This document shows, piece after piece, positions 1 to 64,000 of a DNA stretch of 64,000 nt. The position numbers were made by a program, and so were the translations under genes. How positions within the stretch are numbered: position 1 is the first letter of the stretch; the number at the start of each line of letters is the position of its first letter. This DNA is from a virus, in IMG/VR virus record IMGVR_UViG_3300046370_000202; one strand, 5' to 3'. The notes beneath the pieces were generated by a model. That model searched no databases. It saw only the letters and a list, made by a program, of their open reading frames with translations, and was not told the origin of the DNA.

Positions 1-599
1 TCGCCGGAGTAACACCAGTCTTCCCAGTTCATAAACTCCTCACGCGCACGTAGGCGCGCCTCACGCGTCCAGAGAACGACCCCTGTATTCATAATCATTA
101 GTTTAGAAGGTTTGTTAGGCGGCATTACAGGGACAATGGGACAGTCATGCATCTCGAACTTACGACAGAAATCTCTGTAGGTAGAATCTTTGTAATCCCA
201 CGAGTTGTACCCACCACCCGATGCAGTAACAAAGTCTGATTCTAGGACACCATAGACATCGGCACCAGACTCCATTACGTCAAATATGTTTTCTTCGGTA
301 TTGACCACGATGTCTGTATCTGCAAATAACAGATTGTCATAGTCATCAAAGATAGGATCTAGCCAGACACGAGCGCACTCGTGTAGTAGAGAAGTAGAAC
401 AACCGTGCCCTTTGGTAACGACACGTTCGTCTGAATAGAAGTGAGTTGCGCCTATTTTATCGGCATAGTCCTCAAAAGACTCTCGCGAGATTCGTGCGAC
501 TTCTTGGTAGAGATCAGAACGATTCCAATCTCCGATGCGGCCTCGTTTATCGACCGCCTCCGTAACAATCATATATTGAAAGATGGCGTTTCGGGACAT
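1..599 (-). CDS. GT-A fold glycosyltransferase (partial, runs off window start)
   Basis: Manual translation MSRNAIFQYMIV...LLFADTDIVV...MNTGVVLW; DxD and NxGV motifs; not in ORF track because truncated. Confidence 0.65.
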   Translation of the reverse strand, partial: MSRNAIFQYMIVTEAVDKRGRIGDWNRSDLYQEVARISRESFEDYADKIGATHFYSDERVVTKGHGCSTSLLHECARVWLDPIFDDYDNLLFADTDIVVNTEENIFDVMESGADVYGVLESDFVTASGGGYNSWDYKDSTYRDFCRKFEMHDCPIVPVMPPNKPSKLMIMNTGVVLWTREARLRAREEFMNWEDWCYSG

Positions 600-1035
600 T
601 TTCTAACCTCGTCATAAGTCGTTCAGCACGATTGCTTACTTGACGGTACCATAATGAATCACGACCTTCAGCGGCCGCGGTTTCCCAGTCATCTCTATAT
701 AGAGCTGCCTGCATCTTCTTGAACTTGGACAACCGTGGTCGCCCAAGGTTGAACATCATATTAACCAGTATCTGCTTGACTTCGTCTGGAAACTTATGCC
801 ACCCGTTTCCGTATAACACAGTGCATTCTGCGAGTGCGGTGTTAAGGTCGGATTCGAAAGCTTCGGCGACTCTTTCTTCGGATACTTTAGTTCCGATTGG
901 GTATCCATGCTCGGGGTCACTCTCTGTGATGAGATGTCCAACACCGAACGTGGGATAGTTGAGATGGTCGAGGTAAATCTCATAGACAACTCCTTCGTCA
1001 ATCTTTAGTTGTTCAAATACAGCATTACGATTCAT
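547..1035 (-). CDS. e: T4-type lysozyme/endolysin (GH24)
   Basis: DEG..Y.D...YPT.GVGHL catalytic E/D/T pattern, NM.FNLG, SLWYRQ..NRA.R. Confidence 0.9.
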   Translation of the reverse strand: MNRNAVFEQLKIDEGVVYEIYLDHLNYPTFGVGHLITESDPEHGYPIGTKVSEERVAEAFESDLNTALAECTVLYGNGWHKFPDEVKQILVNMMFNLGRPRLSKFKKMQAALYRDDWETAAAEGRDSLWYRQVSNRAERLMTRLENVPKRHLSIYDCYGGGR

Positions 1036-1052
1036 GTTGTATTATACTCCAA

Positions 1053-1244
1053 TTAAAGTTTGATTGCAAGCGTTACGAGAATTGCACATAGTAAAATATT
1101 AGTCATCAACAATTCTAATGCCAAAATAGTATGGTACCAGATCCATCGAGTCTTGTAGGCATTATCTACAGAGATGTCTTCAGGATCTGGACCATTGTCT
1201 ATCTTGCTTACTTTATTGAATCGTAACCAAGATAAGAGTTTCAT
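1053..1244 (-). CDS. small membrane protein
   Basis: 63 aa, C-terminal hydrophobic helix, directly upstream of lysozyme. Confidence 0.6.
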   Translation of the reverse strand: MKLLSWLRFNKVSKIDNGPDPEDISVDNAYKTRWIWYHTILALELLMTNILLCAILVTLAIKL

Positions 1245-1246
1245 AT

Positions 1247-2890
1247 TTATGAACCGTCTGAGTCAGCAGGAGCTGGTCCGGCAGAAAGGGTTGCTAAATT
1301 ATCAGCAAATTTATCCGACAATAACATACTTGTAGAATATCTTTGGAATATATTTCCGCCTGAGAATTGTTGGTACTGCATTGGTTCGTTGTATTCTTGA
1401 ACAGCGCCATGAGAAATCATTTCTATCTTGTTCTCATCAAAATATCTATAAATCGTATACAACAGATTGTATGCATAACCAGTAGACATGCTGTTGCTTT
1501 GGACGTCGGTCCAACTGAACACGATAAAATGTTCTTCATCTAACCACATAGATTGTAAAGACTCATTAGGAGCCTTGTACGAATCAGTTCTGTGAGTATT
1601 CCAAGCATTAAGGTATTCCGTGCTTGTAAATTGCTGTGGGGAACCCGAACTAATACCCTGAACTTGTTGTTCTCTTCCCCCAACAAACATCCATGTTTTG
1701 AATGTACGAGAATTTTCAACACCATTAAATGTAGAAATGTCCTTATCTACTTCGGCAGCATAATCGCTTACTGTCATAGTGTTTAGTGGTAACCAAACAC
1801 CAAAATCTTCTCTACTGCCTGGTAAAGATTGGTCATCACATCTTCGGCCTGTTAGTCCCCAAGAACCATCAGACGGATTGTACGTAATGAAGTATTCATT
1901 ATATGACATATTTGCGTTAAAGTTGGACCAATAGTGACTACCCTGCGTACCGGTGGATTCTTGAACTGCACCAAAGTGCAATAACCCGTCTCTACCAGTG
2001 ACAACGGACAACCACCTCATTGTATTTGCATTGCCTTGGTCGCCCGAATAATCTGAAGCGTGCCCATGCATCACCGGCCAGTTATCATAACTACTTACTA
2101 AATCTACATCAACATCAGATGGTCGCATAACTTGAAAGTTATTTTGATCTAATTCAGGCACAAAGGACCATGTGTCTCCATAACCACTATAATCCGCAGT
2201 TCGCCATGTAGACTGGGTTCTTATATGTGGACCTCTATAATTTGAACACACAATTCTATTGGTCAAAGATTTTGTTACTGGGTCCCAAGATCGTTCAACC
2301 AAAGATCCCCCTCCCCAAGTCCAATCAGAATTAGATTCATAAGTGAGAATTTTATTCTCTTCCAATTGATGCATAAATCGATGATGTATGCCATAACCTT
2401 GTTGATATGCACTACTGTTATAATTGTAAGCGCCACCCATCAAAAAATTAGGAATTTGTTGATCAAGGTCTGTTACGGATACCGTATTGCCATTAGACTC
2501 ATCAATTTCTATAATAAAATGTACACTGCCCTTATTGTTGGCGCTTCTAACCGTAGACGTAAGAACCTTCATATAGACAGCTGAAGAACTTAATCTACAC
2601 ATTTCTATATTACTTGTACGTGTTGTATATAAATTCTGTAATTGAGAATTAATAGCTTCGGAATATAATACTGTTTTTTCAGTAGGGGACTGTAAATCGT
2701 CCACCTCTGAAACTTCGACGAACCAATAATTTTCGTCTTCTTGCATTCGGATGCTGAATATCTTGCGGTCGTTATTTCCGCCGATCCAACACCACCCGAA
2801 CCCGTTGCTGTCGGCAACGTTGTTTCCAGAGGTGGAGCCGACATTACCGCTAGCATATGGAATGTTTACATCTATAATTGTTGTTGACAT
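1247..2890 (-). CDS. putative virion structural protein
   Basis: 547 aa S/N/G/W-rich beta-type composition; late promoter and AGGAG RBS upstream. Confidence 0.5.
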   Translation of the reverse strand: MSTTIIDVNIPYASGNVGSTSGNNVADSNGFGWCWIGGNNDRKIFSIRMQEDENYWFVEVSEVDDLQSPTEKTVLYSEAINSQLQNLYTTRTSNIEMCRLSSSAVYMKVLTSTVRSANNKGSVHFIIEIDESNGNTVSVTDLDQQIPNFLMGGAYNYNSSAYQQGYGIHHRFMHQLEENKILTYESNSDWTWGGGSLVERSWDPVTKSLTNRIVCSNYRGPHIRTQSTWRTADYSGYGDTWSFVPELDQNNFQVMRPSDVDVDLVSSYDNWPVMHGHASDYSGDQGNANTMRWLSVVTGRDGLLHFGAVQESTGTQGSHYWSNFNANMSYNEYFITYNPSDGSWGLTGRRCDDQSLPGSREDFGVWLPLNTMTVSDYAAEVDKDISTFNGVENSRTFKTWMFVGGREQQVQGISSGSPQQFTSTEYLNAWNTHRTDSYKAPNESLQSMWLDEEHFIVFSWTDVQSNSMSTGYAYNLLYTIYRYFDENKIEMISHGAVQEYNEPMQYQQFSGGNIFQRYSTSMLLSDKFADNLATLSAGPAPADSDGS

Positions 2891-2931
2891 TTTTAGATCT
2901 CTCCTAAAAATAAATTAAGTTAAGTTGGGAA

Positions 2932-2939
2932 TATTTATA
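2932..2939 (-). promoter_or_regulatory. T4-type late promoter TATAAATA
   Basis: Exact gp55 consensus upstream of 1247..2890. Confidence 0.75.
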
Positions 2940-2945
2940 AAACTT

Positions 2946-5216
2946 TTATTGCGTCTCTAGCAGTTTTCGCAAAACTAAAAGACCACCTTCGCCCTGTTGT
3001 CCAGAAGAACCACCTACACCGGCGTTATCTTTATAGTAAGTGTTTGTTAAGTGTGTTGTGGTAGAAGCGCTTATTAGGTCAGGCGAAACATATCCAGATC
3101 CACCACCCGCTGCTTTAGGAATATCTACAGTAGGAGGTTGTATATCATTTGACACCCATTGATACATTGATCCGCCCCACAAACCGCGATCGCCTTTGAC
3201 AAAATACATTATCACACCAGTGTTGATGGTGGGAGTATATACTGCTAGGTTGTCGTTTCCATATATGCTACAAGTAATGCTTCCAGTAAGGTATTGTTGG
3301 CTAACATTTTTAAGAATAGTATTAACGAAGAACCACTCACTGTTATTGCTTTGATTAGTGTGAGCTACCCTCATTTGTCCCCAAGATTCTGTTCTTGTAC
3401 TATTCGTAAGATTCGTACTGCCATCAGAACCCAAGTTGCCCCATGTACCAACAGAGAAGTTAAAGGTAGGATCATTGCATTCGACATCCAGTTTAAAGAT
3501 TCCTCGAACTGTCCAACCATGTTTTACGGTAAATGTTCTGCCATGATGGGTTTGTGTTTCTGTGTATATTACACCGTCGTTACCATTCATATTTGCAAAA
3601 CTAATATAAGAAGCCGAACTAGTTACAGGGTTGTAAATATAAAAATCTCCCCAATCATCAAACCAATCACCGCCCCAATCGCTCCACCTATACCTTGTTC
3701 CAGTAGGAGTTAGACCTCCATTCCAACCGCCACTATGATATCCATTTTGAATTGTTCGAGGCGATTGGGCGGACATGTCCTTACTAGGAGTGCCTGTATA
3801 TTGACTATACCCTTGACCACCTGTCAATCCTTTAGATTGTAAACTTGTACCATTTCCTTCTTTGACTGCAGCGCCACCGCCACCGTAGTAACCTCCGCCA
3901 CCGCCAGATGATTCTTCGCTTCCGCGGCCACCTTGTAGAGCAGAACCGGACAAAGCGGTTGGATCTCCAGCACCACCACCACTTACTTGTGTTCCACCAG
4001 CACCAATACCGCTGCTAGTTGTAGCCCAACCACCATGACCTCCGGTTGCGCCACCACCACCGCCGCCAGCTGATTCTGCTGAACCACCACCGCCGCCGCC
4101 TGCAATAATTAATGATGAGGCCTGACTGACCGAATTTACAAATATGCCAGTATATCCACCACCACCAGCACCATCATTAACTTCAGTAGTGTTTTGTTCT
4201 GTTCTTCCTCCGCCGGTTGAATACGCACCATATGCGTCGTTAACTACTGGGCTCTGAGAACCTCCTTCACCACCGCCGCCAACAACTACGTGATATTCTA
4301 CGTTTGGTTCAAACGTGTATACTCCGGTCGAGTATCCTCCTCGACCTCCTCGTTCGCTAGAAGACGATTTGCTTCCCCCAGCGCCAGCGCCCCATAAGTG
4401 CATCTCCATTACAGTCGGTTTATCAACTGTAAAACTTGTAGAGTGATATGCCATATCGGTTTCTGCGGCGCTCAGAGAGAAAGTTTCCCCTTCACCTACA
4501 TTATGAGAAGATTCTAAACTGCCTGAGAATGAAATCTGAGTATACTTCATGAACAGACGTGATGTAGTTCCATAGATACCGGACATAGATCCTAGAACCA
4601 CTTCATTGGCCCAGATACTGTCATTTGGTTCACTAGATGGGAACAGCCTTGTTCCGCCAGTGACTTCGGTACCGTCTAGAGTTAGTTTAGAGGTCTCGCT
4701 GTAAATATCTGAGATAGATCCTAGAACCACTTCATTGGCCCAGATACTGTCATTTGGTTCACTAGATGGGAACAGCCTTGTTCCGCCAGTGACTTCGGTA
4801 CCGTCTAGTAGAAGTTTAGATGTAGTTCCATAGATACCGGACATAGATCCTAGAACTACGTCATTGGCCCAGATACTGTCATTTGGTTCTTCGGACGGGA
4901 ACAGCCTTGTTCCGCCAGTAACTTCAGTACCGTCTAGTAGAAGTTTAGAGGTCTCGCTGTAAATATCTGAGATAGATCCTAGAACCACTTCATTGGCCCA
5001 GATACTGTCATTTGGTTCACTAGATGGGAATAGAATTGTTCCACCAGTGACTTCGGTACCGTCTATAACTAGTTTAGATGTAGTTCCATAAATATTGGAT
5101 ATAGAACCAAGGACCACAGGGTGATCCCACTGTGGTGGACGGACTTCTTCGACACCGTCCGAAGTAAGAGCGACATTACCACTAAGTACTGCGCCCGTTT
5201 TTAGTATTAGTCCCAT
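2946..5216 (-). CDS. virion fibre/adhesin-like protein with 43-aa repeats and glycine-rich domain
   Basis: WGAGAGG...GG.GGY...IIAGGGGG glycine-rich domain; N-terminal tandem repeats. Confidence 0.65.
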   Translation of the reverse strand: MGLILKTGAVLSGNVALTSDGVEEVRPPQWDHPVVLGSISNIYGTTSKLVIDGTEVTGGTILFPSSEPNDSIWANEVVLGSISDIYSETSKLLLDGTEVTGGTRLFPSEEPNDSIWANDVVLGSMSGIYGTTSKLLLDGTEVTGGTRLFPSSEPNDSIWANEVVLGSISDIYSETSKLTLDGTEVTGGTRLFPSSEPNDSIWANEVVLGSMSGIYGTTSRLFMKYTQISFSGSLESSHNVGEGETFSLSAAETDMAYHSTSFTVDKPTVMEMHLWGAGAGGSKSSSSERGGRGGYSTGVYTFEPNVEYHVVVGGGGEGGSQSPVVNDAYGAYSTGGGRTEQNTTEVNDGAGGGGYTGIFVNSVSQASSLIIAGGGGGGSAESAGGGGGGATGGHGGWATTSSGIGAGGTQVSGGGAGDPTALSGSALQGGRGSEESSGGGGGYYGGGGAAVKEGNGTSLQSKGLTGGQGYSQYTGTPSKDMSAQSPRTIQNGYHSGGWNGGLTPTGTRYRWSDWGGDWFDDWGDFYIYNPVTSSASYISFANMNGNDGVIYTETQTHHGRTFTVKHGWTVRGIFKLDVECNDPTFNFSVGTWGNLGSDGSTNLTNSTRTESWGQMRVAHTNQSNNSEWFFVNTILKNVSQQYLTGSITCSIYGNDNLAVYTPTINTGVIMYFVKGDRGLWGGSMYQWVSNDIQPPTVDIPKAAGGGSGYVSPDLISASTTTHLTNTYYKDNAGVGGSSGQQGEGGLLVLRKLLETQ
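4556..5118 (-). repeat. 129-bp (43-aa) coding tandem repeat, ~4.4 units
   Basis: cctagaac anchor at 4591, 4720, 4849, 4978. Confidence 0.9.
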
Positions 5217-5219
5217 TAC

Positions 5220-5462
5220 TTAAACCTTTATTGTGTTATCCTTACCGGATGATTTTTTTATGTTAGTTAAGTGATTTTCCCAATCCTTTCCAGCCATGGT
5301 CATTGCTGACTTGACACCAGAAACAATTTTGGGAGCAGAACCAGATGAGTGGTATCTTTCCCATTGCGGGTTATCTTTTTTCCACTCATCGTATTCGGAA
5401 ATCCGGAGAGACATTTCCATGACCTCTCCGGTCTCCACATTTTTAAATTCATATTGAGGCAT
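5220..5462 (-). CDS. FmdB-like small protein (Cys-less)
   Basis: MP.YEF....GE N-terminus typical of T4-like FmdB-family proteins. Confidence 0.55.
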   Translation of the reverse strand: MPQYEFKNVETGEVMEMSLRISEYDEWKKDNPQWERYHSSGSAPKIVSGVKSAMTMAGKDWENHLTNIKKSSGKDNTIKV

Positions 5463-5470
5463 TATTTATA
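5463..5470 (-). promoter_or_regulatory. late promoter TATAAATA
   Basis: Exact consensus, immediately adjacent to the start codon. Confidence 0.55.
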
Positions 5471-5533
5471 CATTCCAAATCTTTCAGTCACTACGACAAA
5501 GATCTCACACGTCTTTGAAGAGATGATCACCTC

Positions 5534-5689
5534 CTATCGAGAAAGTTGTTGAGTAGACGAATTACAATACAGTCTCGTTTGATAATACGTTAAATTACCT
5601 TGAGAGTATAGCGATTGTCGCCTTGCATCGTGAACGAACCTCTGAAGTTCGTTAATATCTTTGTTCAACTTTTCTTCTTGTCTCGACAT
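5534..5689 (-). CDS. hypothetical protein (51 aa)
   Basis: MSRQEEKLNKDINELQRF...; strong AGGAG RBS. Confidence 0.55.
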   Translation of the reverse strand: MSRQEEKLNKDINELQRFVHDARRQSLYSQGNLTYYQTRLYCNSSTQQLSR

Positions 5690-5727
5690 AGGATTCTCCT
5701 TAGATTATAGTTTAATTGTCGAAAAGA

Positions 5728-6159
5728 TTACTCGCGGATCAAATTTGGAAATGCCTCCTGTACAATTTTCTTGGTGATGTAACGGACAGGTGGTTTCTTT
5801 GCCACCATTTTTAAAACATACTCAGCATCCTCCGCGTGAACGGATTCTAGAAGCTGAATAAATTTATTCTCTCGTTTGTATGCGGGAAGCGTATCGCCTC
5901 GACCGCCTTCTACAAACCAACCAAACTCCTTGTGTTGTCTCAAAAGAGTAGACGGTGTAGATTTAGCTTTGTTTGGGGTAAAGGGGGGACGACCTTCGGG
6001 CAGATTAAACGTCAAGGAATCGTCAAACGTTCCGCGTAAAATATCCCGAAGGGCGCAGTTTTCTGTGTATTTTTTCAATACATCTAATCGATCTTCACGA
6101 GAGTCAGCTTTCTTGTACTCCTCAAAGATCTCAAAGACTTCTTTACGAATGGTGTTCAT
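5728..6159 (-). CDS. conserved T4-like hypothetical protein
   Basis: LPEG.PPF...RE..FIQLLES.H..DAE pattern typical of marine T4-like phages. Confidence 0.7.
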   Translation of the reverse strand: MNTIRKEVFEIFEEYKKADSREDRLDVLKKYTENCALRDILRGTFDDSLTFNLPEGRPPFTPNKAKSTPSTLLRQHKEFGWFVEGGRGDTLPAYKRENKFIQLLESVHAEDAEYVLKMVAKKPPVRYITKKIVQEAFPNLIRE

Positions 6160-6162
6160 ATC

Positions 6163-6432
6163 TTATGCCTTCTCAATTGGATAACAGACATAACGTTTTC
6201 TCTCAATGAGAATTTCTTGTTTCGTAGTACATGCAAACAAGAACTGTCTTAGTCCGATATCATACCTAATGATTGTATTGCGATCTTGACCAACCTTTCT
6301 CTCTAATTGAGCGATGCGATTGTTCTTCTGATCTAACACTTTTATATATTCATCTTGTATCTTAGCTGTGCCACCAATCCAGACCAAAGAGCACAGCAAG
6401 GCACTGAGTGCCGCTGTATATAAAGTGCGCAT
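6163..6432 (-). CDS. membrane-anchored coiled-coil protein
   Basis: N-terminal TM segment, coiled coil, late promoter at 6457-6464. Confidence 0.6.
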   Translation of the reverse strand: MRTLYTAALSALLCSLVWIGGTAKIQDEYIKVLDQKNNRIAQLERKVGQDRNTIIRYDIGLRQFLFACTTKQEILIERKRYVCYPIEKA

Positions 6433-6456
6433 TAGACTCTCTCCTTTGTCTATAAT

Positions 6457-6464
6457 TATTTATA
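6457..6464 (-). promoter_or_regulatory. late promoter TATAAATA
   Basis: Exact consensus. Confidence 0.7.
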
Positions 6465-6477
6465 GACGGAGAGGGTT

Positions 6478-6678
6478 TCATTCGGGTAGTTTGTCCACCT
6501 TTTTCTTAATAAATGTACGACCCTTGGTTGAAAAGAGTCGCGACTTAAATGGAATGAACTTACCACCCAACTCTTTTTGGTATCCGTGTAGATAGGTGTT
6601 GCGTTCGGACGCATAATAAATGTAGTTGGAAGCTGCACCGCCCCAGTCCGTTGTTTCAATCAGTTGGTTGTACATCAT
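6478..6678 (-). CDS. hypothetical protein
   Basis: ORF with RBS, co-oriented in operon. Confidence 0.6.
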   Translation of the reverse strand: MMYNQLIETTDWGGAASNYIYYASERNTYLHGYQKELGGKFIPFKSRLFSTKGRTFIKKKVDKLPE

Positions 6679-6871
6679 TCATTTCCTTTATCAGTTCAAT
6701 AGATTGAGAGAGACCATTGATCTCACCTTCACACAACATCCAAGAAGTTTTACGAGTACTTATTCTGGTACTCACTAAAGTTTCTTGATTGACAATGTCG
6801 ATTTGAGACTGAAAGTGTTTTACTTCTCTCAGTCTCTCCTCGAGTCGTGCCAGTAACAGATCTACGTTCAC
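6656..6871 (-). CDS. hypothetical protein
   Basis: GTG start overlapping upstream TGA (GTGA coupling). Confidence 0.55.
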   Translation of the reverse strand: MNVDLLLARLEERLREVKHFQSQIDIVNQETLVSTRISTRKTSWMLCEGEINGLSQSIELIKEMNDVQPTD

Positions 6872-7827
6872 GCAGCGACTGCCATCTCGACTGCGAGTTC
6901 TGCAGCCTTCTTCTTCTTGACACCGTTGGCACCGTACCATGCAGAAGTCATACGACCGTCAGCAGTACGACCCGCAACGTGGTCAGTTAAGTAGGTCACA
7001 GAGTTGAATGCTTGCCACCATGAACCGCGACCGAACTCAGCGCCTGGTTGAGTCTCCAACAACTCGTACGCCTTTTTCGCGTTAGGTGCGAGATCTTTGT
7101 ACTCACGTACCTCATCAGCAGGTGCCTGTGATGGGAACAAAGTGTTGTAGTAGTTGATCAACGACTCTGCGGTGAACTGCTTAGAAGACAGGAACTGTGC
7201 CATCTCTTTGTACTGGTCAAACTTCTCGTGGGCAAGACCCAAGTGTTGCTTGACCATCTGTGGGTCAAACGCACGTCGGTGATTCACCTTGATTCCGTTG
7301 TTCGCAGAACCCTTGAGTGCAAGTGTCAGAGTGTTCATACAAGTCACACGGATCGGGGTGAATCGGATGTCAATAGACTTACCGTACTCGTGTGGGTTAG
7401 AGAACAGAAGGTATGAATCAACTTGATCGCCCTTCAACACGTCAAACGACTCCTTGATCTTCGCGAGTGCGTAGACGAACTTGCCATCTTTGAGTGAACC
7501 CGCAGAGTTCATCTCCATGTCACCAGCGGCACAGTACTCGTTGAAGAATGTGAACGCCTCAAGGTTCTGACAGGGTTCCCAGTTACCACCAACTTGGGTC
7601 AATACCTTATTGTCAGATGAACGCACGAGGGCTTCCATACCAGTAGGGATCAGATCAACACCCTCTTTCGCGGCATAAGTAGGTACCTTCTCAACTTCCC
7701 AGTTGACGCCCGCCTTCTCCATCATCTGCACTGGAGTCAAATCATTAGATACGTTAGTACCGATACCCCAAGGGCAGTTTCCAACAGTAGCTGATGTCTC
7801 AATTTGTAATACGTTATTCAAACTCAT
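6868..7827 (-). CDS. DUF932/TIGR03299-like phage/plasmid protein
   Basis: PW.G.G, AG.NWEV, AGSL.DG, FTPIRV.C.NTL, G..W.AFN.VT...DH. Confidence 0.85.
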   Translation of the reverse strand: MSLNNVLQIETSATVGNCPWGIGTNVSNDLTPVQMMEKAGVNWEVEKVPTYAAKEGVDLIPTGMEALVRSSDNKVLTQVGGNWEPCQNLEAFTFFNEYCAAGDMEMNSAGSLKDGKFVYALAKIKESFDVLKGDQVDSYLLFSNPHEYGKSIDIRFTPIRVTCMNTLTLALKGSANNGIKVNHRRAFDPQMVKQHLGLAHEKFDQYKEMAQFLSSKQFTAESLINYYNTLFPSQAPADEVREYKDLAPNAKKAYELLETQPGAEFGRGSWWQAFNSVTYLTDHVAGRTADGRMTSAWYGANGVKKKKAAELAVEMAVAA

Positions 7828-7829
7828 AA

Positions 7830-8039
7830 TTAAATATCCTCTGGTCGATAGGTTTCAAATAGTTCTTTGGCCTCGGCTTCAAGACCAAGTTCAGCGAGAC
7901 GATCCATCGTCACACGAATGCGTTGGGACTCATCGCGTCCCTTCACGTAGTAACGATTGTCGTCAGAAAAGTGATAGAACCAATCGTGGTTCTGGAGCAT
8001 CTGTTCAAGAAGCTCTAACTGTACGTCGGTTTGACTCAT
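7830..8039 (-). CDS. hypothetical early protein
   Basis: HDW.Y.FSDD.R.Y..G motif; translational coupling. Confidence 0.65.
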   Translation of the reverse strand: MSQTDVQLELLEQMLQNHDWFYHFSDDNRYYVKGRDESQRIRVTMDRLAELGLEAEAKELFETYRPEDI

Positions 8040-8332
8040 TACGCAGCCTCCTTTCGTTCGCGAACGTCCAAGATCATGTCACGGACAATCTCACGGTCGA
8101 TGCTGTCACCGTCAAAGTCAAAAGACGGACGACCCTTGAATCGGTCGATCATACCTCCGCAAATCTCAGCGATAGTGAAGTCGTAACGGTAGATCGCGTC
8201 TTCACCGCAGTAGAACATCTGCATGTACTCGATGAAGTCGAGGACCTCGGCAACGGTCATTTCTGGATCGTTGGGTCGGAATGCACATCGGTAGTACTCA
8301 GTAACAGCGTGGATTTCTAAAATGTCAGTCAT
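8039..8332 (-). CDS. hypothetical early protein
   Basis: ORF after early promoter; FDGDS.DRE motif. Confidence 0.65.
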   Translation of the reverse strand: MTDILEIHAVTEYYRCAFRPNDPEMTVAEVLDFIEYMQMFYCGEDAIYRYDFTIAEICGGMIDRFKGRPSFDFDGDSIDREIVRDMILDVRERKEAA

Positions 8333-8368
8333 ATCAAATCTCTCTCTTGATCATCAAATTACGTGGTA

Positions 8369-8435
8369 ATTATAACACGATTTAAAAACATCTGTCAACA
8401 CATTTTAAAAAAAAGTTAATGTTAATTTTACACAT
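8369..8435 (-). promoter_or_regulatory. early promoter (TTGACA-N18-TATAAT) with conserved upstream A/T tract
   Basis: Sigma70 hexamers; upstream motif shared with 9411 and 34310 promoters. Confidence 0.75.
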
Positions 8436-8438
8436 TTT

Positions 8439-8621
8439 TTAGAAACGTCCGATCGGTTCAATTACGGCATCAACTATCTGGATTGTGTTGTTCTTCCAGT
8501 ACTTGTCATACACCACGCTTTCAAATCGTTTCTGTGCAAGTTCAAAAGACTTGTAGTAAGCCGCATTGAACGTGCACCCCCTCTTGTCTGTTAGGACTAT
8601 TTTGAATTTATTATTATGCAT
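8439..8621 (-). CDS. hypothetical protein
   Basis: AGGAG RBS. Confidence 0.6.
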   Translation of the reverse strand: MHNNKFKIVLTDKRGCTFNAAYYKSFELAQKRFESVVYDKYWKNNTIQIVDAVIEPIGRF

Positions 8622-8629
8622 AACTCTCC

Positions 8630-9145
8630 TTATGCCATCATTGCCTCAAGTTCGTCGAACTGTTCTTCGACACCATGCATGCCCATCTCTTTCTTGACGC
8701 GCCATTCCTCGCGGACAGCTTCGTCAAGGTTGGTAAGCGAACATGCGTCCTTACCCATAGAGTCCTGCTCCCAGCGACGGACACCGACAACCTCGTTTTC
8801 GAAGTTGAGCGCCTTCTGTTCGCAGTACAACTGACCGAAGTCTACCGACGCGTAGATCGCGGACTCCCAGAACTCGATGTGGTCTTCCTCACGGAAGTCG
8901 ATAAGATCGACAACCGACTCAGAAATGATGTACTCCTCAGAGTACTCAGATGAGTGTTGAATAGATCGCTCAACGTCGACCCACCACTGAGTGTTGGCGA
9001 CATCATCCGCCGACGCGTTGATGAAGTAGGTGTCGCCACCCTTAGACTTCCAGTGCTGAGGGCAGTAACCCTCACCGTTCCAATCGTGGGCACCGTAGTT
9101 CTCACGGAACTGAGTAGCGATAACAACAATGATTGAATTAGACAT
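8630..9145 (-). CDS. hypothetical early protein
   Basis: TQFRENYGAHDW.G.G.CPQ.WK.KGG motif; start re-called at MSNS after GAGG RBS. Confidence 0.7.
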   Translation of the reverse strand: MSNSIIVVIATQFRENYGAHDWNGEGYCPQHWKSKGGDTYFINASADDVANTQWWVDVERSIQHSSEYSEEYIISESVVDLIDFREEDHIEFWESAIYASVDFGQLYCEQKALNFENEVVGVRRWEQDSMGKDACSLTNLDEAVREEWRVKKEMGMHGVEEQFDELEAMMA

Positions 9146-9164
9146 AATAAAGACCTCTAAAAAT

Positions 9165-9380
9165 TTAGGCGTAAAAATCGTTACGGAAGCGGCGAGTCTG
9201 AGATTCAGCCTTCGCAAGAAGTTCAGACCAATCGCCAGTGTTCTCAGCGCGTTGAAGATCGCGATTCACCCAGCGACTCAAGTGTTGATTGGACTTCGCA
9301 TCCATTGCAGTGTTACCTCTCGCGCCAGACTTCATTGTCCGCTGAAAGGGTTGATTGTTCAACTGATAAAAACCTGACAT
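9165..9380 (-). CDS. hypothetical early protein
   Basis: GAGGAG RBS after early promoter. Confidence 0.6.
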   Translation of the reverse strand: MSGFYQLNNQPFQRTMKSGARGNTAMDAKSNQHLSRWVNRDLQRAENTGDWSELLAKAESQTRRFRNDFYA

Positions 9381-9410
9381 AACTTATCTCCTCATCACTT
9401 TACAAATACC

Positions 9411-9474
9411 ATTATACACGTTTTTGAAAGAAAGTCAACACTTTTTTAAAACTTTTTTATGTTAATTTTCACAC
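9411..9474 (-). promoter_or_regulatory. early promoter (TTGACT...TATAAT) with conserved upstream tract
   Basis: Same architecture as 8369-8435. Confidence 0.7.
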
Positions 9475-9618
9475 TCAAGTATAAAGTAAACCATAACCCA
9501 TCATAAATCCAAGAGCCATACCCATACTAACTAGAATCAAGTAAGCAACGAAACCGCCATTACTAATCTCTGGTTCTTTGTTTCTCTCGCGACGAACAAA
9601 ATCTCTATACGGACTCAT
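9475..9618 (-). CDS. small membrane protein (47 aa)
   Basis: Manual: MSPYRDFVRRERNKEPEISNGGFVAYLILVSMGMALGFMMGYGLLYT; ATGA coupling. Confidence 0.55.
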   Translation of the reverse strand: MSPYRDFVRRERNKEPEISNGGFVAYLILVSMGMALGFMMGYGLLYT

Positions 9619-9761
9619 ACTGCCTTCTCCAGCTTCTCGATTTGGGTTTGAAGCGCGGCAATACGCGCCTCAACACGTGCGTTGTCTTCGGGAGACAACT
9701 CCCCACGTACCTCACAGAGGCACATCAACTCGTTATAAAGATTACCTACTACTGCATCCAT
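9615..9761 (-). CDS. hypothetical protein (48 aa)
   Basis: Manual: MDAVVGNLYNELMCLCEVRG...; TAATG coupling. Confidence 0.55.
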   Translation of the reverse strand: MDAVVGNLYNELMCLCEVRGELSPEDNARVEARIAALQTQIEKLEKAV

Positions 9762-9946
9762 TACACAATCTCCGAAATACTAATGAACCCATACTGGGGG
9801 TTGTTGAACATGTTGTCAAACATACCGACTTCGTCAAAACCAAACAACGACAAAGCGGTGCTAACGTCACCTTTCTCGAACACGACCATCTCGTGGCCCG
9901 AAGGAATTGAACCTACAAACTCATTAATGTTTTCAATCAAAATCAT
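9761..9946 (-). CDS. hypothetical protein
   Basis: ORF after promoter at ~9982-10010. Confidence 0.6.
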   Translation of the reverse strand: MILIENINEFVGSIPSGHEMVVFEKGDVSTALSLFGFDEVGMFDNMFNNPQYGFISISEIV

Positions 9947-10036
9947 TACAATCTCACTCTCTATCTCAACTTTATGTAACCATTATAGTACATGTTTCGA
10001 AAAGACGCAAGAGTTATTTGTGGTAATTTGTCACAT

Positions 10037-10450
10037 TTATTGGGGGAGATGTTTGGCGTGGATTTTACAACCGATGAACGCGTTGTAGTAGTCGTCTCTC
10101 AGGAGTACGTCGTACTCGAACTGGAGTTTTGCTTCGTAGTAGGAACACTCGCCTTTGGTTCGGCAGAGCTTGAGGATTTCTCGTTTGTAGTTATCGGCGC
10201 CGCGTTGCGCGACTGCCTCTTTTAGATCTTGGCTTGATCCGTAGTACCTGGGCCAGTCAGACTCTACTCGCGTCTTTACTTTACGCTTTCGAGTCTTAGT
10301 CACTGGCAGTGTTTTAGGTTTCCAAAAAAACTTTTTTCCGATATACTTCATGCCCGTGTCGAGCTCAGTAATCAGATACACAAACCCCTGATAGTCTTCA
10401 AGAAATCCATCTTCGGGTTCAAATGTGGTGTCTTCATATAACCAATCCAT
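10037..10450 (-). CDS. GIY-YIG family nuclease
   Basis: GFVY...YIG, YYGSS, E and YYN motifs. Confidence 0.75.
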   Translation of the reverse strand: MDWLYEDTTFEPEDGFLEDYQGFVYLITELDTGMKYIGKKFFWKPKTLPVTKTRKRKVKTRVESDWPRYYGSSQDLKEAVAQRGADNYKREILKLCRTKGECSYYEAKLQFEYDVLLRDDYYNAFIGCKIHAKHLPQ

Positions 10451-10474
10451 GAACCTATGTATAGGTCTGGTAAG

Positions 10475-10615
10475 TTATTCATCATCGGATGATATTTCCG
10501 ATTCGACATCTGCACCACACATAGGACAATGCCTAGGCATTTCATCCTCGTATGGCACACGTACCACAGTGTGTATGTCACAAATCGGGCACTCGATAGT
10601 ATATTCGGTGTCCAT
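10475..10615 (-). CDS. small Zn-ribbon/rubredoxin-like protein (46 aa)
   Basis: Manual: CPIC...CPMCG; coupled to nrdB stop. Confidence 0.65.
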   Translation of the reverse strand: MDTEYTIECPICDIHTVVRVPYEDEMPRHCPMCGADVESEISSDDE

Positions 10616-11589
10616 CACGCTACCTCTAATTCTATATCCTCCCAACCGAAGTCTTCACCTTCCATACCCGCAACAGAGTATTCTGTTACACGTTTTTCAA
10701 AGAAGTTGTCATGTGACGCTCCATTGAGCACCCAATCTAACCACGGCAATGGGTTTTTCTTTTGGTTGAATAACGGCTTCATTCCTAACTGAAGTAGACG
10801 ACGGTCAGCAATGTGACGTATGTAGTCGCGGACTTCTTTCTTTGTTAGGCCTTGAACATCGTTACCTTTAAATGCAAGTTGAATGAACTTCTCTTCCAAC
10901 CTGACAGCATTCTCAGCCATAGAATAAATCTTTGACTTGAGTTCGTCGTTCACGATGCGAGGATGTTCCTCACAAAACTCACGGAACAACTTTGAGTTAC
11001 CTTGTACGTGAATGGTCTCATCACGGATGGACCACTCTACGATTGTCGCCATACCCTTCATCTTACCGAACCTCTGGAAGTTCAGTAGCATGACAAACGA
11101 TGCGAAGACAGACATGCCTTCGTTGAACACTGACTGCGCTAACGCGAGTGCAAGTCCGGTGTGAGAGTTCGTTTCACCCTCTTTCATAAAATCAATCTTG
11201 TCTGCCATCTCCTTGTACTCTAGGAACTTGTGAAAGTCTTCGTCTGGCAGACCAAGTGTATCATTGAGAAGTGCGTACGCACGTTGGTGTACTGCTTCTC
11301 TTGCCGCAAACGATGACAACATGTTGCGGACTTCGTTGTTCTTGAACTTTGGTATCAACAGTTCGTGGTAGTTCTCCCCTACCTGTACATCTGACTGCGT
11401 GAATAGTCGCAGTACATGAGTAATAAATTCTTTCTCTGACTCAGACAGTTTGGTCTTCCAATCTTGTACATCTTCTGACAATTCTGCTTCATCTTCAATC
11501 CAGTGTATTTCCTCGTGTTTTTTTGATAGTTCAACCGCCCAAGGATACTTGAACGGTTTGTATGTTTCGGACGTTTTTAGTAATGACAT
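10615..11589 (-). CDS. nrdB: ribonucleotide reductase class I beta subunit
   Basis: EAVH..AY, EG, RDE..H di-iron motifs; NFFE..VTEY. Confidence 0.95.
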   Translation of the reverse strand: MSLLKTSETYKPFKYPWAVELSKKHEEIHWIEDEAELSEDVQDWKTKLSESEKEFITHVLRLFTQSDVQVGENYHELLIPKFKNNEVRNMLSSFAAREAVHQRAYALLNDTLGLPDEDFHKFLEYKEMADKIDFMKEGETNSHTGLALALAQSVFNEGMSVFASFVMLLNFQRFGKMKGMATIVEWSIRDETIHVQGNSKLFREFCEEHPRIVNDELKSKIYSMAENAVRLEEKFIQLAFKGNDVQGLTKKEVRDYIRHIADRRLLQLGMKPLFNQKKNPLPWLDWVLNGASHDNFFEKRVTEYSVAGMEGEDFGWEDIELEVA

Positions 11590-11614
11590 ACTAATCCTTT
11601 ATTTGAATTGTTTA

Positions 11615-13609
11615 TTAACCCTCGCAGGCCCGACATTCGTCGCCACCGTCACTTGGTTCGTACTCCACTTCACCCTTTAGATGCATCATAAGATCTTCAT
11701 AACCACCTATGTACTTGCCTTCCAGATAAATTTGAGGAACTGTCTCGACCTTTCTTCCTGTAACCTCTGCGGCAGACTTCTTTATCTCCTCAAGGTCAAC
11801 GTAGTCATAATCTATGCCGCGTAGCGACAGTTCCTCTGCGGCCATTTTACAATACGGACAATCTTTTTTTCCGTAAAGTATGGTACGGTTGTCGTCTTGT
11901 AACGCAACCCGTTCCACTTTGTCTGATACCGTCTCCGCACGAGACTTTGCCTCTGTGCGCAAATAGTACAGACCTTTCAATCCTTTCCTCCAGGCCGTGA
12001 AATGCACCTTGTTAACATAACGTTTCGGTGTTCCTGACGGGAAGAAAAGATTAACCGACTGACCCTGACAGATGTACTGTTGTCTGTCAGCCGCGTGTGT
12101 CACTACCCAGTTTTGATCCAGTTCTTGTGCAGTCTTAAAGACCGCCTTCTCACCTTCATTTAAGAACGGTAAGTGTTGAACCGATCCTTTGCGGGTAATG
12201 ATACTAGACCACGTAGATTCGTTGTCCTGACCCTTCTCTTTGAGTAGGGCCGTTAGATACGAGTTCTTCACCAAAAACGAACCTGCACGAGTTCTATGCG
12301 TATAAGCACATGCCTTCAATGGTTCGATTGATGGTGACGTGGATAAGATGACTCCCGACGACGCGTTAGGTGCTATTGCTAGTAGATGGGCATTGCGCAT
12401 CCCTGAACCTAAACCGTCTGAGTATTCACCCCGCTCTTTCGCAAGGAGTCTTGATTCTTCTTTTGCTTCGTGATTGATATGTTCAAACACGACATTATTT
12501 ATTTCTCGGGCTTTGTCAGATTCCCAAGCAACAAAGTGTTTCTGTAGGAGTGAATGGAAACCCATTGCTCCAAGTCCAATGCTTCTTTCACGTGCCGCCG
12601 AATAACGGGCGCGGGAAATACTATCTGGCGCATGACCGATGAAGTATTCGAGAACGTTATCCAGCATACGAATAAGATCCCGCACGATATTAGTGTCTTT
12701 CCACTCATCATAGTATTCCAAGTTTAGTGATGACAAACAACATACCGCAGTCCTGTCTGGACCTGTCGGCAAGTGAATCTCGTTGCATAGGTTTGACCCG
12801 TGAATCTTTAGTCCTTTCTCCTTTAGTGGCATTGGGAGCGCACGATTCGCAGTGTCAATAAAATTCAAGTATGGTTCTCCCGTACGGAAACGTACCTCAA
12901 GGATTCGTTCCCATAACTTACGTGCATTGACAGAATCTTTCACAATACCATCTTTCGGGTCACGTAAGTCAAAATCTGTATTGTTGATCACCGCAGCCAT
13001 AAACTCATCGGTGATGTTGATCGCATTGTGTATGTTCAGCGCCTTACGTTGTACGTCGCCTGTAGGAATGCGAATGTTTAGAAATTCCATGATGTCTGGA
13101 TGATGCACATCCAGATACGCCGCATAAGACCCCTTACGTGTCTTGCCTTGGCGATACGCGATCATGTCTGCATCTACTGTGTGTAGAAACGGAATCGGGC
13201 CAGGCGCGATGTCAGAGACCGTACGCACGTCTCCCCAGTGTCCACCGACACCACCGCCCATTACGGACAACCAACGCAACTCCGAAGAGTGTTCAATCAG
13301 TCCTTCAAGTGTGTCTGGGACATAGGTAAGAAAACAAGAGATGGGAAGTCCGCGAGTGTCCGCGCCTTCTTTGGGTGCGTTTGACAGAACCGGAGACGCA
13401 AACATAAACCATTTCTTTGAGGCATATTCATAAAGCCTCTGCGCTAGATACGGATCTACTTGATCTTGATATGTTGACCACGCTTCTGCAGCTCTTGCGT
13501 ACGCATCTTGGGGCGACTCTTCACCCTCAATCATATAGAAATCTTTTAACATACCTATCGCATAGTCTGTTAACAGATCATCGCGATCGTAATTCACATC
13601 TACTTTCAT
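11615..13609 (-). CDS. nrdA: ribonucleotide reductase class I alpha subunit with fused glutaredoxin
   Basis: ISCF, GSNLCNEI, VCCLSS, APNASS, GLYY; C-terminal CPYC/TVPQI/GG Grx domain then CxxC tail. Confidence 0.95.
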   Translation of the reverse strand: MKVDVNYDRDDLLTDYAIGMLKDFYMIEGEESPQDAYARAAEAWSTYQDQVDPYLAQRLYEYASKKWFMFASPVLSNAPKEGADTRGLPISCFLTYVPDTLEGLIEHSSELRWLSVMGGGVGGHWGDVRTVSDIAPGPIPFLHTVDADMIAYRQGKTRKGSYAAYLDVHHPDIMEFLNIRIPTGDVQRKALNIHNAINITDEFMAAVINNTDFDLRDPKDGIVKDSVNARKLWERILEVRFRTGEPYLNFIDTANRALPMPLKEKGLKIHGSNLCNEIHLPTGPDRTAVCCLSSLNLEYYDEWKDTNIVRDLIRMLDNVLEYFIGHAPDSISRARYSAARERSIGLGAMGFHSLLQKHFVAWESDKAREINNVVFEHINHEAKEESRLLAKERGEYSDGLGSGMRNAHLLAIAPNASSGVILSTSPSIEPLKACAYTHRTRAGSFLVKNSYLTALLKEKGQDNESTWSSIITRKGSVQHLPFLNEGEKAVFKTAQELDQNWVVTHAADRQQYICQGQSVNLFFPSGTPKRYVNKVHFTAWRKGLKGLYYLRTEAKSRAETVSDKVERVALQDDNRTILYGKKDCPYCKMAAEELSLRGIDYDYVDLEEIKKSAAEVTGRKVETVPQIYLEGKYIGGYEDLMMHLKGEVEYEPSDGGDECRACEG

Positions 13610-13631
13610 TTTTTATTCCAAACTGTAGAGA

Positions 13632-14129
13632 TTATCTTCTCAAAGAAAAATAACCATTTTCAAGTATTTTTGGCGCTATTGATTCGTAATTACGAATGTC
13701 TTTCAGATAGTATATATGATCTGCGGCTTTCGCCCAAAGACCATCTTTCGGGTCTTTCTCGAATACCTTATACCATCTTTGCAACCACTCTTCAGAAGAT
13801 TCTGGATCTCTCCTCACGGAGTTATGAACCCACTTAATGTACTGTTCCTCCGTGACAACCGACACATCTAGATAGATGCCTTGTTCACGACATTGGAACT
13901 TTGCACGAGACCACCTACTACCCATTGTGGCGTCTATGAAATCAGACACCAATATGATGTATGCAGTGTCTTCTCTGACTGAACAATACTTGACAGTATA
14001 CTCGGTAAGTGTGGTCTTGTCAAGGCTAGATATGACTTTATATGCCTTGCTGTTTGTTTTCAAATTGTTCAGTGCTGAGGACATATTATTTTGAGTAATC
14101 ATAAAAGGGTTCATCTTCTTGATAATCAT
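13632..14129 (-). CDS. hypothetical protein
   Basis: ORF; start uncertain. Confidence 0.55.
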   Translation of the reverse strand: MIIKKMNPFMITQNNMSSALNNLKTNSKAYKVISSLDKTTLTEYTVKYCSVREDTAYIILVSDFIDATMGSRWSRAKFQCREQGIYLDVSVVTEEQYIKWVHNSVRRDPESSEEWLQRWYKVFEKDPKDGLWAKAADHIYYLKDIRNYESIAPKILENGYFSLRR

Positions 14130-14427
14130 AGTTTTCTACGATCATCTGTTGGCCAGTGTTCCAGAATTTTTGACAACAATCTATGATATAATCAAGTTGT
14201 TCTTTTTTGTCAAACAAACCTTCCCATAAGAGATGATTTGAAAACGAGAGAGAAGGGTCTTCAGTTAGAAATCTACTGTAAGCAAAATCTTCACCGACAT
14301 AACCTTTCATAGGAACATAGACAAGCCTAGATTCATCATATGACGGAAGTATCATATTCGGATCTTCGTTTGAGGATTCTAGTAAGATAATTTTAAAATC
14401 TAAACAGTCTATAATCTTCATGACCAA
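14086..14427 (-). CDS. hypothetical protein
   Basis: ORF with RBS. Confidence 0.6.
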   Translation of the reverse strand: MVMKIIDCLDFKIILLESSNEDPNMILPSYDESRLVYVPMKGYVGEDFAYSRFLTEDPSLSFSNHLLWEGLFDKKEQLDYIIDCCQKFWNTGQQMIVENYDYQEDEPFYDYSK

Positions 14428-14483
14428 ACCTTTAATTTGACGTAGAAGTATATAGTATTTTGGAGTACTTGTAAAGGGAGATA

Positions 14484-14663
14484 TTAGATTTTTTTTGGTA
14501 GGAGTCTGCGCAAAATCTTGACAGCGTCTTTGCGCTTATTTTTACGATCGTACTTTTTACGTATGATGACGGTAGAAGAATCGTCACCTGCGCCAGGCAC
14601 ACCACTGGTATTGTTGGTGATTTCTTCATCAAACTGTTTTATAAACTCTCGATACGTCTTCAT
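14484..14663 (-). CDS. putative internal head protein (59 aa)
   Basis: Manual: MKTYREFIKQFDEE..., resembling T4 IPII/IPIII targeting sequence; basic C-terminus. Confidence 0.6.
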   Translation of the reverse strand: MKTYREFIKQFDEEITNNTSGVPGAGDDSSTVIIRKKYDRKNKRKDAVKILRRLLPKKI

Positions 14664-15253
14664 TTCGCAATCTCATTTGCAGAGAACAAAACTCTGCGGC
14701 CGGTTTTAATATGTGTGCCTTCGTAAACTGGGATGCCCAAGATATCGCAACTTAGGTTATTTTCTTCCACACGAATCTTATCGTCTTTTCGGACTATCTC
14801 TTCTGCCTGATCTGTCATCGTGTCATTTTGTATGCGGTAGAGGCCAGGACCCAAATTCCCGTCTGACATTACATACCACTTAGAGTTCTCTAGTAGAGCT
14901 TCCATTAGATCAATGCCCGTCTCTTCGTGTATCTTTTGGATTTGATTGTCGGACAGTTCGCCGTGTTCTTTGATCAACGCAAGTGCAGCACCGTATCGTG
15001 CGACAATAGATGATCCGCCAGGCACCTTTGCCATAAGCCTCTTTAGATTGAATACAAGACGATGGAATGCGGTGTAGTGCGATCTGTATGCGTCACGGTT
15101 ATCCATTGTGTCCATAGAGAAATCTTTTCGTTTGTTTCCGTCCGCGTCAATGATACCCGCCTTAAATGCGTTGGTATCCTCGAACTTAGTCACGAGTAAT
15201 TTCAAGAAACGAATTGTATAGACGATGTCCGCCGCTGACTTAAGGATTCCCAT
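14660..15253 (-). CDS. conserved T4-like hypothetical protein
   Basis: RFLKLL...AFK.GIID..G...FHRLVFNLKR. Confidence 0.7.
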   Translation of the reverse strand: MGILKSAADIVYTIRFLKLLVTKFEDTNAFKAGIIDADGNKRKDFSMDTMDNRDAYRSHYTAFHRLVFNLKRLMAKVPGGSSIVARYGAALALIKEHGELSDNQIQKIHEETGIDLMEALLENSKWYVMSDGNLGPGLYRIQNDTMTDQAEEIVRKDDKIRVEENNLSCDILGIPVYEGTHIKTGRRVLFSANEIAK

Positions 15254-15609
15254 TAGAGTGCTCTCAATTTATCTATTACGTATTTATCCATTTCTATACC
15301 TGTGATGTCTTCGGTTCGTATTGCGCGAAGAAATACCAAAAAGGGTTTGAGGGTAGTCCATTGTTCTAGAGGTATTTTAAGGGCGAGCATCTCTACTCCA
15401 GCCTCGTGACCAAATACGTTGAAAATGACGATGAGGTGATTGAGTATTAATCTTTCTGCTAGATCGCCATTTTGATGATACCGATTAATCAATCGTTTAA
15501 CATATTTAAATTTTTTCAGGTCGTCAAAAAACTCTTCACCGTCAATGTGCTTAGGGTTATAGTAATGTTTGGCAGCATACACAACCAAATTGTTTTTTGT
15601 TAGCTTCAT
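15253..15609 (-). CDS. conserved T4-like hypothetical protein
   Basis: YAAKHY.NP...EF..DL...RLILNH.IV..NVFG; start re-called at MKLTK. Confidence 0.7.
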   Translation of the reverse strand: MKLTKNNLVVYAAKHYYNPKHIDGEEFFDDLKKFKYVKRLINRYHQNGDLAERLILNHLIVIFNVFGHEAGVEMLALKIPLEQWTTLKPFLVFLRAIRTEDITGIEMDKYVIDKLRAL

Positions 15610-15651
15610 GATAAAGACTTTAGAAGTGTGGTCAGATTTATTTAGACGCAC

Positions 15652-15680
15652 AAAAAAACCGCAGTATCAACTGCGGTTTC
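15652..15680 (-). terminator. Rho-independent terminator
   Basis: AAACCGCAG-ttgata-CTGCGGTTT followed by T run. Confidence 0.8.
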
Positions 15681-15695
15681 AAAAGAATAGTTAGA

Positions 15696-15914
15696 TTACT
15701 CTGAATCTTTTACTTCGAAGATGTAAGGTACGTCTTCTGCAGGTTCTACTACTTTAGGTTTTTTCTTGACTGGAGTAGGGTTTTTGGCTTCATGCCATTC
15801 TGCAATCTGTTCCTTAGAAAAGTTCTGCATTTTTAGAACTTCGCCTGTATATGGGTCTAACCAACCAGCCCTAGAAGGAACTGCGTTACTACACCACTTA
15901 GGAGCCTTGATCAT
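15696..15914 (-). CDS. hypothetical protein
   Basis: ORF in late operon. Confidence 0.6.
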   Translation of the reverse strand: MIKAPKWCSNAVPSRAGWLDPYTGEVLKMQNFSKEQIAEWHEAKNPTPVKKKPKVVEPAEDVPYIFEVKDSE

Positions 15915-15915
15915 A

Positions 15916-16764
15916 TTACTTTCCTTTTACTGGATTGATGACTGACTTATCACCATTAGATAGATTGTCTGCACCACTTCGTGCAGGCGCTTGTTTCTTG
16001 ACTGCCTTAGCAGCAGCAAAAGTTTTCTTATGACTATCTTCTTCTTCGCCTTCAACTTTCTTATCAGACTTCTTGTGCATACCAATGACTTTCTTGTCAT
16101 GTTCAGAAGAATGATCATCATATTTTTCAGGAGCAAGTGCGCCTTTCTTAGGATTTGCGGCTTCAGCAAATGCCGACCACATATCTGCAAACGATCCACG
16201 TAGGTCTAGACTCTCGATCTTGGAGATCTCTGATTTCTTATCAGCAGTCTTAGGGTTTTTCTTGACAGGATTCTCTTCGTCATCCTTTGCATCGATCGCG
16301 TCGTCCGTTGCGGCACGCTTCTTGTGTAGGTATTCGTCAGAAGAATCTGTATCGCCATCATTATCGATGTCCTTGTCCTTACGATCTTTGAACTTCTTAT
16401 CGTTCTCTTTATCGTCTACTGGATCAAGTTTCTTTTCAGACACTTCGTGATAACCTTTGTTATCGCAGTGATCACAACCTTTGCCTTCACACTTAGGACA
16501 TTCTTTCTGTCCTTCTTTGTAAGTTTTTTTGCCACAGGCTTCGTCTAGTTCTGATTCGACTTCTTCTTTAACAGTTCCAGACACACGCAATGCTGCGATG
16601 AATGCCTTGGCTTGTGGACCTTTGATGCCCGCTTTAGACATTGCTTTATTAATAGCACCGCGATTCCACGGCCCCATGTTTACTGCTTCCTCTAGAGTTT
16701 CCTCTGCCTGAGGCTCGGAGACCATTCCCAAATACGCCTCCATAATTTTAGTGATATCTGACAT
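15916..16764 (-). CDS. charged putative prohead-core/internal protein
   Basis: K/D/E-rich, LDE/LEE sites, CxxCxGxG.CxxC, DIDNDGD loop. Confidence 0.55.
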   Translation of the reverse strand: MSDITKIMEAYLGMVSEPQAEETLEEAVNMGPWNRGAINKAMSKAGIKGPQAKAFIAALRVSGTVKEEVESELDEACGKKTYKEGQKECPKCEGKGCDHCDNKGYHEVSEKKLDPVDDKENDKKFKDRKDKDIDNDGDTDSSDEYLHKKRAATDDAIDAKDDEENPVKKNPKTADKKSEISKIESLDLRGSFADMWSAFAEAANPKKGALAPEKYDDHSSEHDKKVIGMHKKSDKKVEGEEEDSHKKTFAAAKAVKKQAPARSGADNLSNGDKSVINPVKGK

Positions 16765-16783
16765 TATAGTCTCCGTTAATTAA

Positions 16784-17095
16784 TTATGCATCAAAGAAAA
16801 TTTTGATGACTACACCGGCAAAGATTGTTGCAGATAATGTAATAATATACTGCATTACTTTAACAGTCTTTCCTTGTTCTTGAACATTATCTTCGATTTC
16901 GTCCATTCGAGTTGAGAAACGATTCATACGTTCAAAGTGTTGTGAGTTCGCCTTCTCAATGTTAATAAGCTTTTCTTCCGCTCTTGCAAGATCAATCATT
17001 GCATCGGAAAGCTTGTCTATTTTGTCCTCGATTCTTGCGAGGCGTTGCTCTTCACGTTGCACATGCTCTTGTAAAATTAGGTTGTTATCTGCCAT
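16784..17095 (-). CDS. coiled-coil protein with C-terminal TM helix
   Basis: RL.RIE.KIDKL heptads; hydrophobic C-terminus. Confidence 0.65.
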   Translation of the reverse strand: MADNNLILQEHVQREEQRLARIEDKIDKLSDAMIDLARAEEKLINIEKANSQHFERMNRFSTRMDEIEDNVQEQGKTVKVMQYIITLSATIFAGVVIKIFFDA

Positions 17096-17181
17096 GTCTC
17101 GATCAGCCCATTAGTATTGATAATATAAGTCATATGATAATTATTATATAATTAGTTGACTTATGGTTTAAGGTTTGTGTT

Positions 17182-17189
17182 TATTTATA
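17182..17189 (-). promoter_or_regulatory. late promoter TATAAATA
   Basis: Exact consensus. Confidence 0.7.
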
Positions 17190-17197
17190 ACAATCAA

Positions 17198-17515
17198 TTA
17201 CCATGCGCGACACGACCAATATCGTGCCTTCCACTTCGGGCCAGGATCTGCACAATTGTGCCTAGCTCGAAAACTTTTACGACGAGCAGGGTTGTCTTTT
17301 TTAATCTCCATATTCGGATCACCGAATGAGACCTTCACGACATTTCCCTTCTCGTTCTTTGTATACACGTAGAACTTCTTAGAGCCACCACGTACAGGTT
17401 TGTTCAATGTAACAGTCTTGCCCTGATACTCCGCCTCGCTGAGTTCTAACTCTTCGTCGAGAGACTTACACGCCTCACAACATCTTTCTTCTACATACTG
17501 TTTAAACTTTTTCAT
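17198..17515 (-). CDS. conserved basic internal-protein-like hypothetical
   Basis: MKKFKQYVEE start; V.FGDPNM...RRKSFRARH.C...YWSC..W. Confidence 0.7.
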   Translation of the reverse strand: MKKFKQYVEERCCEACKSLDEELELSEAEYQGKTVTLNKPVRGGSKKFYVYTKNEKGNVVKVSFGDPNMEIKKDNPARRKSFRARHNCADPGPKWKARYWSCRAW

Positions 17516-18759
17516 TTTGAAAGTAATGCCTTTGCCTTGGTGCGATCGTGGAAAGCGAATGTATAAGACTTACCGTCCTTTTCGTCTTTGACCACATAAC
17601 CAGATTTGGTCATCTTAGTGATCTTACCCATTCTCTTATCGCCATTCTTAGGTTCGTAGAAATCAACACCTCTTCCAACGTTGATTGAGTTCTTTGTCTC
17701 TGCGCCCATGCCTTTAGTTGCAAGAGTTCGGTAATTTTCATCAAGCGATTCTACTGATTCCTCTAACCCTTCACGCATGAGTTTACCACCTTTCACTCTG
17801 AATCCGTTATCTTTTAGGATTTTAGTAATAGTGGTCTTCTTTACCAAGTCGTCCATATCCTTGAGCAACTTAGTCAAACCCATGAATGCCTTATCCTGTA
17901 CACTTAAAGAGGAATTCATAAACATAACACGTGCGAATGCAGCGGCCTTCTCGAACTCAATACCCTTTTTCTTATGTTTCAAGAGTTCATTAGATATCTT
18001 TTCAAAATCTGCGGCTTCGTCAAGTTCGATATCTTCTTTTCTTGGGGTGCGACCTTTGAGTAGTGAATGAATGGCTTTCGACTCTTTGCCTTTGATACGA
18101 CGATCTTTTTTGATCTCTTTATCGACAGCGCCTTTGTTGTACTTGGATTCACCAAGTTCGACTGACTCATTTGCTTGACGAAGTGCCGCTTGTACTGCCT
18201 TATGCTTAGACAGACCTTTCTTCATTTTCTCAATCTCGCGAACAGCACCTGTCATATTACCGCCCATTTTTTCGGCAGTTTTGACTGCTTTGATAAGTAG
18301 GTTTCGATCGGCGATCTTGTTGTGAATACCCATATCAGAAAGTTTTGCTTCGTCAAGTTCGACTGACTCGCTCACGTCACTTGCATTGCCATACGAAGAC
18401 TTTCCGATGACGGACCGCATGAAGTCATTCAGTTTGCCTTTTGGTCCACTGATACTGACATGGCCGCCCGATGTGGTTGCTTTCAGACCAAATCGTGTTG
18501 CGCCCGAAGAAACCTTGTCTGCCATAGTTGTCTTGATCTTTGCTGTTGCTTCATCAAGTTCAACTGACTCCTTTACAGGTTTGCCACCTTTAGAAATGAT
18601 ACCCTTGTATCCTTCTTTTTCCTTATCAGCAAGGAATTTCTTGGCGTACACTAATAGGTTAAAAGGCATCGTACGAATCGGCCCTTTCTTTGACATTGCG
18701 TACTTCACCACAAACTTATCTTTATTTGCGGATTCTCTTAGTTCAAAAAAATCTTTCAC
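17512..18759 (-). CDS. putative internal head polyprotein
   Basis: GTG start MKDFFELRE; Lys-rich modules separated by ESVELDE-type linkers. Confidence 0.65.
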   Translation of the reverse strand: MKDFFELRESANKDKFVVKYAMSKKGPIRTMPFNLLVYAKKFLADKEKEGYKGIISKGGKPVKESVELDEATAKIKTTMADKVSSGATRFGLKATTSGGHVSISGPKGKLNDFMRSVIGKSSYGNASDVSESVELDEAKLSDMGIHNKIADRNLLIKAVKTAEKMGGNMTGAVREIEKMKKGLSKHKAVQAALRQANESVELGESKYNKGAVDKEIKKDRRIKGKESKAIHSLLKGRTPRKEDIELDEAADFEKISNELLKHKKKGIEFEKAAAFARVMFMNSSLSVQDKAFMGLTKLLKDMDDLVKKTTITKILKDNGFRVKGGKLMREGLEESVESLDENYRTLATKGMGAETKNSINVGRGVDFYEPKNGDKRMGKITKMTKSGYVVKDEKDGKSYTFAFHDRTKAKALLSK

Positions 18760-18764
18760 TTTAT

Positions 18765-18944
18765 TTAACTTCCTCTTGATGCGCCTCGAAATACCTTCGT
18801 TCCGGCAACTGGATTGACTGTTTTAACTTTACTATTTATAGGATTAAAACTAGTACCGCCGTAGTTGTTGTCGGTTGCCTGTTGCAGTCTTTCTTTTTTT
18901 GCAGCAGACATTTTCTTGTTACGTGGTTTCTTCGATTTGCTCAT
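18765..18944 (-). CDS. basic hypothetical protein (59 aa)
   Basis: Manual: MSKSKKPRNKKMSAAKKERL...; contains TATAAATA at 18833-18840. Confidence 0.55.
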   Translation of the reverse strand: MSKSKKPRNKKMSAAKKERLQQATDNNYGGTSFNPINSKVKTVNPVAGTKVFRGASRGS

Positions 18945-19153
18945 ACGTTGTCCTTATTTAATTGTTCTACTGCATATCCCATCTTTTTTAATTCTGCCTT
19001 GGAGAAGGATGGTGGTGGTTTACTGAAAAAGTCAGCCGACTTCTTGATCCTGTCTAGTTTCTTTTGAGACCCAAGACCATGTTTCGACGCACGTGCGGAA
19101 AGACGGTCTTGTGCAGACCGCCTTGCTTCTCTTATTTCAGTAAACTTTTTCAT
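18941..19153 (-). CDS. putative internal head protein
   Basis: Start re-called at MKKFTEIRE. Confidence 0.6.
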   Translation of the reverse strand: MKKFTEIREARRSAQDRLSARASKHGLGSQKKLDRIKKSADFFSKPPPSFSKAELKKMGYAVEQLNKDNV

Positions 19154-19155
19154 AA

Positions 19156-20397
19156 TTATCCTATAGAGACCGAATATCCGACCCAATCTGGACTTATGCT
19201 ATCGAATGGGACCAGTTTAGTCGGCTGCGCAGATAGATCATTAGTATCATAAATATAAATAGAACCCGTGTAACCATCATCGCCTGGAGCGCCAACAATT
19301 AGTTTATCAAGGAGCGCATCAATTGACATTCCGAACAGGCCAGTGGGTAGGGTCAGTTTAGTCGGTTGTGTGGATAAATCATTGGCGTCATAAACATATA
19401 CTGAACCAGAATCCTCTGGTCCGAAGTTTGGAGATCCGACAAAGATTTTATCGTCAATAGCAGCAACTGATTTTCCAAAGTTATCGCCCGCAGCTCCATC
19501 AAACGCTGTTAGTTTCGTTGGTGTCGCAGAAAGATCATTTGAGTCATAGACGTAAGCTGAACCAGAGTTAGATCCGTTGTCATCGTCATAATGTGCACCA
19601 ACAATAATCTTATCGTCAGTAGCAACAACTGAGATTCCAAAGTTATCACCCTGCACTCCATCAAACGCTGTTAGTTTGGTAGGTGCAGCAGATAGATCAT
19701 TGGCGTCATAGACGTAAGCTGAACCAGAGTTAGATCCGTTGTCATCGTCGTTAAGTGCACCAACGACGATCTTATCAGATGTCGCATCAACTGAGGTTCC
19801 AAAGGAATCAGACGTAGCACCATCAAACGCTGTTAGTTTAGTTGGTTGCGCTGTCAGATCGTTGGTGTCATAAACGTATACAGAACCTGAGTTTTCTGCG
19901 GCGTTGTCGTCATCACTTTCCGCGGCAACAACTAACTTACCATTATTGGCAGAAAGTTGTTTGCCGAATCTATCACTTGCAGCACCATCGAATGCTGTTA
20001 ACTTAGTTGGTTGAGCAGATAGATCGTTCGCGTCATAGACGTATACCGCACCAGAATCAGATCCATTGTCGTCATCATGTGGTGTGCCGACAAAGATTTT
20101 ATCGGCCGTAGCACCAACTGAACTACCAAACTGATCATTAAATCGTCCATTACCGCTTAAAATTAATTTTGTTGATTGATCAGATAAGTTGTTAATGTCA
20201 TAGACGTAGACTGAACCAGAGTTTGTGAAATCTATATCTGAATATGGTACTCCAACTACCAACCAGTTTGCAGATGGGGCTGGTTCCGGTGCTGGTTCTG
20301 GTGACGGAGAAGGAACTGCTGGAGGCGCGTCTGCGTCTACTCCAGTGACTACTGCACCCGCACTAAAGATTGATCCCGATGTAATTTTAGTTGCCAT
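19156..20397 (-). CDS. FG-GAP repeat beta-propeller protein
   Basis: About seven repeats FG.SV...IVVGA..DDDNGSNSGSAYVYD. Confidence 0.85.
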   Translation of the reverse strand: MATKITSGSIFSAGAVVTGVDADAPPAVPSPSPEPAPEPAPSANWLVVGVPYSDIDFTNSGSVYVYDINNLSDQSTKLILSGNGRFNDQFGSSVGATADKIFVGTPHDDDNGSDSGAVYVYDANDLSAQPTKLTAFDGAASDRFGKQLSANNGKLVVAAESDDDNAAENSGSVYVYDTNDLTAQPTKLTAFDGATSDSFGTSVDATSDKIVVGALNDDDNGSNSGSAYVYDANDLSAAPTKLTAFDGVQGDNFGISVVATDDKIIVGAHYDDDNGSNSGSAYVYDSNDLSATPTKLTAFDGAAGDNFGKSVAAIDDKIFVGSPNFGPEDSGSVYVYDANDLSTQPTKLTLPTGLFGMSIDALLDKLIVGAPGDDGYTGSIYIYDTNDLSAQPTKLVPFDSISPDWVGYSVSIG

Positions 20398-20416
20398 TTT
20401 CTTTTAATTCCTTATA

Positions 20417-21739
20417 TTAATCAAGTGGTCCAGGCGCATACAGAGAAACTCCAAATAAATCGTGAGGCACATATTCAGAATATGGTTGCGTGATTGTTTT
20501 TAAAGGCGAAGACAAGTTGTTTATATCAAAAACACGAACTGTGCCTGGTCTATCCGGAATTTCTGGAGTACCTTCATTAGAAGAAGCTATAAGTTTATCA
20601 CCAACAACTTTAACTGCATTCCCAAACTCTGGATTCCAAGCAGGAGTGCCTAAACTGTCTCTGGTAATGCCCAAGTCAAATCCTGAAAGAGTAGTTGGTG
20701 TCGCAGATGGATCGTCGTGAGGCCAAATATAAACTCTACCCGCAGTCAAGTAGTCACCATTAACGTCTTGGCCGTCAAACAGGTGAAAACCGGTAACAAA
20801 GTGAGTATCATTTAAAGCGTTTTGCACGCTTGAGTACTGAGCTTCATTAGGTTCCGCATAATACCTGTTTTTTAATTCTGCGGATAAGATAAATTCATAA
20901 AGTGGGGGATTCAATGGGTTGTTTGAATCATAGACGTATATATTTCCAACACCAGCGCATCCTACTACAAACTTAGATCCGTCTACAGATAAATCAAGTG
21001 ATTTTGCAAACTGACTATATTTAAAGGGCCCCTCAGGTTGTTCAACTAATGTTGGTGGTGATGATAAATCGTTTCTATCGTAAACCCACATAGCACCTGA
21101 GTACAGGTAGTTTGCACTGTCTAAGTTGTGTGAGTAACCCAGTTCACTGAGTACAATATGATTGGGAAGAACAAGTGCAGTTCTACCAAAGGAGAATCCA
21201 TCTACTGGTTCTGAGATTTCTATAGGGTCGGCTGAAAGATCGTTCATATCATACAAATATGCAATTCCGCCACTCCAACAGCTCACCAGAAGAGAATCTT
21301 CATCGCCTGAAAGAGAAAGACCAAACTGCATATATTCAGTTGGATTTGAAGGCGATAATGTTGTGACGAGTTGATTTAAATCATTGACATCATAAACATA
21401 AACCACGCCTTGGCTGCTTACGGTCTCTGAGTCAACCCCCCTACTCCCAATAAAAAGGTACTTTGAAGATCTATATGCCGAACTTCCATATTGACCACCT
21501 TCCGTTGAAGAAACCTTTATAATAGGTTCTTGTGTAAGGTCATCTAGGTCATAGATGTATACCGAACCATCATTAATAGGACCATTTTCTGGAGTGTCAT
21601 CGTATTGTGATAACAAGAAAAGTGGATTTGTTGACAATGGTATCGGAGGTTCTGGTGGTGCAACATAGTTCTCGTTAGTGCCTGGAGTAAACGTAACGTT
21701 TCCAAATACTGAAGTGCCTGGTCTTAATTTGAATCCCAT
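20417..21739 (-). CDS. divergent FG-GAP-like beta-propeller protein
   Basis: FG.S...G.VYVYD.NDL repeats. Confidence 0.7.
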   Translation of the reverse strand: MGFKLRPGTSVFGNVTFTPGTNENYVAPPEPPIPLSTNPLFLLSQYDDTPENGPINDGSVYIYDLDDLTQEPIIKVSSTEGGQYGSSAYRSSKYLFIGSRGVDSETVSSQGVVYVYDVNDLNQLVTTLSPSNPTEYMQFGLSLSGDEDSLLVSCWSGGIAYLYDMNDLSADPIEISEPVDGFSFGRTALVLPNHIVLSELGYSHNLDSANYLYSGAMWVYDRNDLSSPPTLVEQPEGPFKYSQFAKSLDLSVDGSKFVVGCAGVGNIYVYDSNNPLNPPLYEFILSAELKNRYYAEPNEAQYSSVQNALNDTHFVTGFHLFDGQDVNGDYLTAGRVYIWPHDDPSATPTTLSGFDLGITRDSLGTPAWNPEFGNAVKVVGDKLIASSNEGTPEIPDRPGTVRVFDINNLSSPLKTITQPYSEYVPHDLFGVSLYAPGPLD

Positions 21740-21765
21740 TTTAGTTTCCGTTATCTTTAATTAGA

Positions 21766-22038
21766 TTACGCCAAATCCTTATCGTGATTTAGGCCGCCTT
21801 TTTTCTTTTTAACAATGAACGCGTTGACTCGCGCCATTCCCCATTGTTGCGGTGTGGTGCCAGGCCGATGACCTGTCTTCCACGCAGCAACTCCACGATT
21901 ATAAACTTTTCTCAAGGTATCTGGTGAGATACCCGACTTCTTCGCCTTCGCAGCGATACCATCCGGACCTTCGTCCAGATCAATACTATCATATACTGAA
22001 TATCGTTTTTCGTCAAGATAGTTTTTAAAAGATATCAT
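21766..22038 (-). CDS. conserved internal-protein-like hypothetical
   Basis: MISFKNYLDE; VYNRG.AAW.TGHRPG.T.QQW..ARVN.F. Confidence 0.7.
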   Translation of the reverse strand: MISFKNYLDEKRYSVYDSIDLDEGPDGIAAKAKKSGISPDTLRKVYNRGVAAWKTGHRPGTTPQQWGMARVNAFIVKKKKGGLNHDKDLA

Positions 22039-23372
22039 GCCAATTTCCTTATCATTCCCGCAAGTACTTTTGCGTCAATATCTAGACTGAACTTGCGAAT
22101 GGTATCTGCGGCTGCAAACTCCGGAGACGTGTACTTACCCTTTTGCATCTCACGTTTAATGTGTTGCGCCACTTTGCGATATTTGTCTTTATTTATAGTT
22201 TTTGAACCGACACGATTCATTAAATCGGTCACCCAGTTCTCAATTAAATCAGTGCTTTCTGGTACACAGTCCGGTACCATCTTCTTACCCTTCTTCTTCA
22301 TACCGACTTGTTTGTAACCGTCCCAGCAATCTTCGTCGTACATATCCTTGAACGACTTGGTATACTTGGATGGTTTAGTCTTGGCGGTCTTATCTCCAGG
22401 CGCAGGTTTATAGGCAGATGAATCGTCGTCATCTTTCTTGCCGTGTTTCTTGAAGTGCGCATCGCGCTTTGCTTTGGTGGACTTCTTCAGTCCGGAGTGA
22501 TATCGTGCAGGCTGAGTACCCTCACGATCTTTGATGTCTGGATCTTGTTTCTCAACAAGCTCAACAGAATCTAACCACTTGCGTAGTTTCTTACCGTCAG
22601 ATGTTTCTACGATAACGTAGTTCGCACCTAGAACGGATACGGTAGCGATCTCTTCAGATTCTTTAATAACTACCGTATCACCAACTCCAAACAGTTCACC
22701 CGAAACATATTGTTCACGAGTTTCTGATACTGTTTCTAGTTCTAAGTGATTACGGAATTCGCTGGCTTCCTTGAGTCCCATACCTGTACGCACGTCGTTG
22801 AATAACTTACGTGTGTCTGGGTTTGACATAGACTTAGGAACGCCCTGAGAGAATGCAACGAAATCATTCTTTGACGCGTTCTCTCTTTGTTTAGAGGCAG
22901 ACATACCCTCTACGCCGCTAGCGTCCGGATCTCTCTTACCTGCAGATACTATCTTAATGCTTTTAAAATTGTAAAAACCATGTCTTGCTTTCTGTCCGTT
23001 GTATTTGTTCAACAGGACTTCGAATTCTGTAATACGATCTGCACCGACAACCATAGTAACTGACTTGTAACCTTGGTTGTACAGTGTGACCATTGCGTTG
23101 ATAGCGGTCTTGACAGACTTATCAACCATGACGTTCCGTGCATGTTTTGGAAACATCTTGCGAGTGTGTTTGATTTTGTCGGTATACGACAGAGGATTCT
23201 TTTTCGCGTCTTGGGATTGTGACACGAAGACTTTATAGTCAGCTTTGCCTGACTTCTGCGCTAACGCGTCCATCACCTTACCGTGTCCTACGGTAGGTGG
23301 GTTCATACGTCCGAATGTAAAGTAGACCTCGCGTTCTTCTTCAACGAGGTACTGACTGAAATTCTTAATCAC
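22035..23372 (-). CDS. HxGH-class (cytidylyltransferase-like) nucleotidyltransferase
   Basis: FGRMNPPT.GH, KNPL, VVG.DR, MSAS motifs; basic C-terminal extensions. Confidence 0.8.
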   Translation of the reverse strand: MIKNFSQYLVEEEREVYFTFGRMNPPTVGHGKVMDALAQKSGKADYKVFVSQSQDAKKNPLSYTDKIKHTRKMFPKHARNVMVDKSVKTAINAMVTLYNQGYKSVTMVVGADRITEFEVLLNKYNGQKARHGFYNFKSIKIVSAGKRDPDASGVEGMSASKQRENASKNDFVAFSQGVPKSMSNPDTRKLFNDVRTGMGLKEASEFRNHLELETVSETREQYVSGELFGVGDTVVIKESEEIATVSVLGANYVIVETSDGKKLRKWLDSVELVEKQDPDIKDREGTQPARYHSGLKKSTKAKRDAHFKKHGKKDDDDSSAYKPAPGDKTAKTKPSKYTKSFKDMYDEDCWDGYKQVGMKKKGKKMVPDCVPESTDLIENWVTDLMNRVGSKTINKDKYRKVAQHIKREMQKGKYTSPEFAAADTIRKFSLDIDAKVLAGMIRKLA

Positions 23373-23740
23373 TTTTCTGCGCCGCCCTGTCTCTTAGCTC
23401 TCTTTCTATCTATCTCTTGGCGACGAACCGTTTTCATCAACTTACGTGACTGACGGTCTATTCGTGATTGTACAGCAGGTCTCGCTAAACGCTTCTCGAT
23501 TTCTTTCTTACGAGCAATAGACATATCACCTTTGTCTTGACCTTTGGTGATTTTTGATACCATCGCCTTTCTTGCTTGACGACGTGCACGTTTCTGAAGA
23601 ACCTCTTTCGAAGCCATCTTACGTTCTGCGCGTTTGCGACCTAGTGCAATACGAGTTTTATTCTTTTTCATTTTCATAGCGAGCTTGCGACGTTGGGTCG
23701 CATCAAGCACTTCGCTTACGAACTGTTTAAACGATAGCAT
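23369..23740 (-). CDS. highly basic putative internal protein
   Basis: MLSFKQFVSE; R/K-rich. Confidence 0.65.
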   Translation of the reverse strand: MLSFKQFVSEVLDATQRRKLAMKMKKNKTRIALGRKRAERKMASKEVLQKRARRQARKAMVSKITKGQDKGDMSIARKKEIEKRLARPAVQSRIDRQSRKLMKTVRRQEIDRKRAKRQGGAEK

Positions 23741-23772
23741 AACTATCTTATCCCCTATTGGTTTATTCCATG

Positions 23773-24993
23773 TTATCTACGAGCTGAATCCCAACCCTTT
23801 AATATATCGGACGAAAAGTTGTTGTATGAAAATTCCATACGGTCAACCAATTTCACCGCGTCACCACCAAGTGTATCAATTGCAACATATCCTTCTTCGC
23901 CAGTCACTTTGTAACCATTAGAAGTTTTCACGAAAGTATCAATCGATTTAAGTTTGTCCAAACTATTTATAAGTTTTAATTTCACTAATACGATCAATTT
24001 TTGCAACTCAAACATTTTTACTAGGTTTGCCTTGTTTGTGGCAGAGAAAAACTCCATCTCATCCTTCATTTTGGCAATCCAATTGTCCTTACCTCGCTGA
24101 GATTTCTTACTTGCAATCTCTTTTGCGTAGTAGGCTTGTCTGTTACTTATCAGTCCGTTAACGTGCTTTCTTGAGTCCGGAAGTACTGTACCCGCACGAA
24201 CGAATGAGTTATTGTATGTCTCGATTGACTGTGCGAACTCGGGGTTGTCCGCGACAGTTTTCAAGGTAGTTGCAGAAGTCTGTTTGAATAGACGACCTAT
24301 CTGTGTTAGTAAATCATTGACCGATTTGGTTTCGCGTTCAGTCATTGTAGCTTTAGTCGCATCTTTTAACATCGCATCTTGTGACCATACGTTGCGTGAC
24401 TTTCGCAACTTACTGACATCAACACCGTAGTCTGCTTTCATGTTCTCAAAAGATGTACCCGTGTATGTTGTGTGCCATACGATACCGATCTTAGCGGCAC
24501 GTACTTCTTTCGCTTGATCATAGGGAACTGCGTATGCGATTGTGTTTGGGTGAAATACGCTGTACTTCTGACCGTCAATGGTCTTAGTAGTGACATCTCC
24601 ATCACCGAATAAAAAGTCGCCTTGAATGACGCCTTTGATGCCTAGAGCTGGTAAATACTTGAGCGCGTCTTTCAACTTAGAGTTTAGATCGCCCGACGTA
24701 TCAGCATCAATGTCTGCGTCGGTCTTATAGACCTTTGGGTTCTTGTTGAAGATGCCTTTCTTAGCAACGAAGAACTCGCCGTCTGAAGGATCGGTACCAC
24801 AGAAGATCGCAGGCGCACCGTCCCACTTTACAGAGATGCGACCTTTTGATGTGCCAGATAACATATCGCGTAGTCCACGCAAGGCATTGATTGCCTGACG
24901 CGTCCCGTCAACTCCACCGTACAGGACCTTGTCCTCGATGTGAGTCATATGCGTATTCTTTTGTTCTGTGATAAAGTTACTGAAGTTTTCCAT
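23773..24993 (-). CDS. ligase-like nucleotidyltransferase (DUF6267-like)
   Basis: KWDG (motif I), QGD (III), EGYV (IV), VKLV (V); start re-called at MENFSNFITE. Confidence 0.65.
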   Translation of the reverse strand: MENFSNFITEQKNTHMTHIEDKVLYGGVDGTRQAINALRGLRDMLSGTSKGRISVKWDGAPAIFCGTDPSDGEFFVAKKGIFNKNPKVYKTDADIDADTSGDLNSKLKDALKYLPALGIKGVIQGDFLFGDGDVTTKTIDGQKYSVFHPNTIAYAVPYDQAKEVRAAKIGIVWHTTYTGTSFENMKADYGVDVSKLRKSRNVWSQDAMLKDATKATMTERETKSVNDLLTQIGRLFKQTSATTLKTVADNPEFAQSIETYNNSFVRAGTVLPDSRKHVNGLISNRQAYYAKEIASKKSQRGKDNWIAKMKDEMEFFSATNKANLVKMFELQKLIVLVKLKLINSLDKLKSIDTFVKTSNGYKVTGEEGYVAIDTLGGDAVKLVDRMEFSYNNFSSDILKGWDSARR

Positions 24994-24994
24994 A

Positions 24995-26398
24995 TTAGTA
25001 TAGTTTCGCAAATGGTCCAAATAGATCGCCCTTTTTCTGACCAAGATATGAGATATCAGATAAAAGGTCGCTTACTTTATTAATGTCACGTATCGTAAAT
25101 ATCTCATTAAGCAAATCCAACTGCATCAACTTACTATTCGCAACAGCTCTTTCATTGTCGTTCTTCGAACTGTCAAACACTGTTCGCATGTTATCAATAA
25201 ATTCTTTTTCTGACTTGATATTCATTTCAACACGACCTGTACGATTAAGTGATTTAAATCGCCCGACGTGAACGTCCTGTTCTTTCAAAAAATCTTCTAG
25301 ACTTTGGGGATATTTTCTCCAAGATCTCCACCGATCATAATTTTTGACACCATAAGATCTAAGTGCCGCAGAGACCATGTCTAGTGGCGCTTTACCTAGT
25401 CTCGCGGCCCGCGCACTAACATCGGTACCTTCAATCTTTAAGTTGTTGAATCCACGCGAGTTCTGTCTTATCTGAAAGTTGATGGTTACCTTGCTCGACG
25501 CAATCTGAAAAGACGATTCTGTGTTAACAAAAGAAGTGCCTGACAGAGACAGATTTAATTTTGATTCTTGAAAATCAAACCGATATTCATCGCCGTCAAA
25601 TAGGTCTTCTCCATCAAAGTTTACCAGTTCCCATCTTGCAGTTTTACCGGACATCTTCTTCAAAGAAATGCCTACGACTTGACGACTGTTGAACATATCT
25701 TGAAGAATTGCATTAAACTCTGGAAGCGATGTTGAGTTATCCCTAATTTTTGAGTCTAGGTCTCGTTTCGCCTTTGATAAATCTGCGACCAACCAAATGT
25801 CAGCCGGGTTCCACGTATCTTTTTGTGTTATGCCATACAACTCTTTACAAGTGTCTGTGATGTAATCCATGAACCCGCCATCACGACTGTAGTGACCATA
25901 CTGTGTATTGCCAACTTTCTGTTGTGTCAACTTCTGTTGTTCAAAGAAAACATTCTCCCAGTATTCGTCCATGGCAGGATATTCTTTCAAGAGATCTTCA
26001 CGATATAGTTTTAAAAACGTTTCTTTATTAGTATATCCATTTTTCTCAATACCTTTCTGAATCGCTAACAAACTGGCTCGTTCTTGCATCGCAGTGGTCT
26101 TACCGTCTGGTTTACCACTTTTTCCGCCCATTCCACTAAACGGCGACTTGTCTATTTCGGTCCACTTATATCCATTGAATATAGGCGCATAGTTATTTCC
26201 AGACTTTGCCGAAACATTGACCTGAGTTATGTTTTGTTTCTCTACAGCAGACACAAACTTTTTGACTAAGTCTGTCTGATTGATTACTTGAGAAACATTG
26301 CCCTTAAACTTAACAGGTTCACCATTAGTGATTTTGTCAGCAAGCATGTTTAAGTATGGCTTAGAAAACTTGAAGTCCCCGCCAGCAAGCATTGCCAT
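24995..26398 (-). CDS. putative PD-(D/E)XK-type endonuclease
   Basis: QE...WNPADIW...GISLKK motif. Confidence 0.55.
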   Translation of the reverse strand: MAMLAGGDFKFSKPYLNMLADKITNGEPVKFKGNVSQVINQTDLVKKFVSAVEKQNITQVNVSAKSGNNYAPIFNGYKWTEIDKSPFSGMGGKSGKPDGKTTAMQERASLLAIQKGIEKNGYTNKETFLKLYREDLLKEYPAMDEYWENVFFEQQKLTQQKVGNTQYGHYSRDGGFMDYITDTCKELYGITQKDTWNPADIWLVADLSKAKRDLDSKIRDNSTSLPEFNAILQDMFNSRQVVGISLKKMSGKTARWELVNFDGEDLFDGDEYRFDFQESKLNLSLSGTSFVNTESSFQIASSKVTINFQIRQNSRGFNNLKIEGTDVSARAARLGKAPLDMVSAALRSYGVKNYDRWRSWRKYPQSLEDFLKEQDVHVGRFKSLNRTGRVEMNIKSEKEFIDNMRTVFDSSKNDNERAVANSKLMQLDLLNEIFTIRDINKVSDLLSDISYLGQKKGDLFGPFAKLY

Positions 26399-26427
26399 GT
26401 AATAGTCTCCGTAATTACTTTATCGTA

Positions 26428-26455
26428 AGTATAACAGACACTATTTATATGTCAA
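26428..26455 (-). promoter_or_regulatory. nested sigma70 (TTGACA...TATACT) and late (TATAAATA) promoters
   Basis: TATAAATA at 26442-26449 lies in the spacer of the sigma70-like promoter. Confidence 0.55.
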
Positions 26456-27122
26456 GGGCATTTCCAGAATTTTCTGCATTATATTGCGCAATTGTGTCGC
26501 GGAGAGGACGAACCCAATTGTCTCTATGTTCAATAAAGACTTGTGGTTCGTGGTTGTCTACAGAAATGATGGTGACTAGTTGGGTGATGGGCCTTCCCGT
26601 CCGTTCTTCCCACATAATAGCGTAGGCGGACTCTTGCATGAAATAGTTTTTGACCCATTCAAGTCGTTTTGGTTTAAGTGAGGTTTTAAAGTCGATGATA
26701 GACAACTTACCATCAAACTCAGCAACACAGTCCACACGACCAGCCACACCCAGATGATTGGAGTAGAGAGGTGCTTCCTGTGCAAATACTCTGCCAATGC
26801 GGCTATCGAGAATGGGCTGAAGATCAAGGAAACTACTAATAATATCTGGAGTATATCCATTTTTGAAACTCTCTTCATTGTTGATGTATTTCTCAACCAC
26901 TTCATGGACTGCAGTACCGCGTGTAGATGCGCGATGAGAAATGCGGTTTGCTTCTTCGTTACCGACTTTTTTACGCCACTTTGCGATAGACTCGCGTGAA
27001 AGTATAGAGAGTACGGTGGTTATAGAGGGAAGGTTGATACCTTCGGGCGTTTTATACTCACGGCGACCATTGCGGTTCTCCGTTTTCATTTCAGTCAATT
27101 CAATAGGTACATGTTCAAACAT
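26445..27122 (-). CDS. PD-(D/E)XK exonuclease
   Basis: PSITTVL, RGT.VH, AGRVD...IIDFKTS, Q..AYA. Confidence 0.85.
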   Translation of the reverse strand: MFEHVPIELTEMKTENRNGRREYKTPEGINLPSITTVLSILSRESIAKWRKKVGNEEANRISHRASTRGTAVHEVVEKYINNEESFKNGYTPDIISSFLDLQPILDSRIGRVFAQEAPLYSNHLGVAGRVDCVAEFDGKLSIIDFKTSLKPKRLEWVKNYFMQESAYAIMWEERTGRPITQLVTIISVDNHEPQVFIEHRDNWVRPLRDTIAQYNAENSGNALDI

Positions 27123-27253
27123 TATCTATAATTATCCAAGTCATTTTCATCTATGGATCTTCGCTCTCTTCTCACGAGGTATGATAAAAAGATTACACTG
27201 GAGACTAATATAACTCCAATGGTAGCAAAGAAATATAATAAGAATTCTAACAT
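27122..27253 (-). CDS. small membrane protein (43 aa)
   Basis: Manual: MLEFLLYFFATIGVILVSSVIFLSYLVRRERR...; TAATG coupling. Confidence 0.5.
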   Translation of the reverse strand: MLEFLLYFFATIGVILVSSVIFLSYLVRRERRSIDENDLDNYR

Positions 27254-27282
27254 AAAAACTCTCACTTGTCAATAGCAAAAGA

Positions 27283-27441
27283 TCCCCACAAGTACGGCGC
27301 CTTTTAGACATTTTGTTTGGTGAAACTTGATATAACTCTGCTGGCATTTTTACATGCACGATTTGAGAGATCTGCAGATCTTATCAGTGCGCCCGTGCGC
27401 AAAATTCACTCTATGTCAGACTAACCGTACTCTGTGGGGGA
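27283..27441 (-). ncRNA. ~160-nt rod-shaped structured RNA (6S-like candidate)
   Basis: Nested complementarity CCCCACA.AGTACGG/CCGTACTTGTGGGG, GACAT/ATGTC, GTGAA/TTCAC, GCACG/CGTGC, AGATCT-GC-AGATCT. Confidence 0.55.
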
Positions 27442-27443
27442 AC

Positions 27444-27519
27444 TGGTGGAGCTAGAGGGAGTCGAACCCACGACCTCTTGAATGCAAATCAAGCGCTCTC
27501 CCAACTGAGCTATAGCCCC
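27444..27519 (-). tRNA. tRNA-Ala(TGC)
   Basis: Cloverleaf, G3:U70, GTTCGA, CCA. Confidence 0.95.
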
Positions 27520-27529
27520 CTTATCTGTC

Positions 27530-27537
27530 TATTTATA
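27530..27537 (-). promoter_or_regulatory. late promoter TATAAATA
   Basis: Exact consensus just upstream of tRNA-Ala. Confidence 0.65.
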
Positions 27538-27549
27538 CCACATTAATAT

Positions 27550-27617
27550 TGGAGCGGAGCGTAGGAACTTCCCCTACCTCAGCGAGGGGTACTCGCCGAC
27601 TCAATACTGAACTCCGC
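27550..27617 (-). ncRNA. non-canonical tRNA-Gly-like RNA, copy 1
   Basis: GCGGAGT/GCTCCGC-T-CCA acceptor; 8-bp stem with TACCC loop; GTAGG/CCTAC T-stem. Confidence 0.75.
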
Positions 27618-27623
27618 AAAACT

Positions 27624-29036
27624 TTAGTCGCACCCAAGTTCTTGACGCGACACTTCATCGTTGTTGATAGGACAGTTGCCACTTGGTAACGACTCTGGCA
27701 CATATCGCATCAACTCTGGATCATGCAAACCGTTCTCAAGGAACGCAACAAGGTTTGCAATCTCATCTTCGGTCAAGTCTAACGGCGTGAACCGATAGTC
27801 AAGGTCATACGTCTCCACTTGTGGGTGTTGGGGAACCGCATCAACTTTATATCGCACGACATCCTCTACACTAGAGAACGACGCACCGTGACCGAATACA
27901 GTAGTATCTATAAGGTTGTAAAGAGGCGGAACTTTGAACGCAAACTTCTCCATCTCATCACCAGTGAATCCACCACGACCCTCTCTAGTCGCATCGTTGA
28001 CTTCACCGACCGTGTCTTCCCAGATATCTAAATCGTGGAAACCGACAGTCATAAACACTTCGTCTGCCATCGCACCAACGGGAGATGACAACGCAGGTCC
28101 GTTATGACACGCATAACAGTTACCCTTACCGAAGAACACTTCCGCACCAGCGACTTCAGATTCAGTCATCGCAGTTTCGTCACCTTTCAAGTATGCTTGG
28201 AAGGGTGCTTGATTCGCAAGAATAGTCCGTTCGTATGCGGCGATCGCTAGTGCAGTTGCCTCTAACATATCGTCGGGTTCTGCAACACCGTAGGCAGCTT
28301 CAAACATCTCACGATAAGTTTCGTTAGTGCGCAGGATAGAATCATCTGTGTCACCCTGACGATGCACACCTAGACCCGCAACTGCTTGTGTCTCTAGACC
28401 AGCAAAGTTGCGTAGGTTTGCTTCTTTCGGAGTACCTTCTGTGAAGTGACGATCGGGATCAATACCAACATTGACATTACCCGCAATCACATTACCTAAC
28501 TGACCATTCCACAACATCACTTCTTGGAATGCCGTGTTGAGTACAGTGGGTGTTGCAACAGGTTGCACATCGATGTCTTCGGGATTGACACCCTCAGCGA
28601 TCATGCGATGATCAAAACCGACACCACCTTCACCTATACCCTGACGAATACCAGACTTGAATCCGTTTTGGGCATTGTGACATGACGCGCACGAGAATGT
28701 ACCTTCACTGGACGCAATGTCGCCTTCAGTGATACCAGTCTCATGATAGATTAACTTACCTAGTGCAACTTTCTCTGCAGTAATAGGATTACTTGGGTCT
28801 TGCGGAATGTTATCGAAGTCATCACTGTCGGGAAGGATGTATTCTTCGTATGAACCTGTCGTTGATGTGGAGTCAAGTAACGTGAGTAGATTGTCACGTG
28901 CCTCGACTGCTGGATCAACAGGTGTTACAGTTGGGGGAGTCACGACCACAGGGTCGGGGGCGGATGCGTTATCTGCTCCGCCAGAACATGCACTCAGGAG
29001 TGCCGTAGACACAGCTACAGTTAGTAGTTTCTTCAT
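27624..29036 (-). CDS. di-haem cytochrome c peroxidase/MauG-like lipoprotein
   Basis: Lipobox LLSAC, CASCH and CYACH, WNG, FKVP.L.N, GH.A. Confidence 0.85.
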   Translation of the reverse strand: MKKLLTVAVSTALLSACSGGADNASAPDPVVVTPPTVTPVDPAVEARDNLLTLLDSTSTTGSYEEYILPDSDDFDNIPQDPSNPITAEKVALGKLIYHETGITEGDIASSEGTFSCASCHNAQNGFKSGIRQGIGEGGVGFDHRMIAEGVNPEDIDVQPVATPTVLNTAFQEVMLWNGQLGNVIAGNVNVGIDPDRHFTEGTPKEANLRNFAGLETQAVAGLGVHRQGDTDDSILRTNETYREMFEAAYGVAEPDDMLEATALAIAAYERTILANQAPFQAYLKGDETAMTESEVAGAEVFFGKGNCYACHNGPALSSPVGAMADEVFMTVGFHDLDIWEDTVGEVNDATREGRGGFTGDEMEKFAFKVPPLYNLIDTTVFGHGASFSSVEDVVRYKVDAVPQHPQVETYDLDYRFTPLDLTEDEIANLVAFLENGLHDPELMRYVPESLPSGNCPINNDEVSRQELGCD

Positions 29037-29079
29037 AATATAAGAGCCTCTCAATACTCTATTTCAAGTTTCGATAAGA

Positions 29080-29109
29080 AGTATACTACATTATGCTAGG
29101 GGTTGTCAA
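29080..29109 (-). promoter_or_regulatory. sigma70-like promoter
   Basis: TTGACA-N18-TATACT. Confidence 0.55.
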
Positions 29110-29119
29110 GTGTGAATAA

Positions 29120-29806
29120 TTAACTATTTTTGACGCGTTTGATCGCTTGCTTCTCTACTTCAATCCAACGCTTGGCCTTCGCGCCGTGTGGTTTGTCCGT
29201 AAACTTCTTCGCATCACGATATGCAGTTAACGTTTCTTTCTCGTAGTTCTTACCTTCAGAGTTATCAACTACCAAGAAGTTCTCTTTACCAAACATGCGT
29301 TGGAACTTGCCGACGTTGCGCTGAACTGCTTTCCAATACTCAGTAACACCTTTCGCGCCTAGAGTACGCGCACGTTTTGCATCACGGTTGATAGCAGTAT
29401 CAAGGTCTGTGTTTACGAAAATCATCGCAACATCGTAACCTAATTCTTTAACCTTCTTTGCTTGCGCGGCAATCTTGTCTGGATCTTTACCAGTACCGTC
29501 TACGACAAGACCAAGGCGTCCCTTCAGATAACGTTCCTCTTTTTTGCCAGTAATCTTCTTTGCCTTACCACGAAGTTCTTGACCCTTCGGAGAGAAGATG
29601 TTGTCTGGAGTCATCTCCATATCAACCTTCTTCATGGCAGCTTCAAACGCGTCATCGGAGTTGACAACTTTGTAACCCATAGAGGTCAAACCAGTTTTGC
29701 CGACGATGAATGACTTACCAGAGCCTGGCCCACCCGCAAGGAAGATCGCCTTGAAGATTGCTGGATCGTTGACACCTTCGTCTAGGAATGTTTTAAAAGA
29801 TTTCAT
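29120..29806 (-). CDS. P-loop kinase (zeta-toxin/AAA_33/PNK-like)
   Basis: GGPGSGKS, NSDD, VVDGTG, R...R.R lid; MKSFKTFLDE N-terminus. Confidence 0.8.
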   Translation of the reverse strand: MKSFKTFLDEGVNDPAIFKAIFLAGGPGSGKSFIVGKTGLTSMGYKVVNSDDAFEAAMKKVDMEMTPDNIFSPKGQELRGKAKKITGKKEERYLKGRLGLVVDGTGKDPDKIAAQAKKVKELGYDVAMIFVNTDLDTAINRDAKRARTLGAKGVTEYWKAVQRNVGKFQRMFGKENFLVVDNSEGKNYEKETLTAYRDAKKFTDKPHGAKAKRWIEVEKQAIKRVKNS

Positions 29807-29837
29807 TGTAATACAGTCTGTTGGTGATAGATGTATT

Positions 29838-29845
29838 TATTTATA
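29838..29845 (-). promoter_or_regulatory. late promoter TATAAATA
   Basis: Exact consensus upstream of kinase. Confidence 0.7.
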
Positions 29846-29860
29846 CAAATAATGGCGTAG

Positions 29861-30169
29861 TCAGTTATTGCTTGCCTTATTCCTAGATTTGTATGTAGGC
29901 AATTGAGAATCACAATTACTACAAACGAATCTTAGATTTTCTAGTCTGTTGTCGTTGTTCACCCCATTGATGTGATCTAAGACTAGAGTCATTGGTTTTC
30001 CCATCCACTCTGGTCCTATCCCACAACAATCACAAGAATACGAGATCATTTCTTGTTTGATGATTCTTGCTTTCAGTCTGTGTCTAGCGTATGTAGAATT
30101 CTCTACAAACACATCTTCATCTAATCTTCTAGGTCCGTGTTGGTTTCTTGGGTTTTTAGCTGCTGCCAT
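29861..30169 (-). CDS. HNH endonuclease
   Basis: CxxC...LDHING..NDNRLENLR..C.NC; late promoter at 30194-30201. Confidence 0.85.
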   Translation of the reverse strand: MAAAKNPRNQHGPRRLDEDVFVENSTYARHRLKARIIKQEMISYSCDCCGIGPEWMGKPMTLVLDHINGVNNDNRLENLRFVCSNCDSQLPTYKSRNKASNN

Positions 30170-30232
30170 TTCAAATACTCCTATGTTTAGAAGTATTTAT
30201 AATAACTGCGGTTTCTGGAACCGCTGTAATAA

Positions 30233-30320
30233 TGGCGGTGGGCGTAGGATTCGAACCTACGGAACCTCTCGGTTCAATGGTTTTCAAGACCATCGCTTTC
30301 GACCACTCAGCCAGCCCACC
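30233..30320 (-). tRNA. tRNA-Ser(TGA)
   Basis: Cloverleaf with long variable arm, CCA. Confidence 0.95.
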
Positions 30321-30325
30321 TAATT

Positions 30326-30574
30326 CTATGACTTGGGTTCTCTGTAGAACCTCTTTGATACAGCATCCCACAATTGTGGAGATATTTCATCAATCGATCG
30401 TCTTGGATGTGAATCTGCAAGATCTACAGTGTCTGGTTCACGCAACTCGTTAGGATACTCCGGTTCACCTCGTGTGTTCTGATACCGTTCAACCTGTTTT
30501 TGCAGTGCATCGAATGTCTGCGACAACTCTTTGATGTTCTGTTCCAGTCTCTGCATTTCACTAATAAAACTCAT
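30326..30574 (-). CDS. hypothetical coiled-coil protein
   Basis: Start re-called at MSFISE after GAGGA; the longer ORF overlaps tRNA-Gln. Confidence 0.55.
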   Translation of the reverse strand: MSFISEMQRLEQNIKELSQTFDALQKQVERYQNTRGEPEYPNELREPDTVDLADSHPRRSIDEISPQLWDAVSKRFYREPKS

Positions 30575-30590
30575 ACTATTCCTCATTATA

Positions 30591-30665
30591 TGGCTGGGGT
30601 GGATGGATTCGAACCACCGAATGGCGGGATCAAAACCCGCTGCCTTGCCACTTGGCGACACCCCA
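30591..30665 (-). tRNA. tRNA-Gln(TTG)
   Basis: Cloverleaf, CCA. Confidence 0.95.
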
Positions 30666-30669
30666 ATTT

Positions 30670-30746
<77 letters not shown>

Positions 30747-30849
30747 CAATTCTTTCCAGCCTCCGGTACCACTCGTTCGTTGATTTGAGAGAGGAACGAG
30801 ACTCTCTGCTCTTCTGGGCACCACTGATTCAGTTATTTGGATAGGGGAA

Positions 30850-31011
30850 TCAGACCCTTTTTGCAAAGATGTCTGAGAAGTTCAGACCTGAATATTTAGA
30901 TGCACTAGTACTCTGGTTATTGTACCATCGCTCTCGTGCGCCGTACTCTGTCATTGAGTAGGTGAGACCTACTTGCATACCTTTGTAAAAAATCTTCCAC
31001 TCGTGTATCAT
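30850..31011 (-). CDS. hypothetical protein (53 aa)
   Basis: Manual: MIHEWKIFYKGMQVGLTYS...; GAGGA RBS. Confidence 0.5.
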   Translation of the reverse strand: MIHEWKIFYKGMQVGLTYSMTEYGARERWYNNQSTSASKYSGLNFSDIFAKRV

Positions 31012-31025
31012 AACATTTCCTCAAT

Positions 31026-31102
31026 TGGTCGGAGATGCTGGATTCGAACCAACGGCCCCTGCATCCCAAATGCAGTGCTCTACCAAGCTGAGCTAATCTC
31101 CG
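31026..31102 (-). tRNA. tRNA-Pro(TGG)
   Basis: Cloverleaf, CCA. Confidence 0.95.
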
Positions 31103-31315
31103 TTAACTGTTTGAAACAAACTCGTTGATGACTTTTACCCTTTCCATGATATCTTGCATAGTAGGATATGTCGGAAACTCTGGGATGGTATCAACGCCGC
31201 CTGTCTCAATCAAGACTTCTCGGCGATTTACTTTAGCCCAGTACTCATCTGTTAGGACGTTTCTTGCTGTTTCAAAGATTTGGAACCGAAGTTCGTATGG
31301 ATTTGTATTAGACAT
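31103..31315 (-). CDS. conserved small hypothetical protein
   Basis: NPYELR...YPT..DI......NEFVS; AGGAG RBS. Confidence 0.7.
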   Translation of the reverse strand: MSNTNPYELRFQIFETARNVLTDEYWAKVNRREVLIETGGVDTIPEFPTYPTMQDIMERVKVINEFVSNS

Positions 31316-31418
31316 AATAGTCTCCTTTTGTGTGTGTTGTGTGTGGAGCAGTTTTCCTCATACTCAGGAGACGGGCGTAACGACCAGAGTGAGTTTAGAG
31401 TCATCTCAGGACTAACTC

Positions 31419-31616
31419 TTAATCGAGGATTATCTCCTCGCGTTGTTTCTTAGCGCCTTGCTTAATTCCAAGTGCGATCTCAAGTCTCTCGATCTCCTTG
31501 TCCTTACGCTTCTGCCATTGTTGTTCAGTGCGGCCGTTCTTCTCAAAGAACGTTGACGCCTGAAGACGATCGAGTGCGCCTTCGCGTCGGCGCTTGACTA
31601 CATGCTTTCCTCGCAT
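31419..31616 (-). CDS. basic hypothetical protein
   Basis: Start re-called at MRGKH. Confidence 0.55.
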   Translation of the reverse strand: MRGKHVVKRRREGALDRLQASTFFEKNGRTEQQWQKRKDKEIERLEIALGIKQGAKKQREEIILD

Positions 31617-31617
31617 A

Positions 31618-31734
31618 TCAATCCTTAAATTTGCTGTCAATCCAGCATTTCCCATAGTACAGGATACCTAACCAGATGGTAAACATAATACCATCGATAT
31701 ATCCCAGCTCATTCCAAACTTGTATCGGATCCAT
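31618..31734 (-). CDS. small membrane protein (38 aa)
   Basis: Manual: MDPIQVWNELGYIDGIMFTIWLGILYYGKCWIDSKFKD. Confidence 0.5.
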   Translation of the reverse strand: MDPIQVWNELGYIDGIMFTIWLGILYYGKCWIDSKFKD

Positions 31735-31951
31735 TTTCGGGTCTTCCTTCTGGCCATTCCCAGACTAAACACTTTGCTTTTGGTACATATCGCACGACGC
31801 AAATTTGTTGCGCAACACCGCGACCACCAACACATTCTTGTTCCTCTTGAATAAAGGTTGCCCACTTGAGACAAAGTCCTTTATCAATTTGTTCACTCAT
31901 TGTACTACAACTGGTCACTGTTGTCAACAGTGCAACTAATAAAAACCTCAT
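31709..31951 (-). CDS. small Cys-rich lipoprotein
   Basis: Signal peptide with VTSC lipobox. Confidence 0.6.
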   Translation of the reverse strand: MRFLLVALLTTVTSCSTMSEQIDKGLCLKWATFIQEEQECVGGRGVAQQICVVRYVPKAKCLVWEWPEGRPENGSDTSLE

Positions 31952-31967
31952 AAGTTTTCCTCAAAGT

Positions 31968-32044
31968 TGGCGGAGCGGACGGGACTCGAACCCGCGACCC
32001 TCGGCGTGACAGGCCGATATTCTAACCAACTGAACTACCGCTCC
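31968..32044 (-). tRNA. tRNA-Asp(GTC)
   Basis: Cloverleaf, CCA. Confidence 0.95.
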
Positions 32045-32424
32045 TAATATGGTCTGAGGCCTTCTTTGCCTCTATGGTATCTCCCCCATATACAGTGTGC
32101 CACTTCGTGTCCAATCAACTCAGGTTCCCACTGCCACTGTGGGTCCTTTATGTACACGGTGCACTCGCCGGTTTCCGGAATCCAGAGAGTGAATGCACTC
32201 ACTGTGTCCCATTGTACGCCTAGATTCTGTCGTCTGGCTGAATTATACTCGGCTTCGTTTTTGAGTAAAACAAAGTGAACTTGTGGATGCAAGTTCTCAT
32301 ATTCCTTTTCTAGGAACTTATAATCATCCGTACCGTAGCGGTACGCATTAGTGACACCAGATGTCGCACATCCGGTTAAGAGTAAACTAATCGCTATCGT
32401 GAACGTGTAATTGAATAAGCGCAT
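32044..32424 (-). CDS. lipoprotein with HExxH zincin motif
   Basis: LLTGC lipobox; GHEVAHC..G..H. Confidence 0.65.
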   Translation of the reverse strand: MRLFNYTFTIAISLLLTGCATSGVTNAYRYGTDDYKFLEKEYENLHPQVHFVLLKNEAEYNSARRQNLGVQWDTVSAFTLWIPETGECTVYIKDPQWQWEPELIGHEVAHCIWGRYHRGKEGLRPY

Positions 32425-32731
32425 AATGAAGTACCTTTAGTAAGTCCTTTCGCGCATCGTCACGAGTCCCCTTTTTCCCATAACGTTGTGCGTATTTTAA
32501 AACATTACCGATACAGAATCCTGTACCGTGCCCCCCATCAATAATAAATTCGGTCGCCTGAAACTTCTCTTTGGCGTAGTGTTGATTATATGTAGAGTCA
32601 ATGTATCTCGCAAATTCTGCGATCAACTTATCTTCGTTGAACTTGTAGTTGGGCGGAAGGTCTAGTGTGAACTTAGGAATTTCTTCCTCAGTAACATAAC
32701 CTTCGGCTCTCAGATCTTTTACGTTTTTCAT
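32387..32731 (-). CDS. DUF3310-like (T7 gp1.7-like nucleotide kinase) protein
   Basis: HY...GF..GN.LKY..RYGKKG....DL.K..HY. Confidence 0.7.
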   Translation of the reverse strand: MKNVKDLRAEGYVTEEEIPKFTLDLPPNYKFNEDKLIAEFARYIDSTYNQHYAKEKFQATEFIIDGGHGTGFCIGNVLKYAQRYGKKGTRDDARKDLLKVLHYALIQLHVHDSD

Positions 32732-33030
32732 TACCACTCCCTCAAAATAGTTGTTGCAATCATAAATCCGGAGACCGCATTCAACATGATGAGTGCGCGG
32801 TCTTTCCAGATAATAGATACCCAAGTCCATAGTATAATACCTACGAACCCTATTGTCAAGTCATACATGCGATATTCTGGGCCCGCAGATCGCATTGCCA
32901 GAGAAATTAAAATCATGATTGATGCTGCCCACTTCAGATACCAATCAAAGTTCTCGGGCCACCACTCTCTGTCTGGTTTATTGCGACCGTCTGCTCTCAC
33001 TTGAGGGTCACCACGTCCTGTCTTAGACAT
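32731..33030 (-). CDS. membrane protein
   Basis: Three TM helices; W.DRALI.LN motif. Confidence 0.65.
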   Translation of the reverse strand: MSKTGRGDPQVRADGRNKPDREWWPENFDWYLKWAASIMILISLAMRSAGPEYRMYDLTIGFVGIILWTWVSIIWKDRALIMLNAVSGFMIATTILREW

Positions 33031-33855
33031 TTAAACTCCTAACGGATTGGTAGACTCAATCCGATTTTTTGCAAGTAGGTGCAAAGGATTAAAGGATTGA
33101 ATTCTTTTTTGTGCCATATCAATATATTCTTGATGAATTTCAATACCTACATATTTTCTCTCTAAGTCTAAGCAAGACACCGCAGTGGTACCACTTCCCA
33201 TAAAAGGGTCCAAGACAAGGTCGTCGACATAAGAATAGTAAGATATAATATTGTCGCTCAGTTTTTTAGGAAATGGTGCTAGATGTTTGGAGGCAGTTTC
33301 AGGATTAATTTTCCATACATTGGATCTCTCATATCCATCTGATACTAAAGACTCATCTAAGATTTCTCCACTATACGATCTAACAATTTTATCGATTAAG
33401 AAATCACACGGCTTTTGAAAAATCAAAATGCTTTCAGTAACCAAATTGGGTTTGTATGCAACTGGTTTGCGATGTTGATAGAAACCTCCGTTACGATTCA
33501 AAGCAGACCCTTCCGGTTTCACCCATACTATATCATCAATATATTTCCAACCCATTTCTTCCATAATAGAGAACATGTGGAAAGGTATACCCAAACGAGA
33601 GCTTTCTTTAGATCTAGATTCTCTGGCCTGTATCACCGGAGAAACGTTAATAGCGCACATTCTCCCGTCTTTTGTAACTCGAAACACTTCTTTAAATACA
33701 TCTCGCAAAAAATCCAGATACGACTCATAGGTAGGCCACACTGAATATGATCTTGCATTATAGTAAGGTGGAGAAGTGCATGTAAGATGAACAGATTGAG
33801 AATCTAATGTTTTCAGAACATCTTTGCAATCACCATGAAGAATTTGATTAATCAT
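33031..33855 (-). CDS. DNA N4-cytosine/N6-adenine methyltransferase (beta class)
   Basis: TSPPYY motif IV before DPFMGSGTT motif I; H.APFP; start re-called at MINQ. Confidence 0.9.
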   Translation of the reverse strand: MINQILHGDCKDVLKTLDSQSVHLTCTSPPYYNARSYSVWPTYESYLDFLRDVFKEVFRVTKDGRMCAINVSPVIQARESRSKESSRLGIPFHMFSIMEEMGWKYIDDIVWVKPEGSALNRNGGFYQHRKPVAYKPNLVTESILIFQKPCDFLIDKIVRSYSGEILDESLVSDGYERSNVWKINPETASKHLAPFPKKLSDNIISYYSYVDDLVLDPFMGSGTTAVSCLDLERKYVGIEIHQEYIDMAQKRIQSFNPLHLLAKNRIESTNPLGV

Positions 33856-34298
33856 AACGACTCTATACGTCTCGCCGAAGATTTGTGAGAGTTGCAGTCT
33901 CCATTTTCTACAGACTTCCGGCCGTGACACAGTTTACAGAAAGTTTTTACATTTTCGGGCACGTTGTTGTAGTGATCTCCATCTATATGATCTAAGTCAA
34001 GTGAGTTGGAAAATCCCCCCCAACCGTCTTTCGGTACCGGACAAGGAAAACCAAGTTGGCTATCTGCGTTTTCACAGTAAGTCTTCTTGTGCTGAGTCAC
34101 ACCTTCACGCATCACCCCTGTCTTGATTCTTCGACTACTGCAAGAACTACACTCTGACTTAAACGACCAGTTCTTCCATTCACGAACTGCGACATTTCTA
34201 TCACAACCATCATTAACGCAAAGAGGCAAGGTTCTTTCCTCATTGTAGAACTTCTCTTTCATAGCAGCAGAAGACATATTCACAATCTCTCTCATCAA
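33852..34298 (-). CDS. Zn-binding HNH endonuclease
   Basis: Multiple Cys pairs; LDLDHIDGDH.NN..EN....CKLCH. Confidence 0.75.
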   Translation of the reverse strand: MMREIVNMSSAAMKEKFYNEERTLPLCVNDGCDRNVAVREWKNWSFKSECSSCSSRRIKTGVMREGVTQHKKTYCENADSQLGFPCPVPKDGWGGFSNSLDLDHIDGDHYNNVPENVKTFCKLCHGRKSVENGDCNSHKSSARRIESL

Positions 34299-34309
34299 TT
34301 TATGTAACC

Positions 34310-34376
34310 ATTATACCAAATTCTGGAGAAGTTTGTCAACACTTTTTGAAAACTTTATTATGTAAATTTTTCACTT
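34310..34376 (-). promoter_or_regulatory. early promoter (TTGACA-N18-TATAAT) with conserved upstream tract
   Basis: Matches 8369 and 9411 promoters. Confidence 0.75.
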
Positions 34377-34387
34377 GATCATAATAT

Positions 34388-34472
34388 TGGTGCGAAAGGA
34401 GAGACTCGAACTCTCACGCCTTGCGGCACTGGTACCTAAAACCAGCGTGTCTACCAATTCCACCACTCTCGC
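34388..34472 (-). tRNA. tRNA-Leu(TAG)
   Basis: Cloverleaf with variable arm, CCA. Confidence 0.95.
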
Positions 34473-34476
34473 AATG

Positions 34477-34552
34477 TGGCTGGCGCGGCAGGGCTCGAAC
34501 CTGCGACCAGATGATTAACAGTCATCGGCTCTACCAACTGAGCTACGCGCCA
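34477..34552 (-). tRNA. tRNA-Asn(GTT)
   Basis: Cloverleaf, CCA. Confidence 0.95.
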
Positions 34553-34650
34553 AAAAAACTTATATATAATATGTACAGTGTAATAAAACTGTCATACTAT
34601 TAACTGCCGTGAGGCAACAAAAGTCGTCGTGAGACGACAGGAGAAAGCAA

Positions 34651-34935
34651 ATGAAACTAGTACTAACTTTATTGCTGTTGGTAGCAACACCAGCGGCACT
34701 TGCAAACTCAGTCACTATCTGTAAAGATGATAAACTACTTATATCGTCTGATAGTGTGCATATTATATCAAAAAATCACGAGACTGTCAAGTTATCTCAC
34801 AACTGTGATCTAAATATTTCACCAGACTCTAAAGTCGTGGTAAAAAACAACGGTCGTCGCATCGTCGAAGACCGTAGCATCGTGATTGAAGTAGACGATA
34901 AGCGAAACTCATGTGAGGTTCAACAAATCGTCTAG
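34651..34935 (+). CDS. small secreted protein
   Basis: Signal peptide ending ALA; AGGAG RBS; fills the gap between minus-strand genes. Confidence 0.75.
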   Translation: MKLVLTLLLLVATPAALANSVTICKDDKLLISSDSVHIISKNHETVKLSHNCDLNISPDSKVVVKNNGRRIVEDRSIVIEVDDKRNSCEVQQIV

Positions 34936-34938
34936 TCT

Positions 34939-35532
34939 TTAGGCCACCTCTTCTTCTTGTGGTATCGCGTTGCGCAAATACCCAAGTAGATTTTCAGGGG
35001 TGGTCATCTCATACGGATCATCATCCGCATTGTCACGGATACTTGCTTCACGGAACAATGCCTCGATCACACCATCGGTGACGACCATTGCGTATCGCCA
35101 AGAACGGTATCCGAATCCTAGGTTGTCTTTGTCAACAAGCATCCCCATCTCACGTGTGAAGTGACCAGATCCATCTGGAATCACTTTGACTCGCTTGAGT
35201 TCTTGTTGACGTGACCATGCGTTCATCACGAAAGAGTCGTTCACGGACATACAGTAGATGTCGTCAATACCAAGATCAACAAACTGATCAAACTTCTCTT
35301 CGAATGTCGGTAACTGCATAGTGGAACATGTTGGCGTAAATGCGCCAGGCAATGAGAAGATTACAACACGACGACCTTCTGTGTAGTCAGCCATCGTAGT
35401 CTCTTCCCAACGATATGGGTTAGGACCATCTATCTCATCATCACGTACTCGTGTCTGAAACGTTGCTTCAGGCAAAGTATCGCCTACTTTCATTCCGGTG
35501 ATTTTATTCCACCGTACATCATTATCTGTCAT
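34939..35532 (-). CDS. peroxiredoxin (Prx5-type)
   Basis: PGAFTPTCS, SVND.FVMNAW, RSWRYAM. Confidence 0.92.
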   Translation of the reverse strand: MTDNDVRWNKITGMKVGDTLPEATFQTRVRDDEIDGPNPYRWEETTMADYTEGRRVVIFSLPGAFTPTCSTMQLPTFEEKFDQFVDLGIDDIYCMSVNDSFVMNAWSRQQELKRVKVIPDGSGHFTREMGMLVDKDNLGFGYRSWRYAMVVTDGVIEALFREASIRDNADDDPYEMTTPENLLGYLRNAIPQEEEVA

Positions 35533-35687
35533 TAATCCTCCATCTCTGACAAAGTTAAACCTTTACTCTTTCTCCATCTATGTAGTGTCTCTTTATGTAT
35601 GGTTTTATGGGAGTAGTACATCGTAATACCGCCAAATACCATAGGACACATAAAGACTGCGAGAAGACCCAACATCCCTATACTCAT
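35532..35687 (-). CDS. small membrane protein (51 aa)
   Basis: Manual translation; coupled at both ends. Confidence 0.5.
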   Translation of the reverse strand: MSIGMLGLLAVFMCPMVFGGITMYYSHKTIHKETLHRWRKSKGLTLSEMED

Positions 35688-35944
35688 TTATATAAATTTC
35701 CGTACAGAGTTCCCATTATTCTATGATGAACAATTTCGCGACCTTCGGTCTCTTCAGTACCGCCACACCAAGAACACTCTTCATCTTTACCGATCCAGAT
35801 GTCGCCTTCAAACATGCAGTTATGATTCCACACTATGGTTGACATATTTTCCCAGAAACACTCGTTGAATGTCTTGTCCCAGACTTCGTTGCCTGTTCTT
35901 GAAATAGGCGACTCTGCGATCTGTATTAACTTATCCCAACTCAT
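35684..35944 (-). CDS. hypothetical protein
   Basis: W.H.C...CSWCG. Confidence 0.6.
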   Translation of the reverse strand: MSWDKLIQIAESPISRTGNEVWDKTFNECFWENMSTIVWNHNCMFEGDIWIGKDEECSWCGGTEETEGREIVHHRIMGTLYGNLYK

Positions 35945-36159
35945 CTTGAAGACTCTCGCTCTGCGATTGCCTCCTGACTAAATCCGCGCATTGCAAGTTC
36001 ATTGCGCATCTTTCTTTTTAGTTTCTTATTACCTGTACTGAAGAACTCGTTCCACAATTGTGTGTTGTCGAGTTGGTGCATATAGTAATGCTTGTCGGTG
36101 TTACGCGAACGCGCAATCGCGCTCTTGTAGACTTGACTTTGCTTGTACTTTACTGGCAT
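35941..36159 (-). CDS. hypothetical protein
   Basis: AGGAG RBS. Confidence 0.6.
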   Translation of the reverse strand: MPVKYKQSQVYKSAIARSRNTDKHYYMHQLDNTQLWNEFFSTGNKKLKRKMRNELAMRGFSQEAIAERESSR

Positions 36160-36180
36160 AATATAGACTCCTGTTTATAA

Positions 36181-36525
36181 CTAGCCTTCTTTTTCTAAAT
36201 CCCAAGCGACTCGGCGTGCTGGTAGTGGGGGTGTCTTAGGACGTTGTACCCACAGGTGGCCATTCTTCTCCGCATCGCTGAATATAGCAACAGTGATAAA
36301 GAATGCACCAAGTACCATAAGGTGGCCACCTACACTGTAGATTCCATACATCCACGTGTACCCTGCCCAGAAAGTGAACACTACTGACCACATCACCGAC
36401 AAGTAGAACATGAGAATAAACTGTACAAGTTCATTCGGAATGTGTCTCAGTGGATTGACTTTCAAATCAAAGAAAAATCTGTAAAGATCGTAAATTGCAA
36501 ATCCAACACTCTTAAACATTATCAC
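36181..36525 (-). CDS. membrane protein
   Basis: NPLRHIP motif and two TM helices. Confidence 0.65.
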   Translation of the reverse strand: MIMFKSVGFAIYDLYRFFFDLKVNPLRHIPNELVQFILMFYLSVMWSVVFTFWAGYTWMYGIYSVGGHLMVLGAFFITVAIFSDAEKNGHLWVQRPKTPPLPARRVAWDLEKEG

Positions 36526-36543
36526 TGGCCCTCTATAAATTGT

Positions 36544-36855
36544 CTACTTTGATGGTAGACCTTCCTGAATGAAAACACCAAGCGTACCGATCTGTCCTTC
36601 AGACAAACCTTTTGCTTGACCCCACATAAGACCAGATAATGGACCACGTGTCTCACCATTCTTATATGATAAGAGAGCGTCGATAATATAATCAGCGTCC
36701 TTTCCTACTAATGGGGGAAACGAACCCACGCCCTGACCTTCTGTTCCATGACAACCTGCACAAACCATCCATGTGCCACGAACATCTTCAAACCGATCTT
36801 CGTCTGCAAATGCTGGTGCACTGATTAGTAACATTGATAATAATAAATTTTTCAT
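36544..36855 (-). CDS. periplasmic mono-haem cytochrome c (c553/c4-like)
   Basis: Signal peptide, CAGCHG..G.G, P.L.G, YK.G.R, Met ligand. Confidence 0.88.
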   Translation of the reverse strand: MKNLLLSMLLISAPAFADEDRFEDVRGTWMVCAGCHGTEGQGVGSFPPLVGKDADYIIDALLSYKNGETRGPLSGLMWGQAKGLSEGQIGTLGVFIQEGLPSK

Positions 36856-36867
36856 AACTATTCCTTT

Positions 36868-38109
36868 TTAAAACTGGTCTTCTTCGGTCGAACCCGTCAT
36901 AGCTGCGGTAGACGTAGAACCCAATGTAGTTGTGATGGCATCGAAGTAACCGACACCCACTTCACGTTGGTGTTTTGCTCCTGTGTATCCACGCGACTCT
37001 GCGGCAAACTCTGCTTCTTGTAACAACGAGTATGCGTACATACCTTCGTCTTTGTATCGGTTTGCGAAATCAAAGACAGAGTAGTTAGTCTGGTGGAATC
37101 CTGCAAGTGTGATAAACTGGAACTTGAATCCCATCTTACCCAACTCACGTTGAAAATCTTTTAGTTCTTGATCGCCTGGAATTGACTTGCGCCAGTTGAA
37201 TGACGGTGAACAGTTGTATGCCAACATTGCGTCGGGGACTGCACCTTTGACTGCGTCAGCGAAACGCTTCGCATCCTTCAAGTCGGGTGTCGATGTTTCA
37301 CACCAAACGAGGTCTGCGTATTCTGCGTATGCCTGACCACGCACACAACCGAACTCTAGTCCTCTGCCCTCTTCGAGCATATAGAACCCTTCTTGTGTGC
37401 GACATTGAATAGATCCCGCAGTACCCTGCGAGACTCTCTTGATGAATGGTTTGTCGATGTCTGAGATGTTGCTAGAGATTAACTTAGCAGACTCAGCATC
37501 GGTACGAGCAATAACGACTGTATCAGTGCCAGCAACGTCACTAGCAAGGCGAGCGGCATTAAGGTTGCGTATAGCTTGACTAGTCGGTATGAGAACCTTT
37601 CCTCCCAAGTGTCCGCACTTCTTCTCGGCAGCAACTTGGTCTTCAAAGTGAACAGCGGCAGCACCTGCTTCGATAAGATTTCTTGCAAGTTCATACGCAT
37701 TTAGAACTCCTCCGAATCCTGCTTCAGCATCGGCAATAATAGGGGCAAATTCAAACCCGTTTCCAGTTTCCAGATATTCGATTTGGTCTTGGCGTCTAAA
37801 TGCATTATTGATGCTACGCACAACGTTAGGAACGCTATCAACAGCATATAACGACTGATCTGGATAAACTTCGCCATGAGAGTTGGCCGACGCAGCCACT
37901 TGCCATCCCGAAAGATATATCGCTTTGAGTCCTGCTTTAACGTGTTGTACTGCTTGTTGTCCATTATATGCTCCAAACGTGTTGATGTACTCGTTTTCTT
38001 CAAATAACTTTCGAAGTTTTGATGCGCCCATTTGCGCGAGGGTGTGGTCGATTTGAACTGTGCCCTGCAAACGAGTTACGTCTTCGGGCGAGTAGTTTCT
38101 CTTTTTCAT
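36868..38109 (-). CDS. aceA: isocitrate lyase
   Basis: YLSGWQVA, ADAEAGFGG, KKCGHLGGK, AYNCSPSFNW, HQREVG. Confidence 0.97.
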   Translation of the reverse strand: MKKRNYSPEDVTRLQGTVQIDHTLAQMGASKLRKLFEENEYINTFGAYNGQQAVQHVKAGLKAIYLSGWQVAASANSHGEVYPDQSLYAVDSVPNVVRSINNAFRRQDQIEYLETGNGFEFAPIIADAEAGFGGVLNAYELARNLIEAGAAAVHFEDQVAAEKKCGHLGGKVLIPTSQAIRNLNAARLASDVAGTDTVVIARTDAESAKLISSNISDIDKPFIKRVSQGTAGSIQCRTQEGFYMLEEGRGLEFGCVRGQAYAEYADLVWCETSTPDLKDAKRFADAVKGAVPDAMLAYNCSPSFNWRKSIPGDQELKDFQRELGKMGFKFQFITLAGFHQTNYSVFDFANRYKDEGMYAYSLLQEAEFAAESRGYTGAKHQREVGVGYFDAITTTLGSTSTAAMTGSTEEDQF

Positions 38110-38128
38110 AACAAATCCTGTAATAATA

Positions 38129-38204
38129 TGGTATCCAGTAGGGGGTTCGAACCCCTGTTCCCGCCGTGAAAGGGCGGTGTCCTAGACCACTAGACGAACC
38201 GGAC
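38129..38204 (-). tRNA. tRNA-Glu(TTC)
   Basis: Cloverleaf, CCA. Confidence 0.95.
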
Positions 38205-38225
38205 GTTTCACTGCATTATATAGAG

Positions 38226-38531
38226 TTACTTTAAATCCTCAATGAGGATAGTAACTTTACCCTTTTCCCCTTCAACAAAAATAGCAACGTCGGAGACTTC
38301 GACATGCACTTGTTCACAGAAGTGATTTGACACCTCTCCTGCGCACTTGTCGATAGCCGTCTCAATGCACTGGTATACGCCGATGATTGTTCCTATAGGA
38401 TCAAACGCAACGTAGACATTTTGAGTACTCAGCTTACCATCATTAAAATATGCGGATGGATATGCTAATTTTTCCACTTTCGTTACCTCTTGGGATGTTG
38501 TTATTATATCATAAATCGAAGTAGTAGACAA
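38226..38531 (-). CDS. hypothetical protein
   Basis: ORF. Confidence 0.5.
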   Translation of the reverse strand: MSTTSIYDIITTSQEVTKVEKLAYPSAYFNDGKLSTQNVYVAFDPIGTIIGVYQCIETAIDKCAGEVSNHFCEQVHVEVSDVAIFVEGEKGKVTILIEDLK

Positions 38532-38745
38532 GCGTAAAGAACTTTTTTCTTTTAAATCTCACGACAAGATCTGTACGGTCCTCTATGGGAACGATTACCT
38601 TTCTTGTTCTGAGAACCGATCGTTTTTCTTCGTACGACTTCTCAAATAACTCCCTTACGATTCTTTGTGTGTCCGTCTCCAACGGAACAAAATCTTCGGG
38701 AGCAGTAGTATTTAGAGAAAAAACAATTGCAAGTTCAGGTAACAT
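38509..38745 (-). CDS. hypothetical protein
   Basis: Start re-called at MLPEL after GAGGA. Confidence 0.5.
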   Translation of the reverse strand: MLPELAIVFSLNTTAPEDFVPLETDTQRIVRELFEKSYEEKRSVLRTRKVIVPIEDRTDLVVRFKRKKFFTLVYYFDL

Positions 38746-38746
38746 A

Positions 38747-39274
38747 TTATTCCTCCACGTAAAATATATGGTCACCAATGCGGCCAACCAACGTCATCTT
38801 TCTACTAAAACTCCACTCCGGCTTTACATAATCAGCGTGATAGTGTGTAGCACCTTCTGTGAGTCCCCTATACTTCCTATATGAAAGAATATCTTGAGCG
38901 ATGCCCTTTGACCGCAACCAAGCGTAAGTCTCTACTGGAACGTCTGATTGACCGTCACAGTACCAACTAAACTGACACATATTTTTCTTCGGTATGAAAA
39001 GTCCTCGATCTACGCCCCACTCAGACATCACTGCCTGTTTGACGACGCCACATATTGTGGATGGATAACGATCATTCTTCACACGATTGAGCGTCACGTC
39101 TGCGACAGCATACTGTCCAGCCAGACTTTCACTACGAGCTTCGTGATAGACATTGAGTGCAAGACACTCAAGTTCATCCGTGGCATTGATCTTAACATTT
39201 TCCGCATTGACATATCCGACATATCCAAAAATTATCAATAGAGTTAAAACACACACACCACGGAAGATCTTCAT
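38747..39274 (-). CDS. SleB-like cell wall hydrolase
   Basis: CLALNVYHEAR.E, NRV, QFSW, GATHYHA, IG.HIFY. Confidence 0.9.
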   Translation of the reverse strand: MKIFRGVCVLTLLIIFGYVGYVNAENVKINATDELECLALNVYHEARSESLAGQYAVADVTLNRVKNDRYPSTICGVVKQAVMSEWGVDRGLFIPKKNMCQFSWYCDGQSDVPVETYAWLRSKGIAQDILSYRKYRGLTEGATHYHADYVKPEWSFSRKMTLVGRIGDHIFYVEE

Positions 39275-39396
39275 AACGTCATCCTCAGTAACTTTTCTAA
39301 CTTCAGAAGTTTTTTCTTTTGTTTGGGCGTAGGATTGTCGCCTGCCTTTCTGCGCAGTTGCGCATATTCTCTGGTCAGATTAGCTTGATATACCAT
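39271..39396 (-). CDS. basic hypothetical protein (41 aa)
   Basis: Manual translation; GGAGGAG upstream; ATGA coupling. Confidence 0.45.
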   Translation of the reverse strand: MVYQANLTREYAQLRRKAGDNPTPKQKKKLLKLEKLLRMTL

Positions 39397-39604
39397 TCTG
39401 CATCTCCTCCTCACTATACATAAACCCAAAAGAACTTTGGTCCATACTAGGTTGGGCGCTAAAATAGTTTCTAACCATCATGAATGCTCTGCGCAACTCA
39501 GGATCGGTGTCGAGTTCTTTATCTTCTAGGATAGCGAAATCTAGTTCTTCAACAACTATTTTATCAAACTGATCATCATCGACGTAAACGTCTAGGTAAG
39601 GCAT
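39380..39604 (-). CDS. hypothetical protein
   Basis: ORF after sigma70 promoter. Confidence 0.6.
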   Translation of the reverse strand: MPYLDVYVDDDQFDKIVVEELDFAILEDKELDTDPELRRAFMMVRNYFSAQPSMDQSSFGFMYSEEEMQNGISS

Positions 39605-39638
39605 AGTAGTACTCCACTTTGGTTAATTTATGGAGAAT

Positions 39639-39667
39639 ATTATACTATAATAGACCCTACATGTCAA
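39639..39667 (-). promoter_or_regulatory. sigma70 promoter
   Basis: TTGACA-N17-TATAAT. Confidence 0.75.
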
Positions 39668-40427
39668 TAAATTTTTTGTGAAGAAAGTCGGAAAAAATGA
39701 CCTGAGATTTTTCGCCAGGGTGTCCGTATGTTTTTAGATCATTGTTTTCAATGGCGATGGTGTATAAATCTTTACCTTTACCTGCGCCCACACGACTGGT
39801 GGGTTTAAGATCTGCAATAGAGTCTTTTAACCAAGATATGTATAATGGCATACTTTTTGAAGACGACTTATCGTCTTCGTCTGACACAGAATTGCGTAGG
39901 ATAGCCATAATGTTTGACCAACATCGTCTATGGAAGAATCCCTGCACAAGTTTAATGTCCATACTGTCACATAAAAGTTCTAGAGTTTTCATTTTGGTGA
40001 GAGTATGCATAACGTCTGTACGTGAGTCATAAGCGGTATCAAACCATTCATTCATAACACGACGTTTATCGAGATCATATATGCCCTCTGTTCTCAATGG
40101 AGAAAATTGAGTGACATCACCTTGTCTTTGAATCTTGATCTCTCTTTCTTTAGGCATATACTCTACGATCTCCGCCCGTTGAAAGGCTGACCATATGACG
40201 ACGATGTGTGTGACCGGAGTTTCTTGTCTAGGATGATGGAGATAGTCAGTAACTTCACGAAATATTTTATCATTACCGGCACCACAAGATCCCAAGTTGA
40301 TATAGGGCATCGCCATTTTACCCGCAAGGATATGAGTGAAAGTCAAGGGCCAATGTGTGGGCGGATTATTATCAAAACCTTTCAGTTCGTCCCCCCAGAC
40401 GAAACTACATCCTGCGGTCAGTAACAT
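39657..40427 (-). CDS. SGNH/GDSL-like hydrolase
   Basis: GCSF..G block I, NLG..G.GN, GHP; start re-called at MLLTAG. Confidence 0.65.
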   Translation of the reverse strand: MLLTAGCSFVWGDELKGFDNNPPTHWPLTFTHILAGKMAMPYINLGSCGAGNDKIFREVTDYLHHPRQETPVTHIVVIWSAFQRAEIVEYMPKEREIKIQRQGDVTQFSPLRTEGIYDLDKRRVMNEWFDTAYDSRTDVMHTLTKMKTLELLCDSMDIKLVQGFFHRRCWSNIMAILRNSVSDEDDKSSSKSMPLYISWLKDSIADLKPTSRVGAGKGKDLYTIAIENNDLKTYGHPGEKSQVIFSDFLHKKFIDM

Positions 40428-40801
40428 TAATTCTTCTCTTTGTAGTCTTTGATAGCAGCTTTGATCGCATCCTCTGCGAGTACACTGCAATGGATTTTTA
40501 CGGGTGGGAGTGCGAGTTCTTTGGCGATGTCTGTATTACGGATATTCCCTGCGTCTTCGATATTTTTACCTTTGACCCATTCGGTGAGTAGAGAACTAGA
40601 AGCAATAGCACTACCACAACCATAAGTTTTAAATTTCGCATCTTCAATGATTCCATCATCACCGACAAGGATCTGTAATTGCATAACGTCACCACACGCG
40701 GGTGCACCGACCATGCCAGTTCCTACGTTGTCGTCTTCCTTGTCCATCTTACCCACATTGCGTGGGTTTTCGTAGTGATCTAAAACTTTATCTGAATACA
40801 T
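40427..40801 (-). CDS. iscU: Fe-S cluster scaffold
   Basis: GAPACGDVM, KTYGCGSAIASSS, LPPVKIHCS. Confidence 0.97.
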   Translation of the reverse strand: MYSDKVLDHYENPRNVGKMDKEDDNVGTGMVGAPACGDVMQLQILVGDDGIIEDAKFKTYGCGSAIASSSLLTEWVKGKNIEDAGNIRNTDIAKELALPPVKIHCSVLAEDAIKAAIKDYKEKN

Positions 40802-41475
40802 TACGGAGTCTCTATATCTTCAATCAACATGTCACGCATAGCACGTGCCTGTGCGTCTTCAGGACTATTTACACTGCCGTTATTCACAAACTTATATGCA
40901 AGTGTGATGCGTTGGCACTCTGTGTATGCAGCATGCCAACAGTGTAGGTCTTCTTCTTGTTCTGAACCGAAATAATAGTGACGACATTGCCAGCCAGGGA
41001 CATCATCGATCTTGATGATTTTGTCTTTCTGTCTGTCGTAGTATTCAAAGAAACCTTCTCCGGTCTCTGACCACGTGAACAAGACTTGGTATGCATTGGC
41101 ATCATAGTTAGTATGCCATCCCACAAAACCGCCTGGCGGGTAGTAAGAGAGTAATGCAGAAGTGTGTGCGCCAAGTTCCGATGCGAAATCGTACTTGACC
41201 CTCTGCATGAAGTCTCCCCAAGTTTCTTTATCTTCACGCACCATTTTTGCTATAGGTTGTGCGAAATACCTATCGGGCGGGCCAACTAGACGGTCTCGTG
41301 AAAGACATTCTAACAGATATTCATATGAGGTATAATAAGACCCCAAGTCAATATCTTTCTCTTCACGATAAGTCCAATACTTTTTGTCATTGAGAGAGGG
41401 TTTAGAAAGCATCTCATTAGAGAAGCTATTCAACACATCTAACATTTCTTTATTACGAATTACTACTTCAGTCAT
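40801..41475 (-). CDS. 2OG-Fe(II)/cupin-like oxygenase
   Basis: YPPGGF.GWHTN...WH.....R. Confidence 0.6.
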   Translation of the reverse strand: MTEVVIRNKEMLDVLNSFSNEMLSKPSLNDKKYWTYREEKDIDLGSYYTSYEYLLECLSRDRLVGPPDRYFAQPIAKMVREDKETWGDFMQRVKYDFASELGAHTSALLSYYPPGGFVGWHTNYDANAYQVLFTWSETGEGFFEYYDRQKDKIIKIDDVPGWQCRHYYFGSEQEEDLHCWHAAYTECQRITLAYKFVNNGSVNSPEDAQARAMRDMLIEDIETP

Positions 41476-41659
41476 TGTCGCGAATAATCACCATTGAGTA
41501 ACGATCTTTCAGTGTACTTTTAAATACAATTGTATCACCAGATTTTAAATTTAATTGGTCCATCAAATCATCGTTTATCTCGAAGGCAATTTCTCCTCCT
41601 TCAACTTCAATCACTGGACAAATCCAAGAACTAGAAGTTATCTTGCTCGAATTCTTCAT
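41468..41659 (-). CDS. AbrB/MazE-like small protein
   Basis: I.DDL..QL.L..GD.I.F pattern; start uncertain. Confidence 0.5.
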   Translation of the reverse strand: MKNSSKITSSSWICPVIEVEGGEIAFEINDDLMDQLNLKSGDTIVFKSTLKDRYSMVIIRDND

Positions 41660-41813
41660 TTGCTTTCTTAATGTCTTCTTCAGTACACACACCCATATGT
41701 AGTAGGAATGAAACTGTTGAATTAATACCTCTTTGTGTGCCTGTGGTTCGTCCCACCATATATGTTATAAACATGAGTGCGACAGCTATAAGTGTATGCA
41801 AGTACGGATCCAT
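41631..41813 (-). CDS. small membrane protein
   Basis: N-terminal TM segment; AGGAG RBS. Confidence 0.6.
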   Translation of the reverse strand: MDPYLHTLIAVALMFITYMVGRTTGTQRGINSTVSFLLHMGVCTEEDIKKANEEFEQDNF

Positions 41814-41824
41814 TGTTGGACTCC

Positions 41825-43219
41825 TTATATTTTAAAGCCAGCAAACTTTTCACTATCTATTCGCTGACCGGATGTGGAGTTATCAAAGGCTGGTCCATTA
41901 TCTACTTCTTTATTTAGGGGTGAATCATTTTGATCAACATCAAAAAGTCTCATTTTAGCTCGGTCAATACCCACGACAAACCTCTGATTCATATGAGGGT
42001 CGTTATATCTATTCTTTAACTGTTTCACTAAAATCTGATTGTGGGAACTCAGTTCGTCGTTCGAGATAAGTGCAAACATGAGATCGGCGGTTGCGGGTAG
42101 TCCAAAAGACTCGGACGTATCTTCAAGCCCCAAGTCATCATTAGAGTAACCAGAACGAGTCGTCTGCGTTGCAGACACGACCGGCACGTCAAATTCCACG
42201 GCAAGACCACGTAGCTCTTCAGCAATAGACTTGATATACGTATACGAGTTAATAGCACCGCCCATACTCTTCATTCGGGAAGAAGCACAGATATTCAGAT
42301 AATCAATAAAGATTAGATCGGGAATAAACTTCTTCTTCAGCTTCAATTCATTCAGTAACGCACGAAAGTGGTTCGAGTGCGCACTACCCGTCGGATACTC
42401 TTTGATAATCAACTTACCGTTGGTCTTCTCCGCGACAGACTTGACACGGTTTGAAAACATGTCCTTACTCAGATGTTCGAGTTGGTCTATCGGGACATTG
42501 AGTAGATTCGCATCGATCCGTTCTGCAATGCGTTCTTCAGCCATCTCCATAGTGATGTAAAGGACATTCTTCCCCTGTGATAGGGCAGCACCAGCACTAT
42601 GACACATGAAGAGAGATTTACCGACACCCGTACCTGCCAGTGCGATGTTGAGGGTCTTATTAGGTAGTCCACCCTTAGTAATCCGGTTAAAGTAATCCAG
42701 ATCAAATGGAAGGCGTTCCTCATCCTGCGTATAAAAGTCATAACGTGCGTCCACCGATTCAAGGTAGTCGTGACCAATGTTAGTATCAAACGTCACTGAC
42801 AACGCCTTAGAGAGAACGTCGGGTATCGCATTGCGAGACAGTGACTGGTGATTGCCATCAATAATAGTTATAGATTCCATAACTGCATTGAATACCGCAC
42901 GGTCTTGACACCACTTCTCAGTGCGTTCCACTAACCACGAAAGATCTTCTTCCGCATACTTAAAGATGTCGGGGAGTATCTCCATCGCAACACGATAGTG
43001 ATCATCTGATAAACGATCTGCCGCATCAATCTCAATTTTCAGAGCTTCTTTACTGGGCAGATTATTGAACTTAGCAATATAAGTAGTGAACTCTTTGAAA
43101 AGACCTTTGTAGACCCCTTCAAAGTATTCGGGAGAGAGGAAGGGAGCGACCTTCCTCATATAAGAATCGTTAGTCAGTAGATTCCGTAGAATCGTCTGTT
43201 GTAGATTGATTTCCGTCAT
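41825..43219 (-). CDS. 41: replicative DNA helicase gp41
   Basis: AGTGVGKS, ITMEMAEE, IDYL, SATQTTR, QLKNRY. Confidence 0.95.
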   Translation of the reverse strand: MTEINLQQTILRNLLTNDSYMRKVAPFLSPEYFEGVYKGLFKEFTTYIAKFNNLPSKEALKIEIDAADRLSDDHYRVAMEILPDIFKYAEEDLSWLVERTEKWCQDRAVFNAVMESITIIDGNHQSLSRNAIPDVLSKALSVTFDTNIGHDYLESVDARYDFYTQDEERLPFDLDYFNRITKGGLPNKTLNIALAGTGVGKSLFMCHSAGAALSQGKNVLYITMEMAEERIAERIDANLLNVPIDQLEHLSKDMFSNRVKSVAEKTNGKLIIKEYPTGSAHSNHFRALLNELKLKKKFIPDLIFIDYLNICASSRMKSMGGAINSYTYIKSIAEELRGLAVEFDVPVVSATQTTRSGYSNDDLGLEDTSESFGLPATADLMFALISNDELSSHNQILVKQLKNRYNDPHMNQRFVVGIDRAKMRLFDVDQNDSPLNKEVDNGPAFDNSTSGQRIDSEKFAGFKI

Positions 43220-43508
43220 ATGTCTTAATAGCCGCCTCTAAAATATCTTGAAGTACGTCTGCAGCAAATTGCTGAAGTCCAGTATTTTCAATATTATACA
43301 CGCTTGTGTCGGGTGTGTCAATAACATCAAAGTTAAATTTAATCACACCATCTTCGCCATCGATAGTGACATTGTTATATCGAACAGTTATGTCGTTATA
43401 AGGTTCTCGCAGAAGATTAACGTTCCACGCGTCTTTACCCTCAACAACAACAGGTTCCAGTTTATAATCTAGAAACTCTGACGGTTTGTCTAGGTTTAAT
43501 TCACTCAT
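43170..43508 (-). CDS. hypothetical protein (positional gp40 equivalent)
   Basis: Lies between uvsX and gene 41 as T4 gp40 does; similar size. Confidence 0.5.
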   Translation of the reverse strand: MSELNLDKPSEFLDYKLEPVVVEGKDAWNVNLLREPYNDITVRYNNVTIDGEDGVIKFNFDVIDTPDTSVYNIENTGLQQFAADVLQDILEAAIKTYDGNQSTTDDSTESTD

Positions 43509-44560
43509 GCTTCCTCCAGCTCTCCAATAAGTTCTGCATTGACTTCACTAGAATACCCGATCTTATAGGTCTTCTGTAAAAAGTCTGCGAAGTTAGTTGT
43601 TTCAAAAACAGGTTCCCAAAACTCTCCGTTCAGGGTATCCTTTGTTCGTACTTTAGTCCCAATGACTTCACCTGTAGATGTGTCAACTTTTTGATACCAC
43701 CCGTTAGAAGGCTTAATAACATAACCACCAGCGAGCGCAACATCAAGTAGTCCTGAATACTTCTGCACTCCACCTTCCCACGAGACGCCAATCGGAATCT
43801 TTGACTTCTCTTTGACATATCGGGACTTCTCTACATTGATCACAAAATCATAACCAACGATCTCCGTACCCTGCTTCTCTTGACGACGGCCGATGATCCA
43901 GATGTTGTCAGCAGAGTAATAGATGCCAGTACCACCACTCACGATATCTTTTGGAAACAAACCAATCTCTTTATAAGTGTGATTGATTGCAAGCATCGGA
44001 ATGTTCTTCATCGCAAGGTATGGTGTTGACATACGGAACAGACCTTTCAGTGCCTTCGCACGTGACATGTCTGCGACACCCTTTTCATTGAGTGCGTCTT
44101 CCAACTCTTTCTTAGACGCAAGGTTGCCAATAGAGTCAATCACGATAATAACGTCATCTTCACGATCTAACTGTTCTAACTGGTTGATCATATCAAACTT
44201 GAGTTCTTCAACGTTTGCAATCGGTGTGTGCAACACACGACTCGTGTCAATACCGAACTGAGTGAAGTATGACTGAGGCGAACCGAACTCTGAATCATAG
44301 AACAACATGACTGCGTCTGGTTTCGCGTTGAGATATGCACCCGCCATAAGTAATGCGAATGATGTCTTGAAGTGCTTAGATGGTCCAGCAAGGACAGTCA
44401 GCCCAGGCGAGATGCCACCGTCTACGGAACCGGATAACGCGACGTTCACCATCGGAACGTCGGTCGGAACCATATCTTTTTCTGTGAAGAATTTACTCGT
44501 TGATAAAGTAGAAGTCTCTTTAATCTTCGAGTTCTTCTTCAGTTTGTCCATTATTGACAT
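43505..44560 (-). CDS. uvsX: RecA-like recombinase UvsX
   Basis: AGPSKHFKT, FYDSEFG, DSIGNLAS, SGGTG. Confidence 0.95.
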   Translation of the reverse strand: MSIMDKLKKNSKIKETSTLSTSKFFTEKDMVPTDVPMVNVALSGSVDGGISPGLTVLAGPSKHFKTSFALLMAGAYLNAKPDAVMLFYDSEFGSPQSYFTQFGIDTSRVLHTPIANVEELKFDMINQLEQLDREDDVIIVIDSIGNLASKKELEDALNEKGVADMSRAKALKGLFRMSTPYLAMKNIPMLAINHTYKEIGLFPKDIVSGGTGIYYSADNIWIIGRRQEKQGTEIVGYDFVINVEKSRYVKEKSKIPIGVSWEGGVQKYSGLLDVALAGGYVIKPSNGWYQKVDTSTGEVIGTKVRTKDTLNGEFWEPVFETTNFADFLQKTYKIGYSSEVNAELIGELEEA

Positions 44561-45476
44561 TCTTAGCTCCAAAATCTACAAATGTAATGTTATTAACTTT
44601 TTCACGTTCATCGAGGTCATATTGTACACGATAAGACGTGTTGATGTCAAGTACTTTTTGCAACAAATCAAAACTTATTACCCCACCATCTTCATGATCA
44701 TGTGTGGAAAAATTCAGAAACGCTCTCGTATCTTTTGGAAGACAGGCACCACCGAATCCTCGTTTACCATCAAAGCCAGGCACTCTTGTGTGACCCATCC
44801 CAACGCGGTCGTCTTTACCCACAGCGCGAACGATAGTATTGTAGTTACAACCATATAAGTTGACAAGATCATATAGTTGATTAAAGAACGTGACCTTGGT
44901 TGATAGGAAAGAGTTGATAGTATACTTAACGAATGAGGCCTCATATGCAGTCATCTTGTGATAGTCATTTGACTCACACGAACTGAAGATTTCGTAAATA
45001 TCAATCGTCTCCATAATTGCAGACGGCGTACCACCAACAACATGGAAATCTGCAGAAACAAAATCTGCCTTAGCATTCTTCTCTGTGAGGAACTCTGGGT
45101 TATATGCAAATCGGTCTTTTTGTTCTTCGTTCATCGCAGAGTACAAACGATGCACCACATCTGGCGTAATAGTTGATTTGACAATGACCATAGCGTCTGT
45201 ATAGTTCAGACACTTAATGACTGCAGTCTCAACAATAGAGGAGTTGACTGACCCGTCGTCATTAGACGGAGTCGGAGCACAAATGAAAAAACACTGCGGA
45301 TGATCTTCGCGATCCATCTCTTTCAGTTCTTCTACATCTGTATTGTATTTTGGATCATATAATCTAAACTGAACAATCGGGTGAGTAAATGCATACTCTA
45401 CAGCTTGTCCAACAAAACCGTGACCTACTATGCCCAACCGAAATATTTTCGGTTCTTTTGTTGGGTTACTCGGCAT
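44520..45476 (-). CDS. ugd: UDP-glucose/GDP-mannose dehydrogenase family (lacks C-terminal domain)
   Basis: G.GFVG, CAPTP, KST, NPEFL, GFGG.CLPKD. Confidence 0.85.
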   Translation of the reverse strand: MPSNPTKEPKIFRLGIVGHGFVGQAVEYAFTHPIVQFRLYDPKYNTDVEELKEMDREDHPQCFFICAPTPSNDDGSVNSSIVETAVIKCLNYTDAMVIVKSTITPDVVHRLYSAMNEEQKDRFAYNPEFLTEKNAKADFVSADFHVVGGTPSAIMETIDIYEIFSSCESNDYHKMTAYEASFVKYTINSFLSTKVTFFNQLYDLVNLYGCNYNTIVRAVGKDDRVGMGHTRVPGFDGKRGFGGACLPKDTRAFLNFSTHDHEDGGVISFDLLQKVLDINTSYRVQYDLDEREKVNNITFVDFGAKNVNNGQTEEELED

Positions 45477-46416
45477 TAGTCACCTCGTGATATTCTTTAT
45501 ACCATTCATAGAATTTTGCGACACCCTCTGCGATACTCACCTTCGGTCGATACCCTAACGCCTGAAGTTTCTCTGTGTTTGACCAAGTCTCTTTGGTGTC
45601 GGCGGGATGTTTTGGTGCCAAGTTCTTGTCAGCTTCTTTGCCAGTATTCTTCTCAATTTCTGAAATAAAGTCCATCAACGGGACCTGTTCGCCGCGACCA
45701 ATGTTAAAGATCTCACCGGCCGGAATATCCTTATTGTCCAAGACAATTTCAATTCCATCATTGATGTCATCAACATACGTAAAGTCGCGTTTCATATCGC
45801 CATAGTTATAAACAGTTATTTGATTACCTGCAAGAACATTCTTAGTAAAGTCAAACAACGCCATATCCGGACGACCCCAAGGACCATAGACTGTGAAGAA
45901 CCGCAGACCGACAGTATTGAGACCAGACGACTGCATCTGACACTCGTTTGCCCACTTGGTATAACCATACGCGTTCAACTGTTTACCGTGTTCTTTGCCC
46001 TCCACCCATGGCACTGGTGCGCCGGCATAGATGCAAGATGTTGATGCATACAGGATACGTGTGTCTGGCATGTGTTTTTTACAAACATCAATTAGATTCT
46101 GTGTACCGTCAATATTGTTTGCGTGATAACTCTTTTCTTTGCCTAGAGAGTCTCGCACACCTGCCATTGCAGCTAAGTGGACAATAGTGTCTGGTTGAAA
46201 GTCTCGTAAAAGAGCTTCTAGTTTGATCTCATCTCGTAGGTCACATCCCCAAATATCAAGGCCGAAGTGTACCATACGATCACGTTTTAACACAGGGCTG
46301 TATAAGTGGTTGTTAAAATTGTCAATCCCCTTTACCACAAGTCCACGATCCATCAACCTCTTTGAAAGTTGAGAACCGATAAACCCTGCAGCGCCCGTAA
46401 CTAATACTCGTTCCAT
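45466..46416 (-). CDS. NAD-dependent epimerase (UDP-glucuronate 4-epimerase-like)
   Basis: TGAAGFIG, HLAA.AGVR, Y...K, FFTVYGPWGRPDMA. Confidence 0.9.
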   Translation of the reverse strand: MERVLVTGAAGFIGSQLSKRLMDRGLVVKGIDNFNNHLYSPVLKRDRMVHFGLDIWGCDLRDEIKLEALLRDFQPDTIVHLAAMAGVRDSLGKEKSYHANNIDGTQNLIDVCKKHMPDTRILYASTSCIYAGAPVPWVEGKEHGKQLNAYGYTKWANECQMQSSGLNTVGLRFFTVYGPWGRPDMALFDFTKNVLAGNQITVYNYGDMKRDFTYVDDINDGIEIVLDNKDIPAGEIFNIGRGEQVPLMDFISEIEKNTGKEADKNLAPKHPADTKETWSNTEKLQALGYRPKVSIAEGVAKFYEWYKEYHEVTNAE

Positions 46417-46417
46417 A

Positions 46418-47365
46418 TCAATTATTCCTGTATATAAATTCTAATGCCCTGTCCGCCTCTACGGTCAAGGGTCTATTCTCATACCAATTACCAGTCTCAC
46501 TGTCAAACTCACGGCACAAATCCGAAATCTGTTTTGCGCTGATCGGATATCCCTTAGAGTATGCATTACCTGCAATCGCAATCATAATCTTGTACATCTT
46601 GGAATACCATCCCGTTTCCGTGATCTGTTGATATTCCGCACCCAACCTACGGGGCCAGAAAGGACAGTCACGATAAGACGACCATCGGTAGTCGGTGTTA
46701 TTTAGACTGTCTTTACGATGCTGTATTATCGCCTTCTGCATCTCTGGCGGCAGTCTATCTAGGAAAGAATTCCCAGTCTTCTCGTGATAAGGATGTTTTG
46801 CAATCAACTCAGATGCGTTGAGGGCAGACCCACCTGAGTTAACAATAAAGAAACTATAAGCGTCCTTATACTGGCCTGGCGCATAGTACATACGTGCGAG
46901 GTCTTTAGTCTGTGGATCGCCCAACTCACCCAGTTCGGTGTTGAGGGCGTGCCAAAACGGTTTTATACGAGCATTCTCAATCTGTTCATCCAGACGGAAT
47001 ATAATGCGAAATTTAAGATTATCTCTTCTACACCCTGCTGTATTATAAACGACATAGTCATACTGACCATACTGACGTTGCAACCAAGTTCTTAAGGACT
47101 CAGTATCACGGCAACCGTCAATAGGGTCATCCACATCAACGCAACACCAACTACTCCAATAAAGAACAGACTTGTTACTACGCGTCGTACCCACGTCGAA
47201 CACAGCAGGAGTAAGAAGAGGAGAACTGTTAGGACCACCTTTCTCTCCTGGCTTAGTGTAAGAATCACGAAGACACACCACGAAGTCCATCCACGACATA
47301 AACGTGGTACGACGATGTGTCTTGTTATCAAACTGGTTTTTAAAAATTGTTAGTTCGTATGTCAT
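46418..47365 (-). CDS. primase-polymerase (AEP)-like protein
   Basis: DVD, KFRIIF.L, D...KD..R.YY.P. Confidence 0.6.
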   Translation of the reverse strand: MTYELTIFKNQFDNKTHRRTTFMSWMDFVVCLRDSYTKPGEKGGPNSSPLLTPAVFDVGTTRSNKSVLYWSSWCCVDVDDPIDGCRDTESLRTWLQRQYGQYDYVVYNTAGCRRDNLKFRIIFRLDEQIENARIKPFWHALNTELGELGDPQTKDLARMYYAPGQYKDAYSFFIVNSGGSALNASELIAKHPYHEKTGNSFLDRLPPEMQKAIIQHRKDSLNNTDYRWSSYRDCPFWPRRLGAEYQQITETGWYSKMYKIMIAIAGNAYSKGYPISAKQISDLCREFDSETGNWYENRPLTVEADRALEFIYRNN

Positions 47366-48498
47366 CTTATGATGTCGATATCTTCGGGATTAGTATTCCA
47401 AGTCTCAACTATCGTGCGTAGTCTACCCTCGGACTTAAGGGTCTCATAACGTTTAGACGCCTTGTTCTTCCACCACTCAATGATATTCTCAACTTCGAAT
47501 CTGTCAAAGTTTTCTGCTGGTTTGAGTTCATCAGTTTTTAAATTCATGTAATCTTTAACCGACTGAGCCTCATGACCATATGTGCTATAATACGAACGCT
47601 TACGTTCTGTCAGACCCTTCGCATCAAGGAAGGTTTGACAGAACTTTTGATACGCACCATCATCCACACCTTTGAGTGAGGCCTTGATGATTGAAGCCAT
47701 CTTTGTCTGTGTCTTCAGTTTACGAGATGACGCATCGGCGGGAACCAGATACTCACCCTCGTTGCGTTCCTTGAACCAGTCGTTCAGTGTTCGGAACTTG
47801 GTATCGTTGATCAACGGTGCAAAGTTACTGTCTGTCAATCCGTTGTGACGTAAGAACGGCCGCATACCATCATACATCGATGATGACTTAGAGGAACCAT
47901 ACAAACTAGTTGTTTCGAAAAGACATATGTTTGCATCGTACTTTTTGTTTAACGCACGACGCACTAGATGCGAACAACAAATGCCCGCCAACAGTTTACC
48001 ACCAAGGTAGTTATATCCTACGGGCTGGACAGGAACAATATTAAAACCCATTATGGCAGACTTGTTAAATCTTTTCATAACATCTGGGTTCATGGTGTCA
48101 AGAGGCGCACCCAACCATTCGTTACGTGGACGCGAATTAATCGTAGGTGACCCAAAACGGATCATCCCAAATACTTGACCAGTGTTCTTCTCTTTGACGA
48201 TGTAGAGAAGTTGTTTGCCTGGGATCGACGACTCGACTGGCGCGGATGTCGTGATCTCCATATATGTCATGAAGTGATCCTGACGACACTCGTATATTGA
48301 GAATTCCATGTCGTTGGGATGAATAGAGAAGTCGTCAAACAAATCCGTCTCTGGGCCCATGCCAGGCAGAGATGCTGGAAAGGTTGCCATACGATCCATT
48401 TTGATAGAACGTTGGTATTCGTCGATGCGATCGAAACTGCCAAAGAAATCAGAAAAGACATTCGCCGCATGGATTGCGTCTTGCTTAGATAGAATCAT
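47362..48498 (-). CDS. DUF4338/DruA-like protein
   Basis: VP.QP.GYNYLGGKLLA, TTSLYG..S.Y. Confidence 0.6.
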   Translation of the reverse strand: MILSKQDAIHAANVFSDFFGSFDRIDEYQRSIKMDRMATFPASLPGMGPETDLFDDFSIHPNDMEFSIYECRQDHFMTYMEITTSAPVESSIPGKQLLYIVKEKNTGQVFGMIRFGSPTINSRPRNEWLGAPLDTMNPDVMKRFNKSAIMGFNIVPVQPVGYNYLGGKLLAGICCSHLVRRALNKKYDANICLFETTSLYGSSKSSSMYDGMRPFLRHNGLTDSNFAPLINDTKFRTLNDWFKERNEGEYLVPADASSRKLKTQTKMASIIKASLKGVDDGAYQKFCQTFLDAKGLTERKRSYYSTYGHEAQSVKDYMNLKTDELKPAENFDRFEVENIIEWWKNKASKRYETLKSEGRLRTIVETWNTNPEDIDIIR

Positions 48499-48521
48499 GT
48501 ATTACTCCCATTACGAAACAC

Positions 48522-48550
48522 ATTATATCAAATAAAGTGTCAACTGTCAA
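48522..48550 (-). promoter_or_regulatory. sigma70 promoter
   Basis: TTGACA-N17-TATAAT. Confidence 0.75.
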
Positions 48551-48555
48551 GACAC

Positions 48556-48579
48556 AAAAAAGGGGACTTGCGTCCCCTT
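48556..48579 (-). terminator. Rho-independent terminator
   Basis: AAGGGGAC-gcaa-GTCCCCTT followed by T run. Confidence 0.85.
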
Positions 48580-48584
48580 GTTAC

Positions 48585-49781
48585 TTACTGATCATCTTCA
48601 GTTGAGATGTCACAAAAGTAATTGCCCTTGCGTTGGTAAAGTGTCTCTGTGATCGGATCATACAGGACTGGTTCATCGAAAGAGTGTGCAGAACCAACAG
48701 CCGGTAGGAGTCCGTATATGCTGATACGCGAGTTACCATCACCATTCAATACAATGTTGGCATCTGACATAAAAGTATTGAACTTGTCAATGTTGTTTTT
48801 TGCAACGGTCTCGAAAGAAGTCAGAGGGTCTGTGCCAGTAAGAGTACTTGTATGCAAAACAATTCGTATCTCTGCATTTGGATTCGCTGCTGCCTTACGT
48901 AAAGCAGAAGTAAATACCTTTGAGATAGTCGAAGCAGCCGAACACATATAGATGACCTTGCCATCTTTCGAATTCTGCAACTTGAATTGCGTCATGTAGG
49001 CCTTGATCTGGAAGTGAGCCTTAGGGTTCGAAGACCACGACGCAACTGGCGTAGAAGGGTTGAACTGGTTGTAGACAGAGTAGGCGATATCGTGGCGCTT
49101 ACCCTCAGTAAACCTAAAACCAATGCGTTCAGTACGTGCAAGAAGATCCTCAATGCTTAGTGGGTTAACACCTGCCTTACCTCCAGACTCTTTAAAGATA
49201 GTCGACTGAACAGTCAGTGCATCCTTTACATCTTCCATTGAGTTCGGGTTAGATGCGGGTTCCTCTTGTAGGGTCTGACCCATGTAAGAGATAGCATCCT
49301 CGACTTCCCACTCAGTTGCGCCTTCTACAGGTACGTAAATGGCAGCAATGTAGTTTTCATGACCGTTCGCTGAGAAGTACTCTTTACGTGTATCTCCGGT
49401 CAACTGAGTGTCGGTTGTACCGACACGTAGTTCCGAAGGTGGAAGTTCGGTTAACTTAAAACCCTTATCCAAAGAACGAAACACATTCTTTGGATCCTTG
49501 ACACGGCCACCTTTGCGGTGATCCTGAGCAACGGTCGATTTTATGGGTTTCAGTTCGAAGTGCAAAAAGCGGATGGCTGGGTGGATTTCATCACCAAAGT
49601 GTTTTGGTTCAGATTCGGACCATAGAGTCTCGTATAACCACTCGTAGGTTTCAACATCTTGTTCGTTGAAGGTGCGTTCCTTCAGATTTATAATCCACTT
49701 CTTCTTGTTTTGGGCCTTTGTCTTCAATGTACCATCAGCGCCACGTGAAGAAGTTATATTTGTTACCTTGTTTTTTGACAT
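48585..49781 (-). CDS. hypothetical protein (possible ParB/Srx-like N-terminal domain)
   Basis: LTGDTR resembles the ParB G..R motif; weak. Confidence 0.45.
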   Translation of the reverse strand: MSKNKVTNITSSRGADGTLKTKAQNKKKWIINLKERTFNEQDVETYEWLYETLWSESEPKHFGDEIHPAIRFLHFELKPIKSTVAQDHRKGGRVKDPKNVFRSLDKGFKLTELPPSELRVGTTDTQLTGDTRKEYFSANGHENYIAAIYVPVEGATEWEVEDAISYMGQTLQEEPASNPNSMEDVKDALTVQSTIFKESGGKAGVNPLSIEDLLARTERIGFRFTEGKRHDIAYSVYNQFNPSTPVASWSSNPKAHFQIKAYMTQFKLQNSKDGKVIYMCSAASTISKVFTSALRKAAANPNAEIRIVLHTSTLTGTDPLTSFETVAKNNIDKFNTFMSDANIVLNGDGNSRISIYGLLPAVGSAHSFDEPVLYDPITETLYQRKGNYFCDISTEDDQ

Positions 49782-49864
49782 TTTGTCTCTCCGATTTAGT
49801 CGTGAGTTAGTTTAGTTTCAATACACTGTCCTTTAGGGATCAGTATTTGTATATAGTACCACAC

Positions 49865-50398
49865 TTAAAGTGTGTTTGGCAAGGGCTTTCTGATAGAAAT
49901 TACATTACCATCCGGATCAGTACACACAAGTTTACCACCTTGAACGTCTTGAACCAAACCCATTGACCGTTTATGGAATCGGTATCTCCAACCGTACCAC
50001 TTTGTTGGGTTACCTTCACCATAAGGCGGATCACATTCCATAAGGTCATATTGACCCGCCGTAACATCGATGATTGTATCGTTATGATTCAACCACCAAT
50101 GTATATTCCCCAGTTCATCTGTACCACTATATGATATGAGATCATCTTTCTCATCACCATCAAGCATGATATACATGGCCTGAGTAGAATGATAACAATG
50201 ACCAAATAAAGGATTGGTCTCGTTATCCTCTTTATATTTAGAAGACAGTAGTTCTGGTCTTAATACCTTACGTATCTCTTCAGAAACTTCATCTACTTCA
50301 TCAAAGGAAATGGGAGTATAACACAAAGTCCAAGTCTTTGTCAAGCCCCACTCACCATCTTCTTTTCTGTCAAAAGATTCTCTTTTTACTGTTTTCAT
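49865..50398 (-). CDS. hypothetical protein
   Basis: GHCY...HWW....D.T..Q, transglutaminase-like C/H/D spacing. Confidence 0.5.
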   Translation of the reverse strand: MKTVKRESFDRKEDGEWGLTKTWTLCYTPISFDEVDEVSEEIRKVLRPELLSSKYKEDNETNPLFGHCYHSTQAMYIMLDGDEKDDLISYSGTDELGNIHWWLNHNDTIIDVTAGQYDLMECDPPYGEGNPTKWYGWRYRFHKRSMGLVQDVQGGKLVCTDPDGNVISIRKPLPNTL

Positions 50399-50406
50399 AA
50401 TCTGAT

Positions 50407-50435
50407 ATTATACGGTAATAAATTATATATGTCAA
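50407..50435 (-). promoter_or_regulatory. sigma70 promoter
   Basis: TTGACA-N17-TATAAT. Confidence 0.75.
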
Positions 50436-52909
50436 GCGAAAAAATCTTCTAGAGTTGCAGCCGGTTCTGCAGTCCACCCAACAGCATCTAGAATAGGGGT
50501 TAATGGGTCAAGGAATGTTTTGTCAAACATTGTGTCGTAATCAATGTGTTTGTGCAGACCCAGTTCCTCCGGAAGATTTAGTGGAAACGAAACGACATTT
50601 TCTCCCAGTTTGTTTGGAACCTTCAGATAAACAAACTTAATCTTCTCGCCCTGTTTAACCGACTCATACTTGATAGACAGTCCCTGTGACTTAATCGCAT
50701 TATTGAAACACAACGCACCCCGAACGTGGATAGGTGTGCCTTTCTTGTAAATCATTTCGCGGTCTGTCCACTTAATCAAGTCTGATACACCACGCGGGAA
50801 AGACACATCTTCTGGCGGCAGAGATTTAAAATCCGACTTGAAGTTGCGAATAAACGACTGTGTGTCTCCTTCGGTCCCCTCGATGATCACACGGAAGATC
50901 TGTTTAAACCTGTCACGAACAACCTGCGGCGTGGACGACTTGATCGCCTCAATACCCATCATCTTGAGTTTGGGTTCAGCAAACTGTACGCCCTCCGAAT
51001 TGTGGACGTTGAGGATATATCTCTTCTTGGCCATCCAGATGCCACGATCCGCAATCACCTCTCGTTCCATGACCATACGTTGATCATACGCACCTGTCAC
51101 ATCAGCAAGTTGTTGATAGGCCTTGTTTAGAACTGGCTCAAAGTGATCGTTGCAGATGTTATCCAGAAACTTTACAGGATTCTTGGGACTGAACTTATCA
51201 ACAAGACCCCCCATTCTAATATAAACAGAATCGGTGTCAATTGCCACAACATAGTCTTCATCGGTCCCCAGTATCTTCTGCATCTCATTGTTTACAGCTC
51301 TCTCCGCCCATTTAATCACCAACTGACCAGCAGCAGTAATTGACTCGGCGACTCTCTGATCAAAGTAACGGAACCACTTGTTACCCAATGCACCATAAAG
51401 AGAGTTCATCAAAATCTTAATGGCCATCTGTTGGTTGTTAAGAGAGGCAATTCGGTACTCTAATTGTTTAGAGGGATTCTTCTGCAGTTCTTTCTCGGCA
51501 TCTAACATCTCGCGTTTTATCACTTTACGTTCGGCCGAGTATTGTTCAATAATTGTAGGGACAACACCTTTGCGATCGTGGGAGAATCGGACCCCCGTAG
51601 GCGCAAGGGAGAACCCTTCACCGTCAATGACACAACTACCATCCAAGAAACTATCCACACTTGCCCTCACGTCCAGACCATCTATAACGGTCTCTGGCGA
51701 CATGTTGTACTGTACGATGATGTTTGGATATAGAGAGTTTAAGTCAAAAGAGGTGACCCAGTCGTGCGAACCTACCTGCGGATCTTTTACATAACCGCCG
51801 GGATATGGTGTTTTAGGTTTCTCCGTCTTGGGGGGCACAACAATCTTTTGTTCTGTCAACATACGATAGATGATGCAGTCCCAGATATTAGTAGTGCCCA
51901 GAGTGTCGTTATAGTTCACTCCTGCCTTATAAGCCATCGTGAGGATCAGTGAGATCAGATCAAGTTTCTCATCAATCTTATGTACCAACTCCACGTCTTT
52001 AATGTTATAGTCAATGAACTTTTGATAGTCCTCTTTATACAAAGTGAAAAGGTTACCATGTTCTTCGTAAGAGAGTTTGCGTTCTCCAAGAACAACGTGC
52101 GCAATGTGGTCAAGACGATACGATTCTTGTTGGCCTAAAGTGTTGTAAGTAAACTTCCGAAAGACCTCAAGATAATCCAGTTGTTCAACGCCTTCAATGA
52201 TGTATTCTTGATTCTCCTTGCCATTAATCTTGGTCTTACGTTCACGCACTGCGCCCCAAGGCGAGAGTCGTTTTAGTAACGTGTCGTCACCAAATAGTTT
52301 AACACAACGGTTGATGATGTAAGGCATATCAAAGAATCGGGTGTTCCACCCAGTGATGACATCGGGAGAGTAACGCTGGAAGTGATCTACGAACTTGCGG
52401 ACCAGATCAATCTCATTGTCGCACTTGATGAACAGAACATCCTCACGCGTAGGCGTGTAGTCATTAAGACCCCAGACCCAGTAGTTACCATCGTTCTTAC
52501 GAATGGCGATTGAGATAATTGGGTGCGCAGCTTCAGCCGGTTCGGGGAACCCTTGATCGGACGCCACCTCAATATCAATATTTAAAACGCGGACCAAGTC
52601 GCGGTCATACTTGATCTTATTAGGAAAATTCTCTGCAATAAATTGTGCAGTATAATTGGTGTTTCCATAAACTTTGAAGTTGGAGACATCAGCATATTTT
52701 TTGTTAAACTCTGTCGCCTCTGGCATAGAGTCAAACTGTACTTCTACAACAGAAGTGCCCTCCAGAGTTTTCCACTCAGATGGGCTGTCGCCGGTCACGT
52801 AAAGTTTGGGTTTAAATGGAATGCGCAACTTGACTTGCTTGCCGTTGTCATATCCACGATAAAGAATGTTGCTGCCCATACGCAGCACAGAGGTATAAAA
52901 TTTAGTCAT
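50432..52909 (-). CDS. 43: family B DNA polymerase gp43
   Basis: DIE exonuclease, [29 protein letters not shown]; C-terminal clamp-binding LEDFF. Confidence 0.97.
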
Positions 52910-52916
52910 GTGGTGA

Positions 52917-52945
52917 ATTATACACCCAAATTATGCGTATGTCAA
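52917..52945 (-). promoter_or_regulatory. sigma70 promoter of gene 43
   Basis: TTGACA-N17-TATAAT. Confidence 0.75.
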
Positions 52946-53751
52946 TCAATAACGTGAAAAAATTTATGTCTATTCCAAGGTTCCTGTATCTTTTTATCAC
53001 TATATCCATGATGATCCTGTGTGACTGAAAGGCGTTTTGAAATCACCTGTGTCGTCGGTGTAGGGATTCCTGTCATATGACGATCAGGATAATTAAAATA
53101 AATCCCGATATCTCGACCAACACCTATAGTATCACATTTGGTCCAAGGATGTAAAGCGGTATTTTTGATTCCATAATAATTAATTTCTGGTAGTTCTAGA
53201 TGACGTGTAGTGTATGTTCTGAAAAGACGTTGCATCACACAATAGGGCCCACAGTTGATAGGAAATGCATTGTTCAAGAGCATGTGGTATCCCCAGTGCG
53301 CAAATCTTTGATCCATGCAATACATACCCATGAACAGTCCTATATTCGCGTAGAGCGTGTTCTCTGCGTACTCAGCGAGTAGTTTAAAGGATTCATACCT
53401 CTCTTCCACCAACCAAGTGTCATGTTCCATGATCCAGAACTTTTCTTCTGACTCGCCCTGTTGGCGCATCAAATCCCAGTGAGAACACATCCCAGCCTTC
53501 TCTGTAGGGGAGTGGTCATCTTTTTCTTTGCCTGATAATGTGTCTAAAGTCATAAGACTTTTAGACCAAACATACTTATCTACATGTTCTTGAAACGTAT
53601 CAGATTGTGGGGTGATTGCGTCAAAGGTTTCAATAGAGTCGATGTAACCTTCGTCGATAGCGCGTTGGAAAGACTGACGGGAGAGTTCTGCGTACTCTTC
53701 AGACCGTTCGTCTCCTTTCATAACTATTTGTATTGCTTTCATATGACTCAC
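52942..53751 (-). CDS. GT25-like glycosyltransferase
   Basis: F.A.TP, E.....SH..L, I.EHD. Confidence 0.55.
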   Translation of the reverse strand: MSHMKAIQIVMKGDERSEEYAELSRQSFQRAIDEGYIDSIETFDAITPQSDTFQEHVDKYVWSKSLMTLDTLSGKEKDDHSPTEKAGMCSHWDLMRQQGESEEKFWIMEHDTWLVEERYESFKLLAEYAENTLYANIGLFMGMYCMDQRFAHWGYHMLLNNAFPINCGPYCVMQRLFRTYTTRHLELPEINYYGIKNTALHPWTKCDTIGVGRDIGIYFNYPDRHMTGIPTPTTQVISKRLSVTQDHHGYSDKKIQEPWNRHKFFHVID

Positions 53752-53779
53752 AAAAAAGGGGGATGTTACTCCCCCTTAT
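53752..53779 (-). terminator. Rho-independent terminator
   Basis: AAGGGGGA-gtaaca-TCCCCCTT followed by T run. Confidence 0.8.
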
Positions 53780-53782
53780 TTA

Positions 53783-53890
53783 TTACATTAGTTGTTGGAC
53801 ACAGACGGCTACCACGAATACACTTGATAGTCCTGCGAACATCCAACCCATCTCCTCTAACCTAGAGTTGGCTCGGTTGCTCTTCTCCAT
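53783..53890 (-). CDS. small membrane peptide (35 aa)
   Basis: Manual translation; GAGGAG RBS. Confidence 0.45.
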   Translation of the reverse strand: MEKSNRANSRLEEMGWMFAGLSSVFVVAVCVQQLM

Positions 53891-54347
53891 TGTTGCTCTC
53901 CTCGTTTAAAAGTTGCGGGGTCGATTGATAAGTGACACCCGAATTAATTGTTACTTTACGAGGCTTCTGACTTTCAGGGATTATTACCTCCAATTGGATG
54001 GCAAGTAACCCGTTCCTGAAATCAGCTCCCATTACTTCAACATACTCCGACAGACGGAACTGACGTTCAAATCTCTTCGTCGAAATGCCTTTATGAATAT
54101 ACTCTCTAGTGTCGTTTACAGACCCTCGAATGCTAAGTGTACGGTTCTTTACTTCGATCTCGAGTTCGTCTTCCGTGAATCCGGCGACTGCTAACTCGAT
54201 TAGGTATTGATCCTCTCCCGTCTTTAGAATGTTATGCGGGGGGAACGTATCACCCGAGTGTCGTGCGACTCTATCCAATTCGTCGATCATAGTATCAAAT
54301 CCGACGAATGCTGAACGTGGGAACAGTTGTTTTGCTGTTAATGTCAT
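53862..54347 (-). CDS. small heat-shock protein Hsp20 (IbpA-like)
   Basis: FVGFD, PPHNI, IELAVAGF, HKGIS.K.F.R.F.L, NGLL. Confidence 0.93.
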   Translation of the reverse strand: MTLTAKQLFPRSAFVGFDTMIDELDRVARHSGDTFPPHNILKTGEDQYLIELAVAGFTEDELEIEVKNRTLSIRGSVNDTREYIHKGISTKRFERQFRLSEYVEVMGADFRNGLLAIQLEVIIPESQKPRKVTINSGVTYQSTPQLLNEESNNGEEQPSQL

Positions 54348-54408
54348 GTTGTGACTCCTTAAAATTAAGCAAGTTTAAAAAGAGTGCCCGAAACATTCGG
54401 CACACTCG
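54348..54408 (-). promoter_or_regulatory. ROSE-like RNA thermometer leader
   Basis: CUUGCUUAA pairs with UUAAGGAG with a bulged G; upstream hairpin. Confidence 0.55.
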
Positions 54409-54461
54409 TTACTATATATACGAGTTATGATACTAAAAGTAACATATAATTTGTGAATATG

Positions 54462-54710
54462 TCACGCAAAAGGATCATAGTCGTCATCATCTATCTCTAT
54501 AATAGGGACAGAATCATCAACCAACACAACCCTTTCATTTTCGATCATGTCGATGATTTCTTTTGTGACCTTGATGTCCATTTCTATGAACGCTTGCTTC
54601 TGCAAGCACATGTCCAAGTGTCTGTAATAAAAATCTAATTCTTTTTCTTTCTCTAATTTCTTTTTAGCTACTTCAGAAAACGAAACAATGTTGTTTTTGT
54701 TATCTGTCAT
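54462..54710 (-). CDS. hypothetical protein
   Basis: ORF with AGGA RBS. Confidence 0.6.
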   Translation of the reverse strand: MTDNKNNIVSFSEVAKKKLEKEKELDFYYRHLDMCLQKQAFIEMDIKVTKEIIDMIENERVVLVDDSVPIIEIDDDDYDPFA

Positions 54711-54719
54711 ATCTTGTCC

Positions 54720-55259
54720 TTAGTAGTACATTGACGGATCTGGGCTTCCTTCTACCCCGAATGAGAATGATACTCGCGAAACTTTAGGAAACACTTGATG
54801 GTGAGTTCCTCTAGGCAAATACACATACATGCCTGGCTCAAAGTCAAACGGTTCATTATTGTTTATGCCTTCTACTTTTAGACCGACCGTACTAATAACC
54901 TGAACTAAGAACACATCCATAGAATCTTTGTGCCATGGATAAGATCCGCTTGCACGACCAAAACCACTAAACGCAATGTTCGTGATTTTGTTTGCGTGAA
55001 GCGCGAAGACATCCTGCATTTCTTCATAGATCTTTTTCGCAAAGTCCGGTGCACTACCGCGACTATGAAACGAATTTAATCCTATACGCATTTTGTCTGA
55101 GTTGCGATCGTAGAGATCATTCGGATGCGAGTCCATCATTTGCATGTACTCATTCCAATTATAGGTCTCTTCCATATCAAACGGCAAGTTTCCTATGAAT
55201 GGTGTTTTGGTCCGAATGTTCTCATCACGATCGTCAAAAATACCATAATATTCTGACAT
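54720..55259 (-). CDS. JmjC/cupin-4 family oxygenase
   Basis: H.D..DVFLVQ, PG...YLPRG.HH. Confidence 0.75.
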   Translation of the reverse strand: MSEYYGIFDDRDENIRTKTPFIGNLPFDMEETYNWNEYMQMMDSHPNDLYDRNSDKMRIGLNSFHSRGSAPDFAKKIYEEMQDVFALHANKITNIAFSGFGRASGSYPWHKDSMDVFLVQVISTVGLKVEGINNNEPFDFEPGMYVYLPRGTHHQVFPKVSRVSFSFGVEGSPDPSMYY

Positions 55260-55261
55260 TA

Positions 55262-55672
55262 TCAGTTGTTTCCAATATTATACTTCGGTTGCAAGTTCCA
55301 GTTGGACTTGTCTTTGTATGAGATGATCTTGATCTGTCTCATCGGAGCACAGTCAAGTGCAACGTCTTTATTAACTATTGCAACTAAGCCCCAATCTGCA
55401 AGCAGAGTGGCGATAGTGTTACGTCGTTCCATGTCTGAAACTTCTAGATTAGATTTCTTGCCGTCCAACAAGAACAACTCCTTAAAATGGACGATAAAGT
55501 ACCTACCCTGCTTGTGCAAGATATGGCATGATTGGAATAGGGTATTATCTCTACGCGAAGCAACCCCTATACGCGTTAGTGTTTCTCTGACCTTTAAAAA
55601 GTCATCTGGTTCTGCCAACGTGATTTCTAACATCATGTCGGAGTTCCATTGAACTAGATTATTCTCTTCCAC
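55262..55672 (-). CDS. regA: translational repressor RegA
   Basis: DDFLKVRETLTRIG.A, QSCHILHK.G.Y.IVHFKE. Confidence 0.95.
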   Translation of the reverse strand: MEENNLVQWNSDMMLEITLAEPDDFLKVRETLTRIGVASRRDNTLFQSCHILHKQGRYFIVHFKELFLLDGKKSNLEVSDMERRNTIATLLADWGLVAIVNKDVALDCAPMRQIKIISYKDKSNWNLQPKYNIGNN

Positions 55673-56039
55673 CTCTGGATACCTTATTTTTGATAGTTTT
55701 TATTTGTGATTCTGTCAAGAGCCCAATAATTTGTTTCGCTTTTGATTCACTATACCCAAAATATTCCTTAATACACTCCAAGTCGTCTCGTTGTTCAGGC
55801 TTATCCCATTTAGAGAATCGTTTCTTCTTACGTACAATATTTATAAGAAAGTCGTATTGCATCTTCGCATCTAGATGATGTAATCTGTTCATTTCATTCG
55901 ACATAATTACAGTATCTGGAAAATATGATAAAGACCTGTTTACGAGAAACGAGTTATATTTAGTCTCCACGTCCTCATCTTTGTCCATAAGATTAATTTT
56001 TGTGTTATTAATACTGGTCACAAACTCAAATGGACTCAT
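55659..56039 (-). CDS. 62: clamp loader small subunit gp62
   Basis: Y..F.VNR.LS...D, K.R.SKW.K; position after gene 44. Confidence 0.9.
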   Translation of the reverse strand: MSPFEFVTSINNTKINLMDKDEDVETKYNSFLVNRSLSYFPDTVIMSNEMNRLHHLDAKMQYDFLINIVRKKKRFSKWDKPEQRDDLECIKEYFGYSESKAKQIIGLLTESQIKTIKNKVSRGGRE

Positions 56040-56980
56040 GCTTTGATCTCTACGTTTGCCATACATTCAGTGAGACAAGCAACTAAATTCAACTCATGGT
56101 CCGCAACAAACGCATTCTTGTACTGATAGTCAGCCAGAATGAGAACCAACTGAGGTATACTATTCGGGTCAACATGATCATACATCCTATCATATAAACC
56201 ACGAAATATCGCCGTGGGTTCTAGATCAAGATTGTTGACAACCCAAGATCGCATCTTCTTAAAGTTTTTGTCGCGTAAAGAAGTAAACAACTGCGTGTAT
56301 GTGTCGGAGATATCGGTCTGTTTATCGGGAACGGTGTTGAGTGTTCCTGATATTGTTCCGCGCTGACATTCATTAAGAACACGTCGCCAGTCTGGAGCAT
56401 GTTTCATAATGATCTGCGCAACGACCGATTTCTCATACTCAACGTTTTCAGATTTTAGAATATCAACAACCCGTGACATGAAGTCGCCACAGAGCTCCGG
56501 AAGATCAGTCTTACTAAAGTTAAACGAATACTTGGAACATCGCGAGTGGAGAGGTTCAATAATACGATTCTCAAAGTTGCACGTCATAATGAAACGACAG
56601 TTCTTTGAGAACTCTTCAATAAACCCACGCAACGCGGGCTGTGTGGACTGTGGATTGAGATAGTCCGCCTCATCTAGGATAACAACCTTGTACCCACCAG
56701 ACAGGGACACCGAAGAGGCAAACTGCTTGATCTTCCCGCGTAGGGTGTCAATATTGCCTTCTTCTGATCCGTTGATTACGATGTAGTCAAGATCCAACTC
56801 ATCACAGATAGCTTTGGCAACAGTAGTTTTACCCGTACCTGCACTCCCTGCAAACATCATATTAGGCAGTTCTCCGCCTTTAACGATGTTTTGAAAAGTT
56901 GTTTTTAACTCCGCAGGCAGAATAGTCTGCGACACAGCGGTGGGACGGTATTTTTCAACCCAGAGAAATTCATTACTCAT
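56036..56980 (-). CDS. 44: clamp loader large subunit gp44
   Basis: WVEKYRP, G.GKT, ILDEAD, SRC. Confidence 0.95.
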   Translation of the reverse strand: MSNEFLWVEKYRPTAVSQTILPAELKTTFQNIVKGGELPNMMFAGSAGTGKTTVAKAICDELDLDYIVINGSEEGNIDTLRGKIKQFASSVSLSGGYKVVILDEADYLNPQSTQPALRGFIEEFSKNCRFIMTCNFENRIIEPLHSRCSKYSFNFSKTDLPELCGDFMSRVVDILKSENVEYEKSVVAQIIMKHAPDWRRVLNECQRGTISGTLNTVPDKQTDISDTYTQLFTSLRDKNFKKMRSWVVNNLDLEPTAIFRGLYDRMYDHVDPNSIPQLVLILADYQYKNAFVADHELNLVACLTECMANVEIKA

Positions 56981-57120
56981 TCGTACCTCATAATATAATA
57001 AAAGTTGTAGGGAGTATTATACTACATTTCTCCCTTCAAGTAAACCTCTCGCATAATTTATTTATGCGATTACAGTTAATAATGTCAATTAATTTTTACA
57101 ATGTGAACAATCAATAAAGA

Positions 57121-57714
57121 TTATATGCGTTCATCCGCATAAGCGTGATTGACTTTGGCGTGGTGCATTTCATCACGACGGACACAAACAATCATATCAG
57201 AGAGCATTGCACCCTCTTCAAGATCTACGTAATAGTCAATGGCAATTTGTGGGGCAGGAACATCCTCAATCTCCCCTGCAGATATTAGTGCCAAGTAACT
57301 GGTGTAACTATTTACAGCCTCTTCTTCAAAGTACCCAGTCATGCGATGCGCAGTACGGGGAAACAACATATACATCAAAAGATAATAATGCCAGAAGATA
57401 AACTGAACAAAAATAATGAGAACCCTCTCTAGAACAGAAGGATGAACTATTTCCATAAAGAACATTAAGTGCTTGCGTTCATTAGTGGCTTCGTCTAACA
57501 GTTCTTGGATCTTGGTGCCGTTACCCTTCTGTAGTCTGCGTAGACTATACAAGTGGGTTAACATTCCGCCAACCATGCCCGGCACTCCAGCAACTGTCTC
57601 TAAAATGAGAGCGCGTTTGCCATAGTTTCGCCGGAAGAACGTGTCTGCAAAAAACCTAAAGAAAGAGGTCATTGATCTTGCAAACACATCTGACATTTTT
57701 GTAGTGATATTCAC
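57121..57714 (-). CDS. aox: alternative oxidase (ubiquinol oxidase)
   Basis: LETVAGVPGMV, NER.HL, GYFEEEAV, R.DE.HH di-iron motifs. Confidence 0.92.
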   Translation of the reverse strand: MNITTKMSDVFARSMTSFFRFFADTFFRRNYGKRALILETVAGVPGMVGGMLTHLYSLRRLQKGNGTKIQELLDEATNERKHLMFFMEIVHPSVLERVLIIFVQFIFWHYYLLMYMLFPRTAHRMTGYFEEEAVNSYTSYLALISAGEIEDVPAPQIAIDYYVDLEEGAMLSDMIVCVRRDEMHHAKVNHAYADERI

Positions 57715-57728
57715 GGAATCTCCAAAGA

Positions 57729-57794
<66 letters not shown>

Positions 57795-57804
<10 letters not shown>

Positions 57805-58043
57805 ATGTTCTGTTTCAGTTTTTCCTTACTTCTTTCTGTAAGGGACCTTACTATGTATATGCGAGTGAACGCTACAAACGATATTCCAACAGTAAGAATT
57901 GTGGACAGAGTTAAAGGATCCGTAATTCCCCACTTAACAACCGCTAGCCAGGTGTAGAAGATGTTAAGTGGGTAATTGATGACCGTCCCAAGAGCAACGT
58001 GGATAGACGTTTCTTTTGCAATCAGGGGATCATATAGTTTCAT
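57795..58043 (-). CDS. membrane protein
   Basis: Two TM helices; start re-called at MKLYD. Confidence 0.55.
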
Positions 58044-58122
58044 AAAAAAAGGGGTTCGTGGGTATATAAACATTATAAAAAAATCATTCGCAGGCAACAG
58101 GTCACCCACGAACCCAAACTGG

Positions 58123-58326
58123 TTACTTGGCAGATTCTTCTGCCTGTTGTTGCGTGAGAGTCTCGTAAAGAGCCACAACCTGAATTGCTTGGTCACGCAA
58201 CTGTCCGATAGTAGTGAGTTCTTCACCTTTGAAACCACCACGAGTGACGACGGTATCTACAACCGCGACACAGGAACGTGACACGCGATTTGCAAGTTCG
58301 TTAAATGTTGTTTGTTCTTCAGTCAT
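58123..58326 (-). CDS. conserved hypothetical protein
   Basis: D....RGGFKGEEL..IG.LRD. Confidence 0.65.
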   Translation of the reverse strand: MTEEQTTFNELANRVSRSCVAVVDTVVTRGGFKGEELTTIGQLRDQAIQVVALYETLTQQQAEESAK

Positions 58327-58327
58327 G

Positions 58328-59005
58328 TTAAGCTCCGTATGTTGATGACTTTTCAAGTGCAATGAAATATTGCGTGTTAGAATTAATTGATCGGAAGTGT
58401 GAGATCAACTTAGTTGAGACCGACACCTCATAGTCTTCTCCCAACAACTTCATGTTACCCACACCCATAACAAAGTTGAAGTCTGCGTCCACAGGGAACT
58501 GACCTTCAACCAAGATAGAGTATGAGTTTGATGTGGAATCGTTGGTATCGATCACAGACACTTCAATAGAGTTCCCATTGGGACGGATTGATATGTTGTC
58601 ATATCCAAGAGCAGACGACGCACGTTTGATCTTACTTAGTGTCTCGTTTGTGAGTATAAATTTGACCTCACACTCAGGCATCACGATATCTTTCTTGGGT
58701 GCAGAAAGCATCTCTGGATCAGAGTAGAAGTACTTAACCGAAGAAAGGCCACTGCCGTCCGAAACGGTACAGAAGTGTTCGCCAAAAGTAATTGATGGAT
58801 TGTCTACCAGAGACAACACAGACAAGAACTCAGACAAATCATAGATACCAAATGTGTTTGGAAAGTCCTCTTCGATCTCAGCGCGAGATACGATGTTCTT
58901 TGCGATAGACATGGTCTTCAAGACGTTTCCGCCATTGACAACAATGTTTGGATTGATAGTCGAGAAGTTTCGCAAGATCTCGACCGTGCGACTAGATAGT
59001 TCCAT
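58328..59005 (-). CDS. 45: sliding clamp gp45
   Basis: L.NFS.IN, FGIYDL.EFL, Y.IALE. Confidence 0.95.
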   Translation of the reverse strand: MELSSRTVEILRNFSTINPNIVVNGGNVLKTMSIAKNIVSRAEIEEDFPNTFGIYDLSEFLSVLSLVDNPSITFGEHFCTVSDGSGLSSVKYFYSDPEMLSAPKKDIVMPECEVKFILTNETLSKIKRASSALGYDNISIRPNGNSIEVSVIDTNDSTSNSYSILVEGQFPVDADFNFVMGVGNMKLLGEDYEVSVSTKLISHFRSINSNTQYFIALEKSSTYGA

Positions 59006-59060
59006 TAGATGTTTCCTCAGTTGATATGTTGCACATTATATAACATTCTATACCCACTTG

Positions 59061-60785
59061 TCAAGTGGTCTCTCTCATACGACTGAAATTTTTATCCTTT
59101 ACGAACGACAACTTTCGTTCGAAGTGGGCATCTTCAAGCTCAGTCTTGTGTGAGATTACAAACACATTGGTGTCTTCTTTTAATGTGTCAATAATCTTCA
59201 TAAGGTTGTCGACACCCTCCCCATCGAGAGACGAATCAAAAGTCTCATCAAGGATCAACAGGTTAGTCGACACAGAATTTTTCATCTTGGCAATCTGTCG
59301 CCAAGTGAACAAAAGAGATAGGTCAATACGTTGCTTCTCCCCTTCTGAGAAAGAATCGTAAGAGAAGGTGTCGCGGTAACGAGACCGGATAGTCTCAGTG
59401 AAACTATCATCCAACTCAAAGTGAACAAAGAAGTCTAGGATTTGCAAGTACTTGTTAGTCAGTTCGTTGATGACCGGAATATACTGACGAATGATTTTAG
59501 TCTTAATACCCGTATCACGCAACAACTCACTGGCAATGCGGTTATAAGATGAACGCTCGGTCAGTTTAAATTTGTTGTCTGTGAGATCGTGCAACTCAGA
59601 ATCTAGTTCAGTAAGGTCTGCGTTTGCTTGTCCCATGTCTCCATCACTGTTAGACATCTGAGAAAGGTCAGACTGAATCTTTTGGACATTTTGAGTCAAT
59701 CGTGAAACCAGTTGCATATTGTTATTCATAACATTCTGCTTGTGGGCTAATTCCGACATCTCAGACTCTAGTCTCTCAATGTTTTCTTGGTACTCTAGTA
59801 GTTGTTTATCAGCCTCTGACATTAAACCCTTGAGTTCTTTGGCGCGATCAGTCGCAGCGGACTTTTTAGATTGTCGCAACTCATCACCAATGTCTTGATC
59901 ACAGGTCGGGCAGTGTTCATGTTGATCAAAGAACTTTGCGTCTTTAACCACAGATTTTACCTGAGTATCAAACTGTGTACGATACTTTTCTAGTTTTTGT
60001 TTATTGGTACGGATTTTGCACAGTTCATCTTGCACAGAAGGTAACAAATTATTGACGGTCTCTGACAGTTCTGCCGTCGCTTCGTTGAGTGTAGCGATAT
60101 CGTCATTAAGACCCCGAATCTCTGACTCTTTCTCTTTACGTTGTTGCGTATTGATAGCAGTCAGATCACGAATGTATTTCTTCTGTGCGTTGATCTTGGT
60201 CTTTACAACTTCTATAGAATGGTTGTTGTTCTCGAGCTCGCCTTTGAGGAGAGAGGTTTTCTCCTTGAGTATCACATTCATTTTAGAAAATATGTTAATA
60301 TCAAGAAGGTCTTCTATCACGTCACGCCGAGAGGTTGAGTTGAGTTGCATGAACGGGATAAACGACGACGAGCCGAGAACAACAATTTGGTGGAAACTCT
60401 TGTGAGACATTTGTAAGATGTTCTTCTCAAGAATCTCTTGATACTCTCGTGAGTGAGAACTCTGGTTGATCATAGTACCATCTTTCCAGATTTCAAACTT
60501 CGCGGGTTTAATACCACGCACGATACGGTATCCAATACCGTTGACAGTAAAGGTCACTTCCGACAAACAATCTTTATTGTTGATTGTGTTGATTAACTGG
60601 TTCTTAGTAATCTTACGATGTGCCTTACCGAACAACGCAAACGACAGTGCGTCTAGCATTGTGGACTTACCCGCACCGTTCTCACCGACAATGAGATTGG
60701 TCGAGCAGTCAAGGAAATTAATTTCGTTAAAATAGTTACCCGTCGAAAGAAAGTTCTTCCAACGCAATGTTTCAAATCTAATCAT
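59061..60785 (-). CDS. 46: SbcC/Rad50-like recombination ATPase gp46
   Basis: G.NGAGKST, CPTC hook, FSEGEK, LDE. Confidence 0.95.
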   Translation of the reverse strand: MIRFETLRWKNFLSTGNYFNEINFLDCSTNLIVGENGAGKSTMLDALSFALFGKAHRKITKNQLINTINNKDCLSEVTFTVNGIGYRIVRGIKPAKFEIWKDGTMINQSSHSREYQEILEKNILQMSHKSFHQIVVLGSSSFIPFMQLNSTSRRDVIEDLLDINIFSKMNVILKEKTSLLKGELENNNHSIEVVKTKINAQKKYIRDLTAINTQQRKEKESEIRGLNDDIATLNEATAELSETVNNLLPSVQDELCKIRTNKQKLEKYRTQFDTQVKSVVKDAKFFDQHEHCPTCDQDIGDELRQSKKSAATDRAKELKGLMSEADKQLLEYQENIERLESEMSELAHKQNVMNNNMQLVSRLTQNVQKIQSDLSQMSNSDGDMGQANADLTELDSELHDLTDNKFKLTERSSYNRIASELLRDTGIKTKIIRQYIPVINELTNKYLQILDFFVHFELDDSFTETIRSRYRDTFSYDSFSEGEKQRIDLSLLFTWRQIAKMKNSVSTNLLILDETFDSSLDGEGVDNLMKIIDTLKEDTNVFVISHKTELEDAHFERKLSFVKDKNFSRMRETT

Positions 60786-61840
60786 GCAATTTCTACGGCC
60801 TGCGCCTCTACCATCAATTCGGACACAACACTTTTAATGCGGTCCTTGTCTAAATCAGTTTCGACTTCTTGTATGTAATTATAGATTAAAGTTTCCGTGT
60901 CGTCAACCCTTAAATCTTCGTCTGAGACATTTTCACCACGAAACTCACGGAAGTCTTCGGCAATCTTCAACTCATGAACTTTCTGTTGTTGAATGCGTTC
61001 TACATATCGTTCAAACTTCTGTAGGTCGGATCGGTTGGACACTATCAGTTTAACAAACTTGCCGTCAAGATATGATAAGTCTTCGAAATACTTAACCGTG
61101 TCCTCATCATAATAGATCTTGTGGAAGATAGTCACGTCATTCTGCACAGGCGTCAGTTCACGCGTTTCTGTGTCATAGATGTGGAAATACTTGGGGTCGT
61201 GCGCATCGTTCCAGAAGAACTCCATCTGCGCGCCTAGGTAGTGTATATTACCCTTGCTTGACTTGGTGTGAAAGTGTCCGGACAGAACTGTCTCAAACTT
61301 CTGCAGTGGTTTGGGGTCCATACCCTCTTTACAAACCAGACCCTTGTCCATCTCAAACCCTGCGAGCTCGAAGTGGCCACCGATCACATCGGCGCCACAG
61401 TTGTCCAAGAAAGTCATTACCTCTTTCTCATTCTCTGGACAGATCCAAGGCACAAGACCAAACTTAACACCGTCGTACTCACGAACGATCGGGTCCATAA
61501 GAATATCGACCTCGTTCATGTAATGACCCATCAACTCTTTGAGGGAGTTCAAACCATTGGTGTTTTTGTAATACACATCGTGGTTGCCGGGAATGATGTC
61601 CATGTGAATATTATAGTCACGCAGCTTGTCTAAAAAGATTCTACGATTGTGACTAAGCGCCTTGAGGTTGACCGTCTTACGATTATCGTAATAGTCACCT
61701 AAGTGAAGGATCTGCGAGATGTTATTCTCAAGCAGATAAGGAAAGAACACCTCAACGTAGAAACGTTCTTGGTAATCCATAAAAATTTCAGATGAATTGC
61801 GACACCCGCAGTGGGTGTCATTCAATATAGCGATCTTCAT
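60782..61840 (-). CDS. 47: SbcD/Mre11-like nuclease gp47
   Basis: DTH, GD, GNHD, SGHFH. Confidence 0.95.
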   Translation of the reverse strand: MKIAILNDTHCGCRNSSEIFMDYQERFYVEVFFPYLLENNISQILHLGDYYDNRKTVNLKALSHNRRIFLDKLRDYNIHMDIIPGNHDVYYKNTNGLNSLKELMGHYMNEVDILMDPIVREYDGVKFGLVPWICPENEKEVMTFLDNCGADVIGGHFELAGFEMDKGLVCKEGMDPKPLQKFETVLSGHFHTKSSKGNIHYLGAQMEFFWNDAHDPKYFHIYDTETRELTPVQNDVTIFHKIYYDEDTVKYFEDLSYLDGKFVKLIVSNRSDLQKFERYVERIQQQKVHELKIAEDFREFRGENVSDEDLRVDDTETLIYNYIQEVETDLDKDRIKSVVSELMVEAQAVEIA

Positions 61841-61854
61841 AAACTCTCAGTAAT

Positions 61855-61923
61855 TGGAGCGGGATGTAGGGATTTCACCTACTACAGTAAGGGGTACTCA
61901 CTGTCTCCATAACGAACTCCCGC
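61855..61923 (-). ncRNA. non-canonical tRNA-Gly-like RNA, copy 2
   Basis: GCGGGA/TCCCGC-T-CCA; 8-bp stem with TACCC loop; GTAGG/CCTAC. Confidence 0.75.
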
Positions 61924-61950
61924 ATTAAACTTTTACTAATTTAGACACAC

Positions 61951-61979
61951 ATTATACTATAGTATAGGAGTCATGTCAA
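61951..61979 (-). promoter_or_regulatory. sigma70 promoter
   Basis: TTGACA-N17-TATAAT upstream of the tRNA-like RNA and gene 47. Confidence 0.8.
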
Positions 61980-61980
61980 G

Positions 61981-62577
61981 TTAATCTTCCATCCATTCTG
62001 ATAAGTCTGAGTCTACATTTACCGCACGACGGCGACGTTGTTTTTCTTCCTTCACATACTCTTTGAACTCATGATCTGCAGACTTTACTGCGTCAATGCG
62101 CATACGCAAAGAGTCAATGAAAGGAGATGCTTGTTGAGCTGTATATCCATCTTCCTCAAGTGATTCAGCCAAGAAGTCCATAACATCCGCTTCGGCAATA
62201 TACTTGAGTTTGATGTTCTGTTGTTTTTTCTCTTTCTCTATTCTACGAAGAAACGCGAACCACGAGATCTGCGTAAAGTAAGCGAACGCATTTGGTTTGC
62301 CACTACGAGTTGCGGCCTCTATATTATAGTTCTCAATCGCTTTGAGCATATTCTCAACAGCGTCCATAACCATTTCTTCACGATAAGTGTATCGCACAAA
62401 GTTCCCCTTGTGAGAGAGACCTTCTGCAATCTTAAGAAAACAAGATGCGATATAATCCGGAACAACAGGTACGGATTTTTCACTAGACTTGGCTTCTCGG
62501 ACTTCAGTGCAGTACTCCACCACTGCATTTGAGAAATCTCTATTACTTACGTAATGTGGTTTTTCTTTTGGTTTCAT
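61981..62577 (-). CDS. 55: late sigma factor gp55
   Basis: HYV.N, IAEGLS...NF..Y, N.FAYFTQI...AF.RRI..EK. Confidence 0.93.
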   Translation of the reverse strand: MKPKEKPHYVSNRDFSNAVVEYCTEVREAKSSEKSVPVVPDYIASCFLKIAEGLSHKGNFVRYTYREEMVMDAVENMLKAIENYNIEAATRSGKPNAFAYFTQISWFAFLRRIEKEKKQQNIKLKYIAEADVMDFLAESLEEDGYTAQQASPFIDSLRMRIDAVKSADHEFKEYVKEEKQRRRRAVNVDSDLSEWMED

Positions 62578-62605
62578 AATATACAACTCGATTAATTAAG
62601 GTGAC

Positions 62606-62634
62606 ATTATACTATAATCTACACTGTTTGTCAA
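62606..62634 (-). promoter_or_regulatory. sigma70 promoter of gene 55
   Basis: TTGACA-N17-TATAAT. Confidence 0.8.
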
Positions 62635-62639
62635 TGCAC

Positions 62640-62668
62640 TTGACAGATCGCATTTTATAGTGTATAAT
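62640..62668 (+). promoter_or_regulatory. antisense-oriented sigma70 promoter
   Basis: TTGACA-N17-TATAAT on the + strand. Confidence 0.6.
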
Positions 62669-62696
62669 ATCTCTGTTGTCGAGGGAGGATAATATA

Positions 62697-63125
62697 CTAA
62701 TTAATTGTCATCCCTGTGGTGTCCGAATCAATGCCTTCTTCAGACAAATTCAAATTCATTTCATCAAGGAAATCATCCAGAGACAAAGAATCATTAAAGT
62801 CATCTTCTAACTGTTGGGCCTCATCCTCTTCTAGATATGCAGCCATTTCCTTTAATGCGTTTCCATACTGATTTACCATTTCTTCAGTAGGGACAGCAAT
62901 AGACATTACTTTATCCGTAAATATCATTATCACATTCATCGGTGAGTCTTGATACACCATATATGTTTTAAAAGCAAAAAACTTAGATCCATCATTCATT
63001 GTTTTGGCAGTGAGACTTAGTGCATTACGCACTATGAAAGATTCTTTCATCTCACTAATTAACTCACAAATAAGTTCCTCACCCGTTACTAATTTCAAAT
63101 GTTTAATCGAAGAGTTCGTCTCCAT
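62697..63125 (-). CDS. conserved T4-like hypothetical (Sm-like) protein
   Basis: KL.TGEE.I pattern; acidic tail. Confidence 0.65.
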   Translation of the reverse strand: METNSSIKHLKLVTGEELICELISEMKESFIVRNALSLTAKTMNDGSKFFAFKTYMVYQDSPMNVIMIFTDKVMSIAVPTEEMVNQYGNALKEMAAYLEEDEAQQLEDDFNDSLSLDDFLDEMNLNLSEEGIDSDTTGMTIN

Positions 63126-64000
63126 ATTCTTCTACTCTTATGGGTTTAAGGTCAATAGGATAGATCTTATAATCAAATCCTTCTTTAGTATATATCTTGA
63201 TTCTTTCAGCGCTATGCTTCAGGGTAAAATTCTTATGAGATTTGACATGGAGATCGTCAGCGATATCAATAAGCCTAGTACTCCTACCGTTGTCAGACTG
63301 ACGAAGGCCACGACCAATTGATTGGAGGACTTTGACTTGAGATTTGGACGGTGTCGCAAATATAATATTATGAAGGTTGCGGATGTTGATGCCAGTGCTG
63401 AAAGTGCCAAGAGAAGCGACAATAATAGCGTCATTTTCTTTTTCTACGATTCCTCGTATTTGTTCGCGATCAGTAGCGTCCACTTCCCCAGATACGTAAA
63501 ATACTTTACGGTCTTCAGCAGCCAACTTTCTGATCATATCGTATAATACCTTTCCATGTTTCTCTACAAATTGAAACATTACTAGGGTATTCCCTGTTTG
63601 ATCCAACGCAATTTTGCTGATAAACTTATTGCGTGGTTCATATGTGACAATGTAATCAAGTTCTTCTTGATAACTTTTGTCTTTCATCATGTGACAGATA
63701 TCGTTGTGGTATCTTAACAACAAGATTGAGATGTCCAACTCTGCCAGTTCTTTTGACTTTTGCAGTTCCACCGTGCGGGTAACAGTGAGTGTTGGACCAA
63801 ATAGTCCTTCTAAGACCAGTTTGTTTGTTTCGGTACCGTCAAGGGTACCAGTGAGACCAAATCTGTATTTGGCGTTGATGCATTTGTCCATCATGGTAGT
63901 GAGAGACTTTGCTTTGAATAGATGCACCTCATCGCCAAAGACAGTTCCGAACTGTTCAAACCACTCTTTGCCGAACTTATAGATAGATTGCCATGTTGAG
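63103..64000 (-). CDS. uvsW: SF2 helicase UvsW (partial, 5' end outside window)
   Basis: STWQS...GDEVH, GLTGT, STGINI, QSIGR.LR. Confidence 0.95.
   Translation of the reverse strand, partial: STWQSIYKFGKEWFEQFGTVFGDEVHLFKAKSLTTMMDKCINAKYRFGLTGTLDGTETNKLVLEGLFGPTLTVTRTVELQKSKELAELDISILLLRYHNDICHMMKDKSYQEELDYIVTYEPRNKFISKIALDQTGNTLVMFQFVEKHGKVLYDMIRKLAAEDRKVFYVSGEVDATDREQIRGIVEKENDAIIVASLGTFSTGINIRNLHNIIFATPSKSQVKVLQSIGRGLRQSDNGRSTRLIDIADDLHVKSHKNFTLKHSAERIKIYTKEGFDYKIYPIDLKPIRVEEYGDELFD

Follow-up and report, generated by a model that had tools for sequence, protein, structure and literature searches.

The DNA analysed here is a 64,000-nucleotide stretch of a marine T4-like phage, the IMG/VR virus record IMGVR_UViG_3300046370_000202 (hereafter the window), and its minus strand carries two copies of a mini tRNA-Gly-like RNA. 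Copy 1 (27550–27617, 68 nt), located from its sequence and fold, is letter-exact with the sequence given in the original prediction and folds into the cloverleaf-like arms claimed there. It consists of a 7-bp acceptor stem with the strands GCGGAGU/GCUCCGC, a 3-bp D hairpin with a GUAU tetraloop lacking GG, an anticodon-like stem of 7–8 bp that closes UACCC (G32 U33 A34 C35 C36 C37 C38), a variable region of 1 nt, and a 5-bp T stem with the loop GGAAGUU, followed by U73 and an encoded CCA. The minimum free energy is –30.2 kcal/mol (z = –2.9 against shuffles); given that 3 of 200 shuffles were equally stable, the fold of copy 1 by itself is only modestly unusual. The acceptor-stem pattern has a chance expectation of 0.01 in the window. 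Compared with a canonical elongator tRNA, copy 1 keeps the 7-bp acceptor stem, the 5-bp T stem, the discriminator and the CCA. The canonical D-loop G18-G19 and T-loop U54-psi55-C56 are absent from both copies, and thus the usual elbow is absent as well. Nor is the canonical anticodon arm, with its 5-bp stem and purine 37, matched by the 7–8 bp stem, C37 and pairable G32-C38 found here.

A descriptor scan of both strands located copy 2 (61855–61923, minus strand, 69 nt) at a distance of 34.3 kb, as had been predicted, with the same architecture. It shares the GUACCCC loop with copy 1, including U33, and an identical GAGUACCCCU core. Its acceptor stem has 6 bp plus a G·A mismatch, and its T loop reads UGAAAUC. 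Relative to copy 1, paired substitutions occur in both stems, namely U-A to A-U, C-G to U-A and G-U to A-U in the anticodon stem, and A-U to G-C and G-C to A-U in the acceptor stem. Some alleles of copy 2 have a U·U mismatch or a bulge in the anticodon stem.

Also as predicted, both copies escape standard tRNA annotation. ARAGORN identified ten ordinary tRNAs in the window, no tRNA-Gly among them, and called neither copy in its standard or mitochondrial modes; the mitochondrial, D-loop-replacement and low-threshold modes yielded merely nonsense folds once thresholds were lowered. Searching Rfam 15 at the gathering score and at E ≤ 10 gave no match over either copy, RF00005 included. In a blastn search of 50,697 GenBank phage records with copy 1 and one relative, no match was found, because these queries are too short and too diverged. 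Mimicry of tmRNA or of a viral TLS was rejected, because the alanine signal differs from G3-C70 and the Rfam search was negative. Copy 1 was also rejected as a terminator, since no T-run follows it and a terminator scan found none.

The nearest GenBank phage is C48C1 (Kyanoviridae), which is syntenic with the window and about 75–90% identical. Comparison with C48C1 shows copy 1 as a clean insertion of 84 nt, placed after the stop codon of a cytochrome c peroxidase-like (di-haem) gene and before a TATAAATA motif ahead of tRNA-Ala (27444–27519). This motif (27530–27537, minus strand), which we take to match the T4-type late promoter consensus, is conserved in C48C1; sitting between copy 1 and tRNA-Ala, it is downstream of copy 1 and therefore does not drive it. 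Copy 2 is flanked by the genes for a gp55-like late sigma factor and a gp47-like phosphoesterase, and is missing from C48C1, where the spacer between the two genes measures 61 nt against 140 nt in the window. About 28 nt upstream of copy 2 there is a sigma-70-type promoter (61951–61979, minus strand; TTGACA-17-TATAAT, 12/12 matches), which places copy 2 within the 5′ leader of the gp47-like gene. From its sequence, this promoter is probably active; C48C1 keeps it, with the start codon region directly after. A cmsearch of the whole C48C1 genome found no family member. The two window copies share short flanks, AAAGTTT upstream and TCCAAT at the 3′ end, and neither a target-site duplication nor a transposase was seen at them.

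Two pattern scans of IMG/VR, followed by the covariance-model searches that had been proposed, recovered near-identical copies of the same lineage and, from uncultured viral contigs, about 20 distinct, much more diverged relatives, in which the G+C content of the element ranges from 46 to 70%. When ten distinct relatives were placed on the named structure, 96.4% of cells were paired, and 16 of the 23 pairs had changed on both sides, against 3–6 in controls with a slid 3′ partner. Covariation is present in all four helices, including all three pairs of the D hairpin. Because the search pattern that recovered the T4-like members fixes the loop, invariance of the loop in this clade is partly imposed. 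A covariance model built from the relatives of the pattern scans (R1) matches only the two copies in the window, with 76.9 bits for copy 1 and 62.6 bits for copy 2. The existence of about 20 distinct relatives with four-helix covariation settles that the two copies are more than chance.

The family forms a continuum from full cloverleaves to the reduced form, and its larger members are called tRNA-Gly(ACC) by ARAGORN, which sets the loop register to G32 U33 A34 C35 C36 C37 C38. Among those called in this way are two full cloverleaves in tandem on contig L023, whose D stems measure 4 bp and whose anticodon stems measure 5 bp, and the element of L015, which retains GG in its D loop and has the standard T loop UUCAAUC. 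Reduction shortens the D stem to 3 bp and lengthens the anticodon stem to 7–8 bp, so that the stacked length would remain close to the customary ten pairs. On T4-like contigs, tRNA arrays end with the element, which frequently follows, at a distance of 7 nt, a normal tRNA-Gly(UCC) with the same GCGG...CCGC-U-CCA ends. This position, together with the matching ends, suggests that the element arose by duplication of a phage tRNA-Gly. The family is found in many unrelated gene contexts, and in many cases ordinary tRNA-Gly UCC and GCC accompany it in the same phage. Taken together, the element is a genuine, selected, tRNA-Gly-derived RNA.

One of these contexts is the gene mom. Mom of phage Mu, a GNAT, uses Gly-tRNAGly to attach glycine to adenine N6 in double-stranded DNA; any of the three Gly isoacceptors will serve, Gly-tRNAAla will not, and what Mom recognises is probably the acceptor end (PMC13219725). 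Phage-encoded tRNAs or carriers are not mentioned in that report (Silva et al. 2026, PMC13219725). Earlier, McMurdie et al. (2011) described a "pseudo-tRNA" resembling tRNA-Gly that is conserved within the mom homologues of ssrA genomic islands in Dehalococcoides (PMC3146451). In our first sample, the ORF overlapping the element is Pfam Mom (PF25680) in three lineages (L021 and its twins, L027/L025, and L015), and the sampled mom-embedded elements have ParB-like neighbours. For a wider sample, 80 mom loci were fetched and 78 searched. Model R1 matched 17 of the 78, always at the 3′ end of mom. A second model (R2), built from those 17 mom-embedded elements alone and excluding the window sequences, matched all 78 loci at the 3′ end of the gene and on the same strand, the mom genes of this sample being one subfamily, 63–100% identical to the query. 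Applied to the 64-kb window, R2 found only copy 1 (40.1 bits, E 4e-7) and copy 2 (33.4 bits, E 2e-5). The window copies themselves are neither in nor at a mom 3′ end, copy 1 following the peroxidase-like gene, and no PF25680 protein was detected in the window or in a 97-kb contig of the same lineage. Three further lineages (L018, L024 and L030), represented by contigs that are 56–91% complete, carry the element with neither Mom nor DruA detected.

As the element overlaps the mom coding sequence, the RNA pairing itself was checked as the conserved feature. Across 49 distinct sequences, both window copies included, 92.8% of cells were paired, and pair changes on both sides amounted to 255 cells, compared with 69 in shuffles and 29–42 in slid controls. 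The pairs G1-C72, C2-G71 and G3-C70 as well as U73 are present in all 49 sequences, the CCA in 47, and C35 and C36 in 48 each, whereas the remaining acceptor pairs, 4–7, vary freely with covariation. The positions that serve decoding drift: position 33 is U in 27 of 49, position 34 is A in 26, U in 16, C in 4 and G in 2, and position 37 is C in 31 and A in 17. The bacterial glycine identity set comprises U73, G1-C72, C2-G71, C35 and C36 (PMC9976931). The conserved positions cover this set, plus G3-C70 and the encoded CCA; the GlyRS elements named in the original prediction are thus invariant or nearly so. An identity set held fixed while decoding positions drift implies that selection appears to act on charging and the acceptor end rather than on codon reading. 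We consider this pattern the strongest argument that the RNA is probably glycylated yet not decoding.

The candidate partner enzyme in the window is encoded by a DruA-like (PF14236) gene in the DNA replication module (47362–48498, minus strand, 378 aa). This ORF matches Pfam DruA with E 1.3e-9 and 38 bits (cut-off 27), covering profile positions 72–180 of 297; it belongs to phrog_19197 in PHROGs, where the function is given as unknown, and its relatives in marine viral data number in the thousands, with all homologues listed carrying PF14236. Its AlphaFold model (pLDDT 72.6) displays a clear GNAT fold. Structural comparison of the model with Mu Mom (8bv8_B) gave the longest alignment (173 residues, Z 8.0, rmsd 4.0), at a score tied with SpeG, AAC(6′) and other GNATs at Z 7–8, and a Foldseek search of PDB and BFVD returned generic GNAT matches in which Mom entries were not singled out. 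The Pfam Mom profile did not match the ORF even at E ≤ 10, and hhalign of the DruA-like and Mom alignments, both of them shallow profiles, gave a probability of 0.1 and no similarity. What relates the DruA-like protein to Mom is the GNAT fold alone. A DruA-like homologue carries the label "methylcarbamoylase mom" in one GenBank record; a literature search for work tying DUF4338/DruA to Mom or GNAT found nothing useful.

The setting of the gene is not a Druantia type I operon with DruB-E. Instead, it forms a three-ORF cassette with ORFs of 177 aa and 398 aa (47362–50398, minus strand) between the DNA polymerase and primase-like genes, and in S-SSM7 and HTVC008M the DruA-like gene likewise lies in the DNA replication module. 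A tblastn search of the rebuilt C48C1 genome showed that C48C1 is without the cassette, the flanking polymerase and primase matching at 78–88% identity. C48C1 is without the DruA-like gene as well as both RNA copies, in each case via clean indels. We further sampled the neighbourhoods of 80 DruA-like homologues in viral loci (740 kb). Around these genes, 14 of the 20 tRNAs called by ARAGORN are Gly (10 UCC and 4 ACC), and model R1 adds four Gly-like sequences beyond them; the share of Gly in the tRNA arrays examined is roughly one in ten. All 16 R1 matches near DruA-like genes lie on the strand of the gene, 15 of them within 1.3 kb and some 9–66 nt from the gene end, and these matches occur in at least ten distinct arrangements. 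Many of these neighbours are without D-loop GG or have odd T loops, and most keep U33 and A37. In L023, the DruA-like gene is located 0.6 kb before the tandem ACC-type pair. Contigs G002 and G003 contain both the DruA-like gene and the element, 10–11 kb apart, and the corresponding distances to the two RNAs of the window are 13 and 20 kb. S-SSM7 has a DruA-like gene, but a whole-genome cmsearch found only a solitary, ordinary-looking tRNA-Gly(UCC) 3.2 kb downstream.

Several other explanations were weighed against these data. A working, though odd, tRNA-Gly(ACC) would read GGU, or all GGN codons via an unmodified A34. Such a decoding role has some appeal, as GGU makes up 48% of the glycine codons of the window, ACC pairs with GGU and the window is without an ordinary tRNA-Gly. 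Consistent with it, both window copies have U33, ARAGORN calls the larger family members tRNA-Gly(ACC), and the element sits in or ends tRNA arrays, often right after tRNA-Gly(UCC). Moreover, Boren et al. in 1993 reportedly found that a tRNA-Gly with A34 can read all four glycine codons in vitro. However, C37 and the pairable G32-C38 are abnormal for decoders, the usual elbow is missing for want of D-loop GG and T-loop U-psi-C, and in the wider family U33 and positions 34 and 37 drift while C35 and C36 stay fixed. Furthermore, the same family is embedded in the mom coding sequence, and phages bearing the element often already own tRNA-Gly UCC and GCC. We thus regard a decoder, the main rival, as unlikely. 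Less likely still is a decoy or sponge for a host factor acting on tRNA-Gly, such as a TacT-type GNAT toxin, an anticodon or acceptor nuclease, or GlyRS, the effect of which would be a protected pool of real tRNA or a retuned host. The family shows no linkage to a defence or toxin gene; it is repeatedly linked to phage Mom and DruA-like GNAT genes rather than to host factors, and a decoy has no need to be embedded in mom. These points outweigh, in our estimate, the retention of the acceptor end and C35/C36 alongside the loss of translation features, the strong early promoter ahead of copy 2 (a consensus match), and the fact that TacT reads Gly-tRNAGly via U73 and G71, both invariant in the family (PMC9976931).

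The clean insertion of both copies relative to C48C1, their common short flanks and the position of copy 2 inside an mRNA leader would also fit an RNA-processing signal, at which RNase P or RNase Z cuts the gp47 leader and the 3′ end of the upstream mRNA, or a small mobile insertion that does nothing as a free RNA. We consider this improbable, since cleavage needs the tRNA shape alone and not an identity set and CCA kept nearly invariant over 49 sequences; moreover, the family occupies many unrelated contexts, and neither target-site duplication nor transposase was seen. That the copies are decayed, functionless pseudo-tRNAs is the least credible reading, in spite of their rejection by standard tRNA finders and the mismatch or bulge in some copy-2 alleles. 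Compensatory changes are found in four helices in both the set of about 20 and the set of 49 distinct sequences, one genome keeps two diverged copies, and the reduced architecture persists in phages with element G+C contents anywhere from 46 to 70%. Covariation brings the decayed-pseudogene reading close to refuted, and the model search suggested in the original prediction thereby counts against it.

We favour, with moderate confidence, the explanation that the element is a private, non-decoding glycyl carrier that host GlyRS charges and a phage GNAT uses, most plausibly on DNA. The idea that a glycine-identity RNA works outside the ribosome as a donor for DNA modification, put forward in the original prediction, gains support from the tRNA-Gly descent, the contrast between identity and decoding positions, and the mom-embedded family. 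In the putative pathway, copy 2 would be transcribed early from the consensus promoter as part of the gp47 leader, and copy 1 would be co-transcribed with the gene upstream of it and the tRNA region. RNase P, admitted by the tRNA-like acceptor and T arm, would cut at G1, and the encoded CCA would supply the 3′ end. Afterwards, host GlyRS would charge the carrier with glycine, because G1-C72, C2-G71, G3-C70, U73, C35 and C36 are intact. The glycylated RNA would then serve as the donor for a phage GNAT acyltransferase, which may be Mom in many phages. In the Mom-less window phage, gene linkage suggests that the DruA-like GNAT encoded at 47362–48498 is probably the user. The loss of the D-loop/T-loop elbow, a pyrimidine in place of purine 37 and the potential G32-C38 pair would keep the carrier out of translation, an exclusion that would leave the enzyme with its own glycine supply. 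A broader proposal, which we put forward tentatively as possible rather than probable, is that the DruA-like GNATs of marine T4-like phages constitute a second aminoacyl-tRNA-dependent family with private, translation-incompetent carriers, the 68-nt form being a natural minimal GlyRS substrate. The DruA protein of Druantia type I defence might, by the same token, work with a charged tRNA.

The proposed carrier resembles several known systems. The staphylococcal non-proteinogenic tRNA-Gly species are full-length, cellular RNAs with UCC anticodons that bind EF-Tu weakly and feed FemX/A/B in cell-wall synthesis; like the window RNA, they keep the glycine identity and have lost the D-loop GG and the T-loop consensus. 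By analogy with them, the glycine of the window RNA would be used outside the ribosome by an aminoacyl-transferase. In contrast, the window RNA comes from a virus, is 8 nt shorter and carries ACC followed by C37 in its loop, and DNA would be its likely acceptor; a shared ancestry of the two is supported no further than tRNA-Gly. Metazoan mt-tRNA-Ser(AGY) is a D-arm-reduced decoder on specialised ribosomes. The D-arm-reduced mitochondrial tRNAs share with the window RNA a replaced or shortened D arm, a longer anticodon stem and the loss of elbow contacts; however, those tRNAs decode, and the mitochondrial modes of ARAGORN reject the window copies. TacT is a GNAT that reads glycyl-tRNAGly via U73 and G71 (PMC9976931), both of which are invariant in the family, but it acetylates the amino acid and blocks translation, and nothing of that kind is linked here.

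The closest parallels are with mom. Mu Mom is a GNAT that needs glycine on tRNA-Gly with an intact CCA (PMC13219725), and members of the family studied here are fused to mom genes. Mu, however, uses host tRNAs, whereas the window is without PF25680 and its candidate enzyme is of PF14236. The Dehalococcoides "pseudo-tRNA" is likewise a conserved tRNA-Gly-like locus tied to mom with ParB-type genes adjoining; compared by description, it is a 76-bp locus in a bacterial island, near the gene start according to the authors, who gave no function (PMC3146451). The window RNA differs in having 68–69 nt and a reduced D arm, and in occurring as two copies in a T4-like phage with no mom beside them. The original label of an undescribed system accordingly holds only in part, since a 2011 paper had already reported a tRNA-Gly-like locus within mom (PMC3146451) and the enzyme chemistry became known in 2023–2026. 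Non-ribosomal tRNA-Gly donors and the use of Gly-tRNAGly by Mom are already known; what appears to be new is a phage-encoded reduced carrier and its putative link to a second GNAT family, for which no description was found in the literature consulted.

In summary, this analysis describes a widespread and easily missed RNA family that has kept the signals for charging and shed those for decoding. If the proposed role is true, DNA hypermodification could be supplied independently of translation, and the element would provide a simple genomic marker for tRNA-dependent modification systems. It would also point to the DruA-like family, with its thousands of marine phage sequences, as a likely user, and offer a natural 68-nt minimal substrate for studying recognition by GlyRS and GNATs. 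Many of the tRNAs that phage genome annotations call "missing" or "pseudo" would then need re-reading.

Copy 1 of the tRNA-Gly-like RNA (27550-27617, minus strand) is invariant in sequence across every contig seen. For copy 2 (61855-61923, minus strand), the orthologues in L003, L004 and L009 yielded three alleles, CUUACUGU, CUCUCUGU and CUCACCUGU, with all variation restricted to the anticodon stem's 3' strand; two of the three bring a U.U mismatch or a bulge into this stem. Immediately upstream of copy 1 lies a gene for a di-haem cytochrome c peroxidase (CCP_MauG; 27624-29054, minus strand) with a lipoprotein signal, and CCP_MauG is also found in C48C1, the nearest GenBank phage. Of the segment at 27283-27441 on the minus strand, directly 3' of tRNA-Ala, the beginning is kept in C48C1, as seen by alignment. 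The window also encodes homologues of isocitrate lyase, alternative oxidase, NifU and Hsp20.

At 4603-5050 (plus strand), stem scans further revealed a direct repeat, about 61 nt long, in three near-identical copies spaced by 129 and 258 nt. They lie within a long minus-strand ORF (2946-5216), the product of which is probably a repeat protein. In cyanophage Synechococcus phage S-SSM7, ARAGORN called a permuted tmRNA-like gene with a predicted tag of 31 residues (L068:1067-1418, plus strand; about 20.97-21.32 kb of the phage genome), a prediction that could be a false call.

Beyond the window, in two unrelated contigs that carry the tRNA-Gly-like element, L024 and L030, it is adjoined by a minus-strand DUF488-N3a gene of the "active DUF488-N3 subclade" (L024:2317-2928 and L030:2951-3466), which is encoded on the strand opposite the element and ends 4-6 nt past it. 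No Mom or DruA gene was detected in these two contigs, and the DUF488-N3a protein may represent a third partner type for the element. In L030, a ParB gene flanks the element on the other side. In L018, a provirus with an estimated completeness of 91%, the element (729-800) is located wholly inside a 290-aa ORF (699-1571, minus strand), an arrangement as for mom elsewhere. A Pfam search of this ORF gave no match; its product could be a strongly diverged Mom-like protein.

Within the window, the DruA-like gene (47362-48498, minus strand) forms one cassette with a 398-aa ORF (48585-49781, minus strand), which has no Pfam or PHROG match, and a 177-aa ORF (49865-50398, minus strand) with a weak YunG match. 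The entire cassette is absent from C48C1. Both ORFs are kept in L009, which is of the same lineage as the window phage, and neither was seen adjoining DruA-like genes in other phages. The PF14236 domain is common to Druantia type I DruA and the phage GNAT-fold protein genetically linked to tRNA-Gly genes. This shared Pfam domain hints that DruA of Druantia type I might itself use charged tRNA.

Follow-up and report, generated by a model that had tools for sequence, protein, structure and literature searches.

The window (by which we mean the whole 64,000-nucleotide stretch of DNA analysed) belongs to an uncultured marine T4-like, Kyanoviridae-like phage, whose gp47 is about 43% identical to that of Pelagibacter phage HTVC008M. 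On its minus strand, the gene for the late sigma factor is followed by an early promoter, a tRNA-Gly-like element (copy 2), a short spacer and the gene for a recombination endonuclease subunit, and another member of the same RNA family (copy 1) lies in the tRNA region (Table 1). Copy 2, 69 nt long, folds into a cloverleaf with 5′ GCGGGAG and 3′ UCCA, and the minus strand of 61855-61923 agrees with its sequence as transcribed in the original prediction. The acceptor stem has 6 bp and a G.A mismatch, the D hairpin 3 bp and a 6-nt loop without GG, and the anticodon stem 8 bp, which close a 5-nt loop (UACCC); the variable region is a single base, the T stem (GUAGG/CCUAC, loop UGAAAUC) has 5 bp, and U73 and CCA are encoded in the DNA. 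Folds and pair counts give the window form as a whole the four arms of a tRNA cloverleaf, with an acceptor stem of 6-7 bp, a T stem of 5 bp, U73 and CCA.

Table 1. Features of the gene 55-47 region and of the copy 1 region (positions within the window).
Feature	Position	Strand	Remarks or basis
Gene 55, late sigma factor	61981..62586	-	1 nt separates its stop codon from the -35 box
Perfect sigma-70-type early promoter, TTGACA-N17-TATAAT	61951..61979	-	TTGACA 61979-61974, TATAAT 61956-61951, spacer 17 nt; gene 47 promoter, kept in relatives with and without the element
Stretch from -10 box to G1, 27 nt	61924..61950	-	Sequence; G1 = 61923
Copy 2 of the remodelled tRNA-Gly-like RNA	61855..61923	-	Sequence, fold, covariance models R1 and R2, pair counts
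Copy 2, acceptor 5′ strand	61923-61917	-	
Copy 2, reduced D arm	61916-61905	-	
Copy 2, long stem 5′ strand	61904-61897	-	
Copy 2, loop UACCC	61896-61892	-	C35 and C36 = 61894-61893
Copy 2, long stem 3′ strand	61891-61884	-	
Copy 2, T stem	61882-61878 and 61870-61866	-	
Copy 2, T loop UGAAAUC	61877-61871	-	
Copy 2, acceptor 3′ strand	61865-61859	-	U73 = 61858; CCA = 61857-61855
A/U-rich spacer, CCA to gene 47 ATG, 14 nt	61841..61854	-	With GAGAG ribosome-binding site, 61848-61844
Gene 47, SbcD/Mre11-like recombination endonuclease subunit	60782..61840	-	ATG at 61840
Copy 1, same RNA family, 68 nt	27550..27617	-	Begins 6 nt past the stop codon of di-haem cytochrome c peroxidase
Canonical tRNA-Ala(UGC), downstream of copy 1	27444..27519	-	

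The original prediction placed the element less than 30 nt downstream of a perfect TTGACA-N17-TATAAT, which holds (G1 lies 27 nt past the -10 box), and also took this to be the element's own consensus promoter, which does not. We compared 80 related viral contigs (gp47 identity 72-100%) over the region 5′ of gene 47. The same TTGACA-N17-TATAAT stands directly after gene 55 in nearly all of them, most of which have no element and a leader of only about 30 nt before the gene 47 ATG; only about a dozen contigs have the element at this place, 3′ of the promoter and 5′ of the ATG. Its distribution is patchy relative to gp47 identity, as one contig with a 99% identical gp47 lacks it, and it is missing from the gene 47 locus of C48C1, the closest GenBank phage. 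Judged from these sequences, the promoter is the stereotyped early promoter of gene 47 and not the element's own, and because it is present in relatives without the element, the latter was inserted into an existing gene 47 early leader in one sub-lineage. Absence from relatives, which had been named as evidence against the element, is thus real at the gene 47 locus in most relatives, C48C1 included, but does not extend to the family, which is widespread. The window contains nine perfect TTGACA-N17-TATAAT sequences, eight of them on the minus (gene) strand, where fewer than one would be expected. This nine-copy early-promoter cassette is reminiscent of the mobile early-promoter motifs that have reportedly been described in T4-type phages.

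From the geometry of the promoter, about 20 nt of the stretch between the -10 box and G1 would be transcribed as a 5′ leader, presumably removed by RNase P, and a 3′ cut in the A/U-rich spacer would free both the copy 2 RNA and a gene 47 mRNA with a short leader. Early co-transcription of gene 47 (and 46) with copy 2 can fairly be inferred. Within gene 47, about 30 nt from its start, a short GC hairpin is followed by a T run (minus strand, 61789-61808, CGGGTGTC...). This hairpin, with which Rfam echoes of atoC and StyR-143 coincide, is probably just coding sequence, and weak matches to ToxI and other Rfam families near copy 2 were dismissed as noise.

Copy 1 lies 29 nt upstream of tRNA-Ala, and in relatives a canonical tRNA-Gly(GCC) is found between the element and tRNA-Ala. 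ARAGORN and Rfam identify ten ordinary tRNAs in the window, among which are neither copy 1 nor copy 2. Copies 1 and 2 have diverged: in the 8-bp long stem five of eight pairs differ and all eight still pair, with one G-U in each copy, which bears out the earlier description of this stem. That description also had acceptor pair A5-U becoming G5-C. Pair 5 does change in this way, but the change is wider, in that pairs 5-68 and 6-67 swap (A-U/G-C to G-C/A-U), 7-66 becomes a G.A mismatch, and copy 2 has gained one base in the acceptor 5′ strand, to which three substitutions in the 3′ strand correspond. Similarly, GAGUACCCCU, said to be invariant, is so between the two window copies, but family-wide only C35 and C36 are. 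A T4-type late promoter (TATAAATA, minus strand, within 27520-27549) separates copy 1 from tRNA-Ala; since it precedes tRNA-Ala, this tRNA may also be made late, and copy 1 sits on the cytochrome c peroxidase transcript.

A canonical tRNA was counted as detected if its RF00005 score reached the curated threshold (29 bits) or if ARAGORN called it. At the gathering threshold the Rfam tRNA model matches neither window copy, Rfam searches over 61700-62100 with E up to 10 give no tRNA match, and ARAGORN in bacterial, relaxed and mitochondrial modes makes no correct call on either copy. A blastn search with the element against 50,697 GenBank phage records returned nothing, and its flanks match only Phage C48C1 in GenBank, which is without the element. 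A 21-base pattern has no match in 185,579 prokaryote species genomes, which makes an integration-site or host-derived origin unlikely, and a pattern that did not constrain the T arm retrieved no window-type variant with another T stem. Our literature searches, which covered open-access papers, found no description of this tRNA-Gly-like family.

The original prediction ascribed the departures from a normal tRNA to selection rather than decay, and compensatory changes, the many variants and sharp conservation boundaries bear this out. Fold z-scores against shuffles are -3.3 (copy 2) and -2.7. A covariance model trained on copy-2 variants alone recovers copy 1 with 62.8 bits (E = 6e-17) and, in the rest of the 64 kb, only faint resemblances to the acceptor and T arms of genuine tRNAs. 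In IMG/VR and metagenomes, searches by pattern and by model yielded 17 distinct window-type variants from contigs of uncultured marine T4-like phages, in whose alignment 91.8% of cells pair, as against 42-54% with slid partners. Ten of the 23 pairs are altered on both sides, and in the long stem six of eight covary, including the loop-closing pair (G-C to A-U and back). Homology between copies ends no more than 2-4 nt from G1 and from CCA, so that the conserved unit corresponds exactly to the predicted mature RNA, and in some relatives a canonical intrinsic terminator directly follows the element on its 3′ side, which marks those copies as independent, stand-alone RNA genes. Taken at the level of sequence, the two elements of the window are likely to be functional genes of a phage-specific tRNA lineage with glycine identity, whose products would be cut from longer transcripts.

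The family extends beyond the window form. With covariance model R2, one distant match each was obtained in HTVC008M and Mosig, both phages of Pelagibacter, and a pattern based on these two finds a 74-nt form in more than 120 viral contigs (42 distinct variants). In HTVC008M, the element (KC465899 91140-91213) coincides with no GenBank feature, is called as tRNA-Gly(ACC) by ARAGORN and lies 14 nt upstream of the S21 gene, the same spacing as from copy 2 to gene 47; a published table lists this phage with 0 tRNAs (PMC7029224). The tRNA-Gly(ACC)-like element of Mosig (MT647606 7779-7852) is overlain by a 96-nt ‘hypothetical protein’ CDS (Mosig_000011, MT647606.1 7774-7869; locus L143 2275-2370); a TTGACA-N17-TATATT ends 8 nt before its G1, and gene 45 begins 25 nt past its CCA.

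The 74-nt form is a cloverleaf of normal length, with a 7-nt anticodon loop (UU-NCC-AA, containing ACC, UCC or GCC), a D loop with one G instead of GG, and a T loop N-G-C-R-N-U-A. It differs from the neighbouring canonical tRNA-Gly(UCC) chiefly by G18->A, U55->G and a weaker T stem, and hence in both partners (G18 and U55) of one tertiary pair in the tRNA corner. With the Rfam tRNA model the HTVC008M element scores 49.5 bits, other members score 40-52 bits and the Mosig type has no score. The window form, which keeps G55, has been altered further, in that the 8-9 linker is missing, the D stem has 3 bp, the anticodon stem extends to 8 bp and position 56 is A. The two forms are linked by a model match of about 31-36 bits and share derived characters, namely G55, the loss of GG, a weak 51-63 pair and, in some members, an identical T stem. 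The window form is therefore probably related to the 74-nt form, the alternative being an independent derivation from tRNA-Gly. The lineage itself appears to derive from tRNA-Gly, with the 74-nt form only a few substitutions away from its canonical neighbour and some members at 40-52 bits on the Rfam tRNA model.

The element often has a canonical tRNA-Gly as its neighbour, and in several cases the two share their anticodon: a 151-kb contig, for instance, has GCC/GCC separated by 5 nt, and UCC/UCC is found at a distance of 9 nt in a second contig and of about 3 kb in a third. Its retention next to a canonical tRNA-Gly with the same anticodon argues for a distinct job for the odd tRNA. In about half of the 74-nt variants (L139, L144, L148, L150, L159, L167 and others) a TTGAC[AT]-N17-TAnnnT ends about 8 nt before G1, so that the tRNA would start at or near the transcription start, with little or no RNase P trimming and a 5′ triphosphate. 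Some carriers of the 74-nt form additionally encode two-piece (permuted) tmRNAs (L216 2888-3284, L227 9554-9972 and L235 4291-4631; compare the report on phage Melnitz).

Glycine identity is kept throughout the family. The bacterial GlyRS identity set comprises G1-C72, C2-G71, G3-C70, U73, C35 and C36 (PMC7826273), and it is invariant in both window copies, in 17 of 17 window-type variants and in 42 of 42 variants of the 74-nt form; G4-C69 and CCA are likewise invariant in all 59 variants. In the same 59 variants A, G and U all occur at position 34, A or G occasionally at position 33, and A or C at position 37. This is the pattern expected if GlyRS must recognise the RNA while reading on the ribosome matters less. 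Because every reported GlyRS element is kept, the window RNAs are most likely charged with glycine.

By comparison, the corner nucleotides G18, G19, U54, U55 and C56 are not conserved. Window-form T loops read UGAAAUC, GGAAGUU or UGAAACU and the D loops GUUAUG or AGUAUU, without GG; across the family, the D-loop GG is lost or cut to one G, and every member has G55 for U55 (UGA or GGA in the window form, NGC in the 74-nt form). G55 is shared by the staphylococcal non-proteogenic tRNA-Gly, whose T loop has UGC/UGU and not UUC and which binds neither EF-Tu nor programmed ribosomes (PMC7826273). We calculated EF-Tu affinities from additive values for the T-stem pairs 49-65, 50-64 and 51-63 (PMC3239215); these are predictions, not measurements, and amount to -9.4 kcal/mol for all window-type variants and to a mean of -9.1 kcal/mol for the 74-nt form (n = 39, range -8.0 to -10.0). 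Bacterial tRNA-Gly has class means of -10.8 to -11.0 kcal/mol, and the staphylococcal cell-wall tRNA-Gly was flagged as an outlier at -9.5 kcal/mol (PMC3239215). In the same additive model the canonical phage tRNA-Gly neighbour is itself predicted at only -10.0 kcal/mol. The weak 51-63 pair is retained over many different, compensated T stems.

We tentatively read both copies as strongly derived, phage-specific tRNA-Gly, paralogues that by analogy may have a specialised role apart from normal decoding, whether by donating glycine or by standing in, charged, for tRNA-Gly; we favour this reading with some reserve. In the model we propose, copy 2 would be transcribed from the early gene 47 promoter as the leader of the 47-46 mRNA and excised by host enzymes, with RNase P cutting at G1 and an endonuclease, followed by trimming, acting past the encoded CCA. 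The product would be a 69-nt L-shaped RNA that is charged with glycine and kept off EF-Tu and the ribosome by G55, the lack of G18G19, the reduced D arm, the 8-bp stem with its 5-nt loop and the weak 51-63 pair. This proposal of an RNA held outside decoding builds on the observation that the same kind of changes keep the staphylococcal non-proteogenic tRNA-Gly from EF-Tu and the ribosome. A more specific version, which we regard as rather doubtful, is that of a dedicated non-proteogenic Gly-tRNA of marine T4-like phages, including phages of SAR11, that feeds a tRNA-dependent glycyl transfer during infection or acts as a charged decoy and so protects the tRNA-Gly pool against a Gly-tRNA-targeting host defence.

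The family could instead comprise genuine decoding tRNA-Gly with an unusual body, in which A34-C35-C36 reads GGU, and perhaps all GGN, while the rebuilt corner and loop evade an activity against ordinary tRNA-Gly, for instance a host nuclease that attacks tRNA or the turnover of tRNAs in infected cells. We consider this somewhat less likely but a serious contender, and several observations speak for it and against a non-proteogenic role. The window anticodon ACC is Watson-Crick complementary to GGU, and GGT is the commonest glycine codon of the phage (48% in 44 long ORFs), whose other tRNAs likewise correspond to its most used codons. A canonical tRNA-Gly, which in relatives adjoins the element, is missing from the 64-kb window, and the element appears to be the only tRNA of HTVC008M. 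Members occur in tRNA clusters, and the 74-nt relatives, some of which pass the Rfam tRNA threshold, keep the canonical 7-nt loop UU-NCC-AA with U33, A37 and an isoacceptor-like choice of ACC, UCC or GCC. Moreover, the known transferase families sought, FemAB (PF02388), Acetyltransf_6 (PF13480) and Leu/Phe-transferase (PF03588), are absent from all five carrier records searched (HTVC008M, Mosig and three large carrier contigs). With regard to the body, D stem and anticodon stem together (3+8) stack to near the normal tRNA length, and a 32-38 pair capable of Watson-Crick pairing also occurs in the canonical neighbour (U32-A38).

The anticodon loop of the window form weighs against a decoder. 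The 5-nt loop is closed by a G-C/A-U pair that covaries as a true pair and leaves five loop bases; if it were opened, the loop would read G-U-A-C-C-C-C, with C37. This C37 is found in most window-type variants, and in two window-type variants U33 is replaced by A or G. In addition, G55, the absence of G18G19 and the weak 51-63 pair are conserved over dozens of different stems, and copies with the same anticodon adjoining a canonical tRNA-Gly would be redundant for decoding. Reading of a quadruplet codon was considered separately and rejected: the loop is 5-7 nt, the run of C is not conserved (UACCC-U and UACCA variants), and the window genes 46, 47 and 55 are intact ORFs.

An uncharged RNA that acts by its shape, either as a mimic or decoy of tRNA-Gly (for a defence nuclease, a Gly-tRNA toxin or GlyRS) or in cis as a t-element-like processing or stability signal, appears improbable. 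The element does lie repeatedly inside mRNAs, 14 nt before gene 47 in the window, 14 nt before S21 in HTVC008M and 25 nt before gene 45 in Mosig, and copy 1 sits 6 nt past a stop codon. Early genes follow it at a distance of 14-27 nt, and roughly half of the 74-nt variants are at a predicted transcription start, where, given a promoter ending some 8 nt before G1, the RNA would form the very 5′ end of an early mRNA. Yet a pure processing signal needs no conserved C35, C36, U73 or encoded CCA, all of which are invariant, and some copies stand alone with a terminator of their own. What lies 3′ of the element varies between gene 47, gene 45, S21, other tRNAs and a terminator, so that there is no common cis target. 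Processing of the 47-46 mRNA, which the original prediction had suggested, is possible as a side effect. Finally, a decaying tRNA-Gly pseudogene or a chance fold, which could be invoked because tRNA finders reject the element and most relatives lack it at the gene 47 locus, is effectively excluded, since changes are compensatory, identity elements are invariant over the 17 and 42 distinct variants, one genome carries two diverged copies, and conservation stops precisely at the ends of the RNA.

The closest parallel to the specialised Gly-tRNA that we favour is provided by staphylococcal NP1-NP3 and S. epidermidis tRNA-Gly Ia/Ib, which are the glycine donors for peptidoglycan bridge synthesis by FemXAB (PMC7826273, PMC3239215). 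Both groups combine glycine identity elements with G55, an altered D loop and a weak predicted EF-Tu affinity (-9.4 for the window form and -9.5 for the staphylococcal tRNA), and each occurs together with a normal tRNA-Gly that has an identical anticodon, in the case of the phages in relatives of the window. In contrast to the staphylococcal tRNAs, the RNAs described here are encoded by marine T4-like phages, the cultured carriers of which infect Pelagibacter, no Fem-type transferase was found in the five carrier records, and the window form is much more heavily remodelled (D stem of 3 bp, 8-9 linker lost, anticodon stem of 8 bp, A at position 56). The likeness implies no common descent.

With canonical phage tRNA-Gly (GCC or UCC), often located only 5-9 nt away, the odd tRNA shares the GCGG acceptor start, U73, the encoded CCA and much of the T stem. 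It differs in the loss of G18G19 and U55(C56) and in its weaker T stem and, in the window form, which ARAGORN and RF00005 miss, in the rebuilt D and anticodon arms. Mitochondrial tRNAs lacking the D arm, such as metazoan mt tRNA-Ser(AGY), resemble the phage RNA in that the D arm is reduced or absent, the anticodon stem is lengthened and the T loop departs from the canonical one, but the phage RNA retains a 3-bp D hairpin and would act in a bacterial host with no known specialised EF-Tu. The tRNA regions of T4 and T5 encode stable RNAs of unknown function, which are likewise tRNA-shaped and next to mRNAs or tRNA genes; the phage family described here differs in keeping the full identity set and an encoded CCA. 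Plant mitochondrial t-elements (PMC1920247) are tRNA-shaped RNAs by mRNAs or tRNA genes too, presumably cut by tRNA-processing enzymes, and again it is the full amino-acid identity set and the encoded CCA that set the phage family apart.

Phage tRNA genes are usually explained by codon supply, whereas here a whole glycine tRNA lineage has been rebuilt in the direction of known non-translational tRNAs, that is, of the only well-studied tRNAs that work outside translation. The family is present in abundant ocean phages, with two cultured carriers, and has been missed by routine annotation, as is evident from the 0 tRNAs given for HTVC008M (PMC7029224) and the spurious CDS in Mosig. If the RNAs are non-proteogenic, they would be the first viral example and would point to a tRNA-dependent reaction or a counter-defence; if they decode, bacterial translation would tolerate a far more remodelled tRNA body than assumed.

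Four further minus-strand genes near the tRNA region of the window encode a DUF6267 protein (23773-25044), for which no solved relative was found by sequence and to which PHROGs assigns no function, a 467-aa protein of unassigned family (PHROG 1462; 24995-26398), a PD-(D/E)XK exonuclease (26445-27122) and an AAA_33/zeta-toxin-like P-loop kinase (29120-29806) with weak similarity to polynucleotide kinase; together they could possibly form an RNA-repair set. The same strand also carries auxiliary metabolic genes that are unusual for a T4-like phage, encoding a di-haem cytochrome c peroxidase/MauG-like lipoprotein (27624-29054) and an isocitrate lyase (36868-38109).
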